Notes: generated from the sequence alone by a model not told the origin. 64,000 bases of DNA from a virus (IMGVR_UViG_3300027804_000038:1-64000), one strand, 5' to 3'; counted from the stretch's first letter, positions 1-64,000 are shown. Made by a program: numbers and translations.

Positions 1-7681: not shown

Positions 7682-8062
7682 ATGATTAATCAGGTAATTG
7701 ACAAATACACTAAAAACTTTTTAACTTATCACCATAAGGATTGGTATTGGGTTATTAATCCTGTTACCAATGAATGGGTTGTTAGTGTGGCTAAGACAGG
7801 ATACATATTTTATAACAATGACTTTTGGTCTACCTTTATGATGGTTTGTCCTTTAGGTAATTTATATGATAATATTAGGAATTGGGTTGTTTATAAATTG
7901 GATGTTCCTTTAAGTGAACATTGTTATCCTGATTATATAAATGGAGATTATGATTGGAGGGATGAATTTGATGAATCAAAGATTATTGAGGTTATTAACG
8001 ATGGGGAGTTGATTACTTCCCATAAACATGACCCCATATCTATAATTGAGGGTCATATGTAA
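7682..8062 (+). CDS. Hypothetical protein
   Basis: Follows TATCTTTG at 7668-7675. Confidence 0.75.
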   Translation: MINQVIDKYTKNFLTYHHKDWYWVINPVTNEWVVSVAKTGYIFYNNDFWSTFMMVCPLGNLYDNIRNWVVYKLDVPLSEHCYPDYINGDYDWRDEFDESKIIEVINDGELITSHKHDPISIIEGHM

Positions 8063-8108
8063 AAAAAAATTTTTGGAAAAATTTCAGAAATTTGATTATC
8101 TTTGTAAT

Positions 8109-8696
8109 ATGGAAATTTCAAATAAACTAAAGAAAGTAATATTTAAAAAACTATATAAGGATTTATCTCATGTTGATATAATTCCATATAATGATTCCAT
8201 CTGGTTTATTGATAAGGGAAACTCGTATTGGTACTTTGAATTTGAGAATGATAGTAAGCAACTATGGTGGAGATATGATTTCTTTACTGATTACTTCAAT
8301 TTATTTTCAATGGAAGAAAAAACATTCGTTCCGATTTTATCTGAATGGGTGGAAAATATATTAAATCATAAGGTAAATGAAATTGATAGACATTTCTTTT
8401 TTAGAGGACACATTGTGGAAGAGATGTTAAATTGTAATGTTGAAACAACTTCTTCCAGCTCAACTCCATTTTTTCGGGTGGAAGAGATATTAAATTGTAA
8501 GGTGGAAACAACAACGTCTTCTCAAACATTCTTACTTCAGCGGGTGGAAGAGGTATTAAATTATAAGGCGGAAACAACTGATAGTGGTCCTGTCCCGCCA
8601 AAATTTATGATTGAACATATTTTAAATAATGGAGGTAATAATATAGAATATGTTGTTAGTTCAGATTTGGTTAATCAGGTATTGGGAAATAAATAA
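8109..8696 (+). CDS. Distant member of the small paralog family with five in-frame 21-22-aa repeat units
   Basis: KVIFKK...LFSMEE...SEWVENILNHKV then VEEMLNCNVETT, VEEILNCKVETT, VEEVLNYKAETT, IEHILNNGG; TATCTTTG at 8097-8104. Confidence 0.85.
   Translation: MEISNKLKKVIFKKLYKDLSHVDIIPYNDSIWFIDKGNSYWYFEFENDSKQLWWRYDFFTDYFNLFSMEEKTFVPILSEWVENILNHKVNEIDRHFFFRGHIVEEMLNCNVETTSSSSTPFFRVEEILNCKVETTTSSQTFLLQRVEEVLNYKAETTDSGPVPPKFMIEHILNNGGNNIEYVVSSDLVNQVLGNK
8349..8645 (+). repeat. In-frame repeat/spacer array (36-nt repeats; 30, 27, 30, 30-nt spacers)
   Basis: Repeats at 8349-84, 8415-50, 8478-8513, 8544-79 and degenerate 8610-45; adjacent middle repeats 32/36 identical. Confidence 0.7.
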
Positions 8697-8718
8697 AAAA
8701 TTTTTCCCTTCGGGTTGC

Positions 8719-8756
8719 CAATCCCCCTACCCCCTTTTTTGTTTTTAGATATTTAT
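8719..8756 (+). repeat. Intergenic element AATCCCCC(TA)CCCC-TTTT...TATTTAT; further copies at about 9143-9179 and 9625-9665
   Basis: Precedes three consecutive genes (8764, 9194, 9679). Confidence 0.75.
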
Positions 8757-8763
8757 ATATAAT

Positions 8764-9144
8764 ATGAATACAACAGAACAAGAGCTTAAAGAAATACTTG
8801 ATTATCAAATTGAGACAATAATAAGAAAGGGAACAACATATGAATTTCAAATCATTGACTCACCATCAATTTTTATTGATGGGGAAAGTTTTTTAGCTCG
8901 CACAAATACCGTATCTATAATTAGGGAACATCAATTAACCTCAAAATTTAATTCTATAAGAGAAGAATTTGTGAGCCGAGATGAATACGAAACGGTTGAT
9001 TTTATATTAACGTCCATGGAATTTATTTTAACATTCTTGGAGGAACATAAAGGTAAAAGGATATTTATTATGGGTGAGTCATTTAATTCTGGACCAAATC
9101 CTTTTTTTGTGAGAACTAAAACTATTAGAGCAATAGTGGTTTAA
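8764..9144 (+). CDS. Hypothetical protein
   Basis: 126-aa ORF after TATTTAT. Confidence 0.75.
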   Translation: MNTTEQELKEILDYQIETIIRKGTTYEFQIIDSPSIFIDGESFLARTNTVSIIREHQLTSKFNSIREEFVSRDEYETVDFILTSMEFILTFLEEHKGKRIFIMGESFNSGPNPFFVRTKTIRAIVV

Positions 9145-9193
9145 TCCCCCCCCCCCTTTTTATTTTGTGATATATTTATTATAAAATATTAAT

Positions 9194-9589
9194 ATGAAAA
9201 AAGTTGTAAGATTAACCGAGTCTGATTTGGTTAGAATAGTTAAACGAGTTATTAGTGAAGAACAAGTTAATTTAGGGAATCCTGATTTCCCAGAACTTGG
9301 TTATACAAGCAATATTGATGACGCGAAAAAGAATAGTGACATTTTAAAATCAAAGTTAGAATATTGTAAATCAATTTCACCTAATGAACTTTGTGTATCA
9401 ACAGGGTACCATGATAGTAAAGGTTCGATAATTGGTAAATGGATGGGTCTAAATAAGATTTTACAAAAAAACGGATACGAACAAAAAAAGGGTCCCTCAT
9501 ATAAGGACCCTGTAAATTTAAATTTAAATTCAACTCAAGGATTAGAGGGGTCTGGTCCATATATGATTACCGCGATTTTCACTAAATAA
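9194..9589 (+). CDS. Hypothetical protein with KKVVRLTESDL leader
   Basis: Leader ends VISEEQ. Confidence 0.8.
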   Translation: MKKVVRLTESDLVRIVKRVISEEQVNLGNPDFPELGYTSNIDDAKKNSDILKSKLEYCKSISPNELCVSTGYHDSKGSIIGKWMGLNKILQKNGYEQKKGPSYKDPVNLNLNSTQGLEGSGPYMITAIFTK

Positions 9590-9678
9590 AATTCAAAAAT
9601 AAAAAATAATTTTTTTCCGTCGTTCAATCCCCCCTACCCCCTTTTTTGTTTTGGGATATATTTATCATAAACACTAAT

Positions 9679-9993
9679 ATGGAAAATATTGAAAACTATA
9701 AAAATAGATTTTATAATCTTATGGAATCATCAATGGGTGATGTCAGGCCATTAATTAATGAAGAGTTATCTGTCGGTAAACAAGTTTTTTTTGATGTTTA
9801 CAAAGATGATAAAACAAACAATAAATTGGGTTCGGTTGCAATGTTTGTAACTAAAGGTCCTAATGCTGACGAATATAAACTTGAGGCGACTGACAAATCT
9901 GAATTTCCTGAGTTATTGGACGGTGTTTATTTGTATAAATTGGGTTATTTAACCACCAAAGGTGGAAAATATATTCTAAGACCTAAAAAATAA
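9679..9993 (+). CDS. Hypothetical protein with MENIENYKNRF leader
   Basis: Leader similar to that of 16587-17789. Confidence 0.8.
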   Translation: MENIENYKNRFYNLMESSMGDVRPLINEELSVGKQVFFDVYKDDKTNNKLGSVAMFVTKGPNADEYKLEATDKSEFPELLDGVYLYKLGYLTTKGGKYILRPKK

Positions 9994-10007
9994 TAGTTTT
10001 AAAAATC

Positions 10008-10502
10008 ATGAAAAAAATAGTAAGATTAACTGAAAGAGAATTAACAAATATTGTTAAGAAGGTTATTAAAGAAGAAAGTTCCCCAAAAGAAAAAAATTTA
10101 TACACATTATTACATTCGTTAAGAAATTCAATTAACGACGAGGATAAGAAAGAGTCGTTATCCAAACTTGAAGATATTTTATCTATTGTTAGAGATATGG
10201 AAGACAAACCTAAATCAAAACGTAAGGTTAATGAAAATAGACATGAAGAAAAAGATATTTTCATATCTAAAGGTTTCAAGGGAGTAAGAAGTGAGTTTGG
10301 TGATGAGGAGTATGTATCACCACAGGACATTATTAAAGCGTACAACGATACTGTTGAAGAAGGAACACCATTGGTGAAATATCTTGGACGTGATATTTTT
10401 TTAAACGCAGATGATGAGGAAATTGATAAGTATACAGTTCTTGATGAGTTGAACTATGCTATTCTTGGAAGGGAAGAAGATGAGGAAGACGATTATATGT
10501 AA
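10008..10502 (+). CDS. Hypothetical protein with KKIVRLTE leader
   Basis: 164 aa, acidic C-terminus. Confidence 0.8.
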   Translation: MKKIVRLTERELTNIVKKVIKEESSPKEKNLYTLLHSLRNSINDEDKKESLSKLEDILSIVRDMEDKPKSKRKVNENRHEEKDIFISKGFKGVRSEFGDEEYVSPQDIIKAYNDTVEEGTPLVKYLGRDIFLNADDEEIDKYTVLDELNYAILGREEDEEDDYM

Positions 10503-10561
10503 AATAATTATCTACAACCCATCCATGTGAGGGGTTTTTGTTTTGAGATATATTTATGAAT

Positions 10562-11911
10562 ATGGGAAAATTTATAATTACGGAAGAAGAAAGAAATAGG
10601 ATTATATTACTTCATAAAACAAGAACATCCCAATTATATCTTACCGAACAAATTACAAGTATTGAGCAACAAACTATGATTGCTTGCGGTGCGGGTGATT
10701 TACTAAAAGTTAAAACACTTAATGGTAAAAATGCTCAGGAAGTTGATAATGTTGCTCACACTATCTGTGATAATTTAAAAAATAAGTTCCCGTATGAATA
10801 CAAAGTATATAGCCCCAATTTTGAAAATTCAAGGCAGGCAGCATCGTCAGTTAAAACTCAACAAACTGCCAAAAAAACTATAGAAAAAAATGTTTCAGAT
10901 AAAAACTACGAAAAATTTAAAAAATTTTGTGATAACACAAAACTATTAAGCTCATTTAAATCTTGGGCGGATACAAACTCCGCACCTCTAATTAAACAAC
11001 TTGGGATTACCCAAAAAACTACTTTTTGTGATGTAAAATATTACCAATTATGGTTTGCGAAATTAAAAACCCAATATGTTTCAGGAGAATTTAAAACTTA
11101 TTATTTGGGAGAAGCATTCAAACACATATATGACTTTGGTCAAGTTAAAAAAGAAGCTTTAGGTAAACCAGATATTACTTCAAAAAGAAGTACAACAGGA
11201 GGTAAAGAAAGAAGTTTGGTATTACCTTCAGGTAAAGTTGCGGTTATAAGTGGTGATGGTAGTGAGAGTGTTCGTCTACTTGGCAACTCTGTTGAAAAAG
11301 GTGCGTCTATTGAGGTATGGATTGATTTTATATCATTAATTTTAGAAATAATACCTGGTTTTGGCACTTTGGCTTCAGGAATTATTGATATCGCAACGTC
11401 ACTTGTAAATTTGGTAAAATCATCATTAACAAGTGATACATTTGATAAAGCCATTCTTTTTACAAAAGGGATTGTTGGTTTGGCGGGAGCCTTTATACCT
11501 GCGGCTGGAAATGTGGTCGTTATAGCTGTAAAAAAATATTTGAGTGTAATTTCAGATTGGTGGGGAACCTTATTATCAAAACTCACAAATTTGGTCGGTA
11601 AAGGTAAAATAACAAAATCTTTGGCTAATAAATTATTGTCTGATGACCTATCAGCAATTTTGGGTGTAATATTTAATAAATTAATTAATTATGTTTCGGG
11701 AGTAACCAAAGACTTCGTAGAGAACGGATTAAAGGCGGGACTTGAAGGTGCAATTAATTTGTTAAAAGAAAATTCTTCTTTACCTGGTCTTAACGCTTTA
11801 ATTGAAATTTTAGAGACGTTTTTATTACCAATAAACGGTTTAGTACAATTTATTAATTCTTCTGAAGGACAAGAAATTCAAAATTTACCAAGAGACTTAT
11901 CAAAGGCATAA
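10562..11911 (+). CDS. Leader-bearing protein with a hydrophobic helical C-terminal half (candidate ejected/membrane-active virion protein)
   Basis: MGKFIITEEE leader; WIDFISLILEIIPGFGTLASGIIDIA and further amphipathic helices. Confidence 0.7.
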   Translation: MGKFIITEEERNRIILLHKTRTSQLYLTEQITSIEQQTMIACGAGDLLKVKTLNGKNAQEVDNVAHTICDNLKNKFPYEYKVYSPNFENSRQAASSVKTQQTAKKTIEKNVSDKNYEKFKKFCDNTKLLSSFKSWADTNSAPLIKQLGITQKTTFCDVKYYQLWFAKLKTQYVSGEFKTYYLGEAFKHIYDFGQVKKEALGKPDITSKRSTTGGKERSLVLPSGKVAVISGDGSESVRLLGNSVEKGASIEVWIDFISLILEIIPGFGTLASGIIDIATSLVNLVKSSLTSDTFDKAILFTKGIVGLAGAFIPAAGNVVVIAVKKYLSVISDWWGTLLSKLTNLVGKGKITKSLANKLLSDDLSAILGVIFNKLINYVSGVTKDFVENGLKAGLEGAINLLKENSSLPGLNALIEILETFLLPINGLVQFINSSEGQEIQNLPRDLSKA

Positions 11912-11922
11912 TTTATAACCAT

Positions 11923-12111
11923 ATGATTAAATTTATAAAATTTTTTTTATTGTGGGTTTCTTCTAATTTATCTATTCCATTTTGGATTGTTGGGCATATC
12001 CATCTTGGAATGAATGTTTATGATGACGTAATTGAAATATTATCTTCTATTGGTATGAATTTACTTGTTGGGGTTGGATTTTATCTTGAGTGGATTGAAT
12101 ATAAAAAATAA
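11923..12111 (+). CDS. Small membrane protein
   Basis: Two hydrophobic segments in 62 aa. Confidence 0.7.
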   Translation: MIKFIKFFLLWVSSNLSIPFWIVGHIHLGMNVYDDVIEILSSIGMNLLVGVGFYLEWIEYKK

Positions 12112-12131
12112 AAATATGTATTTATTTTTAC

Positions 12132-12416
12132 ATGGAAAAAGTTATTTCTAAGATTGTTAAACATATTATGGAAAAAAAATTTCCTAAGTTTATTGACGTT
12201 GATGTAAAAAAGGAAAAAGATTTTTTTAATACTTACGTTAATGATGAGCTCAATTATGAATATCATATTTTTTTAACGGTTGACTATTCTGATTTTATCC
12301 CAATTAGTAATTCAGGAGAGTGGGATAAATTAAAATCATTTATTCGTGAAATAATTAGAATATCAGGAATTAAAAATCCAATTAGAATTTATATTAATTT
12401 TCCTGACGAAGATTAA
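12132..12416 (+). CDS. Hypothetical protein (KKFP family)
   Basis: Similar to 14526-14783. Confidence 0.75.
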   Translation: MEKVISKIVKHIMEKKFPKFIDVDVKKEKDFFNTYVNDELNYEYHIFLTVDYSDFIPISNSGEWDKLKSFIREIIRISGIKNPIRIYINFPDED

Positions 12417-13087
12417 AAATATAATCTTTTACCACTTGAGTCGTAGAAACTAATATTCAAATCAATATACATATAATCTTTATTTGTTATTAATATATCG
12501 TCCCATATTAAATTCATTGCCCTGTCGTATCTCTCATCCAAGTAATCAGAGAAAGATTTTTTGTTAAATAAAAAATCAAAGATACTATACAAATCTTTTT
12601 CGCTCACTTCTCTATCATTATAATAATTGTTAATTAACTTAACTTTGATATGTATTTGATTACCATCTCCATCAGAGGTAACGTCAATAAACTCTGAGAT
12701 TATTTCCGATTCAAAATCAGAATATTTTATTTTTGTTACACTTGAGATTGAATTGGAGATTTCTCTAGTGTCAATTTTATTAAGATATATTTGATTTTTA
12801 TCCGCATTATCAAAATAAAAATTAAAAAATTGTTTTAAATAGTAGAAGTTTGAAGGTCCTGGTGACGGTGGTGGAGGGATAAGATTTCCAAAAAATAATA
12901 TTTCAGAATTAAAAAATTCTATAACAACGTATGGATTATAAGATAATTTTTTTGGGTTTGATATATATACATTAATCTTGTTTGAAGACTCGTTGTATTC
13001 AGATTTATAAGTTAACCCATGAAGATTGACCTTATTGTCTTTTATTAATGCACTATGAAATTTATTAATTAATTTACTATTAATCAT
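12413..13087 (-). CDS. Hypothetical protein
   Basis: 224-aa ORF. Confidence 0.7.
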   Translation of the reverse strand: MINSKLINKFHSALIKDNKVNLHGLTYKSEYNESSNKINVYISNPKKLSYNPYVVIEFFNSEILFFGNLIPPPPSPGPSNFYYLKQFFNFYFDNADKNQIYLNKIDTREISNSISSVTKIKYSDFESEIISEFIDVTSDGDGNQIHIKVKLINNYYNDREVSEKDLYSIFDFLFNKKSFSDYLDERYDRAMNLIWDDILITNKDYMYIDLNISFYDSSGKRLYF

Positions 13088-13170
13088 GACATTTAATTAT
13101 AAGTATTAAATTAATAAATTTTTTACATTTTGACAAATGAACAAGTTATTATTAATATATTTATTTTAAT

Positions 13171-13653
13171 ATGGAAAATTCACAACTAGAAAGACTACCT
13201 GATAAAGTTTTAATTAAACTTATTAGTAATATAATAAATGAATGTGAGAAAGATGGTGAAGATTGGTTAGATATATATTCAGATGAATCAATCTATGACA
13301 TATTTGAAACAAATATTAAAGTAGTCGGAGTTAAAAGTGAGTCAATTGACGTTGATTACATTCTTTCTTTAATTAAATTAAATATTAAGGAAAAATTTAT
13401 CACCCCACTAAAAAGACCAAAAATTGAGGCTTACGAGCAAGATATTTATATATCTGAAACTATATACCAAACTAACGTACATAGAGCTACAGTTTATTCT
13501 TATAATGAAAAAGACATAAAAAATAGACTTACTTTTGAAGAAGGTATAGGATATTTTTCACCATTTGATTGGGATATTGTTCATACACAAATTCATGATT
13601 CCGAAACAACGGAAATATACTACCAGAAACCTGAAAAAATAAACAAGTTTTAA
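13171..13653 (+). CDS. Hypothetical protein, paralog of 14821-15300
   Basis: MENSQLERLPDKVL vs MEQSKLENIPDKIL; shared I..DY and RPK motifs. Confidence 0.8.
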   Translation: MENSQLERLPDKVLIKLISNIINECEKDGEDWLDIYSDESIYDIFETNIKVVGVKSESIDVDYILSLIKLNIKEKFITPLKRPKIEAYEQDIYISETIYQTNVHRATVYSYNEKDIKNRLTFEEGIGYFSPFDWDIVHTQIHDSETTEIYYQKPEKINKF

Positions 13654-13689
13654 TTTTTTTTATTTAAATTATTTTTTTATATTTGCATC

Positions 13690-14202
13690 ATGAGAATTGA
13701 TAATTTTGTAAAAAATATTAGTATTGACGAACTTTTAGAATTAAGAGATAAGGTTAATAGTAGAATAAATTCATATGAAGACGGATATTTTTATATCTGT
13801 GATGTCCGTTCTTATGGAAGGAGTTGGAAAGAAAATCACGTAAACCCATATACTCTTCAGGAGTTATGTTATCAGTATTTTGGTGATGACGGTATTGTTG
13901 ATGTTTATACAAACAATCCTGATTTGAATATTGAAAACTACGGGAATGTTAAATTTGTCCCAACAAAAGAAGATTTGGAGAAATGGAAAAATTATACATT
14001 TTTGGAAAATCATATTCCTCTATGGGAAAAAGAGATTGAGGAATGGAAAAACCGAGATAATGTCCCGTTTAATCAACGACCACTATTTCAACCCTATTTA
14101 AAGTCTGAAAATATTGAAGAATATAAAAAAGAAATGTCCCAAATTGAGGGAACATTTGTGGAACCTGTTAATTTAAAAAAATATTCTGACGACGAATCAT
14201 AA
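13690..14202 (+). CDS. Hypothetical protein
   Basis: Follows TATATTTG at 13678-13685. Confidence 0.8.
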   Translation: MRIDNFVKNISIDELLELRDKVNSRINSYEDGYFYICDVRSYGRSWKENHVNPYTLQELCYQYFGDDGIVDVYTNNPDLNIENYGNVKFVPTKEDLEKWKNYTFLENHIPLWEKEIEEWKNRDNVPFNQRPLFQPYLKSENIEEYKKEMSQIEGTFVEPVNLKKYSDDES

Positions 14203-14523
14203 ATGATAACTAGCACTGATAATAAAATAATTGTCGGAGGACAAATTGAAAATAAAATAGATTTCCAAAGATGCGAATCTATGGGAGTTAAACCATACTA
14301 TTTAGATGTATCAAATGATGGAAATTATAATATGGTTGAGATTACAGAAAAATTACCTATCTCAAAACAATTTATTAGTGTATTTTTATTAAACCCAAAT
14401 CAGTTGGATGAAATTAATAAAGTTATTGATGGGGTTAACAGTATAACTTCTTTATATCTACAAAAAATTGAATTATTTAAGGAATATATTCCTTCTATAT
14501 TAGTTGATAAGATAATTAAGTAA
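14203..14523 (+). CDS. Hypothetical protein
   Basis: Coupled to the upstream gene. Confidence 0.7.
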   Translation: MITSTDNKIIVGGQIENKIDFQRCESMGVKPYYLDVSNDGNYNMVEITEKLPISKQFISVFLLNPNQLDEINKVIDGVNSITSLYLQKIELFKEYIPSILVDKIIK

Positions 14524-14525
14524 TT

Positions 14526-14783
14526 TTATTCTTTCAAACCAAAAGACACTTGATTAATTACGTTTCCTTCAATCTCAAAAGAATATTTCGAAATTTCTTT
14601 AATATATTTTTTTATTTCTTTATCGTAGATTATATCTTGATATCTGTTAAGTAAGACAAATACATGGAGGTAGTACATCATCGGACCAATCTCTTCTTCA
14701 TTGACTATTACTTCATTCACAATTTTAGGGAATTTGTGTTTTAAAGTGACATTAAGTAGTTTATTAATTGCTCCTGTTTCCAT
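14526..14783 (-). CDS. Hypothetical protein (KHKFP family)
   Basis: Similar to 12132-12416. Confidence 0.7.
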   Translation of the reverse strand: METGAINKLLNVTLKHKFPKIVNEVIVNEEEIGPMMYYLHVFVLLNRYQDIIYDKEIKKYIKEISKYSFEIEGNVINQVSFGLKE

Positions 14784-14820
14784 ATATTATAAAATAAATA
14801 TATTTATATAGAAAATAAAT

Positions 14821-15300
14821 ATGGAACAGTCTAAGCTCGAAAATATACCTGACAAAATATTGTATTTAATAATTAAAAAAATCAACGACTCTATCAATAT
14901 TGATTTGGAAGATAGTGATTTTATTGAAGAATCTGACAGCATTGCAAAAATTATGGGTATTGGGAATCTTGACTATATTGATTATAACTATATCGCGTCA
15001 ACATTTGAGTTGAATACGCCTTCTTTCTGGGAAAAAGATAAATTAGAAGGTGAAATTAATAGACCTAAACCAAAATTATATCTTTATGATTGGTATGAAA
15101 GAAAAATTGAAACTGTTGAGACAACTTATAGGTTACAACAAACAAGTTATTCTTCAAAATTAGTTGAAGACACAATACGAATGATTGACAATGATGGGAA
15201 CCTTGAGTGGTACGATGGTAAGGAGATAGATAGAGAATATATTGATGGAGAAACAACTGATTCTGGGTTTATTCAGGGCTCAATCAGAGAAAGAAAATAA
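14821..15300 (+). CDS. Hypothetical protein, paralog of 13171-13653
   Basis: See paralog. Confidence 0.8.
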   Translation: MEQSKLENIPDKILYLIIKKINDSINIDLEDSDFIEESDSIAKIMGIGNLDYIDYNYIASTFELNTPSFWEKDKLEGEINRPKPKLYLYDWYERKIETVETTYRLQQTSYSSKLVEDTIRMIDNDGNLEWYDGKEIDREYIDGETTDSGFIQGSIRERK

Positions 15301-15308
15301 TAATTACA

Positions 15309-15656
15309 ATGAAACACTCAATCTATAGAGAAAAAATAAAAGACTTAATTAGAAAAAAGTTTAAAGTTGATTTAACTGGTAAAATTTATTTAGTTAAAAG
15401 TACATATGACGTTCCTATGTCATTTGACCAATATATTCATCCTAATGTTATAAATAGGTGGATAAATAATGACGAACCATTATATGCGATTAGAATTGGG
15501 AAATACGAGTTTTTATATCAAGAACAAAATGATAGGCCATTTGTTGTTAGTAAGGTTGGTGTTGATTTTTCTGAACGAGAATTCATGGATGCTGTTGGAT
15601 TATCCCCTATTGGATTGACTATGAAACAATTAATTGATATTTATGGTGTAAATTAA
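15309..15656 (+). CDS. Hypothetical protein, paralog of 2844-3200
   Basis: KFKVDLTGK...FMDAVGLSPIGLT. Confidence 0.8.
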   Translation: MKHSIYREKIKDLIRKKFKVDLTGKIYLVKSTYDVPMSFDQYIHPNVINRWINNDEPLYAIRIGKYEFLYQEQNDRPFVVSKVGVDFSEREFMDAVGLSPIGLTMKQLIDIYGVN

Positions 15657-15657
15657 A

Positions 15658-16212
15658 ATGAAATATATTATAACTGAAAACCAATTGGATTATATCAAGC
15701 ATATTAATGATGCTAAAAATATATTTTTTAAATACTGGAATAAAAAAGAACCTATTATTAACGATGAAGTTTTAAAATTATTTGGATTTAATCGTGCAGG
15801 TAGAGCAAGATGGGGAGAAATAACAATTACTATTGATATTGTTTATGGGTTTTTAAGAGAATATATAGGGGAGGATGAATCATCAAAAATTGTAAAAAGT
15901 TTTTTAGATAAAAAAATATTCGAGATTAATAATTGTGGAGGGTACCGATTCAAATTTGAAGTTCCCGATTATACCATAGATAGTGAAATAGGTCAAGTTA
16001 ATTTAACAATAGATGTGATTTTAGAAGATAGTGAAGTTACTTTAATTATGACTACAGGTGAAACTATAAGTTTAAAAGATGCAATTGATGATGTTGAAAT
16101 TGGTTGGGAGATACATGACGAAGTACAAGGATGTGTAATTGATTTTTTTGTTAGTAACTTATCTAATAAAACAGGGTATTCGGTTACTCTAAACGACATT
16201 AATTTTAATTAA
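15658..16212 (+). CDS. Hypothetical protein with MKYIITENQ leader
   Basis: 184 aa. Confidence 0.8.
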   Translation: MKYIITENQLDYIKHINDAKNIFFKYWNKKEPIINDEVLKLFGFNRAGRARWGEITITIDIVYGFLREYIGEDESSKIVKSFLDKKIFEINNCGGYRFKFEVPDYTIDSEIGQVNLTIDVILEDSEVTLIMTTGETISLKDAIDDVEIGWEIHDEVQGCVIDFFVSNLSNKTGYSVTLNDINFN

Positions 16213-16213
16213 T

Positions 16214-16561
16214 ATGAAAATAGTTTTAAAAGATACTCAGTTAGAAAAGATAAAAAATAAAATACAAGATTTAATTGATTATGAATTAAACCAATTGAGA
16301 GAAGAATCTGAAGAATGGGGAATGGGTGAAATGGATGAATTACACGAACTCCAATCTGTTGATAAAATCACTATTGACCATATTACTATGATTGGTAAAA
16401 TTAAAGTCTATATTAACATTCATCGTGAACAATTAAGACATGATTTTGATAATTTAAGAGCGGAAATACAGTACAGATTAGAAAATTGGATACCAAATAT
16501 TGAATTATATATAAATGAGATAATAGATGATAGGGAATTTGGGCCAGGAATTGACTGGTAA
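16214..16561 (+). CDS. Hypothetical protein
   Basis: 115 aa, acidic. Confidence 0.75.
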   Translation: MKIVLKDTQLEKIKNKIQDLIDYELNQLREESEEWGMGEMDELHELQSVDKITIDHITMIGKIKVYINIHREQLRHDFDNLRAEIQYRLENWIPNIELYINEIIDDREFGPGIDW

Positions 16562-16586
16562 TAAACTATTTATTTAAAAAAAATAC

Positions 16587-17789
16587 ATGAAAAATATTGA
16601 AGATTATAGAAAAAGATTCATAACTCTATCTGAATCTATCATAGGTAACGTTAAAACAATTTTAAATGAAGATGATGTTGCAAACGCTTTTTATCTTTCG
16701 GTATCTGAAGCACCTGGATACCTAATTGGATATAGTTGGTCCGATATAATTATTGAAGAAGGTAAAAGTCCAGTAGTTAAAATTAAAAAATTAGATGAAT
16801 TTACATCTAAAGATGGAAAGTATGTTCAAACACCAAATAGTATAATTAATTTGGGAGTAACTGCCGCAGATGGGTTAATGTTTGTTTCTTGGAACCCATC
16901 GACACAAACTTTTGAAGATAATCAAGTAATGCTACTAAGACAAGGGGGCGGTGGTAATCCAACCTATTACCAAACAACTCCTGTAGGAACTGGAGACGGA
17001 TTTGAAAAACTTAAAAGTAGTTTTCTCCAAAAAGTATCTGGAGGTGGAGCTCAAAATAAAACTGAAGATGGTAAAACTGAAGGGGCTGGTGGCAACACTG
17101 TTGACTTATCGACAGGTGGAGGTTGTAAGGCGAAGATTAGAGCTGAACTAGGAGGATTAAAAGAATTTAAAGACTCGGAAGGGAATTCTTTTAAATTGAT
17201 TTCAATTGTTAACCCTAAAGTTATTAATACGGCAACTGCAGATGACCCTGAATCTAATCAGGCTTGTTTTGAGCAAGATTACTATGAAAAGAATTTAAAA
17301 ACTTTTTTATATTTGGACGGAGAGTTTGATGATAGAGGAAGAGGATATGTTTATGACGGTAATGGAAACGCAGTAAAAAATCTCTATATTTCAAATGAGG
17401 AATATGTTATATCTAAATTATCTGCCCCACAAGAAAAAACTCAACCAAAAAGTTCTAATGAACAACCTAAACAAGATACTAAAACAAATCAGGGAACTCA
17501 AACAAATACCCAAACCAATACAAATCAAGGGACTAAAACAAATACAAATCAGGGAACTCAAACAAATACTCAAACCAACACAAATCAAGGAACTCAAATA
17601 AATACAGGAGGTGTACAACTTTCTCAATCCGCCAAAATTAATACGACTAATGACAAATCATTTGACTACGCATTAGACAACGGAAAATATTATTTTAAAG
17701 GTAAGGGAACCCAAGCTTCCAAATATCCTAATTGGGTTGAGGCAAAGGGTAATGGATTAAATAGTATTAAATCAAAAGTTAAGTTCTAA
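16587..17789 (+). CDS. Leader-bearing protein with Gly-rich linkers and N/Q/T low-complexity repeat
   Basis: 400 aa; leader ends ILNED. Confidence 0.8.
   Translation: MKNIEDYRKRFITLSESIIGNVKTILNEDDVANAFYLSVSEAPGYLIGYSWSDIIIEEGKSPVVKIKKLDEFTSKDGKYVQTPNSIINLGVTAADGLMFVSWNPSTQTFEDNQVMLLRQGGGGNPTYYQTTPVGTGDGFEKLKSSFLQKVSGGGAQNKTEDGKTEGAGGNTVDLSTGGGCKAKIRAELGGLKEFKDSEGNSFKLISIVNPKVINTATADDPESNQACFEQDYYEKNLKTFLYLDGEFDDRGRGYVYDGNGNAVKNLYISNEEYVISKLSAPQEKTQPKSSNEQPKQDTKTNQGTQTNTQTNTNQGTKTNTNQGTQTNTQTNTNQGTQINTGGVQLSQSAKINTTNDKSFDYALDNGKYYFKGKGTQASKYPNWVEAKGNGLNSIKSKVKF
17484..17603 (+). repeat. Coding 60-nt tandem duplication (TNQGTQTNTQTN)
   Basis: 17484-17543 and 17544-17603 nearly identical. Confidence 0.8.
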
Positions 17790-18298
17790 TGTCATTTACA
17801 GGAAATAAAGAAAATTTACCTAAAGAGTTAAATGTATTTTTATCTAAATTTGAAAAAGAATTTGGAGACACCGAGTTTATTTTTAGCTCAGCTGACTCAG
17901 AATGGGACGATAGTAGATTATATTTATATCCTAAATTGGATATCGGTAAATGGATGAAAGGTGAGTATGTAGGGCATCCCCAACAATGGGTACAACAACT
18001 TTCAAAAATAATGACAATACAATACTTGGTTTCAGTTGTTGAGATTAAGTATTTGAATGGTGAAGAAGAACTAAAAGAATTGATGGATGGATTAAACGAG
18101 TGTATAAAAAATAATAACTATAAAGAATGGGTTCATAAAATTTATTTAGTTCAAAATAAAGAAACAGGGAAACCAATAGTTAAAGTTATGTTTTATACTG
18201 AGGATGATTTAGAAACTACTTCAGATATAATCTTAGGTCTACAAGATTGTAGAAATAAAATGGGATATAAAAAACCTGGAATAATTGATTTTACATGA
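17789..18298 (+). CDS. Hypothetical protein
   Basis: 169 aa, coupled start. Confidence 0.75.
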   Translation: MSFTGNKENLPKELNVFLSKFEKEFGDTEFIFSSADSEWDDSRLYLYPKLDIGKWMKGEYVGHPQQWVQQLSKIMTIQYLVSVVEIKYLNGEEELKELMDGLNECIKNNNYKEWVHKIYLVQNKETGKPIVKVMFYTEDDLETTSDIILGLQDCRNKMGYKKPGIIDFT

Positions 18299-18600
18299 GA
18301 TATAAAATAGAAGACAGTAGATTTGAAAATTTGGTAGATGACTATATTTCAGAAGAGTTCTCAAACCTAAAAATGGAAAAGGCTAATGGAGTTGACGACA
18401 TGTTTTTTTGGTTTAAAGAAGACAGGACTTTTGTTGTTGAATACATAGATGAAGGTTATGGGTTTAATGAGGACCTATATAATCACATTATGAATTTTTT
18501 TTCATTATCTCACGATGACATGGATTATTTTTTAAAAAAATGGATATCTTCTAATATGCCATTTCCGTTTAATGAAATTTATACAGTAGAGATGGGATAA
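18295..18600 (+). CDS. Possible very distant member of the small paralog family, no array
   Basis: IMNFFSLSHDD...LKKWI resembles the FFSM...GRWV segment. Confidence 0.6.
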   Translation: MRYKIEDSRFENLVDDYISEEFSNLKMEKANGVDDMFFWFKEDRTFVVEYIDEGYGFNEDLYNHIMNFFSLSHDDMDYFLKKWISSNMPFPFNEIYTVEMG

Positions 18601-18626
18601 TTAAAAAATTGTTGTATATTTGCATT

Positions 18627-19055
18627 ATGAAAAATATACTATTCTTCTTTTTTATCACTATTAGTTTGTTTTCTTGTCGAATTGAAACAAACAATGCAGA
18701 AATTAATGTCGAGAATACCGTAATAAAAGGGAGTTGGAAAGTTACACATTTTGAAAAATTTGATAGTGTTTCCACGCAAGATTACTCAGGGTATGTTTTA
18801 CATTTTAATAATGACGGGTCAATTAATGTTGAACATGATGAAACATTAATCGAAGGAACATGGTCAATTTCTGACCCAAATCCGTACGAGGATTACATAC
18901 AAGATTTAAAATTTAATTTATTTTTTACTGATGACCCACTAAATAAATTAACTAATAATTGGGATATTGATTTTCAAAACAATAATACACTTAGACTTGT
19001 TGATTTCTCAATGACAAGTGGTGAATCAATCCTTCTCGTACTTGAGAAGGTGTAA
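18627..19055 (+). CDS. Bacteroidota-type lipoprotein, lipocalin-like
   Basis: MKNILFFFFITISLFSC lipobox; GSWKVTHF; TATATTTG at 18615-18622. Confidence 0.7.
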   Translation: MKNILFFFFITISLFSCRIETNNAEINVENTVIKGSWKVTHFEKFDSVSTQDYSGYVLHFNNDGSINVEHDETLIEGTWSISDPNPYEDYIQDLKFNLFFTDDPLNKLTNNWDIDFQNNNTLRLVDFSMTSGESILLVLEKV

Positions 19056-19133
19056 TCACCAATAAGTTAAAAATAGAACCCCATATTTATGGGGTTTTTT
19101 ATTTTATGATATATTTATTTAAAAAGATTTTTT

Positions 19134-19640
19134 ATGAAAATTTCAGAACAGGAAAAACAAAGAATATTGGAGATGCACTCTATAGAAAAAGAAGTTGTAT
19201 CAGAACAATTATTCTCGAAACAAAGAGCGGCAATTAAAGGAGCGGCTCAGAATGTTGGGACATATGTTAAAAACGCAGTTACTGCAGGTAAAATTGAAAG
19301 AAAACCTAAATTAGATGGTATAGCAACAAAGGCAAAATCTTTGGCAAATGTCACATATAACAGAATAAAAAAAGACATTGAATTACTTAATGGTTATCTT
19401 ACTGAGGCAAAACCTGAAGGTGGGTACGAGAAAGAAACTGAAAAATTAAAAGAAAAACTACAGGCATTTATAGAAGCTTCAACCGAATACAATAATTTAG
19501 TTAGCGAATTTTATAATGGTATTATGAAATATCATGATGAAGTGAATCCACCAGCTAGTGGTGGAGCGAATACCCAAGGACAAACTGCTGGAACAGAACA
19601 AGGACAAGCACAAGGACAAGGCGGTACCCAACAAGGTTAA
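19134..19640 (+). CDS. Leader-bearing coiled-coil protein
   Basis: MKISEQEKQRILEMH...VVSEQ. Confidence 0.8.
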   Translation: MKISEQEKQRILEMHSIEKEVVSEQLFSKQRAAIKGAAQNVGTYVKNAVTAGKIERKPKLDGIATKAKSLANVTYNRIKKDIELLNGYLTEAKPEGGYEKETEKLKEKLQAFIEASTEYNNLVSEFYNGIMKYHDEVNPPASGGANTQGQTAGTEQGQAQGQGGTQQG

Positions 19641-19665
19641 ACCAAAAAATAGAATAATATTAAAA

Positions 19666-19782
19666 ATGGCTAAAGCTAAAAAAGAAGGAAAACCAAGACG
19701 TAATCGTAAAAATTGGTTGAAAAATATAAAAAGAATTACTCAAAATAACGAAGTCCTTAAAAAAATAAAAGAACAAATATAA
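19666..19782 (+). CDS. 38-aa basic peptide
   Basis: MAKAKKEGKPRRNRKNWLKNIKRITQNNEVLKKIKEQI. Confidence 0.55.
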   Translation: MAKAKKEGKPRRNRKNWLKNIKRITQNNEVLKKIKEQI

Positions 19783-19832
19783 TTAAACCCCCATTATTGG
19801 GGGTTTTTTCTTTAAAGTAATATTTATTATAT

Positions 19833-20027
19833 ATGAAAAATATATCATTAACTGAGTCTGAAATAAAAAAAATAATCGAACAAGTGATACAAGAATCTGA
19901 CGAAAAACGTTTATCAAAATTAAAGTTAGATATACTTAAAACTTTACCTCATAAGGGTACTGAAAAAAAAACTGTCGATGAAATTATACAGGACATTGAG
20001 AGGGTGATTAAAAAATACAAACAATGA
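19833..20027 (+). CDS. Hypothetical protein with SLTESE leader
   Basis: 64 aa. Confidence 0.75.
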   Translation: MKNISLTESEIKKIIEQVIQESDEKRLSKLKLDILKTLPHKGTEKKTVDEIIQDIERVIKKYKQ

Positions 20028-20317
20028 AATTACTAATTACCGAATCACAGTTAAAGACACTGTTTGACGACATGTCAAAATACCTTAATAATTATTTTTC
20101 TGATAGATATGAGATTTGTAAATTCGAATCCCATTATGATGAAGAGTTTCCAATATTAAAATTAAAATTAGATTCTAAATGGGTTAAAAATAATATGAAT
20201 AATAATATTTTTACAAAAAAAAATGAAGTTAAGGATATTGTAAATAAAGCGAAAAAGTTAATAATTGAAAGATATAACGATTATATCGAAATATCTGTAT
20301 ATGCTGGAAAATGTTGA
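20024..20317 (+). CDS. Hypothetical protein with MKLLITESQ leader
   Basis: 97 aa. Confidence 0.75.
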   Translation: MKLLITESQLKTLFDDMSKYLNNYFSDRYEICKFESHYDEEFPILKLKLDSKWVKNNMNNNIFTKKNEVKDIVNKAKKLIIERYNDYIEISVYAGKC

Positions 20318-20362
20318 TTTTTTTTTAAACAATTAAAGTATTTATATAAAAAAACAAAAAAT

Positions 20363-20593
20363 ATGAAAAAAGTTAGATTAACAGAATCAGATTTAATTAA
20401 CATAGTTAAAAGAGTTTTAAAAGAAGAAGAGGGTCAACCTACAACTTGTACAGGTAATTATGACCAACCAAAAGGTTCTTTATTCGTTTTAGACGGAAAT
20501 TTATATTTCCAATACATGGATGAAAAAGGAAGCCCAATTAAGTGTCAAGTACCTAAAAATGAATTGAAAACAAGTTCAATTAAGACAAGATAA
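20363..20593 (+). CDS. Hypothetical protein with KKVRLTESDL leader
   Basis: 76 aa. Confidence 0.75.
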   Translation: MKKVRLTESDLINIVKRVLKEEEGQPTTCTGNYDQPKGSLFVLDGNLYFQYMDEKGSPIKCQVPKNELKTSSIKTR

Positions 20594-20596
20594 AAT

Positions 20597-20983
20597 ATGT
20601 CAAAAATTTTAACCGAAATATCTCAAATGAAATACCTTTTTGGTTATAAAAGAGGTGTTGTCATATCAGAGCAAGTTCCTGAAGCCTTACTAAAACAAAT
20701 TAATGATTTAAATGGAAAAAAGGAAACCTTAACTGTTAAATACATGAAGTGTGAAGGAGGGGAAGGTGAAATTGACCCTAAAGTTTTTACATTCTCTAAT
20801 ATTGGTGACAAAATGATTATTAAATTTATATTAGAACCAACTCCTAAAGATGAAACTGATAGTATCTTAACTTGTTTGGGTGGAGATGAGCCAATGAAAG
20901 ACAAATGTTTTGAGGTTGACCAAGATGGAGAAACTTATATGGCAGGACTAAGAGTCGATTGTACTACTGGAAAGTACAACTAA
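20597..20983 (+). CDS. Hypothetical protein with KILTEI leader
   Basis: Leader ends VISEQ. Confidence 0.75.
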   Translation: MSKILTEISQMKYLFGYKRGVVISEQVPEALLKQINDLNGKKETLTVKYMKCEGGEGEIDPKVFTFSNIGDKMIIKFILEPTPKDETDSILTCLGGDEPMKDKCFEVDQDGETYMAGLRVDCTTGKYN

Positions 20984-21058
20984 AATAAAAAATTCAAATA
21001 ACATAAACCCTCAATAATGAGGGTTTTTTATTTTATATTTGTTTAATATTTATTACAT

Positions 21059-21604
21059 ATGGATAAATTTGCAAAATTATTTAAAAAATATATTGATTTA
21101 AATTTTAAATCACCTGTTGAATATTCGGTTGAACATAATGACGGAAAATTGACAATATGGGAAATTGTTGATATATCTAAGGCTGATTTAAATCATGCAA
21201 ATTATGACCCATCATATAGAAAAATTTTTTATCCAAAACGACCAAAAGGAGCTCATATTTTTATTGTTGATGAAAACAGTAGGTTAAATAAAATAAAGGA
21301 AGATTTAAGAAAATTTTTTAAATTAGATATTGATTTTTGGACAGGATTTAAACCAATAAATTATGATTATTTAGATAATATTGAAAATAAAATAAAAGAG
21401 GCAGTTAAAGAAAACGATTATCCAAATATTGAAGTTGAGTTTAAAGGAGATTTACCAAAAATAGCCTTACTTTTTTCAAATTTACCTGATGAATTAAAAG
21501 AAAGAGAAAATATGACAGAATATTTAAATAATTTAAAATTGTATACTAAATTAAAATATAATATTGATATTGATTCATATTCATTAACATGGAGAATTAG
21601 GTAA
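21059..21604 (+). CDS. Hypothetical protein
   Basis: 181 aa. Confidence 0.75.
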   Translation: MDKFAKLFKKYIDLNFKSPVEYSVEHNDGKLTIWEIVDISKADLNHANYDPSYRKIFYPKRPKGAHIFIVDENSRLNKIKEDLRKFFKLDIDFWTGFKPINYDYLDNIENKIKEAVKENDYPNIEVEFKGDLPKIALLFSNLPDELKERENMTEYLNNLKLYTKLKYNIDIDSYSLTWRIR

Positions 21605-21609
21605 CATAA

Positions 21610-21978
21610 TTACTTAAAATTGTAATTAAAAATTTCACAATCAGGATTCAAATTTCTAAAATCAGGAAACATAATATCACCAATATCATTATTATCAATA
21701 TGTGAAATATGTAGTTCTGTAAAATACGGACAGTATTTTTCATATGTTTTTTTACCCCCAATACAAAAGTCAACATCTAATATGAATGAATCTCTTTTAT
21801 CTAATATAACTTCTCTGTTTTTTAGTATTGGTAAAGATGAAAATGTATTATACCCAACTATGAGCCTTTTATTTAATGTTAATTTTATAAAATGTGACAT
21901 ATCCCCTGAAGATTTCCATAATAGTTGATTATCAAGACCAATATACCCTAAATTATTTACCGCAATTATACCTTTCAT
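21610..21978 (-). CDS. folA: Dihydrofolate reductase (compact)
   Basis: IIAVNNLGYIG...LLW...DMSHF...IVGYNTF..LP.L.NR...IGGKKTY. Confidence 0.85.
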   Translation of the reverse strand: MKGIIAVNNLGYIGLDNQLLWKSSGDMSHFIKLTLNKRLIVGYNTFSSLPILKNREVILDKRDSFILDVDFCIGGKKTYEKYCPYFTELHISHIDNNDIGDIMFPDFRNLNPDCEIFNYNFK

Positions 21979-22051
21979 AGTTTTTAATATTAAAATATTT
22001 GTCGCAAAATTACATAGTGAAAATATAATTATTTATAATATTTATTAATGA

Positions 22052-22945
22052 ATGGAAAATTTAATAAAAAGAATTATTGAGGAAGAAACTGGACTTAAGC
22101 TACAGAAAATTGATAGGTTAATTCTTTCTAAAATTCATGAAAAAAAGAAAGAACTTAGAACAAAGGAAAATATTATCGACTATCTTAAAGAGACCCTTAA
22201 ATTTTGGGGGATGAGTCCAAATAAAGCTTTGTTATACTATTATCTTTTCACATTGAATTATGACAAGGACGGTAACTATAATAGTAAATCTCCTGATGAT
22301 TTTTTAACTATTACTGAATTAAATCCTGCAAAAATATCTAATATAAAGGCGTCCGATTTTGTTGACTCCACACTTCCATTTAGAGGGAGTAATTTAGATG
22401 GGTTTTGGGAAAAAGATAGTATGGGTACATATCAATACGTTGTGACCTCTTACAGATGGTATCCTATTTTTATTTTTAAAGATGGTATTTGGTATGGTAA
22501 TACTAATCCTTACTCTAGTTCCACATCAAAACAAATGTCTAATGCAAGACCTGAAGGACAAATAAAATCTTTAACTAAAAGAGAAATTGAACTATTAAGA
22601 AGTGGACGTTCTTATGATAAAATAATTGGAACTAGACCCGAGCGATTTGTTGATAGTATGAAGAATGAACTTAAAGATAAAAGGTCATCGATAAAAGTAC
22701 CTAATACAGATGGTACTATGGTAACTGTTAATTTTATAATACGTAATTTAGAATTGGTCGGAAACCAAGTTGAGTTTGATATTGAAGTAACCTCACTAAA
22801 AAATTCAAACGGAGAAAAAGTAAATCAAGTTGAAGGACAATTAAATGATAATATTGTAAATCAAATTACAAGAATATATCAAAACAAATTTAGGGATAGT
22901 TTATTAGGTAATGCCCAAACATTAATTAAAATAAAATACAGATAA
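22052..22945 (+). CDS. Hypothetical phage protein
   Basis: 297 aa; YVVTSY...PIFIF...WY...YSSSTSKQ core. Confidence 0.8.
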   Translation: MENLIKRIIEEETGLKLQKIDRLILSKIHEKKKELRTKENIIDYLKETLKFWGMSPNKALLYYYLFTLNYDKDGNYNSKSPDDFLTITELNPAKISNIKASDFVDSTLPFRGSNLDGFWEKDSMGTYQYVVTSYRWYPIFIFKDGIWYGNTNPYSSSTSKQMSNARPEGQIKSLTKREIELLRSGRSYDKIIGTRPERFVDSMKNELKDKRSSIKVPNTDGTMVTVNFIIRNLELVGNQVEFDIEVTSLKNSNGEKVNQVEGQLNDNIVNQITRIYQNKFRDSLLGNAQTLIKIKYR

Positions 22946-22947
22946 TT

Positions 22948-22972
22948 AAAAACCCCTCGTTGAGGGGTTTTT
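22948..22972. terminator. Bidirectional intrinsic terminator
   Basis: AAAAACCCCTCGTTGAGGGGTTTTT between convergent genes. Confidence 0.8.
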
Positions 22973-22975
22973 AAT

Positions 22976-23401
22976 TTAGTTAACTGAAACGACTTCCAAA
23001 TCAAAGATTAATTTTTTTCCCGCTAATGGATGATTTGCATCCAATACAACAGTACTATCTTTGATTTCTTTTACTAGGACATTAATTGGTCCAAATTGGT
23101 TTTGACCTTGGAGCATGTCCCCCACTTTCGCATCTTGTGGGATTCTATCTTTTTCGATTTCTGAAATTAACATAGGATTATAATCTCCATATGCGTTTTC
23201 AGCTTCAATCTCTACAGTCTTTGTTTCACCAACAACCATATCAATTAAACCATCCTCAAATCCAGGAATTAACATTCCCTGACCTAATGTAACATTTAAA
23301 GGCTCACGACCCTCTGTGATAGAACTATCAAATATAGTACCATCCTCCAACCTACCTGTGTAGTTTACAGATACATTGTCTCCATTTTCAATTTTCTTCA
23401 T
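22976..23401 (-). CDS. FKBP-type peptidyl-prolyl isomerase (SlyD-like, no His-rich tail)
   Basis: VSVNYTGRLEDGTIFDSS...LIPGFEDGL...AYG...DANHPLAGKKLIFDLEV. Confidence 0.95.
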   Translation of the reverse strand: MKKIENGDNVSVNYTGRLEDGTIFDSSITEGREPLNVTLGQGMLIPGFEDGLIDMVVGETKTVEIEAENAYGDYNPMLISEIEKDRIPQDAKVGDMLQGQNQFGPINVLVKEIKDSTVVLDANHPLAGKKLIFDLEVVSVN

Positions 23402-23448
23402 TTTTAATATTTTTTATAATGATAATTGTTTTAAATGATAAAATCAAA

Positions 23449-23922
23449 TTATTTTGTAAACCATTTCGGAATTTCTCTATTTTTCCATGATGCAAACCCC
23501 GACTTAGCCCCACGATAGTAATTTCTGTACGATTCAACCACATCCTCAACTTTATACTCGTCAGGCATTGCTTTGGGTGGTTCAGTAAATCCTTTGTCAC
23601 AAATGTTTACCTTATTTGTGATACACCACTCAATCACATCTTGGGATTTATGTCTCTTACCATATCGGTATGTATATTCCTCACATAACTCAAGACCCAA
23701 TTCACATAGGTAAAGATAATTACTTAAACTCTCACGAGTCCAAATAGCACAAGGATGATTTTTGTGTGATAACTTGTAGGGTACTTGGTGGGTAACTTGG
23801 TGGGTCACATGGTGGGCACCACACAATAGCTGAGCGGTCTCAAGTATCATCTTGACTACGTGTTTGTCAACGTGATACTGAGCGCACTTCTTAACATCAA
23901 AATCCAAAAAGAAAATATTCAT
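23449..23922 (-). CDS. Pyrimidine-dimer DNA glycosylase / endonuclease V-like protein
   Basis: MNIFFLD...HVDKHVVKMILETAQLL...HKNHPCAIW...EY..RYGKRHKS. Confidence 0.8.
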   Translation of the reverse strand: MNIFFLDFDVKKCAQYHVDKHVVKMILETAQLLCGAHHVTHQVTHQVPYKLSHKNHPCAIWTRESLSNYLYLCELGLELCEEYTYRYGKRHKSQDVIEWCITNKVNICDKGFTEPPKAMPDEYKVEDVVESYRNYYRGAKSGFASWKNREIPKWFTK

Positions 23923-24137
23923 AATTTATTTGGACTTACGTTTTTTACTAGTTATATTTTTTTCGTCTTTATAAATAATCTCAACCGAGATAGGTCCAAA
24001 CTTAAATTTATCAAAATCATAAGTCCAAATACTAATAGTATCTTCGGTTTCGTATTTTCTAATAATTTTATTTTCCATATTTTTTACAAAAATAATAAAA
24101 AAACATTAAATTCTGCATATTTATATAAAAAAAAATT

Positions 24138-24461
24138 ATGAAAAAAGTAGTAAAGTTAACCGAAAAAGATTTAACAAGAATTGTTAATCGAGTGATATCT
24201 GAAAACAAAAAAAATAATAAAGAAAATATACAAGAAATGGAAAATTTCTTTAATCCTGAAGCTATGAGTACTGGAGGGGCAATTATTACAATGGCACTAA
24301 CAGTTATTGGTCTTTTGGGATTTGCAGGTTTTGACATTATAAGAGAAACAATTCAAAAACTAAGAAAGAAAGGACAAGAAAAAGAAGCTAAACAATTAGA
24401 ATCACTTTTAGCTAAAAAAGAAGCGGAAATGGGTGATGATGAAGAATTATACGAATTTTAA
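24138..24461 (+). CDS. Leader-bearing single-TM protein
   Basis: KKVVKLTEKDL leader, one hydrophobic helix. Confidence 0.75.
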   Translation: MKKVVKLTEKDLTRIVNRVISENKKNNKENIQEMENFFNPEAMSTGGAIITMALTVIGLLGFAGFDIIRETIQKLRKKGQEKEAKQLESLLAKKEAEMGDDEELYEF

Positions 24462-24566
24462 TAAATTAACTATCAATATTAATTAAATAAAAATCTTCAG
24501 AATTCTGAAGATTTTTTTTTGCAATCAAAAAAAAAGTTTTATATTTGTTGGAAATAATAAAACAAT

Positions 24567-24731
24567 ATGAAAAACTTACCCACAAAAATTACTGCGGCAA
24601 TGATGGCATTAGTATTGTCTGTATTGATGTTAGTTTGTTCTCCAAATAAATTTGTAATGACTTTGTCAATCATTTTTATTTTAATTCAAATGTTTGTGTG
24701 GGGTAGATTGATGAAAGAAATTAATAAATAA
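24567..24731 (+). CDS. 54-aa two-TM membrane protein (not in ORF track)
   Basis: MKNLPTKITAAMMALVLSVLMLVC...; TATATTTG at 24540-24547. Confidence 0.6.
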   Translation: MKNLPTKITAAMMALVLSVLMLVCSPNKFVMTLSIIFILIQMFVWGRLMKEINK

Positions 24732-24732
24732 T

Positions 24733-24758
24733 AAAAAACCCCCTATTAGGGGGTTTTT
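24733..24758. terminator. Bidirectional intrinsic terminator
   Basis: A-tract, CCCCC-TATTA-GGGGG hairpin, T-tract between convergent genes. Confidence 0.8.
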
Positions 24759-24761
24759 CTT

Positions 24762-25622
24762 TTAAACAAAACTCATAGTATCCCCAAAATTCATATGATG
24801 TTCGTGGTGTTCATCTAACATCATATGGTAAGCTCTAGCTAAACGTGTCATTCCTATACCTCCACCAAATCTTGGAAAAAATTTAAATGATAAAAATTCT
24901 TCTAACTCCTTCTCAACTCTTTCTTTGCCAAACAATTCAAAAAGTTTATTGGCATACCCACCATTTTCAATTGTGTAGAACATTTCTCTCATTTTTTCCA
25001 CATCACAACTTCTTTCAGCCGAGCCAATTGTTTCCTGACCATACATAATAACATCTACTTTATTGAATATCCCATTTGTTCCATGCTGCATATTCCAAAA
25101 TGGGTTTGTTCTTAAAGGAAAATGTTGTAAAGAAACAACTGAACCCTTTTCTTTCCACATTCTTTGTTCGTGTTCATCTTCAAGTATCTCAACTCCACCG
25201 TATTCTGCACACATACCTTCGTATGTTACATTTTTTGGTTTATTGAATCCTAAATACTGTAGTAATTCTTCTTCTAGCTTAATCAAATCTAACATCTTAC
25301 CCTTTGATTCAAATTCGAACATCGGGAAGATTAATTCATGACGACCAGGGATTGGGTTTTTCTCTTGTCTGTAAGATGTCGAAATACAGTACACTCCATT
25401 CCACTCAGGATTTTTTAATAATTCGTACTCTAACCACATTTGACCTGTTTGAGGTAGAGGCCAAATCTCTCCTTGATACTCAAATGTTGCTATTGAATGT
25501 GGGTTTTCACAAGCCGCTAAAATAGATAGTCTTGATTGTGTTGGTACTTCCTTGAATCCCTTAGATTGGAAGAAATCTCTCATTTTTTGAACTAGTTCGT
25601 TGTAAATTTTTGTGTTTTTCAT
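24762..25622 (-). CDS. Class II aaRS catalytic-domain-only protein, asparagine synthetase (AsnRS/AspRS-like AsnA)
   Basis: LPQTGQMWLE, YRQE...GRHE..FPMFEFE (motif 2), GGGIGMTRL (motif 3); no anticodon-binding OB domain. Confidence 0.8.
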   Translation of the reverse strand: MKNTKIYNELVQKMRDFFQSKGFKEVPTQSRLSILAACENPHSIATFEYQGEIWPLPQTGQMWLEYELLKNPEWNGVYCISTSYRQEKNPIPGRHELIFPMFEFESKGKMLDLIKLEEELLQYLGFNKPKNVTYEGMCAEYGGVEILEDEHEQRMWKEKGSVVSLQHFPLRTNPFWNMQHGTNGIFNKVDVIMYGQETIGSAERSCDVEKMREMFYTIENGGYANKLFELFGKERVEKELEEFLSFKFFPRFGGGIGMTRLARAYHMMLDEHHEHHMNFGDTMSFV

Positions 25623-25805
25623 TTTTTATAATTTATTTTTATTATTATGGGCAAAAAAAATCCTGACAATTGTCAGGATTTTTTATAGTTTATATTTAAA
25701 TTTCGATTATTATTCATCATTTGATATTAAATATATATATTTTTAAAAAAGTTATCAATACTACACAAATATTTATAGTAAAAATATTTTAAACTATTTA
25801 TCAGT

Positions 25806-26906
25806 ATGAGAAAATTACTCACAGAGGTCGAAAAAATTAAAGAAATTATGGGGGTTTCATTAAATGAATCTCCTAAGTCAACTGAAGAACATGTCAAGTC
25901 AATTAAAACTATTTTAACGACTAATAACATATTAAAGAAAGAAGTGGATGTTTTATTAGATGAGATAGTCAATTTATCTGATGACCAGATAATAAATTTT
26001 GATTTATTAGAAAGAGGAGTAAGAAATACTCTTCTTAAAAAAGGAGATAAATTTAAAAACGTATTAAAATACTTTGCAAAAGTGCTAGGTTCTTTAAGAA
26101 GACGTGAACCTGATTCATATGAAATTGAACCTGAAATTAATGATTATAGTTTTGAACCTGAAGAACCCTCAATCCTAAAGAAAAAGATATATAAAAAAGA
26201 ATTATATTATTTACAAGTTGAATTATTAAAATTACAAGAGTGGTTGAAAGAAACTAACAAAACAGTAATTATCGTGTTTGAAGGTAGAGATTCAGCAGGG
26301 AAGGGTTCGACCATTAAAAAATTTACTGAAAATTTAAATCCAAGATATTATAATATTATTGCATTGGGAGTACCTACACCTGAAGAAAGACAAAATTGGT
26401 GGAAACGATACCAAGATAAAATTAAACCTGGTATGATTAATTTCTTTGATAGAAGTTGGTACAATAGAGGTTTAGTCGAACCTGTAATGGGGTACGGTTC
26501 AACAGAGGAATATGAAGACTTTATGGAAAATGTAGAAAATTTTGAGAACTCTTTGGTTGAGAACGGAGATTATTTATTTAAACTTTGGTTTTCAATCGAT
26601 AAGGAGACTCAGGCAAGAAGATTTGATATGAGACAACAGTCACCATTAAAATATTGGAAATACTCTCCTAATGACTCTAAAATGCAAGATATGTGGGATA
26701 GATTTACAGAATTCAAACAAAGATTATTTGATAAAACATCTACTATTAATCATCCTTGGATTGTTTTGGATGCTAATGATAAAAGAGTTTCAGGATTAAA
26801 TGCCATTAGATATATTTTACAAAATATACCGTATAAAGGTAAAAATGAACAATTATTAGATAAAGAATTTCCTGAAGCAATGACAATATTAAAACCTGAA
26901 AATTAA
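25806..26906 (+). CDS. ppk2: Polyphosphate kinase 2 with about 120-aa phage-type N-terminal extension
   Basis: FEGRDSAGKGSTIK Walker A, FDRSWYNR, KLWFSI. Confidence 0.95.
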   Translation: MRKLLTEVEKIKEIMGVSLNESPKSTEEHVKSIKTILTTNNILKKEVDVLLDEIVNLSDDQIINFDLLERGVRNTLLKKGDKFKNVLKYFAKVLGSLRRREPDSYEIEPEINDYSFEPEEPSILKKKIYKKELYYLQVELLKLQEWLKETNKTVIIVFEGRDSAGKGSTIKKFTENLNPRYYNIIALGVPTPEERQNWWKRYQDKIKPGMINFFDRSWYNRGLVEPVMGYGSTEEYEDFMENVENFENSLVENGDYLFKLWFSIDKETQARRFDMRQQSPLKYWKYSPNDSKMQDMWDRFTEFKQRLFDKTSTINHPWIVLDANDKRVSGLNAIRYILQNIPYKGKNEQLLDKEFPEAMTILKPEN

Positions 26907-27802
26907 TGAACTTAGTTAAGATATTAAGAAATATAATATTGGAGCAAAAATCGGACCCTAAAAATCCTAACTCATATCCTACTCATGATGAGTGGTCCAT
27001 GCAAGATTGGAAAACTTTTTATGATGCATTAGTTAAAAAATGGGGTAAAGAAAATGACGCAAAAAAACAATTTTTAAGGTATTGGGAACCAATATACCAA
27101 TCTTGGTTAGATGAACCAGCCGAAGATGAGTTGGATGATGAATCGACAGGATTTAAAGATTGGTTTAAACAAAAAGAAATGTGGAATGGTCCAGAAAATA
27201 GACCTTACACAGAGCAAGAATTTAAAGATGTTTTAAGATATAAAGAAAAATATGGTAATAACCAAACTGGTGGATATGCGACACGATGTTCTTCTAGGGC
27301 AATAGACTTTATAAAAGGGGAAGAAGGATTTGTTGATTACGCATATGATGATAGAGAAGAAAAAAACCCAAAAACAAAGGTTGTTGGAAAATGGAATAAG
27401 ATTGCTAAAGATTCAGTTTTAACTATTGGTTATGGTCAAACTAAAATTGGTAATAGATTGGTAAAACCTGGTGACACTATAGATGAACCATCGGCTTCAG
27501 TATGGGTTGAAAACTTCATTAATAAAAATATTAATAACCAATTGTTAAGTTTACCAGGTCATGACAAATTAACACAACAACAATTTGATGCATTATGTTC
27601 ACTAACTTATAATCTTGCAAACAATGTCTCGGCATATAATGGAACTAATTTACAAAAAACAATATCCGCAAATCCTAATTCACCTAATGTAAAAAAACAT
27701 TTTACAACAAAATGGGAACCTTTAACTTTAGAAAGAAGGAAACGAGAATATAAAATATATAGCGAAGGTAAATATGAACCAATTAATCCTGTAAAAAAAT
27801 AA
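26906..27802 (+). CDS. GH24 phage lysozyme with N-terminal extension
   Basis: FIKGEEG...AYDD...LTIGYGQT...QQQFDALCSLTYNL. Confidence 0.85.
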   Translation: MNLVKILRNIILEQKSDPKNPNSYPTHDEWSMQDWKTFYDALVKKWGKENDAKKQFLRYWEPIYQSWLDEPAEDELDDESTGFKDWFKQKEMWNGPENRPYTEQEFKDVLRYKEKYGNNQTGGYATRCSSRAIDFIKGEEGFVDYAYDDREEKNPKTKVVGKWNKIAKDSVLTIGYGQTKIGNRLVKPGDTIDEPSASVWVENFINKNINNQLLSLPGHDKLTQQQFDALCSLTYNLANNVSAYNGTNLQKTISANPNSPNVKKHFTTKWEPLTLERRKREYKIYSEGKYEPINPVKK

Positions 27803-27826
27803 AAGATTTAGAAATATTTATATAGT

Positions 27827-28147
27827 ATGAAAAAACAAATAACTCTTACTGAAAATCAACTTGAGAGAATCGTTAAAAGATTAGTTAACGAAAACGCTAG
27901 ATACGTAATGTCACCTGAAGAATTTTTCAGGGAAAAAAATAAATCACAACAATATACCTGTGATTTCTCAAACAAATGTTTTGTAATTCACGATGGGAAT
28001 CATCAAATAGATGTTGATGATAAGTTTATGGAAAAACACAAAATCCCTAACGGAATTGGTGGGACTATTTTCCATGACGCTAAAAATATTTATTTCTGTC
28101 CTGACTTTGGTGATGATAGACCCCAAAGAACTATTCAGATTTTCTAA
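27827..28147 (+). CDS. Hypothetical protein with ITLTENQL leader
   Basis: 106 aa. Confidence 0.75.
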   Translation: MKKQITLTENQLERIVKRLVNENARYVMSPEEFFREKNKSQQYTCDFSNKCFVIHDGNHQIDVDDKFMEKHKIPNGIGGTIFHDAKNIYFCPDFGDDRPQRTIQIF

Positions 28148-28499
28148 CATTTCCTCGTATTCGTAATACTAATACAGGAATTGCCATGTCATTTGAATGA
28201 ATTGAAATTGACTTATTAATATAACCTTCTCTTTTTGAATCGTACGTTACTTTAAGTGGGTACGATTCATTTGTTTTTATAGGATATAGTGGACAAGATA
28301 CTTTTACCCAAGATACTGAAGGTTGACATTTACTTATTAATAAGGGAGATTTACCAACATTTTTAATATTAAAATAACAAATAGCAGAATCTCCAAAATT
28401 AATATTACCAAAATCAAAAACTAATTTATCAACTTCTATTGTTTGTGAAAAACTTATAATAGAAAACATTAAAAATATGAAAACTGATAACTTTTTCAT
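28131..28499 (-). CDS. DUF1573-like Ig-fold secreted protein
   Basis: Signal peptide; FDFG.I...F.IKNVGKSPLLI...K.ISIHSN. Confidence 0.8.
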   Translation of the reverse strand: MKKLSVFIFLMFSIISFSQTIEVDKLVFDFGNINFGDSAICYFNIKNVGKSPLLISKCQPSVSWVKVSCPLYPIKTNESYPLKVTYDSKREGYINKSISIHSNDMAIPVLVLRIRGNVRKSE

Positions 28500-28509
28500 A
28501 ATTTATAAA

Positions 28510-29172
28510 TTATATTAAATTAATAACCTCAATTTCTTTAGTAATAACTTCTTCATTATTCCACTCATGGTGAACGGATGCCGATTTATTTACCATATCA
28601 AATTCAATATATCCTTGGGACCCTTCATTAATTTCCCAACCACCAAAATCGCTCAACATTGTGTATGAAATATCCTCAATTATACCATTTAAATCGGCAC
28701 TATTTCCATCTATCTCCATTGAATCTACCTGACCACTATCTCCTCCGCCGCTATAATATACTTTAATTTCTGTTACACCTTCTTTAATATATTCAGATAA
28801 TTTTTCTTGGTAATCAGTTCTCAAATCGTCAAAATCTGTTTCAGAAAAGGCAGATTCAGTACCTTGTTCGTAATAATAACCCCGAATAGTCATAGTTAAT
28901 TTATCTAAATTAATGTAAAAAACTAATCCTCCGTTTTCACTATAATCATTATCACCGTAAAAAAAATCAGTGTCAAAGTTTTCAATATAGTTATCTAACC
29001 ATTTTTCAAATTCTGGTATAATTGAAATCTTTCTATTTGTATCATCATCACTAATTTTTGAGTAGCTTAAAGATTCAAACTCTCCCCAGTAGTTTACCTC
29101 AATATGACACTCTGTAATTGCATTTGATTTCAAATACAATACTAACATTTTAAATATTTTTTTATCATCCAT
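28510..29172 (-). CDS. DUF6878-like protein, internally duplicated
   Basis: EIKVYYSGGGDSGQV...GWEINEGSQG (family recalled from memory). Confidence 0.6.
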   Translation of the reverse strand: MDDKKIFKMLVLYLKSNAITECHIEVNYWGEFESLSYSKISDDDTNRKISIIPEFEKWLDNYIENFDTDFFYGDNDYSENGGLVFYINLDKLTMTIRGYYYEQGTESAFSETDFDDLRTDYQEKLSEYIKEGVTEIKVYYSGGGDSGQVDSMEIDGNSADLNGIIEDISYTMLSDFGGWEINEGSQGYIEFDMVNKSASVHHEWNNEEVITKEIEVINLI

Positions 29173-29186
29173 ATTAATAAATATTT

Positions 29187-29534
29187 TTAATCTTCAATTT
29201 TTAATGTTCTAATCATCCAAGTTGGTCTTTCTTTGTTATTAAGGTTATCTATCCATTCCTTAGCTGTCGGGATGTACCCATAACAATCTTCACGAACATG
29301 TTGTTCCCCAACATATCTTGTATAAACAGTTCTACCATCGCTATTAATAAAGGACGGGCCAAAAACTTTCTCCATTTCAAAAATACCTTCCGAATGATGT
29401 CTAAATAAACGATGCATAGAATGACCGTACCATCCTTTAGTTTCATCTAACCAATTATGTAAATGTAAATAATCTTCAATTTTACCTCCCCAAGATTTAA
29501 CTGAGGATTTAGAGTGTTCAATTGGGTGTGACAT
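29187..29534 (-). CDS. DUF6915-like His-rich protein
   Basis: HPIEHSKSSVKSWGG...HNWLDETK...HR.FRHHSEGIF...GEQHVRED (family recalled from memory). Confidence 0.7.
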   Translation of the reverse strand: MSHPIEHSKSSVKSWGGKIEDYLHLHNWLDETKGWYGHSMHRLFRHHSEGIFEMEKVFGPSFINSDGRTVYTRYVGEQHVREDCYGYIPTAKEWIDNLNNKERPTWMIRTLKIED

Positions 29535-29826
29535 GATTTATCTCTTTTATTGATGAATTTATTAATAATTTGTCAGATATTGCAAAAAATTTGTAGGTAT
29601 CCATTATGAATAAATTTAATGCGTCAGGAAATAAACATAATGAATCGTCGTCTATTTTTGATACATATAAAGTTACATTACAATTATATACTTTAGATGA
29701 TGTGGAATAAGAAAAATCTTCAACCACAACATAGGAACATGGTCCAAATACTAACTCAAGGTCTGATTTGGATAATTTATTAATTGCTTTTTCAAAAACC
29801 TTCTTCAACTTTGATTCTATATTCAA
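29518..29826 (-). CDS. Hypothetical protein
   Basis: 102 aa. Confidence 0.7.
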   Translation of the reverse strand: MNIESKLKKVFEKAINKLSKSDLELVFGPCSYVVVEDFSYSTSSKVYNCNVTLYVSKIDDDSLCLFPDALNLFIMDTYKFFAISDKLLINSSIKEINHVTPN

Positions 29827-30163
29827 AATTGTTAATCCTTTGCGAATAAACTATTTTTATTACAAATTTAATTATTTTTTTAATTTCATCAATATTAAAA
29901 TTCTCATTCATAAATAATTGATTGGAGTTAATGAAGTAAGGTGAAATAGTATTATCACTAGGATTTAATATTAAATTTAAAAAAGTGTCATTAATACCCA
30001 AATAATCTTTAAGATTGTTTCTACTACAGTATATTAAAAATTTAAAATTTAATCTGTCATTTTTTGTTTCTTCTATATCAGTAAAAATTATTTCATCGAT
30101 AATGGGATAATCAATTTTAATATATTTATTAACAATAGTAGATAATACTGTAATTTTATCCAT
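29792..30163 (-). CDS. Hypothetical protein
   Basis: 123 aa. Confidence 0.65.
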   Translation of the reverse strand: MDKITVLSTIVNKYIKIDYPIIDEIIFTDIEETKNDRLNFKFLIYCSRNNLKDYLGINDTFLNLILNPSDNTISPYFINSNQLFMNENFNIDEIKKIIKFVIKIVYSQRINNFEYRIKVEEGF

Positions 30164-30179
30164 AAATTTGTAATTTATA

Positions 30180-30482
30180 ATGAAGTATAAGTCAGAATAT
30201 GAATTTTTTCAAAATATTTTAGAAAAAACATCTAAAAAAAAATTTCCATATATTATAGATATTTCTGTAAATGAAGAAGATTTTGAAAAACTTTTAGAGG
30301 AAGGTGGCAATGAGTTCTTATATACCAGTTGGTTAAAAATTTACCTTAAATATGATTTGGATTATATTATGTCTCACGATAGTAAAATAACACCATACCT
30401 CCAAGACTATATTAATGCGTTATTTTTTTCTTTATTTAAAATAAATATAATAATTTCCTTAGATTTAGTAGCTTCAAGATGA
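30180..30482 (+). CDS. Hypothetical protein (KKFP family)
   Basis: 100 aa. Confidence 0.7.
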   Translation: MKYKSEYEFFQNILEKTSKKKFPYIIDISVNEEDFEKLLEEGGNEFLYTSWLKIYLKYDLDYIMSHDSKITPYLQDYINALFFSLFKINIIISLDLVASR

Positions 30483-30811
30483 AGATTAATATTAAAAATA
30501 ACTCAACTAAAAATATAACAAAAGTTAATGTTGTTAAAAATTTTTTAATTTTTTGTCAGAGTAATTCGCCGATAAAAAATAATATTAATATAGTTTTAGT
30601 TGATTCTTCATATGGTGATTTACCGCAAGGTAAAATTTTTATACCTTTATCTGATGGCACAATAATAGACATATTAAATAATGTTGCAAATATTTGGATT
30701 ACAGAATTCTCAAGACAAAGAAATATCCCATGTAAAAATAACGAATCAGAATTACTCGTTAATTTTTTTTTAAGAGAGAACCCTTTGATTAAGAATTTAT
30801 TGTATATTTGA
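30479..30811 (+). CDS. Hypothetical protein
   Basis: 110 aa. Confidence 0.65.
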   Translation: MKINIKNNSTKNITKVNVVKNFLIFCQSNSPIKNNINIVLVDSSYGDLPQGKIFIPLSDGTIIDILNNVANIWITEFSRQRNIPCKNNESELLVNFFLRENPLIKNLLYI

Positions 30812-30814
30812 TTT

Positions 30815-31018
30815 ATGAATAAAGATTACATGAAAATTATACAATGTATTAAGTCATCTAAGACTGACAAACATTATGAATCCTGTCATAACATGGTTAT
30901 GAATTTTGAAAAAAAATTCTGCTCGACTAAAAATGAAGATTGTTCTTACGCTAAAAAATTGGGTATAAACCTTAACCAAAAACTAATTTTAGAAAAGATG
31001 AAATTAAGTAGTCTTTAA
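30815..31018 (+). CDS. Hypothetical protein
   Basis: 67 aa. Confidence 0.65.
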   Translation: MNKDYMKIIQCIKSSKTDKHYESCHNMVMNFEKKFCSTKNEDCSYAKKLGINLNQKLILEKMKLSSL

Positions 31019-31417
31019 TTTCTTTATTGATATAATTTTAATACCCTTACCTTTATTCTTTAAAGTTATTTCATTTTCATTAGGATAAAGGATGTTGTTT
31101 GAAATAGTATCTACAAAATCTACCATATCCTTATTAACCTCAACAGTAAATAAAAACTTATGAACCCCATAACCTGAGGCATATGAGTGTGAGTCTAATA
31201 AATCTTTCTTACTAATGGAATAATGAGCACCCAATTCTTCTTTGTTAATATCAGATATGTTATCTGCAAAAATTATTCTATATAAAGTTATTTTATCAGG
31301 TAATGAATTAACATGAGATATTAAATTTTTTAATTCTTCTTTAATATCTTCTTCTTTAAAGTCCATGGACTTCAGTAAAGTTTTAAAGTGTCTTAATTCA
31401 GATTTTGAAAGTGTCAT
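31004..31417 (-). CDS. Hypothetical protein, possible ADP-ribosyltransferase fold
   Basis: Spaced ITLYR / AHYS / ENEI motifs. Confidence 0.4.
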   Translation of the reverse strand: MTLSKSELRHFKTLLKSMDFKEEDIKEELKNLISHVNSLPDKITLYRIIFADNISDINKEELGAHYSISKKDLLDSHSYASGYGVHKFLFTVEVNKDMVDFVDTISNNILYPNENEITLKNKGKGIKIISIKKLKTT

Positions 31418-31418
31418 A

Positions 31419-31868
31419 TTATAAAAGAATAAACAACGTAATTAACAAAAGACCACTACCCTCGATAATTGCTACCCTTCTCCATATTTTTTTACGATTT
31501 TTTTCTTCGGATAATTTATTTTCAGTATCAACACGTAAAGATTTTTCTGTTTTAGCTATTTGACGTTGGTTATTTGCTTCAACCTCTAAGCTATCGTATA
31601 ATACATTTAAATTATCATAATCGTTTCTAAGTTGTTCTACATTTCTTGAGCAGTTAATTGAAAATTTATATAAAGAATCAAAATTTTCTTTATAAACTTC
31701 TTTATATTTTAATTTAACTAATAATTCAGCTTCTTGTTTCTTATTGAAGAAGATTCCCGTATCCCCTTGGAATACTATCCTTAGAGGTACCAAATTTTGC
31801 CCATAAACTGTCACGTTTATTATTGTCAAAGTTAGGAATGTTAGAAATATCTTTAGCATTTTGTTCAT
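31419..31868 (-). CDS. Signal peptide, coiled coil and C-terminal TM; candidate spanin-like lysis protein
   Basis: Overlaps the 3' end of 31741-32163 by 128 nt. Confidence 0.5.
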   Translation of the reverse strand: MNKMLKIFLTFLTLTIINVTVYGQNLVPLRIVFQGDTGIFFNKKQEAELLVKLKYKEVYKENFDSLYKFSINCSRNVEQLRNDYDNLNVLYDSLEVEANNQRQIAKTEKSLRVDTENKLSEEKNRKKIWRRVAIIEGSGLLLITLFILL

Positions 31869-32163
31869 TTTTTTTAATTATATTGTTAATTATTGTTGTT
31901 TGCTTATTATCATAAGCAATTTGTAGTTCTCTATTTTTTTGATTTAATGAGTCAACTCTACTTCTGAGTTCCTCAATTTTTTTAGTATCTTCAAAATATA
32001 CCTTTTCGGCTGGTTTATTGTATAAACTATATACAATTATCAATAAAATTATTATTACAACATAATACCAATACTTATTTAAATTATATATAATTTCAGT
32101 AATCAATCCATTAGGAGTTTTCATCATCATCTTTATTTTTACCTTTATTAAATATTTTTTCAA
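31741..32163 (-). CDS. N-terminal TM plus coiled coil; candidate inner spanin (start uncertain)
   Basis: YWYYVVIIILLIIVYSL then a heptad-rich region. Confidence 0.55.
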   Translation of the reverse strand: MKKYLIKVKIKMMMKTPNGLITEIIYNLNKYWYYVVIIILLIIVYSLYNKPAEKVYFEDTKKIEELRSRVDSLNQKNRELQIAYDNKQTTIINNIIKKNEQNAKDISNIPNFDNNKRDSLWAKFGTSKDSIPRGYGNLLQ

Positions 32164-32374
32164 TCACAGTTAAACCCATTCCACCTCCTGATATTAAGGC
32201 TAAACCGTCAAACATAAATTCAGGTAAAATTTTACCCATAAATGTTGCAACGTATGCTAAGACTAATATATTGACTATAATAACAATACTTACAACTCTT
32301 TTAGATGAAACTTCTCCCTTTGCGGATAATAGTTTGGTAAACCAATTTTGTTTTTTTGGTGATTTAGTTTCCAT
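32111..32374 (-). CDS. Two-TM holin-like membrane protein
   Basis: LLSAKGEVSSKRV then two hydrophobic helices and a charged tail. Confidence 0.5.
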   Translation of the reverse strand: METKSPKKQNWFTKLLSAKGEVSSKRVVSIVIIVNILVLAYVATFMGKILPEFMFDGLALISGGGMGLTVIEKIFNKGKNKDDDENS

Positions 32375-32397
32375 AATAGTACATTTTACTATAAATA

Positions 32398-32538
32398 TTA
32401 CCTTCCTTGTCCTCTGTAAGGTTTTTTATAGTTTTTAGAACGTTTATTTGACGTTTCTTTTTTTGAAAATCTACCGACTTTTTTACTTCCAAAATTTATT
32501 TTTTGAGAATTTGCTGTTTTTGATGTTTTTGCTGCCAT
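32398..32538 (-). CDS. 46-aa basic peptide ending KPYRGQGR (not in ORF track)
   Basis: Translated by hand: MAAKTSKTANSQKINFGSKKVGRFSKKETSNKRSKNYKKPYRGQGR. Confidence 0.7.
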   Translation of the reverse strand: MAAKTSKTANSQKINFGSKKVGRFSKKETSNKRSKNYKKPYRGQGR

Positions 32539-32626
32539 ATTATAACGTTTATCTTTAAATATCAAAGTATTTATATTTTAAATAAGATAGCTTCTATCAT
32601 AAACATTAAATACGATTCAATGGATA

Positions 32627-32857
32627 ATGACGACATGGAGGAATGTTTTCCGAAAAAATGTTGCAACAGTATGCTTAATTCTGGCAACATTCTTCAACCC
32701 TTTAGGGTTCGACGTAATCTTCAAAATGGTTTTAGATTATACGAATTCTTATTGGAATACAACTTTCATTTTTTATATCGTATCGCTATTATTCTTTGGG
32801 TTATATTTCTTGCTTCGAAAATCACTTAATAATGACAAACTTATCAAAAAAAATTAA
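32627..32857 (+). CDS. Two-TM membrane protein
   Basis: CLILATFFNPLGFD...FYIVSLLFFGLYFLL. Confidence 0.75.
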   Translation: MTTWRNVFRKNVATVCLILATFFNPLGFDVIFKMVLDYTNSYWNTTFIFYIVSLLFFGLYFLLRKSLNNDKLIKKN

Positions 32858-33629
32858 AAATATATTAATGGAATCTGATTATACGACTGATTCTGATAGA
32901 CCAACACAACCAAGAGAATTTGAGATAAAATCAATGTTTGGTCAAAAGTATGGTCCTTATATTCCAAACGATGTTTTAAGATATATTCGTAAAAATCCTG
33001 CTTTATTTGTTAAAAGGTTATATGAGATATACGGTAATAAGTTACAGGAATATTTAGATAATGCAAAAAATGAAGGCTTAATTGAAATTACAGAATCAAT
33101 GAAATTTCATTTAGATAACAAAATTCCATTGACTGAAAATGTCTATAGACCTCACTCGGATGCCTTTTTTAATTTAATTAATGAAGCTAGAGAACTACAC
33201 AAAAAAGGTATTGTACAATTTAAAAAAGACGAAATTGAATTATTAGAATCTGATTTGGGAACCAAAGTTAAACTTTCAAACGGACAAGAAGTTTATTTGG
33301 ACATTCCAATAGTTGAGGAGTCGTTGAATGAAGCGGAATATAAAGGAAGAAAAGTTCAAATAGGTAAACCTATGAGAAATACTGGAGGTGGTAAAAAATA
33401 TGTAGTATATGTTAAAAACCCATCAACAGGTAAAGTTAAGAAAATATCTTTTGGAGATGCACATGGAGGATTAACTGCCAAAGTATCAAATCCTAAAGCT
33501 AGAAAAGCTTTCGCTTCAAGACATCAATGTGATAAGAAAAAAGACAGAATGACTGCGGGTTATTGGGCTTGTAGAATAAATAGATATGGACACCTATGGG
33601 GTGGAAAAACTTATCCTGGATATTGGTAA
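32832..33629 (+). CDS. Conserved-looking phage protein with basic C-terminal domain
   Basis: KKYVVYVKNP...KKISFGD...RKAFASRHQC...AGYWAC. Confidence 0.75.
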   Translation: MTNLSKKIKNILMESDYTTDSDRPTQPREFEIKSMFGQKYGPYIPNDVLRYIRKNPALFVKRLYEIYGNKLQEYLDNAKNEGLIEITESMKFHLDNKIPLTENVYRPHSDAFFNLINEARELHKKGIVQFKKDEIELLESDLGTKVKLSNGQEVYLDIPIVEESLNEAEYKGRKVQIGKPMRNTGGGKKYVVYVKNPSTGKVKKISFGDAHGGLTAKVSNPKARKAFASRHQCDKKKDRMTAGYWACRINRYGHLWGGKTYPGYW

Positions 33630-33898
33630 TGAAACTTCCTTTTTCACAAAAAGATTTAACTGAAAATGTTAAAATAAGAACATTTAACCAAGATACAGAT
33701 TCTGGTGAATTTACATGGCATAGAGATAGAGAAGACAGAATAGTTGAGTTAATAGAGGGTAAAAATTGGTACACTCAGTTAGATAATGAGCTACCTAAAA
33801 AACTAACTAAAGAAAATAAAGTTTATATACCTAAAGGTATTTACCATAGAGTTATAAAAGGAGACGGAGATTTAGTAGTTAAAATAACTTTTTTATAA
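33629..33898 (+). CDS. Cupin-like protein
   Basis: FTWHRDREDR...IPKGIYHRVIKG. Confidence 0.7.
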   Translation: MKLPFSQKDLTENVKIRTFNQDTDSGEFTWHRDREDRIVELIEGKNWYTQLDNELPKKLTKENKVYIPKGIYHRVIKGDGDLVVKITFL

Positions 33899-34878
33899 TG
33901 ACAGAGAAAGAAATAGAACTAGTAAATAAATTGTTTAAAAAAAAAGAAAATCACATAGTTGATGGTTCTTTTGGTCAAATTAAACTTTATTATAATTTTA
34001 AAATCACAGGTATAAAACCTATGATATCTATTGGTGAATGGAAAAATTATTTAACATGTAATATTACTGTAACAAAAGTAGAAGGGCCTAATGCAAGATT
34101 ATTCGAGTTGTTACCTAAAATTAATTTAAGGTTAAAAGAATTTAATATCTATATAGAAACTTTAATGAGAAGATTTGGTAACGATGTTGAAAATTCATTA
34201 AAGATATTTGACGTTGATAGAGTTATTGTTGAGAGACTTGAATTTGCTGAGGACATGATTGTTGTTGACAGTTTACCTAAAATTGAAAATTTAACCGAAT
34301 CTAAAGTAAAACGAAATGTTATAAGAAATGTTATTAGAGATATTACTAACATAGTAAAGATTGGTGAAGAAGATGAGTATAACTTACCCTATGACATTAA
34401 TGGTGAAGACGAGTATTATTTCGATGGGTTGCCCCCATTTAATATATTATTAGAGACAGTTAAAAGTGATAAAATTAGAGGTAATAAACCATATCAAATA
34501 GATGCTGATTATGTTATAGGTCAAAATGAAATTAATGTTTTATTAATTTATAAAGAAAATGAATTAAGTAAGTCACTATACAATATGATTGGAGACCTTA
34601 ACGATTATATCTCTCATGAACTACAGCATTTAAAACAAGAAGATGAGGGTACTATTGATGATAACAATGAATTTAAAGGAACTAACAAGGATTATTTTCT
34701 ACAAAGAGATGAAATAGAAGCTCAGTATCGAGGGTTTAAAAACAAATCAAAAATAACAAACCAACCCATAACTAAGGTGATAGATGATTGGTTTAAAGAA
34801 AATTCAGAAAGATTTGATTTGACTGATGAAGATGTTGAAGAAATTAAAACTGAGATATTAAAATACGGAAATTCTTAA
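33898..34878 (+). CDS. Protein with C-terminal HExxH zincin-like domain
   Basis: ISHELQHLKQ...YFLQRDEIEAQ. Confidence 0.65.
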   Translation: MTEKEIELVNKLFKKKENHIVDGSFGQIKLYYNFKITGIKPMISIGEWKNYLTCNITVTKVEGPNARLFELLPKINLRLKEFNIYIETLMRRFGNDVENSLKIFDVDRVIVERLEFAEDMIVVDSLPKIENLTESKVKRNVIRNVIRDITNIVKIGEEDEYNLPYDINGEDEYYFDGLPPFNILLETVKSDKIRGNKPYQIDADYVIGQNEINVLLIYKENELSKSLYNMIGDLNDYISHELQHLKQEDEGTIDDNNEFKGTNKDYFLQRDEIEAQYRGFKNKSKITNQPITKVIDDWFKENSERFDLTDEDVEEIKTEILKYGNS

Positions 34879-35498
34879 TTTTTAACTTTCTCAAATAATT
34901 TTTTAATCAAATTATTCATAAGAGAACTTGATAAACTTGTCACTCTCGCGGCTACAAGTCTCTCACCAACTTCAAGTAATTGTTCTAATGTTACATTAGA
35001 AGTTTCAATCATTGTTATTAATATTCCTAAAATTGGTATTAAAAATGTAAAACTCGCAATGTTCAGGGCGTTTGAAACGGTTAACCCAATTGATTCTAAA
35101 AATTTAAAAAGTGCTGCTTGTAATTCATTTCCTTTTTTTAATGCGGACTCAAAAACTTTAGATAATTTTTTTTCTTTAATTTTTTCGTAGATATTCTTTA
35201 TGCTATCTACATTATTATAAAATAACAATGAAGTTACCCCTAATGATATCATATAAACATCGGACTCGCTTAATTCAGGATTTTCACCTTTAATAAATGA
35301 ATTTAACGGACCTATAAATCCTGCGATTGTTGAGCTCCAAGTCAATAAAAACTTAACATCTAACTTAAATAACCTGTCAGATTCTTTCGCCGATTTTTTA
35401 CCAATATTAACTAACTCGTTAATAATTTTACCTAAATCATTAAGTATTGATTCTGTAATTAATCTTTGATTTGACTCTTCAGTAATTATAACTTTCAT
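34875..35498 (-). CDS. Membrane-associated protein with IITEE leader
   Basis: Several hydrophobic helices. Confidence 0.7.
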   Translation of the reverse strand: MKVIITEESNQRLITESILNDLGKIINELVNIGKKSAKESDRLFKLDVKFLLTWSSTIAGFIGPLNSFIKGENPELSESDVYMISLGVTSLLFYNNVDSIKNIYEKIKEKKLSKVFESALKKGNELQAALFKFLESIGLTVSNALNIASFTFLIPILGILITMIETSNVTLEQLLEVGERLVAARVTSLSSSLMNNLIKKLFEKVKN

Positions 35499-35513
35499 TG
35501 TATTTATAAATAT

Positions 35514-36116
35514 ATGATTGAAAAAATTAATCCTAAATTATCGGTCGGAGATAGAATAATTTGTTTAGAAATGGCCGATGAGCCGACTATGATAGGCCAA
35601 AGAGGTACTATAACTAAAGTACATGATAGACTTTTAGATACTCTTGGTTTAGTTTATGATGTTAATTGGGATAATGGTAGTAAATTAACTTTATTAAATA
35701 CTGATTATTGGACTTCTGAAAAAAATATGAAAAATATACAAGAAAGCTCGGAAAAAGAATTTATGGATAAAATAATGTCTAATGCAGACGTATTTAAATT
35801 ATTTGATTTAAAATTTTTATTTAAATTTTTAGAAAAATTAAGAGAATCTGGTGTTGTTAATATGTTTGGGGCTTCACCATATCTATATATGGGTAGTGAA
35901 AGAATTACTCACGAACATTATTACAACGAATCAAAAGATGAAGAAGCTTTCGATGAATTAGTCGAAATGTCTGATGAAGCCAAAGACAAGATGATTCAAG
36001 GAAGTATTAAAGTTTTGAATAAAATGAAAAAAGAAGTAACCGTTGAATCAGTATCTAGAATTGTTAGAAATTATTCTAAAAAAGTTTTAGACATGTGGAT
36101 GACTACCTACCACTAA
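35514..36116 (+). CDS. Two-domain hypothetical protein (SH3-like N-terminus; LRESG..NMF C-terminus)
   Basis: VGDRI...GTITKV...VNWDNGSKL. Confidence 0.65.
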   Translation: MIEKINPKLSVGDRIICLEMADEPTMIGQRGTITKVHDRLLDTLGLVYDVNWDNGSKLTLLNTDYWTSEKNMKNIQESSEKEFMDKIMSNADVFKLFDLKFLFKFLEKLRESGVVNMFGASPYLYMGSERITHEHYYNESKDEEAFDELVEMSDEAKDKMIQGSIKVLNKMKKEVTVESVSRIVRNYSKKVLDMWMTTYH

Positions 36117-36344
36117 AAATATTGGATTTTGCTCACCAAAATACCCACCAATAATATTAAAATCAAAGTATTCATAAGCTTCTTCTGAACTCATGTCCTT
36201 ACAAAGTTTGGAAATTATCATATCTTTAGAGTAAAGAATTCTTGTTAAACCACCGAATTCTTCAGTAATTCCAATAATACAATCATCAAATCCATTCAGA
36301 ATTATTGCCCCTTCTGCAAGCTCATCCAACAAAACTCTCTCCAT
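36087..36344 (-). CDS. Hypothetical phage protein
   Basis: GFDDCIIG...EEAYEYFDFNIIGGY. Confidence 0.75.
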   Translation of the reverse strand: MERVLLDELAEGAIILNGFDDCIIGITEEFGGLTRILYSKDMIISKLCKDMSSEEAYEYFDFNIIGGYFGEQNPIFLVVGSHPHV

Positions 36345-36843
36345 TTTTAAATTCTTCTAAAGTTATACCTTGTGTATCTTTATCACTTATTTTCATTTTG
36401 AAAATAAATCCTGTCATATATTTTGTGACAATTTCTTTAACTTCATTTACTGAATACCAATCAATACAACCTTCATCTTTTTGAGAATACTCATTATCTA
36501 CAAGATAGTTAATAATAGTATCTCGTTCTAAGGTTAGAAATCCGTGAGCACAATTATTCGGAACTAAAACAGAATTACCTTCCTTTAGAACAAAAACATC
36601 AACTTTGCCAAAATCAGAACTATTTTTATCAATATTAACAATAAAGTCAACAATTTTACCTTGGACTACTGAAACTAATTTTGTTTGAGACTTTGGATTT
36701 TTTTGATAGTGTAATCCTCTAAATACAAAAATATCTGTATTAATACTAATGTTTGATTGTACCCATTTTTCAGATAGTTTAATTGGTACAAATTTACCCC
36801 TATGGTCTGTAAAAACTGGTTGAGATAAAATCTGTGGTTTCAT
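36322..36843 (-). CDS. rmlC: dTDP-4-dehydrorhamnose 3,5-epimerase
   Basis: FTDHRG.F...VQSNIS...FRGLHYQ...KLV.VVQG...HGFLTL...Y.VDNEY. Confidence 0.9.
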   Translation of the reverse strand: MKPQILSQPVFTDHRGKFVPIKLSEKWVQSNISINTDIFVFRGLHYQKNPKSQTKLVSVVQGKIVDFIVNIDKNSSDFGKVDVFVLKEGNSVLVPNNCAHGFLTLERDTIINYLVDNEYSQKDEGCIDWYSVNEVKEIVTKYMTGFIFKMKISDKDTQGITLEEFKNGESFVG

Positions 36844-36915
36844 TTAATAAACTTAACTTAAAAATATTTTTTTGTCAATTGATAAGGTACATATATTTAT
36901 TGCTAAACTTTAATA

Positions 36916-37392
36916 ATGAAAACATATTTTTTAAACATATCTGAGGAAGAAAAAAAATCAATTACTGAAAAACATAGAGAACTATATAATGGTTATCAAA
37001 CTTTACAACCTGAAAATAAAATGTCTCCATTGAATGTTGAGAATTTGGCTCAGGATGATAAAGGGGCTACTCTTAATAATAAGTTTGAAGTTACTGAATA
37101 TAAAAACAAAGGTATTAATAAACCTATGATGACACAATGTAATGAATGTGGCAATATGGTTAACGAAGGAGATGTTTGTGAATGTTCAGGATATAAAATG
37201 GAAGAAAAACAAATGTGTGATGAATGTGGTTCACCTATGAATGAAGATAATGTTTGTGAATGTGGTGAAAGAGGTATGAAATATTCTGAAGAAGAAATTA
37301 AGGAAAGTATTAAAGTTAAATCTAAAGCAGATAAAGTGTACGAACAAATTAATGAATCATTGGATTGGTTCAGAAGATTTAAAAAATACTAA
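36916..37392 (+). CDS. Leader-bearing protein with tandem Cys-rich zinc-ribbon motifs
   Basis: CNECG...CECSG...CDECG...CECGE. Confidence 0.75.
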   Translation: MKTYFLNISEEEKKSITEKHRELYNGYQTLQPENKMSPLNVENLAQDDKGATLNNKFEVTEYKNKGINKPMMTQCNECGNMVNEGDVCECSGYKMEEKQMCDECGSPMNEDNVCECGERGMKYSEEEIKESIKVKSKADKVYEQINESLDWFRRFKKY

Positions 37393-37721
37393 TGATTAAG
37401 GTTAAACAAATAATTGATTATTATTATAATCCATCTACCGATATTATTGAGGTTAGATTTAGAATTTCTGGAGACCCTGAAACTGAAATGAGGGAATCCG
37501 AGTTTGAAATTTCAACAACTAAAGACTACGGGTATTTAATAATAGATTCGGATAGTTATGAATCTGAAGATTTAAATTTTGATTACGAAGAGGAAACTGA
37601 CGAATTAATACTTAATGACAATATTGATGAGTTTTCAGTTGATAAGAAAGAATTAAGAAATTTTTTATCTGAATATTATACTGAAAATCCGAGTGAACTC
37701 CCTGAATTAACTTCATTCTAA
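37392..37721 (+). CDS. Acidic hypothetical protein
   Basis: 109 aa. Confidence 0.75.
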   Translation: MIKVKQIIDYYYNPSTDIIEVRFRISGDPETEMRESEFEISTTKDYGYLIIDSDSYESEDLNFDYEEETDELILNDNIDEFSVDKKELRNFLSEYYTENPSELPELTSF

Positions 37722-37783
37722 TTTTTTTACAAAAAACAATTTATTTATTTTCTTAGTATTTATACTATAAAGTGTAAATTACC

Positions 37784-38026
37784 ATGAAATTCGATATCGA
37801 TTCATACATATCAATATTAAATTCAATATCATCACCATTAAATAAATCTGAACTCGGTGAACAAGATTCTGCAGCAGGTGGAGGTGGAGCAGGTGATACA
37901 CTTAAAAGAGGGTCCAATTGGAACGAACTTTATACAATAAAAAGAGGTAAGGCAAATATGTTAGGTAAAAAGGGAGAGAAATGGTCTACAGGACTTACCA
38001 GAGGAATTGCAAATCAAATTTGGTAA
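37784..38026 (+). CDS. Hypothetical protein
   Basis: 80 aa; GKANMLG...WSTGLTRGIANQI. Confidence 0.75.
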   Translation: MKFDIDSYISILNSISSPLNKSELGEQDSAAGGGGAGDTLKRGSNWNELYTIKRGKANMLGKKGEKWSTGLTRGIANQIW

Positions 38027-40948
38027 ATGGAAGACAATCAAAAAGAATTGATAAATAAGGTCTTGTTGTTAATGAATTATGATAATAAAAAAACATTAAC
38101 TGAAAACAAAAAAAATATTTTAAATGAGCAAATTCCTGGCTCAACACATCCATTACCTTTAAATTGGAAAAATAATATTCCATTACCTAAAGTGGGTGAA
38201 TGGTTACCAAATACGGATAGTCGAATTTTAAATAATAAAATAAAAGATAATTTTAGAAAAGATAAGGAAGGGAACGGGGCGTATTTTATACCAACAGGGG
38301 GTGAAAATTCTGACGGAGATTATTTACAACCATTTTATATGTGGGATAGCAAAGTTTATTCGGATAAAAATGGTGACCAATATATCAAAATGGAGGAATG
38401 GGTGGAAGACCCAAAAAGTACTAATGTAATGTGGGGGTATAAAAAAACTGGTAATTCTAAAGATTTTTATTTAACTAAAAACGGAAAAAAAATAAAAGAG
38501 AACCCTTTTACTATGAGGGGAAGTGGAAAAAATCAACGTGTTGATTATAACAATATAGAGACAAAAGGTTCAGATATCTTCTTAGATAAAAATGGTAATA
38601 TAAAAGACCCAGATAAAAATTTGAAAGAATTTTTAAATAGATTAGATACTACAAACGTAAAAGAAAAAAAAGAATTTGATTCTTTATTAAATGCTTGGGT
38701 AAACTACCTCATGTCCAAAAATTTAACTGAATTATTGGGTGTTTATGATAAAGTAGTTTCTTTTGGGAAAGGTGGTAATACTAAAGATTTACCAAATTAT
38801 GGTAAGGGTACAACTACTTTAGGTAGTATTGTATTAGAAAATGAAATTTACAACAGAAAATCGCAAGCAGGACAAAATCCACCTAAACCTGAAGATATTG
38901 ATGGTAAAAGCAAATACGGGATACCCCAAGGATATTTCATAAAAACCGCAACCGATTTATATAACTCTTTATATGAAAGTAAGCCAAATGAATCTGATGG
39001 TAATGAATTTAGGGGTTGGTTTATTAAACAATACCCTGATAAAGCAAAAAATCCATGCGGTGATGGTGAAAATTTAGACCCTGAAGGAAAATACGATAAT
39101 AAATATATACTTTGTGCCGCGGAATATAAACCTAAAGGGTCGGATAAAACTGCTTATCAATTATTCAAACAAACTAAGGAACAAAAGAATGTTACTATGG
39201 ACGCTGGTCCAAAATTATCCGACAAATATAGTCTTGATTCTGAAAATTTAGGTGTTGTTAATAAAAATTGCATACCATTTTGTTTTTTAAATGATGATGA
39301 ATTAAAAGTTTTCAAATCTTGTATTGGAAACCCTTCATCTGAAGAATGGAAATATTTAGAACAATCATGGTACGCAAATGCTATGGAAAATACTGATAAC
39401 AGTAAAGAAGCGCTATCAACAGCAATAAGACTTAAATTATTTTCATGTCAACCACTTAAAATATCAAAGGAAAATGCCGAATTTTTATCACAAAAAATTG
39501 ATAATAAAATTTATGGTAAATTAACAAAAATGATTGGGGCTCAAGACGTTCAAGGGCAATCAAGAAGAGCTAAAGAACAAAAGATTGAAAATGAGGCCCA
39601 AAAACAAGAGTTTTATAAATGGGTAATTAAACAACAAAGAGTTACTAACATTTATGATATTAAATGGTTAGAATGTACAATAGGACTTAAAACAGAAGAT
39701 GAGTGTGGAGATACTCCATATTGCGGAAGAGCTGGTAAAGACTTTTTGGAAAAAATTGCGAGAGGCGAATTAAAAACTACTAAAGGTAAAACTGTTGGTA
39801 ACCCGTATAGAGACTCTGGTGGAAATATTAAACACTACATTCCTGATACATATGACGGTTCAAGTATGGATAATCAGTGGGATATACCATGTTCATCAGA
39901 TTTTTGGGATGAATGGGGGGGAACTATTCAAATTGGTGCGGCAATTGCTGGGGTAATTGCATCTACAATACTTGCAGGACCATTAGGTGCTACTGAAACT
40001 CTTGCGTTACTCGCGGAACTATCAATAGACGCCGCCGCTGGGTCATACGCATTATATCAATCAGTAAAAGAAAAAAATAATGTTGACATTGCCGCAAATG
40101 CTGTCTTTTTAGCGTTACCGTTTTTATTAGATTTACCCGCAACAGACAAATTATTTAAAGAATTTAAATATGGTAAAACAAACATTTCTAATTTAAATGA
40201 TAAATTTAACGCATTTAAACTATCTAACCCACAATACACTTCTGATGAACTTTCAACGTGGATGAAAAATCTTAATGGACATGAACTCGCAACTTTTAAT
40301 AAAGTTATTAGTAAATCAGAAACTGATAAATATTTCCAATCCCAACTTAAAGACGCAATTAAAAAACAATCGGATTTAATGGCAGGCGCAAAATTAACAG
40401 GTGCAAGATATTGGGTACCAAATTCAACAATGTTAAAAATGTTAATTTATGTTGGACCAATGGCTGGATATATTTTTGCAATTAGAAACAAATCGATTAA
40501 AGATAATTTAATTAGATTACAGAATAATAAAAAATTAACGGTACAACAGGTGATTGCTTGGGATGCTGCTTTAATGGGATTAACTAATGACCAATATCTT
40601 GAATTGGCAAATAGGATTAAAAATAACCCAAATTATTTTGTAGAACAATCAAATACCCCTGAATTTAAAAATTTAGAAAAAACAAAAAAACAACTAGAAA
40701 ATACAAAAATAACTGAAGAGGATGCGAAAAGGTTTGAAGATGAGTTTAATAAAAATGTTGAATTACTTTTAAAACAACAAAATCTTGATGGAGACAAACC
40801 AACAGTGAGCAGTACAAGTGAGGAAATCCCTAACCCTGAAACATCTAATGGAATTGAAATAAACCCCAATGACGTTGAAAAGTATGAGGATGAGGGATAT
40901 ACTGTTAGAAAAGATGCTTCTACAAAAAAATATTACGCATACAAATAA
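38027..40948 (+). CDS. 973-aa leader-bearing protein with a hydrophobic helical bundle near residues 620-700 (candidate ejection protein)
   Basis: Leader ends ILNEQ; GGTIQIGAAIAGVIASTILAGPLG segment. Confidence 0.75.
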   Translation: MEDNQKELINKVLLLMNYDNKKTLTENKKNILNEQIPGSTHPLPLNWKNNIPLPKVGEWLPNTDSRILNNKIKDNFRKDKEGNGAYFIPTGGENSDGDYLQPFYMWDSKVYSDKNGDQYIKMEEWVEDPKSTNVMWGYKKTGNSKDFYLTKNGKKIKENPFTMRGSGKNQRVDYNNIETKGSDIFLDKNGNIKDPDKNLKEFLNRLDTTNVKEKKEFDSLLNAWVNYLMSKNLTELLGVYDKVVSFGKGGNTKDLPNYGKGTTTLGSIVLENEIYNRKSQAGQNPPKPEDIDGKSKYGIPQGYFIKTATDLYNSLYESKPNESDGNEFRGWFIKQYPDKAKNPCGDGENLDPEGKYDNKYILCAAEYKPKGSDKTAYQLFKQTKEQKNVTMDAGPKLSDKYSLDSENLGVVNKNCIPFCFLNDDELKVFKSCIGNPSSEEWKYLEQSWYANAMENTDNSKEALSTAIRLKLFSCQPLKISKENAEFLSQKIDNKIYGKLTKMIGAQDVQGQSRRAKEQKIENEAQKQEFYKWVIKQQRVTNIYDIKWLECTIGLKTEDECGDTPYCGRAGKDFLEKIARGELKTTKGKTVGNPYRDSGGNIKHYIPDTYDGSSMDNQWDIPCSSDFWDEWGGTIQIGAAIAGVIASTILAGPLGATETLALLAELSIDAAAGSYALYQSVKEKNNVDIAANAVFLALPFLLDLPATDKLFKEFKYGKTNISNLNDKFNAFKLSNPQYTSDELSTWMKNLNGHELATFNKVISKSETDKYFQSQLKDAIKKQSDLMAGAKLTGARYWVPNSTMLKMLIYVGPMAGYIFAIRNKSIKDNLIRLQNNKKLTVQQVIAWDAALMGLTNDQYLELANRIKNNPNYFVEQSNTPEFKNLEKTKKQLENTKITEEDAKRFEDEFNKNVELLLKQQNLDGDKPTVSSTSEEIPNPETSNGIEINPNDVEKYEDEGYTVRKDASTKKYYAYK

Positions 40949-40985
40949 ATGATTAAATTAATATATTTATAAAATAAAAAAAACT

Positions 40986-42497
40986 ATGAGCAAAGAAATA
41001 TTGTCAGAAATAAATAGATTTCGTGAAATTTTAGGTTTATCTCTATTAAAAGAAGCTCCAGCAGGACCAGGTAAATGGTTTATTTCCTCATCAGATGATA
41101 TAACAGGTACATTATCTAAAACAAATGATGAATTTGCTAATGCACTTGATGACATTAGTACTATTTCATCAAAAAGCGTGGATGAAATTAGTGACCCATT
41201 TTTAAAAGAATTTAAAAAATCTATTGATGAAATATCAACCAGTCAAGGTAAAAGTATTGATGAAATATTACAGAATCCTAGATTAAGAGAAATGGTTCAA
41301 CTTAAGTTTGCTAATAAGGTTAAAAACAATTCTGATTTAGTTTCTAAAATGGTTGATTCATTCTATACTAAAAATCCTGCTGCTAAACAATTAGTTAATC
41401 CAAAAAATATTTCTGCAAGTATAGAAAATGCTGTAAGTAAAGGCATTAAAGATTATGATGCTTTAGTTACGGCTTATAATAAAACTATCGATGAATTTGA
41501 AACTGCGAGCGGTGATAAAATACCTGACGTAATTAAAAAAGAAATGAAAGAAAAGGTTAAGAATGAGGTTGAAACCCTTAAAACTAAAAAACCTTTAGAA
41601 AAACAACTTGAAAAAGAGATGGAAAGAGACAAAGATTTGATAGTTACTAATGCTAAAGCTAAGGCTAAGACTGAGGGTAAAGTGTTACCTGACCAAAAAT
41701 TACTTGCGGATAATGCAATGAAAATGTTGAGAGAAAATAAAACACAAAAAGAAATTGAGGATTATTTGGCTAAACAATTTGGAATACCTGCGGAAGAATA
41801 TCGTAACGGATTCCAAAGATTTATGTCTAAGTACGTTGGGTCACCTTTTAATACTGCATTTACTTGGGTTACGGAGCAAGGAGGTAATCTTATAAAATTT
41901 TATGGAGACAGCGGAAAGGGTAATAAACGTTTATGGGCAACATTATCATTACCATTAGTTGGAGCGGCCCTTTATGGAGTATATTTGGCATATGGTGAAT
42001 ATACTGAAGTTGAGGATATTGATAAATATGAAGATAAACTGGCAGGATTTAATGATTTACCGAAAGAAGTAAAAGAATGGGTTGCGGTTAACTACCCATA
42101 TCTTGCCTACAGAGACCCAAAAAACGTATCAACAAATCAATATCTTAAAGATGTGACTTATAAAGAAGACTTATCAGACCCAGATTTCCCAAAATATAGT
42201 ATTATAGTGACATTTGGTGATGGAACAAATAAAGAAGTTACATCTAAAGATAAGGAATTTTGGGAAGCTGCAGTTAAGACTCAAGAGCAAATAGCCGCAG
42301 AAAAAAAGGCGGCTGAAGAAGCGGCTAAAAACAATAACCAAGGACAAAAAACTTTAGACGACTTTAAAAAGAGTGATAAAGGAGCTGGATACGAATCAAC
42401 ATCTATTGAGGTTAGCCCTGGTAAATTCAAACGTAAACCTGAATCTATGACGACCTATACTTGGGACGGAACTAAATTTGTTGGGACTCCTGACTAA
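40986..42497 (+). CDS. 503-aa leader-bearing protein with one TM
   Basis: MSKEILSEINRFREILGLSLLKEA; LWATLSLPLVGAALYGVYLAY. Confidence 0.8.
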   Translation: MSKEILSEINRFREILGLSLLKEAPAGPGKWFISSSDDITGTLSKTNDEFANALDDISTISSKSVDEISDPFLKEFKKSIDEISTSQGKSIDEILQNPRLREMVQLKFANKVKNNSDLVSKMVDSFYTKNPAAKQLVNPKNISASIENAVSKGIKDYDALVTAYNKTIDEFETASGDKIPDVIKKEMKEKVKNEVETLKTKKPLEKQLEKEMERDKDLIVTNAKAKAKTEGKVLPDQKLLADNAMKMLRENKTQKEIEDYLAKQFGIPAEEYRNGFQRFMSKYVGSPFNTAFTWVTEQGGNLIKFYGDSGKGNKRLWATLSLPLVGAALYGVYLAYGEYTEVEDIDKYEDKLAGFNDLPKEVKEWVAVNYPYLAYRDPKNVSTNQYLKDVTYKEDLSDPDFPKYSIIVTFGDGTNKEVTSKDKEFWEAAVKTQEQIAAEKKAAEEAAKNNNQGQKTLDDFKKSDKGAGYESTSIEVSPGKFKRKPESMTTYTWDGTKFVGTPD

Positions 42498-42516
42498 TAA
42501 ATATTTTTATTAAATT

Positions 42517-44505
42517 ATGATTATTTTAGAGCAAGTAACAATAGAGGCAGACGAAGTAGAAGCCTATGAAGATAAAGGTTGGACTGTTAAAAAAGAAAAC
42601 GGTAAGTATGTCGCATATCCTAAAAGTGATAAAAAGTCTGGAGAAACTGAAATAGAAAAAGATGAAGTTGAGTCTTACGAAGACAATGGGTATACTGTAA
42701 GAAAAGGTTCTGATGGGAAATTCTACGCAAAAAAGAAAAAAGAAGATAAGAAAGACGAAAAACCAAAGGAAGATAAGAAAGACGAAAAACCAAAGGAAGA
42801 TAAGAAAGACGAAAAAACTGGCTCAAAATCAAAATATCCATATCCAGCAAACCAAAATGAAGGTGACGCATTTAGAAAATGGATGTCTGAAAACCACAGT
42901 GATTTCAAAAGTGATAAATGTGAGGGGGGAGGACTTTCATATAAAGAAGGTAAAAAATATTCATATACTAACAATTGTATAAAGGCGGCTTGGGACATGT
43001 ATGGAGATTTGTTTAAAGATGGAGCCCCTTCTTCAGACAATAAAACTCAAGATAAAACTCAAGATAAAACTCAAGATAAAACTGGTGACGGAACTAGAAT
43101 TACACCAAAAGTAATTTGTGATTGGGATAGTCAGTATGATAATATTTTTGTTAAAAGAAATTCAGCTAATCCTGAAGGAGAGGCTGTTAAATTTCATGAT
43201 TATGTAATTGATAATATTCCTGATTATTATAATTTTAAAAATAAATTCGAGTCCAACTGTAATAAAAAAGTTCAGGATTTAAGAAAGGAAGGTAAGTTAC
43301 ATAATAGTGGTTTGATGTACATGCTTTATACTCGAAAGGCAGTTAAAGGAAATAGTGTTAGAACTCCATGGGAATTTTATTTAAGCAGTTTATCAGGAAA
43401 AGACACTAATGTGTCTGGTACTTATGAAAAAATGACGAACGACAGTCAAAGTGAAAAAGAAGATAGTAAACAGACTAACAATACTAAACTAACCGATAAT
43501 GATATTAAACAATCATTAAGTTCAAACTCTGCGGTTAGCCAATTATTCACTGACTCAAAATACACTTATAATTCAGCAACAAGTGCTGAAAGATTTGGTA
43601 AAACAAACTGCGGAGATTTTTTAGATAGATATATCAAACTAGGTAATCAAGTAATGTCTGACGACTTTGAAAATAGTCAGGGATACTTGTCGGCGTTAAA
43701 AAAAATGAAGTCAACCGTAGTTGCTTGTGTTAAGTTGTTGAAACCTGATGATAAAGACAGAAAAAATTATGAGAAAGATTTATTAATGGTTACAAACAAA
43801 GATTGGAAAATAAATACAGACTATCCTGATAGACCTGTGCAAGAATCAATAATAAGAAAAAAACTCATGGAAATTAAAAATAACAAACCAATTAAAGAAT
43901 CAATTAAGAAAAGATTAGTTGAGAGACATATTGATAAGAAAAATTCAATATTAAAGGTTCAATATAAGTTAGAGATAATCTCAGAAGATTTCCAAAAACA
44001 AAACTACAGAAAATTCTTCACAAATTTATCTAAATTGGCAAATGCTTATAATAATTCTAAAATAGGATTAAATGAATCTGTTGATGAAACATTTAGTAAA
44101 GCATTTAACATGGTGTTTAACGGAAGTGAGTCAGAGGCTAAAGAAAAAGCGATAGACTATTTCATTAATAAAATGCAGGCAAGTGGACCTGTTGCTGATA
44201 ATATAAGAAATGAATTATCCCTAATATCAGACAAAGATGTTAGTTTATTATTTACTGACCCTGATATGGTTGCAGAAAAAATTGCAGATGCCGTACTTCA
44301 ATCAGGTAAACAAGAATCGTCATCTGATGATGGAACATTAATGTCGGCGGTTAGTGTAACCTTTCAGGAAGCATTACCTGAAAAGAAAGGAAAACTTGTA
44401 AATAGAATTAAAAATTTAATTACACCAACACAATCCAAATTACAAGGAAATGTAACAGGTGTTGCAGATTCACTTAAAAGTAAGTTTTTAGAGTTAGTTA
44501 AATAA
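42517..44505 (+). CDS. 662-aa protein sharing modules with 38027-40948
   Basis: Two IE..EVE.YED.G(W/Y)TV.K modules; EGDAFRKW module. Confidence 0.8.
   Translation: MIILEQVTIEADEVEAYEDKGWTVKKENGKYVAYPKSDKKSGETEIEKDEVESYEDNGYTVRKGSDGKFYAKKKKEDKKDEKPKEDKKDEKPKEDKKDEKTGSKSKYPYPANQNEGDAFRKWMSENHSDFKSDKCEGGGLSYKEGKKYSYTNNCIKAAWDMYGDLFKDGAPSSDNKTQDKTQDKTQDKTGDGTRITPKVICDWDSQYDNIFVKRNSANPEGEAVKFHDYVIDNIPDYYNFKNKFESNCNKKVQDLRKEGKLHNSGLMYMLYTRKAVKGNSVRTPWEFYLSSLSGKDTNVSGTYEKMTNDSQSEKEDSKQTNNTKLTDNDIKQSLSSNSAVSQLFTDSKYTYNSATSAERFGKTNCGDFLDRYIKLGNQVMSDDFENSQGYLSALKKMKSTVVACVKLLKPDDKDRKNYEKDLLMVTNKDWKINTDYPDRPVQESIIRKKLMEIKNNKPIKESIKKRLVERHIDKKNSILKVQYKLEIISEDFQKQNYRKFFTNLSKLANAYNNSKIGLNESVDETFSKAFNMVFNGSESEAKEKAIDYFINKMQASGPVADNIRNELSLISDKDVSLLFTDPDMVAEKIADAVLQSGKQESSSDDGTLMSAVSVTFQEALPEKKGKLVNRIKNLITPTQSKLQGNVTGVADSLKSKFLELVK
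42742..42816 (+). repeat. Coding 27-nt tandem repeat (EDKKDEKPK, about 2.8 copies)
   Basis: GAAGATAAGAAAGACGAAAAACCAAAG at 42742, 42769, 42796. Confidence 0.85.
43039..43083 (+). repeat. Coding 12-nt tandem repeat (DKTQ)
   Basis: GATAAAACTCAA repeated. Confidence 0.8.
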
Positions 44506-44507
44506 CT

Positions 44508-44996
44508 CTAAAAACCACTTTTAAATTCCTCCCAAGCGGATAATAACTCTTTACCCATAATGTCTGAGAACATTGTAGGTTCTGATGGATGAACTGACCT
44601 CATTCCCGCTTCTTCAGGAGTTCTATCACCTTTTTTTGTATTACATTTTGAACAACATGTTACCATGTTTGTCCATGTATTTCTACCACCTCTTGACTTT
44701 GGTAATACGTGGTCAATGGTCAAATTTCTCGGAAACCCACAATATACACATTTATGACCGTCCCTTTTAAGAATTCTACTTCTCGTAATAGATATTCTTC
44801 TAATTTTATAACTAACATAAGTTAATAATCGAATTATTACAGGACGGTAAAAAATACCAAAAGAGGTACTTATTGGGTTACCTTCAGATTTTATAACTTC
44901 AGCTTTGCCTTTGAATACCAAGTTAAACCCTCTTTTGAAGGTTGTGATATTAATAGGCGAATAATCTGAATTAAGTACTAATACTCCTGTTCTCAT
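44508..44996 (-). CDS. HNH endonuclease (McrA-like standalone family)
   Basis: ILKRDGHKCVYCG...TIDHVLPKSRGG...NMVTCCSKCNTKK. Confidence 0.9.
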   Translation of the reverse strand: MRTGVLVLNSDYSPINITTFKRGFNLVFKGKAEVIKSEGNPISTSFGIFYRPVIIRLLTYVSYKIRRISITRSRILKRDGHKCVYCGFPRNLTIDHVLPKSRGGRNTWTNMVTCCSKCNTKKGDRTPEEAGMRSVHPSEPTMFSDIMGKELLSAWEEFKSGF

Positions 44997-45068
44997 TTTA
45001 AAAAAATAATTTAATAGCAAATATACTATAAAATTGATAAAAAACAAAATATACCATATTATTACAGT

Positions 45069-45281
45069 ATGAATGAATTAATTAAAGATAAAATAAATAA
45101 ATCACATTATTATAAATTTAAAGGTACAATACCTGAAGGGTTTGTTTTAGTTCACGAATTAGTATTGGAAGATTTAAAAGACTTTGATAATTGGAAAGAT
45201 TTTAAATATGATGAAAATTATATTGAAAATAAAACAATTGAAAAAGTTTTGTCTGAAGATTTTGAAAATGGGAAAATCTGA
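45069..45281 (+). CDS. Hypothetical protein
   Basis: 70 aa. Confidence 0.65.
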   Translation: MNELIKDKINKSHYYKFKGTIPEGFVLVHELVLEDLKDFDNWKDFKYDENYIENKTIEKVLSEDFENGKI

Positions 45282-45295
45282 TATATATTTGTACC

Positions 45296-45502
45296 ATGAA
45301 TACGGAAATTGAAAATCTAATTGAGAGTGGTTCATTGTCTGAACCTGAAATTTTTGACTTTATATATGTTTATAAAAAATTTGTTGATTGTGAACTCTTT
45401 AGTAAAAACGATTTTGAAAAATACTTAACAAAATTAGGTATTGAGTGGGATGGGGGTAATAGTTTTAAAATATCGGATACTGTAGAATATATTTTAAATT
45501 AA
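45296..45502 (+). CDS. Hypothetical protein
   Basis: TATATTTG at 45284-45291. Confidence 0.65.
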   Translation: MNTEIENLIESGSLSEPEIFDFIYVYKKFVDCELFSKNDFEKYLTKLGIEWDGGNSFKISDTVEYILN

Positions 45503-45508
45503 TTTTAA

Positions 45509-45582
45509 GCGCCTTTAGCTCAGTCGGTTAGAGCAAATGACTCATAATCATTAGGTCGTAGGTTCGAGCCCTACATGGCGCA
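45509..45582 (+). tRNA. tRNA with CAT anticodon (Ile2 or Met); CCA not encoded
   Basis: Cloverleaf: AATGA-CTCATAA-TCATT anticodon arm, GTAGG-TTCGAGC-CCTAC T-arm, acceptor GCGCCTT/ATGGCGC with one mismatch. Confidence 0.9.
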
Positions 45583-45587
45583 CAAAT

Positions 45588-45664
45588 GTCTCCGTAGCTC
45601 AGCTGGATAGAGCAACAACCTTCTAAGTTGTGGGTCACAGGTTCGAATCCTGTCGGGGATACCA
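45588..45664 (+). tRNA. tRNA-Arg(TCT) with encoded CCA
   Basis: ACAAC-CTTCTAA-GTTGT anticodon arm; GTTCGAATCC; ends ACCA. Confidence 0.95.
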
Positions 45665-45716
45665 AAAAGGGTGTGATAAACTTCACACCCTTATTTTTTT
45701 TTATTATATTACATAT

Positions 45717-46646
45717 ATGAAAATTATTGTAACAGGAGGAGCAGGGTTTATTGGCTCAAGCTTCATTAATTATTTAAAAGAAAACTACACATGTGATATT
45801 TTATGTGTAGATAAGTTAACTTATTGTGCTAACAAGGATAATATAAAATATCCTGTGGAATTTTTGGAAAAGGATATTTGTGATGTTACATCCGAAGATT
45901 TAGGAGATTTCGACTACATTGTTAATTTTGCAGCTGAGACACACGTTGATAACTCAATATCTGACGGTAAACCATTTATTAAATCAAATGTTGAGGGAGT
46001 ATTTAATCTAATCGAGATATCAAGGAAAAATTCAAATCTTAAAAAATTTATCCAAATTTCAACGGACGAAGTTTATGGTGACATGTCCGATTACGGTGTT
46101 GGGGTATTATCTACTGAAGAATTTGATTTAAAACCTAGCTCATATTATTCAGCATCAAAGGCATCTGCTGACTTTTTAGTACAGTCTGCTAATAGAACTT
46201 ATGGATTACCTTACCTAATAACAAGAACATGTAATAATTTTGGTGAGCATCAATTCCATGAAAAATTTCTACCTAAAATTCATAGATGTATTCAGGAAGA
46301 AACAAAAATACCTTTATATGGTGATGGGTCACATGTTAGGGAATGGATACATGTTAAGGATAATGTTAAATTTATTGCGTTATTAATGTTTAACAATAAC
46401 GTAATAAACGAAGTGGTTAATATCGGCTCTGGAATTAAGTATTCAAATAGAAGAATAATTGAAATAATTGGAGAAAATCTATTTCCAAAATACCCTAAAT
46501 TTGAATATGTTCCTGATAGACTTGGACATGATAAAGTTTACTCATTAAATTCATCAAAATTAAAAAACATATTAAAAGAAATGGGAGAATCATATACCAT
46601 TTACCATATATTACATTATTTTTATGATTTGTATGGTGAAAAGTAA
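45717..46646 (+). CDS. rmlB: dTDP-glucose 4,6-dehydratase
   Basis: VTGGAGFIGS, DKLTY, FAAETHVDNS, STDEVYG, YSASKAS. Confidence 0.95.
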   Translation: MKIIVTGGAGFIGSSFINYLKENYTCDILCVDKLTYCANKDNIKYPVEFLEKDICDVTSEDLGDFDYIVNFAAETHVDNSISDGKPFIKSNVEGVFNLIEISRKNSNLKKFIQISTDEVYGDMSDYGVGVLSTEEFDLKPSSYYSASKASADFLVQSANRTYGLPYLITRTCNNFGEHQFHEKFLPKIHRCIQEETKIPLYGDGSHVREWIHVKDNVKFIALLMFNNNVINEVVNIGSGIKYSNRRIIEIIGENLFPKYPKFEYVPDRLGHDKVYSLNSSKLKNILKEMGESYTIYHILHYFYDLYGEK

Positions 46647-46744
46647 AATTTGTCGATATTATTAAAAAATAAAGGGACATTAGTCCCTTTTTATTTTTTT
46701 TAATATTTATAAAACAGTTAACTAAATTATCTAATCTAACGAAT

Positions 46745-47362
46745 GTGGGAGAACAATTAATTATCACCATAATAACGTCAATAACTTCAATATTTGTGGC
46801 GTTAATAACTGCGGGAGTTTTCAGAAAAATAATGGATAAGAAAAAAGATGAAAACTCAAAGAAAAGACTAATAAAGCAAATTGAAAAAGATGAATTAATT
46901 CATTTTACATTAAGGGAAGTAAGAAGAAAATATAACGCAGATAGATTATATTTGATACAATTCCATAATGGTGGAAGTTTCTACACCAACTCACCAATGC
47001 AAAAAGCTTCGGTAACATATGAAAGATGTTCTGATGGGTTAGAAAGAGTATCTGAAAAACTACAAAATATTTTTGTTAGTCACTACACATGGTTCATTAA
47101 ACATTCAATAGACAAACAAATGTTTTATTTAAATTGTGAAGATATTGAAGATGTTACAACTAAGGCATTATTAAGAAAATTTGGGACCCAATCAACCGCT
47201 TCTTTACCAATATATGACAATAATAATCAACTAATTTCAATTATGGTATTAGATTGGGTTTTTAGTGAGATTGGGGAACATTATATTGATAATGATAATT
47301 TCAATCAACACTTTATTGAAGAATTTATATTAGATGTTGATTCAGTAAAAAATCTATTATAA
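46745..47362 (+). CDS. N-terminal TM plus GAF-like domain protein
   Basis: ADRLYLIQFHNG...LRKFGTQSTASLPIY; GTG start. Confidence 0.6.
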   Translation: MGEQLIITIITSITSIFVALITAGVFRKIMDKKKDENSKKRLIKQIEKDELIHFTLREVRRKYNADRLYLIQFHNGGSFYTNSPMQKASVTYERCSDGLERVSEKLQNIFVSHYTWFIKHSIDKQMFYLNCEDIEDVTTKALLRKFGTQSTASLPIYDNNNQLISIMVLDWVFSEIGEHYIDNDNFNQHFIEEFILDVDSVKNLL

Positions 47363-48115
47363 AAATCCGTTACTCATTCTTCCACTGTGTGATGAAATCC
47401 CATAAAGTTTTTCATTGGTCATAGATACTAGTATTGTTTCTCCCTCGCTAGCATTTTGAGCCCTTTCAGATGACACTCTATCGTCATCAGAACTTAATAA
47501 TATTGTTAAAGGGTCTTTTGTTATTTGATTAAGTAAACGACTACCAATTTCGTGGTCAACTTCTACAAGTTCAATTTGTTGGAATAGTTTATTATTAACA
47601 CTGGCGTATTCGTATATTGTTACTTCGTATGTATCATAATCTTCTATTTCTCCAGTTCCATCACATGTTTCACAATCAACTGTCCCTGTGCCGTCACACC
47701 ATTTACATGACAATGTACCGTCTCCATCACACTCACCACAAGAATCTCCATCTTCATCTTCACCAGTCCCATCACATGTGTTACAATCAGATTGACCGTT
47801 ATTACAATCGTGACAATCTTCACTTCCTTGTCCATAACAATCATCACATTCATCACTTGTAAAATTAGTATTTACCTCCATAGTTTTAAATGCGAATATA
47901 TTTGATTCTACAAATTTTAATGCGGATACAGGTTCTTTACCTAAATTAATTAGATAAGTTAAAAAACATAATTTAAGAGAATTAAAAGGTCCGAGTCCTT
48001 GAACCATTTGTTTACCAAAAGAATCATGGATTAAATAATTATATATGTCATCTGGAGTTTTTCCTCGAAATTTATTATCTGCGAATTTTTTTGATAAACT
48101 TATTATTTTTTCCAT
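47357..48115 (-). CDS. Protein with DnaJ-type zinc-finger repeats
   Basis: Six CxxCxGxG-like motifs (CDDCYGQG, CHDCNNGQ, CNTCDGTG, CGECDGDG, CKWCDGTG, CETCDGTG); no J-domain. Confidence 0.8.
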   Translation of the reverse strand: MEKIISLSKKFADNKFRGKTPDDIYNYLIHDSFGKQMVQGLGPFNSLKLCFLTYLINLGKEPVSALKFVESNIFAFKTMEVNTNFTSDECDDCYGQGSEDCHDCNNGQSDCNTCDGTGEDEDGDSCGECDGDGTLSCKWCDGTGTVDCETCDGTGEIEDYDTYEVTIYEYASVNNKLFQQIELVEVDHEIGSRLLNQITKDPLTILLSSDDDRVSSERAQNASEGETILVSMTNEKLYGISSHSGRMSNGFL

Positions 48116-48147
48116 AGTATTTATATGATAAATATTAATTCATACAA

Positions 48148-49728
48148 ATGAATAATAAAAAAGTTTTAAACGAAATTAATAGAAATCGTAAAATCATGGG
48201 ATTAGATTTGATAGAATCGTCTAATGAGAATGCGAATTCATTTAGAAATCATTTAAGTGGTTTAGGATATAAATCAAAATCTAACATGGATGATGGGGGT
48301 GATTTAAATCCAAAATTCACTTCTTATATTAAATTAGTATCTTCCGAATTAAAAAAACAATTACCTGATTTAAAATTTATTTTTGGTGCAGGACATGACA
48401 AATGGCACAAAAAATTCGGTAAATCTAGACATAATGATGGCAGAGCAATTGATATTACAATATTAAAGAACGGAGATAAATATGTTTCAGAAAAAGATAA
48501 AGATATTCTTGACGCAGTATCAATGGTACTATGTAAAATGAGAAAAAATCTTATCGGATTTACTTTTATAGATGAATACAGATTCCCAAGTGCTGGCTCC
48601 ACTGGAGGACACTACCACCTTTCTTTTTCAGAGAATAATAAAGATGAACACACATCTACACCAAAATTTTGTGGGACTCTAAAATTAGATTCTAAATTTA
48701 AATTTGATTTTGGTAAAGATACTGATAAGACCGAAAGAAAAAAAGAAAAAGAAACGTCAGAACCAAGTGTAATAGACAAACTATTGGATACTTTTGGATT
48801 AAAAGAACTTTCAGATGTTGACACCGATAATCCCGACACTTTCATAAATAAAGTTAAAGATGTTTTTGGCGACGATAGTGTTGAGGATGATAATGGTGAT
48901 TTTACAATTTTGGGTATTGGGTTAGAAGATATGGTATCTGCGGCTAAAAAACTATTTGGAGAAAGTGTTAATAATAGAAAAATATTAACCGAGAAAGAGT
49001 CTAAAGTTTTAAATAAATTTAGCGGTGATATCCAAAACGGACCAAAATACCATGGGTCAAGACCTTTAGGAAATTGGCAATCAGATAATGCTTGGGATTT
49101 ATTTGCCCCTGCAAACACACAGTGGAATTCAATAACTAAAGGTAAAGTCACTAAAGTCTATAATACAGGTAAAAAGATAGGAAAGATATATGGTACACAA
49201 GTTTCTGTCCAAGGAATGGATGGGTTTCCTGATATATTTTATACTCACTTGAAAGATGTTACAGTAGAACCTGGAGACATTGTAGATATTGGAACACCAG
49301 TTGGTAAAGTGTCTGAATGGGGGTTGAGTAAATCAACTCATGTTCACGTAGGACTTCCATATGGCGAGCATATTCAAGACTTATTATCTTCAGACTATAA
49401 TAAACCTAAAGGTGGGTCAGGTTCATTTTTTGACTTTAGTAAAGATGAGGATGAAACTAAGACAACTAAAAAAGAGCCTGATTTAATTGATAAATTATTA
49501 GATACTTTTGGTATTAAATCAATTTCGGATATTGAAACTGAGAAAGATTCTGAAGATTTTGCAAACAAAGTCTCTACTGTTTTTGGGGATGACAAAGTTT
49601 CAAAGAAAGATGATAATAGTTTTGAAATATTTGGATATAGTTTAGACGAATTAATCGATAAAGCCAAATCTTTGTTTGAACAAAGATTAAATGAAGAAAT
49701 AAATAAAATGAAAAAACCCCTTAAATAA
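48148..49728 (+). CDS. Two-domain peptidoglycan peptidase: M15-like plus M23-like
   Basis: SRHNDGRAID...GHYHLS; WDLFAP...YTHL...HVHVG; duplicated DKLLDTFG linker. Confidence 0.75.
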   Translation: MNNKKVLNEINRNRKIMGLDLIESSNENANSFRNHLSGLGYKSKSNMDDGGDLNPKFTSYIKLVSSELKKQLPDLKFIFGAGHDKWHKKFGKSRHNDGRAIDITILKNGDKYVSEKDKDILDAVSMVLCKMRKNLIGFTFIDEYRFPSAGSTGGHYHLSFSENNKDEHTSTPKFCGTLKLDSKFKFDFGKDTDKTERKKEKETSEPSVIDKLLDTFGLKELSDVDTDNPDTFINKVKDVFGDDSVEDDNGDFTILGIGLEDMVSAAKKLFGESVNNRKILTEKESKVLNKFSGDIQNGPKYHGSRPLGNWQSDNAWDLFAPANTQWNSITKGKVTKVYNTGKKIGKIYGTQVSVQGMDGFPDIFYTHLKDVTVEPGDIVDIGTPVGKVSEWGLSKSTHVHVGLPYGEHIQDLLSSDYNKPKGGSGSFFDFSKDEDETKTTKKEPDLIDKLLDTFGIKSISDIETEKDSEDFANKVSTVFGDDKVSKKDDNSFEIFGYSLDELIDKAKSLFEQRLNEEINKMKKPLK

Positions 49729-49737
49729 GGGGTTTTT
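49711..49737. terminator. Bidirectional intrinsic terminator
   Basis: AAAAAACCCCTTAAATAAGGGGTTTTT between the peptidase gene and the tmRNA. Confidence 0.8.
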
Positions 49738-49740
49738 AAT

Positions 49741-50133
49741 TGGTGGAGATGCTGGGGCTCGAACCCAGGTCCAAAAAAGTTTACCATAAAACACTACACG
49801 TTTAGGTCATTGTTTTTCTAAACAATCCGAAACTTCACAATTCCCTTATTTTATAGTGGTTCGGTTTACTGAGAACTAATCTTCCACTTGTTTCTTTTCG
49901 GGTAGAAACCACACCTTTGTAAAGACTTCTGTTGCAAGGTTATATGTCCACCGACCCCTTAGTAGGTTAATCCCAGATTAAGCTACAGATACTTCTTCAG
50001 TACGGATAAGACCGATAGTCTGAAGTTTGTTGATAACGTTGCCGTTTATAGTTCAAGCCAGTTATACAGGGTTAGCTTAGCCCCGACATGCGTTTTATGA
50101 CAAATCATCTCTGTCAAATCCAAAAACATCCCC
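49741..50133 (-). ncRNA. ssrA: tmRNA (393 nt); predicted tag (A)GNVINKLQTIGLIRTEEVSVA at 50043-49978
   Basis: 5' GGGGATGTTTTTGGATTTGAC; 3' GGGTTCGAGCCCCAGCATCTCCACCA; tag ORF preceded by ATAAAC. Confidence 0.9.
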
Positions 50134-50208
50134 AAATATCAAAGAACTACGTTACAAAGATATAAATAGTTTAATGATGTTACAAGTATTTATAAAAAAA
50201 ACTTTTTA

Positions 50209-51270
50209 ATGTCTTTATATAAAGCTCTTATAGAATTCCGTGATAATGAAACAAACCCTGTTTGGGTTAAAGAAGCAGATTACGATGGAATTATAACCAT
50301 AAAAAAAGTATCAAGTAAAAGTAGAGGAAAATCTTTGGTGATATTAAAATTTTCAGGTAATGAATACTTTGATTTATTTAGACCTGGAGATGACGGGTAT
50401 ACTAATAATGATTATTTGTTTAGTGTTGTATTTGATAGGTATTATAGATATGACTATGTTTTTATGGACTCATACAGTTCTGACGAAGAATTTAGATATG
50501 GTGGAATATATCATCTAAATGATGTTAATTTATCAATGTTAAAAGAATGTGTATTAATTATGAATCCTTCATTTGATAAAACAACACAAGACTTAGAATT
50601 TTGGGCTCTTGAATTTATTAAATTGTTTGAGTCTGAGTCCGACGAGATTGGTGCAGATTACATTAATGAGTATGACGAAGCATTGGTTACAGGTTTAAAA
50701 GAATATCTTTTGCAAAAAGTATGTGGAGTATTTGATACTTATGGTATTTTTGAAAGTAAATGTGGTTATGAATATTTTACAACAGTTAATGATATTATTA
50801 AAATTTGGGATGAATCTGGTGCTAACGAAAACGATAAGTTTCTTGATATGATTAAAAAATTTATTAAAAATAAAGATTTAGAAATTGATGATGATTTGTT
50901 TGAAGACTATCACTCATATTTTGATAGTAGAAATTTTGATTCGGATGCGTACAATAGAAATTCTGAAAGGATTTTAGACTCATTAAAAGATAGACTTTTG
51001 GAGGAAGATGAATTAGGGTTTATTGAAAAAAATAGAGAGATTTTAAGATTTTTAGATAAATTAGGAATTAAGGTAGATACGTTTCATAGTTTCCCAAAAG
51101 AAAAATCATTTGGTTCAAAATACGGTAAAATATTTAGGGTTAGAAAAATTGAAAACGGGTTACTTACCGTTCAAATAAAAAAACAAGGAGGGAATTATGA
51201 AACAGAACAATTTAAAATACCTCTTGATGAATTTAAAAAATTATTATATAATCCTGAATTATTTGACTAA
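50209..51270 (+). CDS. Acidic hypothetical protein
   Basis: 353 aa. Confidence 0.8.
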   Translation: MSLYKALIEFRDNETNPVWVKEADYDGIITIKKVSSKSRGKSLVILKFSGNEYFDLFRPGDDGYTNNDYLFSVVFDRYYRYDYVFMDSYSSDEEFRYGGIYHLNDVNLSMLKECVLIMNPSFDKTTQDLEFWALEFIKLFESESDEIGADYINEYDEALVTGLKEYLLQKVCGVFDTYGIFESKCGYEYFTTVNDIIKIWDESGANENDKFLDMIKKFIKNKDLEIDDDLFEDYHSYFDSRNFDSDAYNRNSERILDSLKDRLLEEDELGFIEKNREILRFLDKLGIKVDTFHSFPKEKSFGSKYGKIFRVRKIENGLLTVQIKKQGGNYETEQFKIPLDEFKKLLYNPELFD

Positions 51271-51302
51271 TTTTTACTATATTTGTAGGATAATTAAAAA
51301 AA

Positions 51303-52115
51303 ATGAAAAATTTAGATTTCTTTAAAAGACTTTTATCGGTACCAACACACACTTATCAGGAAGATAAAATGATTGATTTCTTGTCTGAACATTTAAAAAA
51401 TCGTGGATACGACTTTTTTATTGATGACATGGGTTCAATTTATGTAACCAAAGGAGAATTATCTGAAGGCGAATATTACCCATGTGTTGTTTCACATACC
51501 GACACAGTACATAAATTAGACACAATTAATGTAATTGAAGAAATTCTACCAAATTCGAAGGGAGAAGATTCCTTATGTTTAAAGGCCTATAACGATTTTG
51601 ACGAACCAACTGGTATTGGTGGTGATGATAAAAATGGTGTATTCGCTTGTCTTGAAATATTGGATAAATTTGAAGTTATTAAAGCTGCCTTTTTTGTGTC
51701 TGAAGAAACTGGATGTCACGGCTCAAAAAATGCCAATGACGAATTTTTTGAAAATGTTGGTTACGTTATAGAGTTTGATGCCCCTTCTGATTACATGGTT
51801 ACTGAGTATTGTTACGGTGTGAAAATGTTTGAGAAAGAGTCTGAATTTTTTAAAACTGCTGACAAAATCCTAAATGAATGTATGTTGTCCGAACCAAAAT
51901 ATATGGTTCATCCTTATACAGATGTGTTCGCATTAAAGAAAAAATATGATTTCGCATGTATTAATTTTTCAATCGGATATCATAACTATCACACTAAAAA
52001 TGAATACGTTTGTATTGAAGAAGTTGAGGCAGGAATTAAAGCTGGTGAAAATCTAATCTCTTCCCTTGGCAAGGTTAAGCATATAATGAATCATCCTTCG
52101 ATGATTAACTTTTAA
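51303..52115 (+). CDS. M20/M28-family Zn peptidase
   Basis: SHTDTVH, GGDDKNG, SEETG, IEFD, GYHNYH; TATATTTG at 51278-51285. Confidence 0.85.
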   Translation: MKNLDFFKRLLSVPTHTYQEDKMIDFLSEHLKNRGYDFFIDDMGSIYVTKGELSEGEYYPCVVSHTDTVHKLDTINVIEEILPNSKGEDSLCLKAYNDFDEPTGIGGDDKNGVFACLEILDKFEVIKAAFFVSEETGCHGSKNANDEFFENVGYVIEFDAPSDYMVTEYCYGVKMFEKESEFFKTADKILNECMLSEPKYMVHPYTDVFALKKKYDFACINFSIGYHNYHTKNEYVCIEEVEAGIKAGENLISSLGKVKHIMNHPSMINF

Positions 52116-52144
52116 AAAAAAAGGGGGATTTATTCCCCCTTTTT
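52114..52144. terminator. Bidirectional intrinsic terminator
   Basis: A-tract, GGGGG...CCCCC hairpin, T-tract between convergent genes. Confidence 0.7.
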
Positions 52145-54175
52145 CTTTCTTACCCTTGGTTTCTTTTCTGACGTTATTTCTTCATACAAAACAGATTCAC
52201 CATCTATTTTTATTAAATATTTTTTGTCAGTAACTATATTTGTTTTTAAAACTTCATCCGATATAAAATCTTCAATTTTTTCTTGTATTGCTCGTTTCAG
52301 AGGTCTGGCACCATAAACCTCATCAAAACCGACTTTAGAAATAAATTCAATAACACTCTCATCAAACTCTACAAAATATTTGATGAGTTCTAATCTAGAT
52401 TTAAGTTTATCAATCTCAACATTAACAATTTTCTTAACATCTTCATCTTTTAAAGTATTGAAAACAATAACTTCATCAATCCTGTTAATAAATTCAGGTG
52501 CAAAATAATTTTTAAGTTCTTTAGTTAACATTGATTTTTTAACTTCTTGGTCAGTGTAAACATTATTTGTTTTACCAAACCCAATACCTGCACCAAAATC
52601 TTGCATTTTCTTCACCCCAATATTTGATGTCATAATTATTAGACAGTTTTTAAAATTAATTTTTCTTCCAAAACTATCTGTCATATATCCTTCATCTAAG
52701 AGTTGTAAAAGAGATGAAAAAATATCTTTATGGGCCTTTTCAATTTCATCAAATAATACTACAGAATAAGGTTTAGTCTTAACCTGTTCGGTAAGTTGAC
52801 CTCCTTCTTCATAGCCGACATAACCTGGAGGTGAACCAATTAGTCTTGAAACTGAATGTTTCTCTTGAAACTCACTCATGTCAACTCTTATTAGATTCTC
52901 GTCACTTCCAAATATTTGTTTAGCAAGTTCTTTAGCCAATAAGGTCTTACCGACACCAGTCGACCCTAAAAATATAAACGAACCAATTGGTTTGTTAGGG
53001 TCTTTAATACCTAATCTATTTCTACGTATTGACTTTGCAATTATTGTGATTGCTTCGGATTGACCAATAACCGAATTAGTTAAAGTTTCTTCCAAGTTAA
53101 TCAACGCTCTTGAGTCGTCAACTGAAAGTTTTGTAATTGGTATTTTAGTCATATTTGATACAACTTCATAAACTAAATCAATTACAATTGACTGTCTTTT
53201 TGTTTTTAATTCCTCCTCAAATTTTTGTTTTTCAGATTCTAATTGGCTTAGAATCTTTTTTTCTCTGTCTCTTAGTTGTGCGGCCATTTCATAATTTTGT
53301 TTTTTCACAACCAAAAGTTTGTCTTCTCGTATTTTAGCCGACTCTCTTTTTAGTTCGTCGATAATCTCAGGATGTTTAACATCAACTTGAGCTCTCGCAC
53401 CTACTTCATCTAAAATATCAAATGCTTTATCAGGGAACTCTCTATCAGTAATGTATCTATCGGCCAATTCAACACATGTTGATAGGATTTCATCAGTATA
53501 CGTTACTTTATGATGATTTTCATATTTTTCTTTAACATTCTTTAGTATTTGTAGAGTTTCTTCTTTTGTTGAAGGTGAAACAATAACTTTTTGAAACCTT
53601 CTATCTAACGCCCCATCCTTTTCTATATTTTTTTTAAACTCATCTAAGGTAGTTGCTCCAATACATTGAATTTCTCCTCTTGATAGTGCGGGTTTCAATA
53701 TATTAGATGCGTCTAACGAACCCGAAGCGTTACCCGCCCCAACTAAAGTGTGAATTTCATCGATAAAAAGTATAACATCTGGACTATTCTGTATTTCTTC
53801 CAAGATAACCTTTAACCTTTCTTCAAATTGACCACGGTATTTTGTTCCTGCAACTATTGAGTTTAAATCTAAAGATAAAATTCTTTTGTCAACTAAACTT
53901 CTAGGACAATCCCCATCAAAAATTTTCATGGCCAAACCTTCAACTATTGCTGTCTTACCACAACCAGGTTCTCCTATTATAATTGGATTATTTTTTTTCC
54001 TTCTCGATAAAATTTGAGCAATTCTTAGAATTTCGGACTCTCTGCCAACTACAGGGTCTAACTTACCTTCCTCAGCGAGTTTAATTAAATCTCTAGAAAA
54101 ATTATCTAAAACAGGAGTTTTCGATTCCGTTGATTTTGGTCTTTCTTTTTTTCCTTCGTCCATTGAATCTGTCAT
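52130..54175 (-). CDS. clpC: ClpC/ClpB-family AAA+ unfoldase lacking the N-terminal repeat domain
   Basis: GEPGCGKT, FIDEIH, UVR-like NYEMAAQLRDRE, GSTGVGKT, FDEIEKAH, GARPLKR. Confidence 0.9.
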   Translation of the reverse strand: MTDSMDEGKKERPKSTESKTPVLDNFSRDLIKLAEEGKLDPVVGRESEILRIAQILSRRKKNNPIIIGEPGCGKTAIVEGLAMKIFDGDCPRSLVDKRILSLDLNSIVAGTKYRGQFEERLKVILEEIQNSPDVILFIDEIHTLVGAGNASGSLDASNILKPALSRGEIQCIGATTLDEFKKNIEKDGALDRRFQKVIVSPSTKEETLQILKNVKEKYENHHKVTYTDEILSTCVELADRYITDREFPDKAFDILDEVGARAQVDVKHPEIIDELKRESAKIREDKLLVVKKQNYEMAAQLRDREKKILSQLESEKQKFEEELKTKRQSIVIDLVYEVVSNMTKIPITKLSVDDSRALINLEETLTNSVIGQSEAITIIAKSIRRNRLGIKDPNKPIGSFIFLGSTGVGKTLLAKELAKQIFGSDENLIRVDMSEFQEKHSVSRLIGSPPGYVGYEEGGQLTEQVKTKPYSVVLFDEIEKAHKDIFSSLLQLLDEGYMTDSFGRKINFKNCLIIMTSNIGVKKMQDFGAGIGFGKTNNVYTDQEVKKSMLTKELKNYFAPEFINRIDEVIVFNTLKDEDVKKIVNVEIDKLKSRLELIKYFVEFDESVIEFISKVGFDEVYGARPLKRAIQEKIEDFISDEVLKTNIVTDKKYLIKIDGESVLYEEITSEKKPRVRKKKGE

Positions 54176-54277
54176 AATGTAATATTTTTAATAAATTTAA
54201 TCACAACATTAGATTATTTCAATAGAATTTTAAATTCATATTAGTTACTTTTTATTATAAAATTTTATTAATTAGAT

Positions 54278-54520
54278 ATGGCAATACTAAGTGAAACAAT
54301 TAACGGAACAAAAATTATTAACAAAATTGAGTCTTCAAATTTGGCTGAAACTGAATATGATACATCAACTAAAAAACTTGTAGTCGAGTTTAAAAATGGT
54401 CATAAATATGAATATGACGATGTACCTCATCAGTTGTACACTCAGTTTAGATTATCTGAATCTCATGGAAGTTTTTTTAATAAAAATATTGCAAAAACTT
54501 ACAAATATAAAAAGTTATAA
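54278..54520 (+). CDS. KTSC-domain protein
   Basis: IESSNL...YD...LVVEFKNG..YEYDDVP...SHGSFFNKNI. Confidence 0.85.
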   Translation: MAILSETINGTKIINKIESSNLAETEYDTSTKKLVVEFKNGHKYEYDDVPHQLYTQFRLSESHGSFFNKNIAKTYKYKKL

Positions 54521-54540
54521 TTTTTGAAGTATTTATTATC

Positions 54541-55263
54541 GTGAGTGATAATAACATAATTAAAAGTTTTTTTTCTAAAGAATCTCTAAACTCTCAGATT
54601 TGGGATAAAGATGATTTGCTCAATCAAGAAGTTAGAGTTAAGCTTTTGGAAATTTCTAACGAATTTATTAATTTTTTATCAGTACCAATAGTTGTTGAAG
54701 ATATTATATTTACTGGTTCTTTAGCAAATTATAATTGGAGCGAATACTCGGATATTGATTTACATATTGTTGCTGATTTTTCTCAGTTTCCCGAAGATAT
54801 TTTAGAGTTATACCAAGAGTTATTTAAAGTAAAAAAAACAATTTTTAATACTGAACATAATATCAAAATATATGAGTATGAGGTTGAACTTTATGTTCAA
54901 AATGCATCAGAAGCTCATTTTAGTACAGGTGTTTATTCTGTTTTATATGATAAGTGGTTAGAAAAACCTAAAAAAGAAAAAAATAAATTAGACACTGAAA
55001 TACTAAAAGAAAAAATATCTCATTGGATGTCTATTATAGATACCGTTCTAAAAAATGCTGATGAATCTTCAATTGAAGAGTCTAAAGATTATATAAAAAA
55101 ATTAAAAGATAAGATTAAAAAGTATCGTTCATCTGGTCTAAAAGAAGGTGGTGAATACTCTTATGAAAATTTAGTTTTTAAATATTTGAGACGAAACGGA
55201 TACCTTGATAAGTTATTTAATTTTGAAAAAAAGATTGTCGATAAAGAACTATCTTTAAAGTAA
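54541..55263 (+). CDS. Pol-beta superfamily nucleotidyltransferase
   Basis: FTGSLANY...SDIDLH...EVELYVQ. Confidence 0.75.
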   Translation: MSDNNIIKSFFSKESLNSQIWDKDDLLNQEVRVKLLEISNEFINFLSVPIVVEDIIFTGSLANYNWSEYSDIDLHIVADFSQFPEDILELYQELFKVKKTIFNTEHNIKIYEYEVELYVQNASEAHFSTGVYSVLYDKWLEKPKKEKNKLDTEILKEKISHWMSIIDTVLKNADESSIEESKDYIKKLKDKIKKYRSSGLKEGGEYSYENLVFKYLRRNGYLDKLFNFEKKIVDKELSLK

Positions 55264-55331
55264 GTTTTCAATTTAATCAATTAAAATTAAAAAAACATAA
55301 ATATTCGTATATTTATTAGGAAAAAACTGCT

Positions 55332-55508
55332 ATGGCACAAACATCTGCTGGAACTTATACATATGTTGTAATAAATGCTTCTTCAGGAACATGTGGAAGT
55401 TGTACTTCAACATTACAACCTCACCCAACATATTCTGATTTAACAGGTGGTACAGTAGTACAGTTGCAAGCAATCACCTTAGGTGGATTTAACGGATTAA
55501 ACAATTAA
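55332..55508 (+). CDS. 58-aa small protein (not in ORF track), probably structural
   Basis: MAQTSAGTYTYVVINASSGTCGSCTSTLQPHPTYSDLTGGTVVQLQAITLGGFNGLNN; TATTTAT upstream. Confidence 0.65.
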   Translation: MAQTSAGTYTYVVINASSGTCGSCTSTLQPHPTYSDLTGGTVVQLQAITLGGFNGLNN

Positions 55509-55523
55509 TTAAAAGATAAAAAA

Positions 55524-56792
55524 ATGAGTGGATTAAAACCAGTTGGAAGTGAAAAACTTCAAGGGGATGACAAAATAAAAAGAATTCTTGAAATCGCAAG
55601 ATATAAAGAAAACATCCCTAACTCTATTAATGAAAGTAACAGAAATGAATATAAAACCAAATTGGTTGACGGTAATGTTTATTTCATAACCAAAGAAAAA
55701 ATGGGTTACGTAATAAAAAAAGGATTAAACGAATCAACGTCTGATTATATTGATTCCATGAAAAATAGAGTTCATTATAATTCGTACTCAGAAGCTCTTA
55801 AAAAATTAAATTTAATTGCCGCTGAACTAAATAGACTTAATAATGTTAACGAAGGTATTTCTTTATTCACTGAGGATAAAAAATATTTTTTAAAAACTCC
55901 AAAAACATCAATGGAACAAGCTGAACCCTCTGTTGACGATGTTCCTCCACCATCTCCTGAAATGGGAGCGGAACCAACTACTGATGAAACACCCGCCCCT
56001 CCAGCACCATCTCCTGAAGGAGAAGGTCCTATTGAACCTGAAATGCCTGAGGAACCAGCGGACGCTCCTGACATGGAATCAGACATGAATGATGAAGGTG
56101 AATCAGATATGGACGTTAGTTTTAAAACAATTCAAAAACTAACAGGTAAGTTAGCTCAAAAAATTAGAGACTTTAAAGATAAGGATGAAGAAATTTCATC
56201 TAAGGACGCTAAGTATGTTGTAAATTCTATACTATCCGCAATCATGGATAATTTAGAAGATGATGATAAAGAAGATATAATCACTAAATTAGAAGGTGAA
56301 GAAGAATCCGATTACGGTATGGAACCATCTAATGATGAAGAACCCGAAATGGATGTAGATTCAGTTGAATCTGAAGTTGAGACTGAAGAAGAACCTGCCG
56401 TTGAACCTGAAGGAGAAATGGGAGAGACATACAGACACGAAATGGAAGAAGAAGATGTTAATGAAAAATTTGTGTCTTCAGTTATGGACAAAATATTTAG
56501 TGAGTCTAAAGTAGATAAAGTTCTTTCAAAATATTTTGTTATAAATGAGAACGAAAAAAAGTTCAAAAAACAAAAAGAAGTTCAAAAGAAAAAAATATTA
56601 GAACATAAATCTAAATCAGATACTAAAAATATTTTAAATTTATCAGTTACTGAAGAACAAAAAATGGTTGCTGAAAATATTATAGTTACTTTTCCTGAAA
56701 TTAAGTTTATTGGAAAAACAAATAAAAATAATTTAGTATTTGAACACAATAACAAACAACTTAAAGTATCACCAAAAGGTGATTTATTATGA
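55524..56792 (+). CDS. Acidic Pro-rich protein, candidate head scaffold/core protein
   Basis: Long E/D/P-rich linkers; location upstream of terminase. Confidence 0.6.
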   Translation: MSGLKPVGSEKLQGDDKIKRILEIARYKENIPNSINESNRNEYKTKLVDGNVYFITKEKMGYVIKKGLNESTSDYIDSMKNRVHYNSYSEALKKLNLIAAELNRLNNVNEGISLFTEDKKYFLKTPKTSMEQAEPSVDDVPPPSPEMGAEPTTDETPAPPAPSPEGEGPIEPEMPEEPADAPDMESDMNDEGESDMDVSFKTIQKLTGKLAQKIRDFKDKDEEISSKDAKYVVNSILSAIMDNLEDDDKEDIITKLEGEEESDYGMEPSNDEEPEMDVDSVESEVETEEEPAVEPEGEMGETYRHEMEEEDVNEKFVSSVMDKIFSESKVDKVLSKYFVINENEKKFKKQKEVQKKKILEHKSKSDTKNILNLSVTEEQKMVAENIIVTFPEIKFIGKTNKNNLVFEHNNKQLKVSPKGDLL

Positions 56793-57226
56793 GTTATTTA
56801 GTTTTTGTAAACGGATTAGGACCAAACTACAAAGGAAATAAAATTTATGAATTTGTATTTTCAAGTAGTTTAGATGTATGGGGAGATGATTGGGACAGCG
56901 AGCCAGCTAACGGTAACCCAACTTCACCAAGTACAGAATATATTAAAAAGGTAGGAGTTTTGAACAGGGAGGGGATAGACCTCGAACTTATCCAAAACTC
57001 CGATTTTTTTTCAATGAAGGACGGTGTAGACAGAGTTGTCGCACTTGGGTGGGAAAGTGATAAAGATATTGATAATAGACTTGTTTTCCATTATGGTGAT
57101 ACTGAAGAACAGGTAAAAAATAAATTGTACGAAAAAGACATAATTTTAGAATTTTATAATGAATTTGAAAATGAAACCAAGTCACAAAAGAAAAATACAA
57201 GAAATGTTAAAAATGGGGTTCAGTAA
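56789..57226 (+). CDS. Hypothetical phage protein
   Basis: 145 aa. Confidence 0.75.
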   Translation: MSYLVFVNGLGPNYKGNKIYEFVFSSSLDVWGDDWDSEPANGNPTSPSTEYIKKVGVLNREGIDLELIQNSDFFSMKDGVDRVVALGWESDKDIDNRLVFHYGDTEEQVKNKLYEKDIILEFYNEFENETKSQKKNTRNVKNGVQ

Positions 57227-57920
57227 TAAAACCTTATCTTTAATGACAGAATCACAAGTAACGATTCTTCTTGAAAAATTAAAAAAATCAGAAAATAAAG
57301 AGGAAGTTAAACAAGTCCAAAAAACTTCATTTGAAATACAAGGAGATGGTTCAGGAATGTTACCTCCAAATCCTAAAGGATATAACTTAACCTCTAAGGG
57401 AGGTAAAACAGTCGCAACTCCAATGGAGGAAAACAAGAAAAAGTCTAAAAAGAGTAAAAACCCTTGGGCTATATGTACTTCATCATTAGGACTTGAAGGT
57501 AAGAAAAAAGATGACTATACTAAAAAAGAGAAAAGTAATTTTGAAAAATGTGTGTTAGGCGTTAAAGAAAAAATTAACGAGGGTAAAAATCCTGTTGAGT
57601 ATATTATTGAGGCAAAAATGGAGCAATTAATTGAGAAACATTTATCACCTAAAATTACAAAAAGTGAAATGTTAAAATTAATAGAAGAAAAAAAGAAATT
57701 AAATTTACCAATAGGTAAAATAACATCTATGTCTAAATCATTAGGTGAAGACACTAAGACAGCACCAGCACCTGTAAAGACTCCGACAACTACCCCTAAA
57801 AAAACTCCATCAACACCATTCAGACCAAAACCTGGAACACAACCTAAACCAAAGGCAGGTAAAAAGAGACTTCCTGATTTTTTAAAATTTGACGAATTAA
57901 ATATTAAATTCAAAGACTAA
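57171..57920 (+). CDS. Basic hypothetical protein (NPWAICTSS motif, PKPKA tail)
   Basis: ATG at 57171. Confidence 0.75.
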   Translation: MKPSHKRKIQEMLKMGFSNKTLSLMTESQVTILLEKLKKSENKEEVKQVQKTSFEIQGDGSGMLPPNPKGYNLTSKGGKTVATPMEENKKKSKKSKNPWAICTSSLGLEGKKKDDYTKKEKSNFEKCVLGVKEKINEGKNPVEYIIEAKMEQLIEKHLSPKITKSEMLKLIEEKKKLNLPIGKITSMSKSLGEDTKTAPAPVKTPTTTPKKTPSTPFRPKPGTQPKPKAGKKRLPDFLKFDELNIKFKD

Positions 57921-57927
57921 TATTAAT

Positions 57928-59190
57928 ATGAAAACCTATAAGAAAAGAATCAACGAAGCGCCTATAGAATATGATGGACCTGAAAGAATGTCTCCCGATA
58001 TTCAAGGTAAAATAGAAGGTGGCCAAACGCCACATTCAGGTAGTAAAGCATTTCCAAGTGTAACTCCTGAAGGGCCAGACAAACCTAGTAATTTTGAAGA
58101 ATTAATCGCATCCAAAAGATTTAAGGATGTTGTTGAAAAATTAAAAAGATATACTGGTGTACAAAATATTTCAGGAATGAACTCAATGATGCAATTACAA
58201 CAAATTGTTATGAGAGCAATGGCTGAAATTTCACAAATTGAACAAGAAAATAAAGAATACCTTGAGCAGTTGGCAGTTGAGTTAGTTACAAAAGATTTAG
58301 GTGTTCCTGAAGGAGCATTACAATTTGATGCTAAATTAGTTAGACCTGGAGATATCGACTCAAGTTTTTTACAGAATCAACCTGAGGAACCTTCAGATGA
58401 AGAAATAGAAAATATGTTCTCTTCTGAAGAACAGGAAGACGTTTTGGATTTTGCAGACGCTTTTGAAAAGTTTGATTTAGAAAAGGCAAAAAGAAGATTT
58501 ATTAATTCATTAATTCAGGGAGCCGCTAAAAAAAGTTCTTATTTATTTGAATTGGCGGCTGAAGAGTTAAACTCGATTAATCCAAGATTGTTGAACAATT
58601 ACGGTATTTTTATGTCATTTGCCGACTCATTATATTGGTTAATGCCAGATTCAATGATTCAAGGTATGGCGGGTAGTGGAGAGTCAACATATGGTAAAGA
58701 AGAAATTGACCAAACAACAGACCCCCCAACAGTAAGAGCGAGAGGGGTTAATTTCCCAATTTTAGTTCATGAATTAGCAAAAGGTATTATTGAAATTGCT
58801 GGAACATATGGATTACCATCTGACGTTAAAAGACAGGAAGCGATTTTAAAGGCGTCTGATACTACTGAAGGTGAAATTTGGGATATGAGATTAGGTCCTG
58901 TAATTTGGGAAAAATTTAGAGAATCATATCCTGATGAATTATTTGATGAAGACAAAAGATTCTTACAACAGTATTTTATTGTAAAGTTTGCAGAACTTAC
59001 CGCTGAAGAATTTTTTAAAGTTGCTCGTGAAATTTTATCAGGTGGACCAAAAGGTAAAAAAATTGTACAAAACATGGTTGATGAGATTACTAAAGAATTA
59101 CGTCAACAAGAGTACGAATCCTCTATGGGTAGTGAAGATGATGACGATGATGAATTTGATGATTTATTTAGAGAATTGGGATTAAAATAA
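57928..59190 (+). CDS. Helical hypothetical protein of the head module
   Basis: 420 aa; KRRFINSLIQG; ARGVNFPILVHELAKG. Confidence 0.75.
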   Translation: MKTYKKRINEAPIEYDGPERMSPDIQGKIEGGQTPHSGSKAFPSVTPEGPDKPSNFEELIASKRFKDVVEKLKRYTGVQNISGMNSMMQLQQIVMRAMAEISQIEQENKEYLEQLAVELVTKDLGVPEGALQFDAKLVRPGDIDSSFLQNQPEEPSDEEIENMFSSEEQEDVLDFADAFEKFDLEKAKRRFINSLIQGAAKKSSYLFELAAEELNSINPRLLNNYGIFMSFADSLYWLMPDSMIQGMAGSGESTYGKEEIDQTTDPPTVRARGVNFPILVHELAKGIIEIAGTYGLPSDVKRQEAILKASDTTEGEIWDMRLGPVIWEKFRESYPDELFDEDKRFLQQYFIVKFAELTAEEFFKVAREILSGGPKGKKIVQNMVDEITKELRQQEYESSMGSEDDDDDEFDDLFRELGLK

Positions 59191-59213
59191 ACCAATTAAA
59201 AATTTTATAACTT

Positions 59214-59243
59214 AAACCCTCTTTACAAAAAAGAGGGTTTTTT
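59214..59243 (+). terminator. Intrinsic terminator followed by TATTTAT (59246-59252)
   Basis: AAACCCTCTTT-ACAA-AAAGAGGGTTTTTT. Confidence 0.75.
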
Positions 59244-59256
59244 CATATTTATAGGT

Positions 59257-61011
59257 ATGTCATTAACTAAAGAACAGGTTTTATTGGAATACGGTAGATG
59301 TTTGAAGAGTACTCCTTATGCCTTAAAAACATACTTACAAACATACGACAATACAGTTTCAAAATACGTGCCTTTAGAATTATTTCCTGACCAAGTTAGT
59401 CTGTTAAATGACTATGAGAATTTTAATGAAAATATTGCTTTAAAATATCGACAGGCGGGTGTATCTACTGTAACCGCGGCTTGGGCATCTAAGAAACTTG
59501 TTTTTGCTAAAAAAACTAAACCTGAAAAAATCCTAATAATTGCAAACAAACTTGATACTGCGGTTGAAATGGCTAACAAAATTAGAGGATTTACAGAACA
59601 ATGGCCATCATGGACTGGAGTTGGATTTTCCGCCGAAAAGAATTCACAAAGACATTTTAAACTAACAAATGGATGTGAAGTTAAAGCGGTTGCAACTTCT
59701 AAGGATGCCCTAAGAGGATATACTCCAACAATATTGGTCTTTGACGAGGCTGCTTATATTGAAGCGGATTCTGATTTTTGGGCGGCTTGTATGGCGTCAT
59801 TATCTACAGGTGGTAAAGTTATAGTAATATCCACACCAAACGGATACGACCCAATTTATTATGAAATATATGACCAAGCATTAAGAAACATGAATGAATT
59901 TAAAATTTCTGAAATGGTTTGGTTTAAAGACCCAAGATATACTAAAGATTTAAAATTAATTAAAGTTAACGATATAATACATTATTATTTAAATAGAGAA
60001 GAATATTCCGATATTGATATTATTGATTATGCTGAGACCCCATTTAAAGAAAGAAATTTTGATGATGTTAAACAATTAATTTACCAAGGGTACAAACCAA
60101 CATCAAGTTGGTATGAGTCTATGGTAAAAAAATTGAAGTACGATAAAAGAAAAGTAAACCAAGAATTAGAATGTCAATTTTTAGGTTCAGGAGATAACGT
60201 ATTTGACTCTGAAGTTATTTCAAGAATTAGAGAAAGTATGATTTGTGAACCCAAAAATAAATTTATGGGTGGTTCATTATGGATATGGAAAGAACCTGTG
60301 ATTGGACATAAGTATATTATGGGTGTTGACGTTAGTAGGGGTGACAGTGAAGATTTTTCTTGTATACAGATAATTGATTTTGATGCAAGAGAACAAGTTT
60401 TAGAATACGTTGGGAAAATCCCACCAGATACTTTAGCTGAGGTTTGTTATAAATGGGGGAATATGTATTCCGCATTTATTGTAATTGATATTACAGGTGG
60501 TATGGGGGTAACAACTTCTCGTAAATTACAAGAATTAGGGTATAGAGACTTATATGTTGATGGAGTTGACTATCAAAATAAATGGAAATACGACCCAAAA
60601 TCACAAGACAAAATTCCAGGAATTAATTTTAATAATAAAAGAGTACAAATAATTGCATCATTTGAGGAATCTATGAGGCACGACTTTAAAATATACTCTA
60701 CAAGGTTATTAAATGAAATGTCAACTTTTGTATATATCAATGGTAGACCTGACCACCAAAAAGGTCATCACGATGATTTAATCATGGGACTATCAATGTG
60801 TAATTATGTTTCTGAATCATCATTCACTTCAATATCTAAAGTAACGCAACATACTAAAGCAATGATTGAGTCATGGCAAGTATCGACAAATAAAACAAGT
60901 CATTCGCAATATTTTAATCCAACTATTTCGAGTGGTGAACAAATAAAAAATAATCAACCAACCCGTAACGATTATATGCAATATGGGTGGTTATTTGGAG
61001 GACGTAGATAA
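59257..61011 (+). CDS. Terminase large subunit (T4 gp17-like)
   Basis: KYRQAGVST, LVFDEAAYI Walker B, IVISTPNG, GVDVSRG nuclease Asp, HDDLIMG. Confidence 0.9.
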   Translation: MSLTKEQVLLEYGRCLKSTPYALKTYLQTYDNTVSKYVPLELFPDQVSLLNDYENFNENIALKYRQAGVSTVTAAWASKKLVFAKKTKPEKILIIANKLDTAVEMANKIRGFTEQWPSWTGVGFSAEKNSQRHFKLTNGCEVKAVATSKDALRGYTPTILVFDEAAYIEADSDFWAACMASLSTGGKVIVISTPNGYDPIYYEIYDQALRNMNEFKISEMVWFKDPRYTKDLKLIKVNDIIHYYLNREEYSDIDIIDYAETPFKERNFDDVKQLIYQGYKPTSSWYESMVKKLKYDKRKVNQELECQFLGSGDNVFDSEVISRIRESMICEPKNKFMGGSLWIWKEPVIGHKYIMGVDVSRGDSEDFSCIQIIDFDAREQVLEYVGKIPPDTLAEVCYKWGNMYSAFIVIDITGGMGVTTSRKLQELGYRDLYVDGVDYQNKWKYDPKSQDKIPGINFNNKRVQIIASFEESMRHDFKIYSTRLLNEMSTFVYINGRPDHQKGHHDDLIMGLSMCNYVSESSFTSISKVTQHTKAMIESWQVSTNKTSHSQYFNPTISSGEQIKNNQPTRNDYMQYGWLFGGRR

Positions 61012-63662
61012 TGGGTTTAGAGAAAAGACAAAAAACCGATAGAATATATGATGGTTCAAAATTAATTGTTGACGGTAACGGAGTTAAAACCGCAACCGCA
61101 AAAAAAGCTTTCGATAATATTAGAAAAAATATTAAATCTGAACCTAATATTATTATGGTTAGTCCAACTCCATCTGTGACCCAAACTCCAACTCCAAGTA
61201 TTACCCCAACAAATACTCCAACCATATCAAATACGGCAACAAATACACCAACACCAAGTATTACCGCAACACAAACAAATACGCCTACAGTAACACCGAC
61301 ACCAAGTATTACTAATACACAAACACCTACTCAGACAAATACACAGACTCCTACTAATACTATAACTCCAACACCAACTAATACTATAACTCCAACACCA
61401 ACTCAAACAAATACGCAAACCCCAACTGCGAGTATTACTCCATCACCTACTCAAACGCCTAATTGTATTTGTTATGGATTTACAAATAACACTAAAGGAA
61501 CTTTACCTCTATACGTTATTGATTGTAACGGTATACTTAGAACTTCTTTTGTACCTGTTGGGTTTACTAAAGAAGGGTGTGTCTTAAACAGTCAATATAC
61601 CGCAACTAGTTTAACAATATCAACAAACGGACCTTGTGTTGCTGGTTCATGTAGTTATACACCAACCCCAACTCCGACAATAACTACAACACCAACGAAT
61701 ACCCCTACAAATACACTAACACCTACACAAACTCCTACAAATACTGCAACAATGACACTAACTCCAACAAGTACTATAACTCCAACCCCAACCCCAACCC
61801 AGAATTGTCAGTGTTATTATATAGATAATCCAAGTGCCTCTCCAAATGGTGCGAATTATATTGATTGTTCAGGAAATACAATCATTGATTACCCAATACC
61901 TGCATTATCCCAAGTTTATTTATGTTCGTCAACAACACCAATTTTTACAGTGGATGTTGATGGAAAAATTACCGCAACCCCAATAAACTTATGTAATGAA
62001 GGATGTCCTTCTGAACCCATACCACCATTTTTTAGAATTCAAAATATTGAAGGTACCAATCCGACCATAGTTAGATTAAATACGATTACAGGCTCAACAT
62101 TTGACATAGACTGGGGAGATTTGTCAACAAGTGCTGTTACAATATCTTCGGCAACATATACAACATTTACTTATCCTCACACATATGCATCATCAGTTTA
62201 TACTGCAACTTTTGATGATTTCATGGACGGTGCAGTTATAAGTACTGGTAAAATCAAAGAAATAAGTATACATTCAATTTCAAATATCGTTGAGAATGAA
62301 TATACTTTTAGTGCATTTACTGCAACTACGACTTTAACTATCTCATCATCAACCTTAACAGATTTTAGTTCATCTTTACCAAATAGTTTAGTGAATCTTT
62401 ATTTTTATACTGTAAATTCACCTGGAGCAAATTCATTTATATTCAATCCTTCAACCGATTTGGCAACACTACCATCATTTTCTAATTTAATTATAAGAAA
62501 TTCTGATATATCTGCATTTACCTATGATTTCCAATCAAGTACATCATTAAATGAATTACAATTATATGCGGATACTTTATTAACAACATGTAATTTTACC
62601 GCACCTATAGGAACTAGTTTTACAAAGTTGTGGGTTCAAGGATGTAGTTTATTAAAAAATATCAGCATGCCATTTGGGTTTACATTTAGTTTAGGGTTAA
62701 TTGACTTAGTTGTACCTCAAAATAGTTTAAGTGCTTGGACATATAATCTACCACCGTCAACTGAAACTGCTTATTTAAATCAAAATACTTTATCGGCATT
62801 TACAATAGATTTAAGTAGTAATACAAATTTAGAAATATTACATCTATATAATAACTCATTAAGTGCATTTACTAATACTGTATCAGGATGTACTTCTTTA
62901 ACACAACTAAGATTAGAAAGTAATCGATTAACAACATTACCACCAATATTCCCTAACAATGTAAGATATATAAATTTTAGTCAAAATAGGGTTACTGGAT
63001 ATACTTCTAATTTCCCGTCATCGCTAACTGATTTCATAGGATTTGGTCAAACTACGGGACAACAAGTAATTAATTCATTTGATGTTGAGGTTAGTGGGGC
63101 AACTAATTTAGATACCTTTGACTTATCAAGGGTGAGTCTAACCGCTTGGACAAAAACATTTAGTAGCTCAGCATTAACTCTTAACTTGGCTTATAATAAT
63201 TTAACAAGTTTTGATTTTAGTTTATGTTCAGGAGCAACTGATGTTACTTTAACTGAGAATCCATTATCTTCAGGATTAACTAATTTGTCAGGACTAACAG
63301 TTATTGACACTTTGAATGTTAATAATACCTCAATACCATCGGATTCGGCACTAATCCAAGGAGATTTCCCTTCGTCATTAGTTGCATTATATTGTCAAGA
63401 TGTTAATACTATAACGTCATGGGATATTTCCTTTTCTGGAGCGTCTACAAATCTAAAATATATCTATTTTAGATTTACACCATTAAATCAAGCATCAACT
63501 AATTTTATATTAAATGACTTGGCTAATAATAATACCGCGATTAATGGTATATTAAGATTAGATGGGGCTGGAGGACCAGCATCACCGACTGGAGGAGTGT
63601 TAAACCCTGATTATATTACGTTAACATCCGCACCTAGAAATTGGTTAGTCTTTATAAATTAA
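61011..63662 (+). CDS. 883-aa protein with Pro/Thr repeats, Cys-rich modules, PKD-like motif and leucine-rich repeats
   Basis: TPTPTQT tracts; FDIDWGD; LEILHLYNNSL, LTQLRLESNRL, VRYINFSQNRV. Confidence 0.8.
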   Translation: MGLEKRQKTDRIYDGSKLIVDGNGVKTATAKKAFDNIRKNIKSEPNIIMVSPTPSVTQTPTPSITPTNTPTISNTATNTPTPSITATQTNTPTVTPTPSITNTQTPTQTNTQTPTNTITPTPTNTITPTPTQTNTQTPTASITPSPTQTPNCICYGFTNNTKGTLPLYVIDCNGILRTSFVPVGFTKEGCVLNSQYTATSLTISTNGPCVAGSCSYTPTPTPTITTTPTNTPTNTLTPTQTPTNTATMTLTPTSTITPTPTPTQNCQCYYIDNPSASPNGANYIDCSGNTIIDYPIPALSQVYLCSSTTPIFTVDVDGKITATPINLCNEGCPSEPIPPFFRIQNIEGTNPTIVRLNTITGSTFDIDWGDLSTSAVTISSATYTTFTYPHTYASSVYTATFDDFMDGAVISTGKIKEISIHSISNIVENEYTFSAFTATTTLTISSSTLTDFSSSLPNSLVNLYFYTVNSPGANSFIFNPSTDLATLPSFSNLIIRNSDISAFTYDFQSSTSLNELQLYADTLLTTCNFTAPIGTSFTKLWVQGCSLLKNISMPFGFTFSLGLIDLVVPQNSLSAWTYNLPPSTETAYLNQNTLSAFTIDLSSNTNLEILHLYNNSLSAFTNTVSGCTSLTQLRLESNRLTTLPPIFPNNVRYINFSQNRVTGYTSNFPSSLTDFIGFGQTTGQQVINSFDVEVSGATNLDTFDLSRVSLTAWTKTFSSSALTLNLAYNNLTSFDFSLCSGATDVTLTENPLSSGLTNLSGLTVIDTLNVNNTSIPSDSALIQGDFPSSLVALYCQDVNTITSWDISFSGASTNLKYIYFRFTPLNQASTNFILNDLANNNTAINGILRLDGAGGPASPTGGVLNPDYITLTSAPRNWLVFIN

Positions 63663-63710
63663 TTTTATTGGACTATTTATAAAAAATAGAATTTAAATTA
63701 AGTTTTCAAT

Positions 63711-64000
63711 ATGGAAAATAACAAACTTACGGTTTGGCAAAGACTTTCTCAAACATTTGGACCTAATTCTTTGTTAGGTCAAGATTATCCTACATACAAA
63801 TACGACAAGAAAGAACTACTTAGAACCACATCAAAACAAGATTACGAAAGAGAAAAATTACAAGCTCAGCAGAATTATTATCTGGCAAATCAATGGGCTA
63901 AAATTGAACACAATCTTTACACACAAGCCGTATATTACGAACCAACAAGACTTGCGTCTTTTTACGATTACGAGTCAATGGAGTTCACTCCTGAAATATC
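63711..64000 (+). CDS. Probable portal protein, 5' part (truncated by window edge)
   Basis: Follows terminase module; YYEPTRLASFYDYESMEFTPEIS resembles T4 gp20-like portal N-termini; TATTTAT at 63674-63680. Confidence 0.7.
   Translation, partial: MENNKLTVWQRLSQTFGPNSLLGQDYPTYKYDKKELLRTTSKQDYEREKLQAQQNYYLANQWAKIEHNLYTQAVYYEPTRLASFYDYESMEFTPEI

What the first reader, a model, noticed from the sequence alone, without database searches (positions are those of the whole stretch)
8109..8696. Distant family member with a fully in-frame repeat/spacer array at the homologous site
SEEN: at the position equivalent to WVENTL, this gene has five 36-nt units (VENILNHKVNEI, VEEMLNCNVETT, VEEILNCKVETT, VEEVLNYKAETT, IEHILNNGGNNI). 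They are separated by 30/27/30/30-nt variable segments, all multiples of 3 and stop-free. The 66-nt period and amino-acid motif match the array at 979-1257, but the nucleotide repeat is different and has no clear hairpin. INFERENCE: the expansion site is tied to the gene family rather than to one nucleotide repeat. This favours a gene-coupled mechanism, or selection for variable peptides displayed between constant helices. Caveat: two spacers share weak similarity (both end CGG), so older duplication plus divergence is possible.
Basis: partly seen in the sequence, partly recalled or inferred. Interest (0 to 1): 0.75.

Follow-up and report, generated by a model that had tools for sequence, protein, structure and literature searches.

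The report
Translated CRISPR-type array inside phage gene
A small gene of a freshwater jumbo phage ends in a CRISPR-style repeat-and-insert array that is kept readable as protein, so 30-base pieces of unrelated DNA become 10-residue peptide cassettes; I found no published description of this.

Summary
Observation confirmed. Gene 8109-8696 (195 aa) lies in a 294-kb freshwater jumbo phage. It ends in five 66-nt units plus a truncated sixth.

I compared it with 46 related phage loci and 707 metagenomic homologues. It is not a degenerate protein repeat. It is a CRISPR-type repeat-spacer array that is read as protein.
- The DNA unit is 36 nt, and its borders lie one base out of codon phase.
- Synonymous sites are locked: Thr11 is ACA in 98%, while the next Thr codon is free.
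- The 30-nt inserts are unrelated to each other.
- Unit number runs from 1 to 9. The window lacks two units that a 99%-identical contig has.
- Related arrays share distal inserts. New inserts sit next to the gene body.

The unit has type VI-B (Cas13b) geometry and 24/36 identity to Flavobacterium Cas13b repeats. It lacks their hairpin, and the phage has no cas genes.

All 135 distinct inserts are multiples of 3 nt. Only 1 has an in-frame stop, against 41 and 70 in the other frames. Translation is therefore under selection.

Best reading: Cas1-Cas2-type insertion by the host into a repeat-like gene end, filtered for an open frame. The writer, the insert source (no protospacer found) and the benefit remain open. 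The scan reached the same reading earlier on another genome (e1-5339373).

The parts
8097..8104 (+). TAtcTTTG motif 4 nt before the ATG. It fits the Bacteroidota -7 promoter consensus TAnnTTTG. The same motif precedes the neighbouring gene at 7682.
   Evidence: Read directly from the sequence. The consensus is from my own knowledge. The sigma-70 scan finds nothing relevant. Inference only.
8109..8696 (+). Gene of 195 aa: an N-terminal domain followed by the translated repeat-spacer array.
   Evidence: ORF. 707 homologues of 107-342 aa. No Pfam or PHROGs family.
8109..8347 (+). N-terminal domain, residues 1-80 (helix, four strands, two helices). Its last helix runs on into unit 1.
   Evidence: AlphaFold model with pLDDT 88. 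No fold match in PDB or AFDB clusters. Homologous to the WVENTL paralogs.
8348..8383 (+). Unit 1 (DNA register). Degenerate: the 3' end is GAAAT instead of ACAAC. Encodes VENILNHKVNEI.
   Evidence: register.
8384..8413 (+). Insert 1, 30 nt (DRHFFFRGHI).
   Evidence: No match elsewhere in the phage.
8414..8449 (+). Unit 2 (VEEMLNCNVETT).
8450..8476 (+). Insert 2, 27 nt (SSSSTPFFR).
8477..8512 (+). Unit 3 (VEEILNCKVETT). This is the breakpoint of the 132-nt, two-unit difference from a 99%-identical strain.
8513..8542 (+). Insert 3, 30 nt (TSSQTFLLQR).
8543..8578 (+). Unit 4 (VEEVLNYKAETT).
8579..8608 (+). Insert 4, 30 nt (DSGPVPPKFM). A 27-mer of it has no exact match in 185,579 species genomes.
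8609..8644 (+). Unit 5, degenerate (IEHILNNGGNNI).
8645..8669 (+). Last variable segment (EYVVSSDL). It is 15 nt longer in the sister strain.
8670..8696 (+). Truncated terminal unit (VNQVLGNK) and the stop codon. It corresponds to the terminal VEEVLNxK-stop of homologues.
   Evidence: Alignment A2; arrays of related loci.
957..1257 (-). Related array of the sister family (unit GTTGAG...ACACC, in codon register 0, inserts of 31/30/30/30 nt). It is not kept in frame.
   Evidence: A relative with other inserts is L001.

Best explanation
The last 350 bases of gene 8109-8696 are a CRISPR-type repeat-spacer array with type VI-B (Cas13b) geometry: a 36-nt unit and 30-nt inserts. The array is transcribed and translated as the tail of a small phage protein.

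Shown:
- The unit is a DNA-level entity, with borders out of codon phase and locked synonymous sites.
- The inserts are unrelated sequences, richer in G+C than the phage.
- Arrays differ between close relatives by whole units. Older inserts are shared at the distal end and new ones lie next to the gene body.
- Variants with frameshifts or in-frame stops are almost absent, so an open frame through the array is under selection.

Inferred:
- New units are written during infection by a host Cas1-Cas2 adaptation complex acting in trans. Flavobacterium VI-B arrays depend in this way on the II-C Cas1. The complex would act on the repeat-like end of the gene, copying the 36-nt unit and adding one 30-nt piece of foreign DNA.
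- Units are lost by recombination between repeats.
- Only phages whose new insert keeps the frame open persist.

The window's copy is an old, decaying array. Its first unit has lost the ACAAC end, units are 71-92% alike, and two units are deleted relative to a sister strain. The benefit to the phage is not known. The locked repeat sequence across distant phages argues that the array, or the ability to grow it, is useful rather than a scar.
For: Window anatomy.

Family size and unit number: 707 homologues with lengths in 22-aa steps; a 22-aa period in 388 of 448 intervals; 298 distinct peptides among 411 parsed 7-12-aa inserts in 120 proteins.

Related phage DNA (46 loci):
- 135 distinct inserts. 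123 are 30 nt; the rest are 21 to 42 nt. All are multiples of 3.
- Inserts with a stop: 1/135 in frame 0, against 41 and 70 in frames 1 and 2 and 47-54 on the reverse strand.
- Control, real Flavobacterium Cas13b arrays: 9 of 32 spacers are 29 or 31 nt, and 12-18 of 32 carry stops in every frame. Fisher p = 1e-7 for length and 1e-22 for stops.

DNA-level unit:
- Position -1 is G in 96% of units, and position 36 is random.
- GTG 94%, GAG 91%, AAG 98% and Thr11 ACA 98%, against a free Thr12 ACN.
- At conserved residues of the N-domain, the commonest third base reaches only 35-88%.

Inserts:
- Pairwise identity is bimodal: either random or 25-29 of 30, with nothing between.
- Shared inserts are colinear. 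Extra inserts lie mostly at the gene-proximal end. L062 has one more insert in front of an otherwise shared array.
- The window differs from the 99%-identical L074 by a clean 132-nt indel.

Likeness to VI-B:
- Real arrays next to cas13b (NF038190, 351 bits) have 36-nt repeats ending GGTATCTACAAC, periods of 65-67, and 24/36 identity to the family consensus.
- The defining features are taken from 10.1101/092577. In-trans adaptation and host-derived spacers are taken from PMC8092290.

No Cas1, Cas2, Cas13b or reverse transcriptase was found in the complete phage.
Against: - No protospacer was found for any insert tested. The tests were: 135 DNA and 296 peptide inserts against the phage; 4 inserts against IMG/VR; 1 against JGI metagenome contigs; 3 against 185,579 species genomes; arrays against about 1,200 sampled Bacteroidia genomes, against five related jumbo-phage records and against GenBank phages.
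- The repeat lacks the Cas13b repeat hairpin.
- The 5' half of the repeat occurs in no bacterial genome searched.
- The sequence upstream of the first unit does not resemble the F. columnare leader.
- The two sister families place the 36-nt unit in codon registers that differ by one base. Simple common descent from one captured repeat does not explain this.
- The host is not identified, and no experiment shows insertion.
Confidence: 0.62

Rival explanations
1. An ordinary protein tandem repeat. A 22-residue unit was duplicated in tandem; the 12-residue helix is conserved by selection on the protein, and the 10-residue linker drifted.
For: - The ORF is open and the period is a multiple of 3.
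- The first unit is part of a confidently predicted helix.
- One homologue (P0040) carries a true tandem duplicate of a unit including its insert.
- The window's own units are fairly diverged, at 71-92%.
Against: - Unit borders lie one base out of codon phase, and synonymous sites are locked.
- In relatives, units identical at 34-36 of 36 nt flank inserts with only random similarity.
- Related arrays differ by presence or absence of whole units, not by graded divergence.
- The insert G+C of 0.40 does not fit phage DNA, which gives 0.32 after a stop filter.
Confidence: 0.04
2. A working phage-borne CRISPR mini-array or repeat decoy whose function is at the RNA level. The mRNA tail is bound or processed by the host Cas13b. 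Either it gives guide RNAs that serve the phage (against rival phages or host transcripts), or it soaks up Cas13b like an RNA anti-CRISPR. The open frame only keeps the transcript intact, for example by protecting it from Rho or RNases.
For: - The orientation is right. The gene is transcribed leader-to-array with the repeat in the GUUG...CAAC sense, as in VI-B loci.
- The 3' 14 nt are identical to a Flavobacterium repeat.
- Repeat nucleotides are under selection.
- Phage solitary repeats and mini-arrays are known (PMC10651486 and 10.1101/2024.10.29.618823, listed).
Against: - The repeat does not fold into the conserved VI-B hairpin: 0 to -3 kcal/mol against -10 to -11.
- No insert matches related phages or any other sequence searched.
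- Frame-specific stop avoidance and the bias of the inserts towards polar residues point to the protein.
Confidence: 0.15
3. A phage-encoded, gene-coupled writer that does not depend on host Cas1-Cas2. An unknown phage function, perhaps the N-terminal domain protein itself, adds 66-nt units. The likeness to VI-B repeats would be convergent or ancestral.
For: - The site is tied to one gene family in two branches with different repeats and different codon registers (and my comparison).
- The repeat is found in no bacterial genome.
- The family has many copies per phage: 8 in this genome.
- No protospacers were found, which leaves non-templated or unusual sources open.
Against: - No integrase-like, Cas1-like or reverse-transcriptase gene was found in the phage by the families searched.
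- The N-domain has no recognisable catalytic fold.
- The 36+30 geometry, exact unit duplication and polar growth are the known products of Cas1-Cas2.
Confidence: 0.12

Closest known systems
Type VI-B (Cas13b) CRISPR arrays of Flavobacterium (Smargon et al., bioRxiv 10.1101/092577; Hoikkala et al. 2021, PMC8092290)
   Same: - 36-nt unit, 30-nt inserts and a 66-nt period.
- The unit ends in ACAAC, and the family consensus shares AAGGTATCTACAAC with a real repeat.
- 24/36 identity overall.
- Transcribed from the variable end.
- Unique inserts, polar growth, decayed distal units and loss of internal units.
- These arrays have no adaptation genes next to them and depend on another system's Cas1.
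   Different: - It lies inside a protein-coding gene of a phage and is kept in frame and free of stops.
- The repeat has no hairpin.
- The 5' end is GGUG, not GUUG.
- There is no cas13b in the genome.
- No protospacers were found.
Virus-borne mini-CRISPR arrays, solitary repeat units and RNA anti-CRISPRs (Racrs; Camara-Wilpert et al. 2023, PMC10651486; earlier work by Faure et al. and Medvedeva et al. 2019, from my own knowledge)
   Same: CRISPR-repeat-like sequences carried by a virus that has no cas genes and depends on the host's machinery.
   Different: - Those are short non-coding RNAs that closely mimic the host repeat. Mini-array spacers target related viruses.
- Here the array is long (up to 9 units), translated, and only 61-67% like known repeats.
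- Its inserts match no virus searched.
Off-target ('neo-CRISPR') spacer integration by Cas1-Cas2 at repeat-like sites
   Same: Integration of spacers with repeat duplication at a genomic site that merely resembles a leader-repeat junction.
   Different: - Those were rare events seen in E. coli under Cas1-Cas2 overexpression.
- Here the site is conserved at synonymous positions across hundreds of phages.
- The products are inherited and translated.
Hypervariable repeat proteins and diversity-generating systems (Altae-Tran et al. 2020, PMC10392669; DGRs)
   Same: Constant modules alternating with hypervariable segments in a protein. Diversity differs between close strains.
   Different: - Variation is by insertion of whole unrelated 30-nt cassettes, not by substitution.
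- There is no reverse transcriptase or template repeat.
- That survey removed ORFs lying in CRISPR arrays as artefacts, so a case like this could have been dropped if its arrays were called as CRISPRs with 10 or more repeats.

Membership tests
Type VI-B CRISPR array | Direct repeat of 36 nt | tested here: met
   The conserved block runs from -1 to 35 of the codon-phased unit, which is 36 nt. Window units are listed under parts.
Type VI-B CRISPR array | Unique spacers of about 30 nt | tested here: met
   123 of 135 distinct inserts are 30 nt, and pairwise identity is random. The window has 30/27/30/30 nt.
Type VI-B CRISPR array | Complementary ends 5'-GUUG ... CAAC-3' (10.1101/092577) | tested here: inconclusive
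   The family consensus is GGUG...CAAC, which gives 3 of 4 pairs. Window units 2-4 end ACAAC, but unit 1 ends GAAAT.
Type VI-B CRISPR array | Conserved repeat hairpin with a U-rich loop | tested here: not met
   Real repeats fold at -10.9 and -9.8 kcal/mol (z -2.5 and -3.0). Phage units fold at 0 to -3.1 kcal/mol (z about 0).
Type VI-B CRISPR array | cas13b in the same genome or locus | tested here: not met
   NF038190 has no match in the complete 294-kb phage. The host genome is unknown.
Type VI-B CRISPR array | Polar growth at the leader end, with a decayed distal repeat | tested here: met
   Shared distal inserts, gene-proximal additions and a truncated terminal unit.
Type VI-B CRISPR array | Spacers copied from foreign or host DNA (protospacers) | tested here: inconclusive
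   None was found in any search. Most natural spacers also lack matches, so this does not decide the point.
Type VI-B CRISPR array | Processed into 66-nt crRNAs by Cas13b | not testable with these tools
This needs small-RNA data from infected cells.
Phage solitary repeat / RNA anti-CRISPR (Racr) | Close mimic of the host's own CRISPR repeat, non-coding | tested here: not met
   A pattern built on the unit's 5' ten bases with its AAGGT and ACAAC blocks has no match in 185,579 species genomes. The best identity to real repeats is 24/36. The sequence is coding and under frame selection.
Ordinary protein tandem repeat (duplication and divergence) | Variable segments are homologous to one another | tested here: not met
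   The identity distribution shows only a random mode and an identical-by-descent mode. The columns are unalignable in A2.
Ordinary protein tandem repeat (duplication and divergence) | Conservation explained by the protein: unit in codon phase, synonymous sites free | tested here: not met
   The unit is offset by one base. Thr11 is ACA in 98% while Thr12 ACN is random. AAG is 98% and GTG 94% in a phage of about 30% G+C.
Diversity-generating retroelement target | Reverse transcriptase and a template repeat, with substitutions at adenines | tested here: not met
   No RVT_1 match in the phage. Variation is by whole cassettes.

The most novel reading that the evidence does not exclude
These phages use the host's CRISPR adaptation machinery, or a writer of their own, as a cassette-writing diversity generator for a protein. 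Each acquisition adds a random 10-residue peptide between constant helices next to a conserved domain. Selection then acts on the peptides, for instance to bind or evade variable host defence proteins. This would be a new way of making protein diversity, distinct from DGRs and from recombination of pre-existing cassettes.
Probability: 0.25. Interest if true: 0.95.

Novelty: new variant of a known kind. Interest (0 to 1): 0.8.

Why it matters
CRISPR arrays are known as non-coding immune memory of cells. Here the same architecture and the same population dynamics appear inside a phage protein-coding gene, across hundreds of freshwater phages. Selection clearly keeps the array translated.

If host Cas1-Cas2 writes these units, phage genomes are heritable off-target substrates of adaptation, and the phage keeps the target site on purpose. 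If the peptides matter, this is a natural random-peptide cassette system.

Either way it gives a concrete, testable system. The candidate hosts are Flavobacterium-like bacteria, and cultured Flavobacterium jumbo phages now exist (10.64898/2026.04.22.720137). It bears on adaptation in trans, on type VI-B arrays that lack their own cas1-cas2, and on how phages exploit or subvert CRISPR. It also warns that pipelines which discard ORFs overlapping CRISPR-like repeats hide real genes.

Tried and rejected
Protospacer hunts, all negative (only the arrays themselves were hit):
- Exact 26-28-mers of array-A inserts 1 and 2 and window insert 4, in genome contigs.
- One G+C-rich young insert in JGI metagenome contigs: 5 hits, all arrays.
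- Four inserts in IMG/VR.
- Arrays against 401 Flavobacterium genomes, 401 Flavobacteriales genomes and 401 Bacteroidia genomes. The few hits lie in AT-rich flanks, not in inserts.
- Against five related jumbo-phage records.
- Against GenBank phages.
- 135 DNA and 296 peptide inserts against this phage. Two apparent hits were the same old insert in a paralogous array and a poly-A stretch.

I could not reproduce this for the two inserts I tested.

Other negatives:
- Rfam: nothing between 800 and 9000.
- Pfam, PHROGs and fold searches: no family for the protein. The name 'Csm2' that JGI gives two homologues has no Pfam support.
- A leader comparison with F. columnare showed no likeness.
- A single-protein search for related loci failed until an alignment was used.
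- Relatives cannot be drawn for a virus record.
- The sigma-70 promoter and terminator scan gave nothing useful.

Composition: the G+C gradient over codon positions (0.46/0.39/0.35) and the excess of E, G and D over L, I and F could reflect selection on the peptides. They could equally reflect enrichment of in-frame gene fragments by the stop filter. I could not separate the two.

Full report
**What the window is.** The window is the first 64 kb of a 293,850-bp IMG/VR virus record that CheckV rates complete. The record has about 30% G+C and a T4-type large terminase. The nearest named terminase is from Flavobacterium phage immuto, at 26% identity. The record also carries tail sheath, PolB and RNR genes. 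The stretch occurs in freshwater metagenomes from 13 studies.

**The observation.** ORF 8109-8696 (+) encodes 195 residues.
- The repeat finder reports four copies with 66/63/66 spacing and 71-92% identity. A fifth, degenerate copy follows.
- The terminal VNQVLGNK aligns with the terminal half-unit of homologues.
- The variable segments are 30/27/30/30 nt and free of stops.

**Homology to the WVENTL family.**
- The phage has eight members of the family. Seven are of the MKYLITESQ...WVENTLQMKV type, and the present gene is the eighth.
- A profile comparison of the two branches gives probability 95% and E 3e-8. WVEEVLNHKV aligns on WVENTLQMKV.
- An AlphaFold model of residues 1-92 (pLDDT 88) shows helix, four strands, helix, helix. 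Unit 1 encodes the end of the last helix.
- PDB, AFDB clusters, Pfam and PHROGs give no match.

**Relatives decide what the array is.**
- The repeat pattern found two IMG/VR orthologues whose units are identical at 33-36 of 36 nt while their inserts are unrelated.
- A protein search restricted to the N-domain found 707 homologues of 107-342 aa.
- Their lengths fall in classes 22 residues apart, at about 109, 131, 153, 175, 197, 219 and up to 286.
- The period is 22 aa in 388 of 448 intervals. The 120 listed proteins carry 298 distinct peptides among the 411 parsed inserts of 7-12 aa.
- An N-domain alignment then brought in 46 viral loci, many on contigs of 85-326 kb.

**DNA-level statistics.**
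- The loci give 201 inserts, of which 135 are distinct. 123 are 30 nt and twelve are 21-42 nt. All are multiples of three.
- Only 1 of 135 has a stop in the gene's frame. The other frames give 41 and 70, and the reverse strand gives 47-54.
- Real Flavobacterium Cas13b arrays serve as the control. There 9 of 32 spacers are 29 or 31 nt, and 12-18 of 32 have stops in every frame. Fisher p is 1e-7 for length and 1e-22 for stops.
- Rare frameshifted homologues exist: P0024 ends in WKRY, the +1 reading of the unit, and L021 has one stop.
- So broken variants do arise and are removed. The tail is under selection to be translated.

**The unit is defined in DNA, not in protein.**
- Over 130 distinct units, the conserved block begins at the third base of the codon before Val1, which is G in 96%.
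- The block ends at the second base of the last Thr codon. The third base of that codon is random.
- Without any filter on similarity, Val1 is GTG in 94%, Glu3 GAG in 91%, Lys8 AAG in 98% and Thr11 ACA in 98%. Thr12 ACN is T/A/C/G at 34/27/24/15%.
- At conserved residues of the N-domain, the commonest third base reaches only 35-88%.
- A protein-level constraint cannot give this pattern.

**Inserts are unrelated, and arrays behave like CRISPR arrays.**
- Pairwise identity of 123 thirty-base inserts has a random mode (8-9 of 30) and a small identical-by-descent mode (25-29). Nothing lies between 19 and 24.
- The window's four inserts are no more alike than shuffles.
- Groups of related phages share distal inserts in the same order. 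They differ by additions next to the gene body and by internal losses.
- In one lineage, L062 has one further insert in front of an otherwise shared array.
- The window differs from a 99%-identical contig (L074) by a clean 132-nt, two-unit indel with breakpoints inside units, plus a 15-nt indel in the tail.

**Relation to known repeats.**
- A pattern scan of 185,579 species genomes found arrays in F. columnare, F. covae and Flavobacterium sp. J27. Their 36-nt repeats end in GGTATCTACAAC and their periods are 65-67.
- In J27 the array is next to Cas13b (NF038190, 351 bits).
- The family consensus shares 24 of 36 positions with these repeats. The shuffle mean is 9.5 and the maximum 20, but 12 positions were fixed by my search pattern. 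The window's best unit shares 22 of 36, and the array-A unit shares 22 of 36.
- Length, insert length, the ACAAC end and orientation relative to transcription fit the published definition of VI-B arrays.
- The hairpin does not fit: real repeats fold at -10.9 and -9.8 kcal/mol, and phage units at 0 to -3.1.
- A pattern built on the unit's 5' half is absent from all species genomes.
- The phage has no Cas1, Cas2, Cas13b or reverse transcriptase.
- Hoikkala et al. show that F. columnare VI-B arrays are filled in trans by the II-C Cas1, from phage and host DNA alike, and are transcribed from the leader.

**Source of the inserts.**
- Insert G+C is 0.40 (CI 0.385-0.416). Stop-filtered fragments of this phage give 0.32.
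- No protospacer was found in any collection. The searches are listed under Tried and rejected.
- The source therefore remains open.

**Selection on the peptides.**
- Variants of the same insert differ by 9 synonymous and 13 non-synonymous changes, against 22% synonymous expected. This gives dN/dS of about 0.4. Units give about 0.35.
- Inserts are enriched in E, G and D and depleted in L, I and F relative to their third-position composition.
- This could be selection for soluble linkers. It could also be a by-product of the stop filter enriching in-frame gene fragments.
- The full-length model gives pLDDT below 50 for residues 89-195. No fold is predicted for the tail.

**Unexplained.** The sister family's unit (array 957-1257) starts exactly at the Val codon, whereas this family's unit starts one base earlier. 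Both are 36 nt. This suits a 36-nt ruler anchored at slightly different junctions, but not simple descent from one captured repeat.

**Verdict.** The finding is real, and it is the window's old, decaying example of a widespread phenomenon: a CRISPR-type array embedded in a phage gene and translated with it. The nature of the array and the selection on the reading frame are shown. The writer (host Cas1-Cas2 in trans), the source of the inserts and the benefit are inferred or open. I found no description of this in the papers searched. One survey of hypervariable repeat proteins removed ORFs lying in CRISPR arrays as artefacts. Another agent of this scan reached the same reading on a different genome.

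Noticed in passing
window 6577, 7038, 9194, 10008, 10556 (+) and 2844-3200 (-): Many unrelated small and large ORFs begin with the same kind of N-terminal motif (M-K-K-I-V/I-R-L-T-E-S/K-D-L...I-V/I-K-R-V-I). It looks like a shared leader or targeting peptide.
   Followed up: no
window 45509-45664 (+) and 49741-50133 (-): ARAGORN calls tRNA-Met, tRNA-Arg(tct) and a tmRNA gene in the phage. A phage tmRNA would matter if array transcripts were cut and left without a stop codon.
   Followed up: no
window 957-1257 (-) versus 8348-8644 (+): The 36-nt DNA unit sits in codon register 0 in the WVENTL branch and in register -1 in this branch. The first array is not kept in frame (31-nt insert), and the second always is.
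   Followed up: partly
window 8697-8745 (+); L003:3830-3850: A conserved C-rich then T-rich element (AATCCCCC-ACCCC-TTTTTT) follows the stop codon in the window and in a distant orthologue. The scan found no canonical terminator hairpin there.
   Followed up: no
L023:1100-1450, L030, L062, L063, L065, L071: Many related phages carry two genes of this type a few hundred bases to a few kb apart, each with its own array. An old insert (FEVDAAQKRK / FEINAAQKRT) is shared between arrays of different phages.
   Followed up: partly
P0040 (homologue, 220 aa): One array contains a true tandem duplicate of a whole unit with its insert (KRLHLVTRKR twice). Ordinary duplication also occurs, but is rare.
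   Followed up: no
L059:1700-3000 (-), L060:5340-5500 (+), L058: The real Flavobacterium VI-B arrays contain split 'long' repeats (periods of 182-184 nt). These match the long-repeat crRNAs described by Smargon et al.
   Followed up: no
P0111, P0114: JGI names two homologues 'CRISPR/Cas system CSM-associated protein Csm2 small subunit'. Pfam gives no support for this name.
   Followed up: yes
L060:2378-3388 (+): In F. covae AL-02-36 the Cas13b match next to the array is only a 336-aa piece scoring 146 bits, below the 150-bit cut-off. The gene may be broken there.
   Followed up: no
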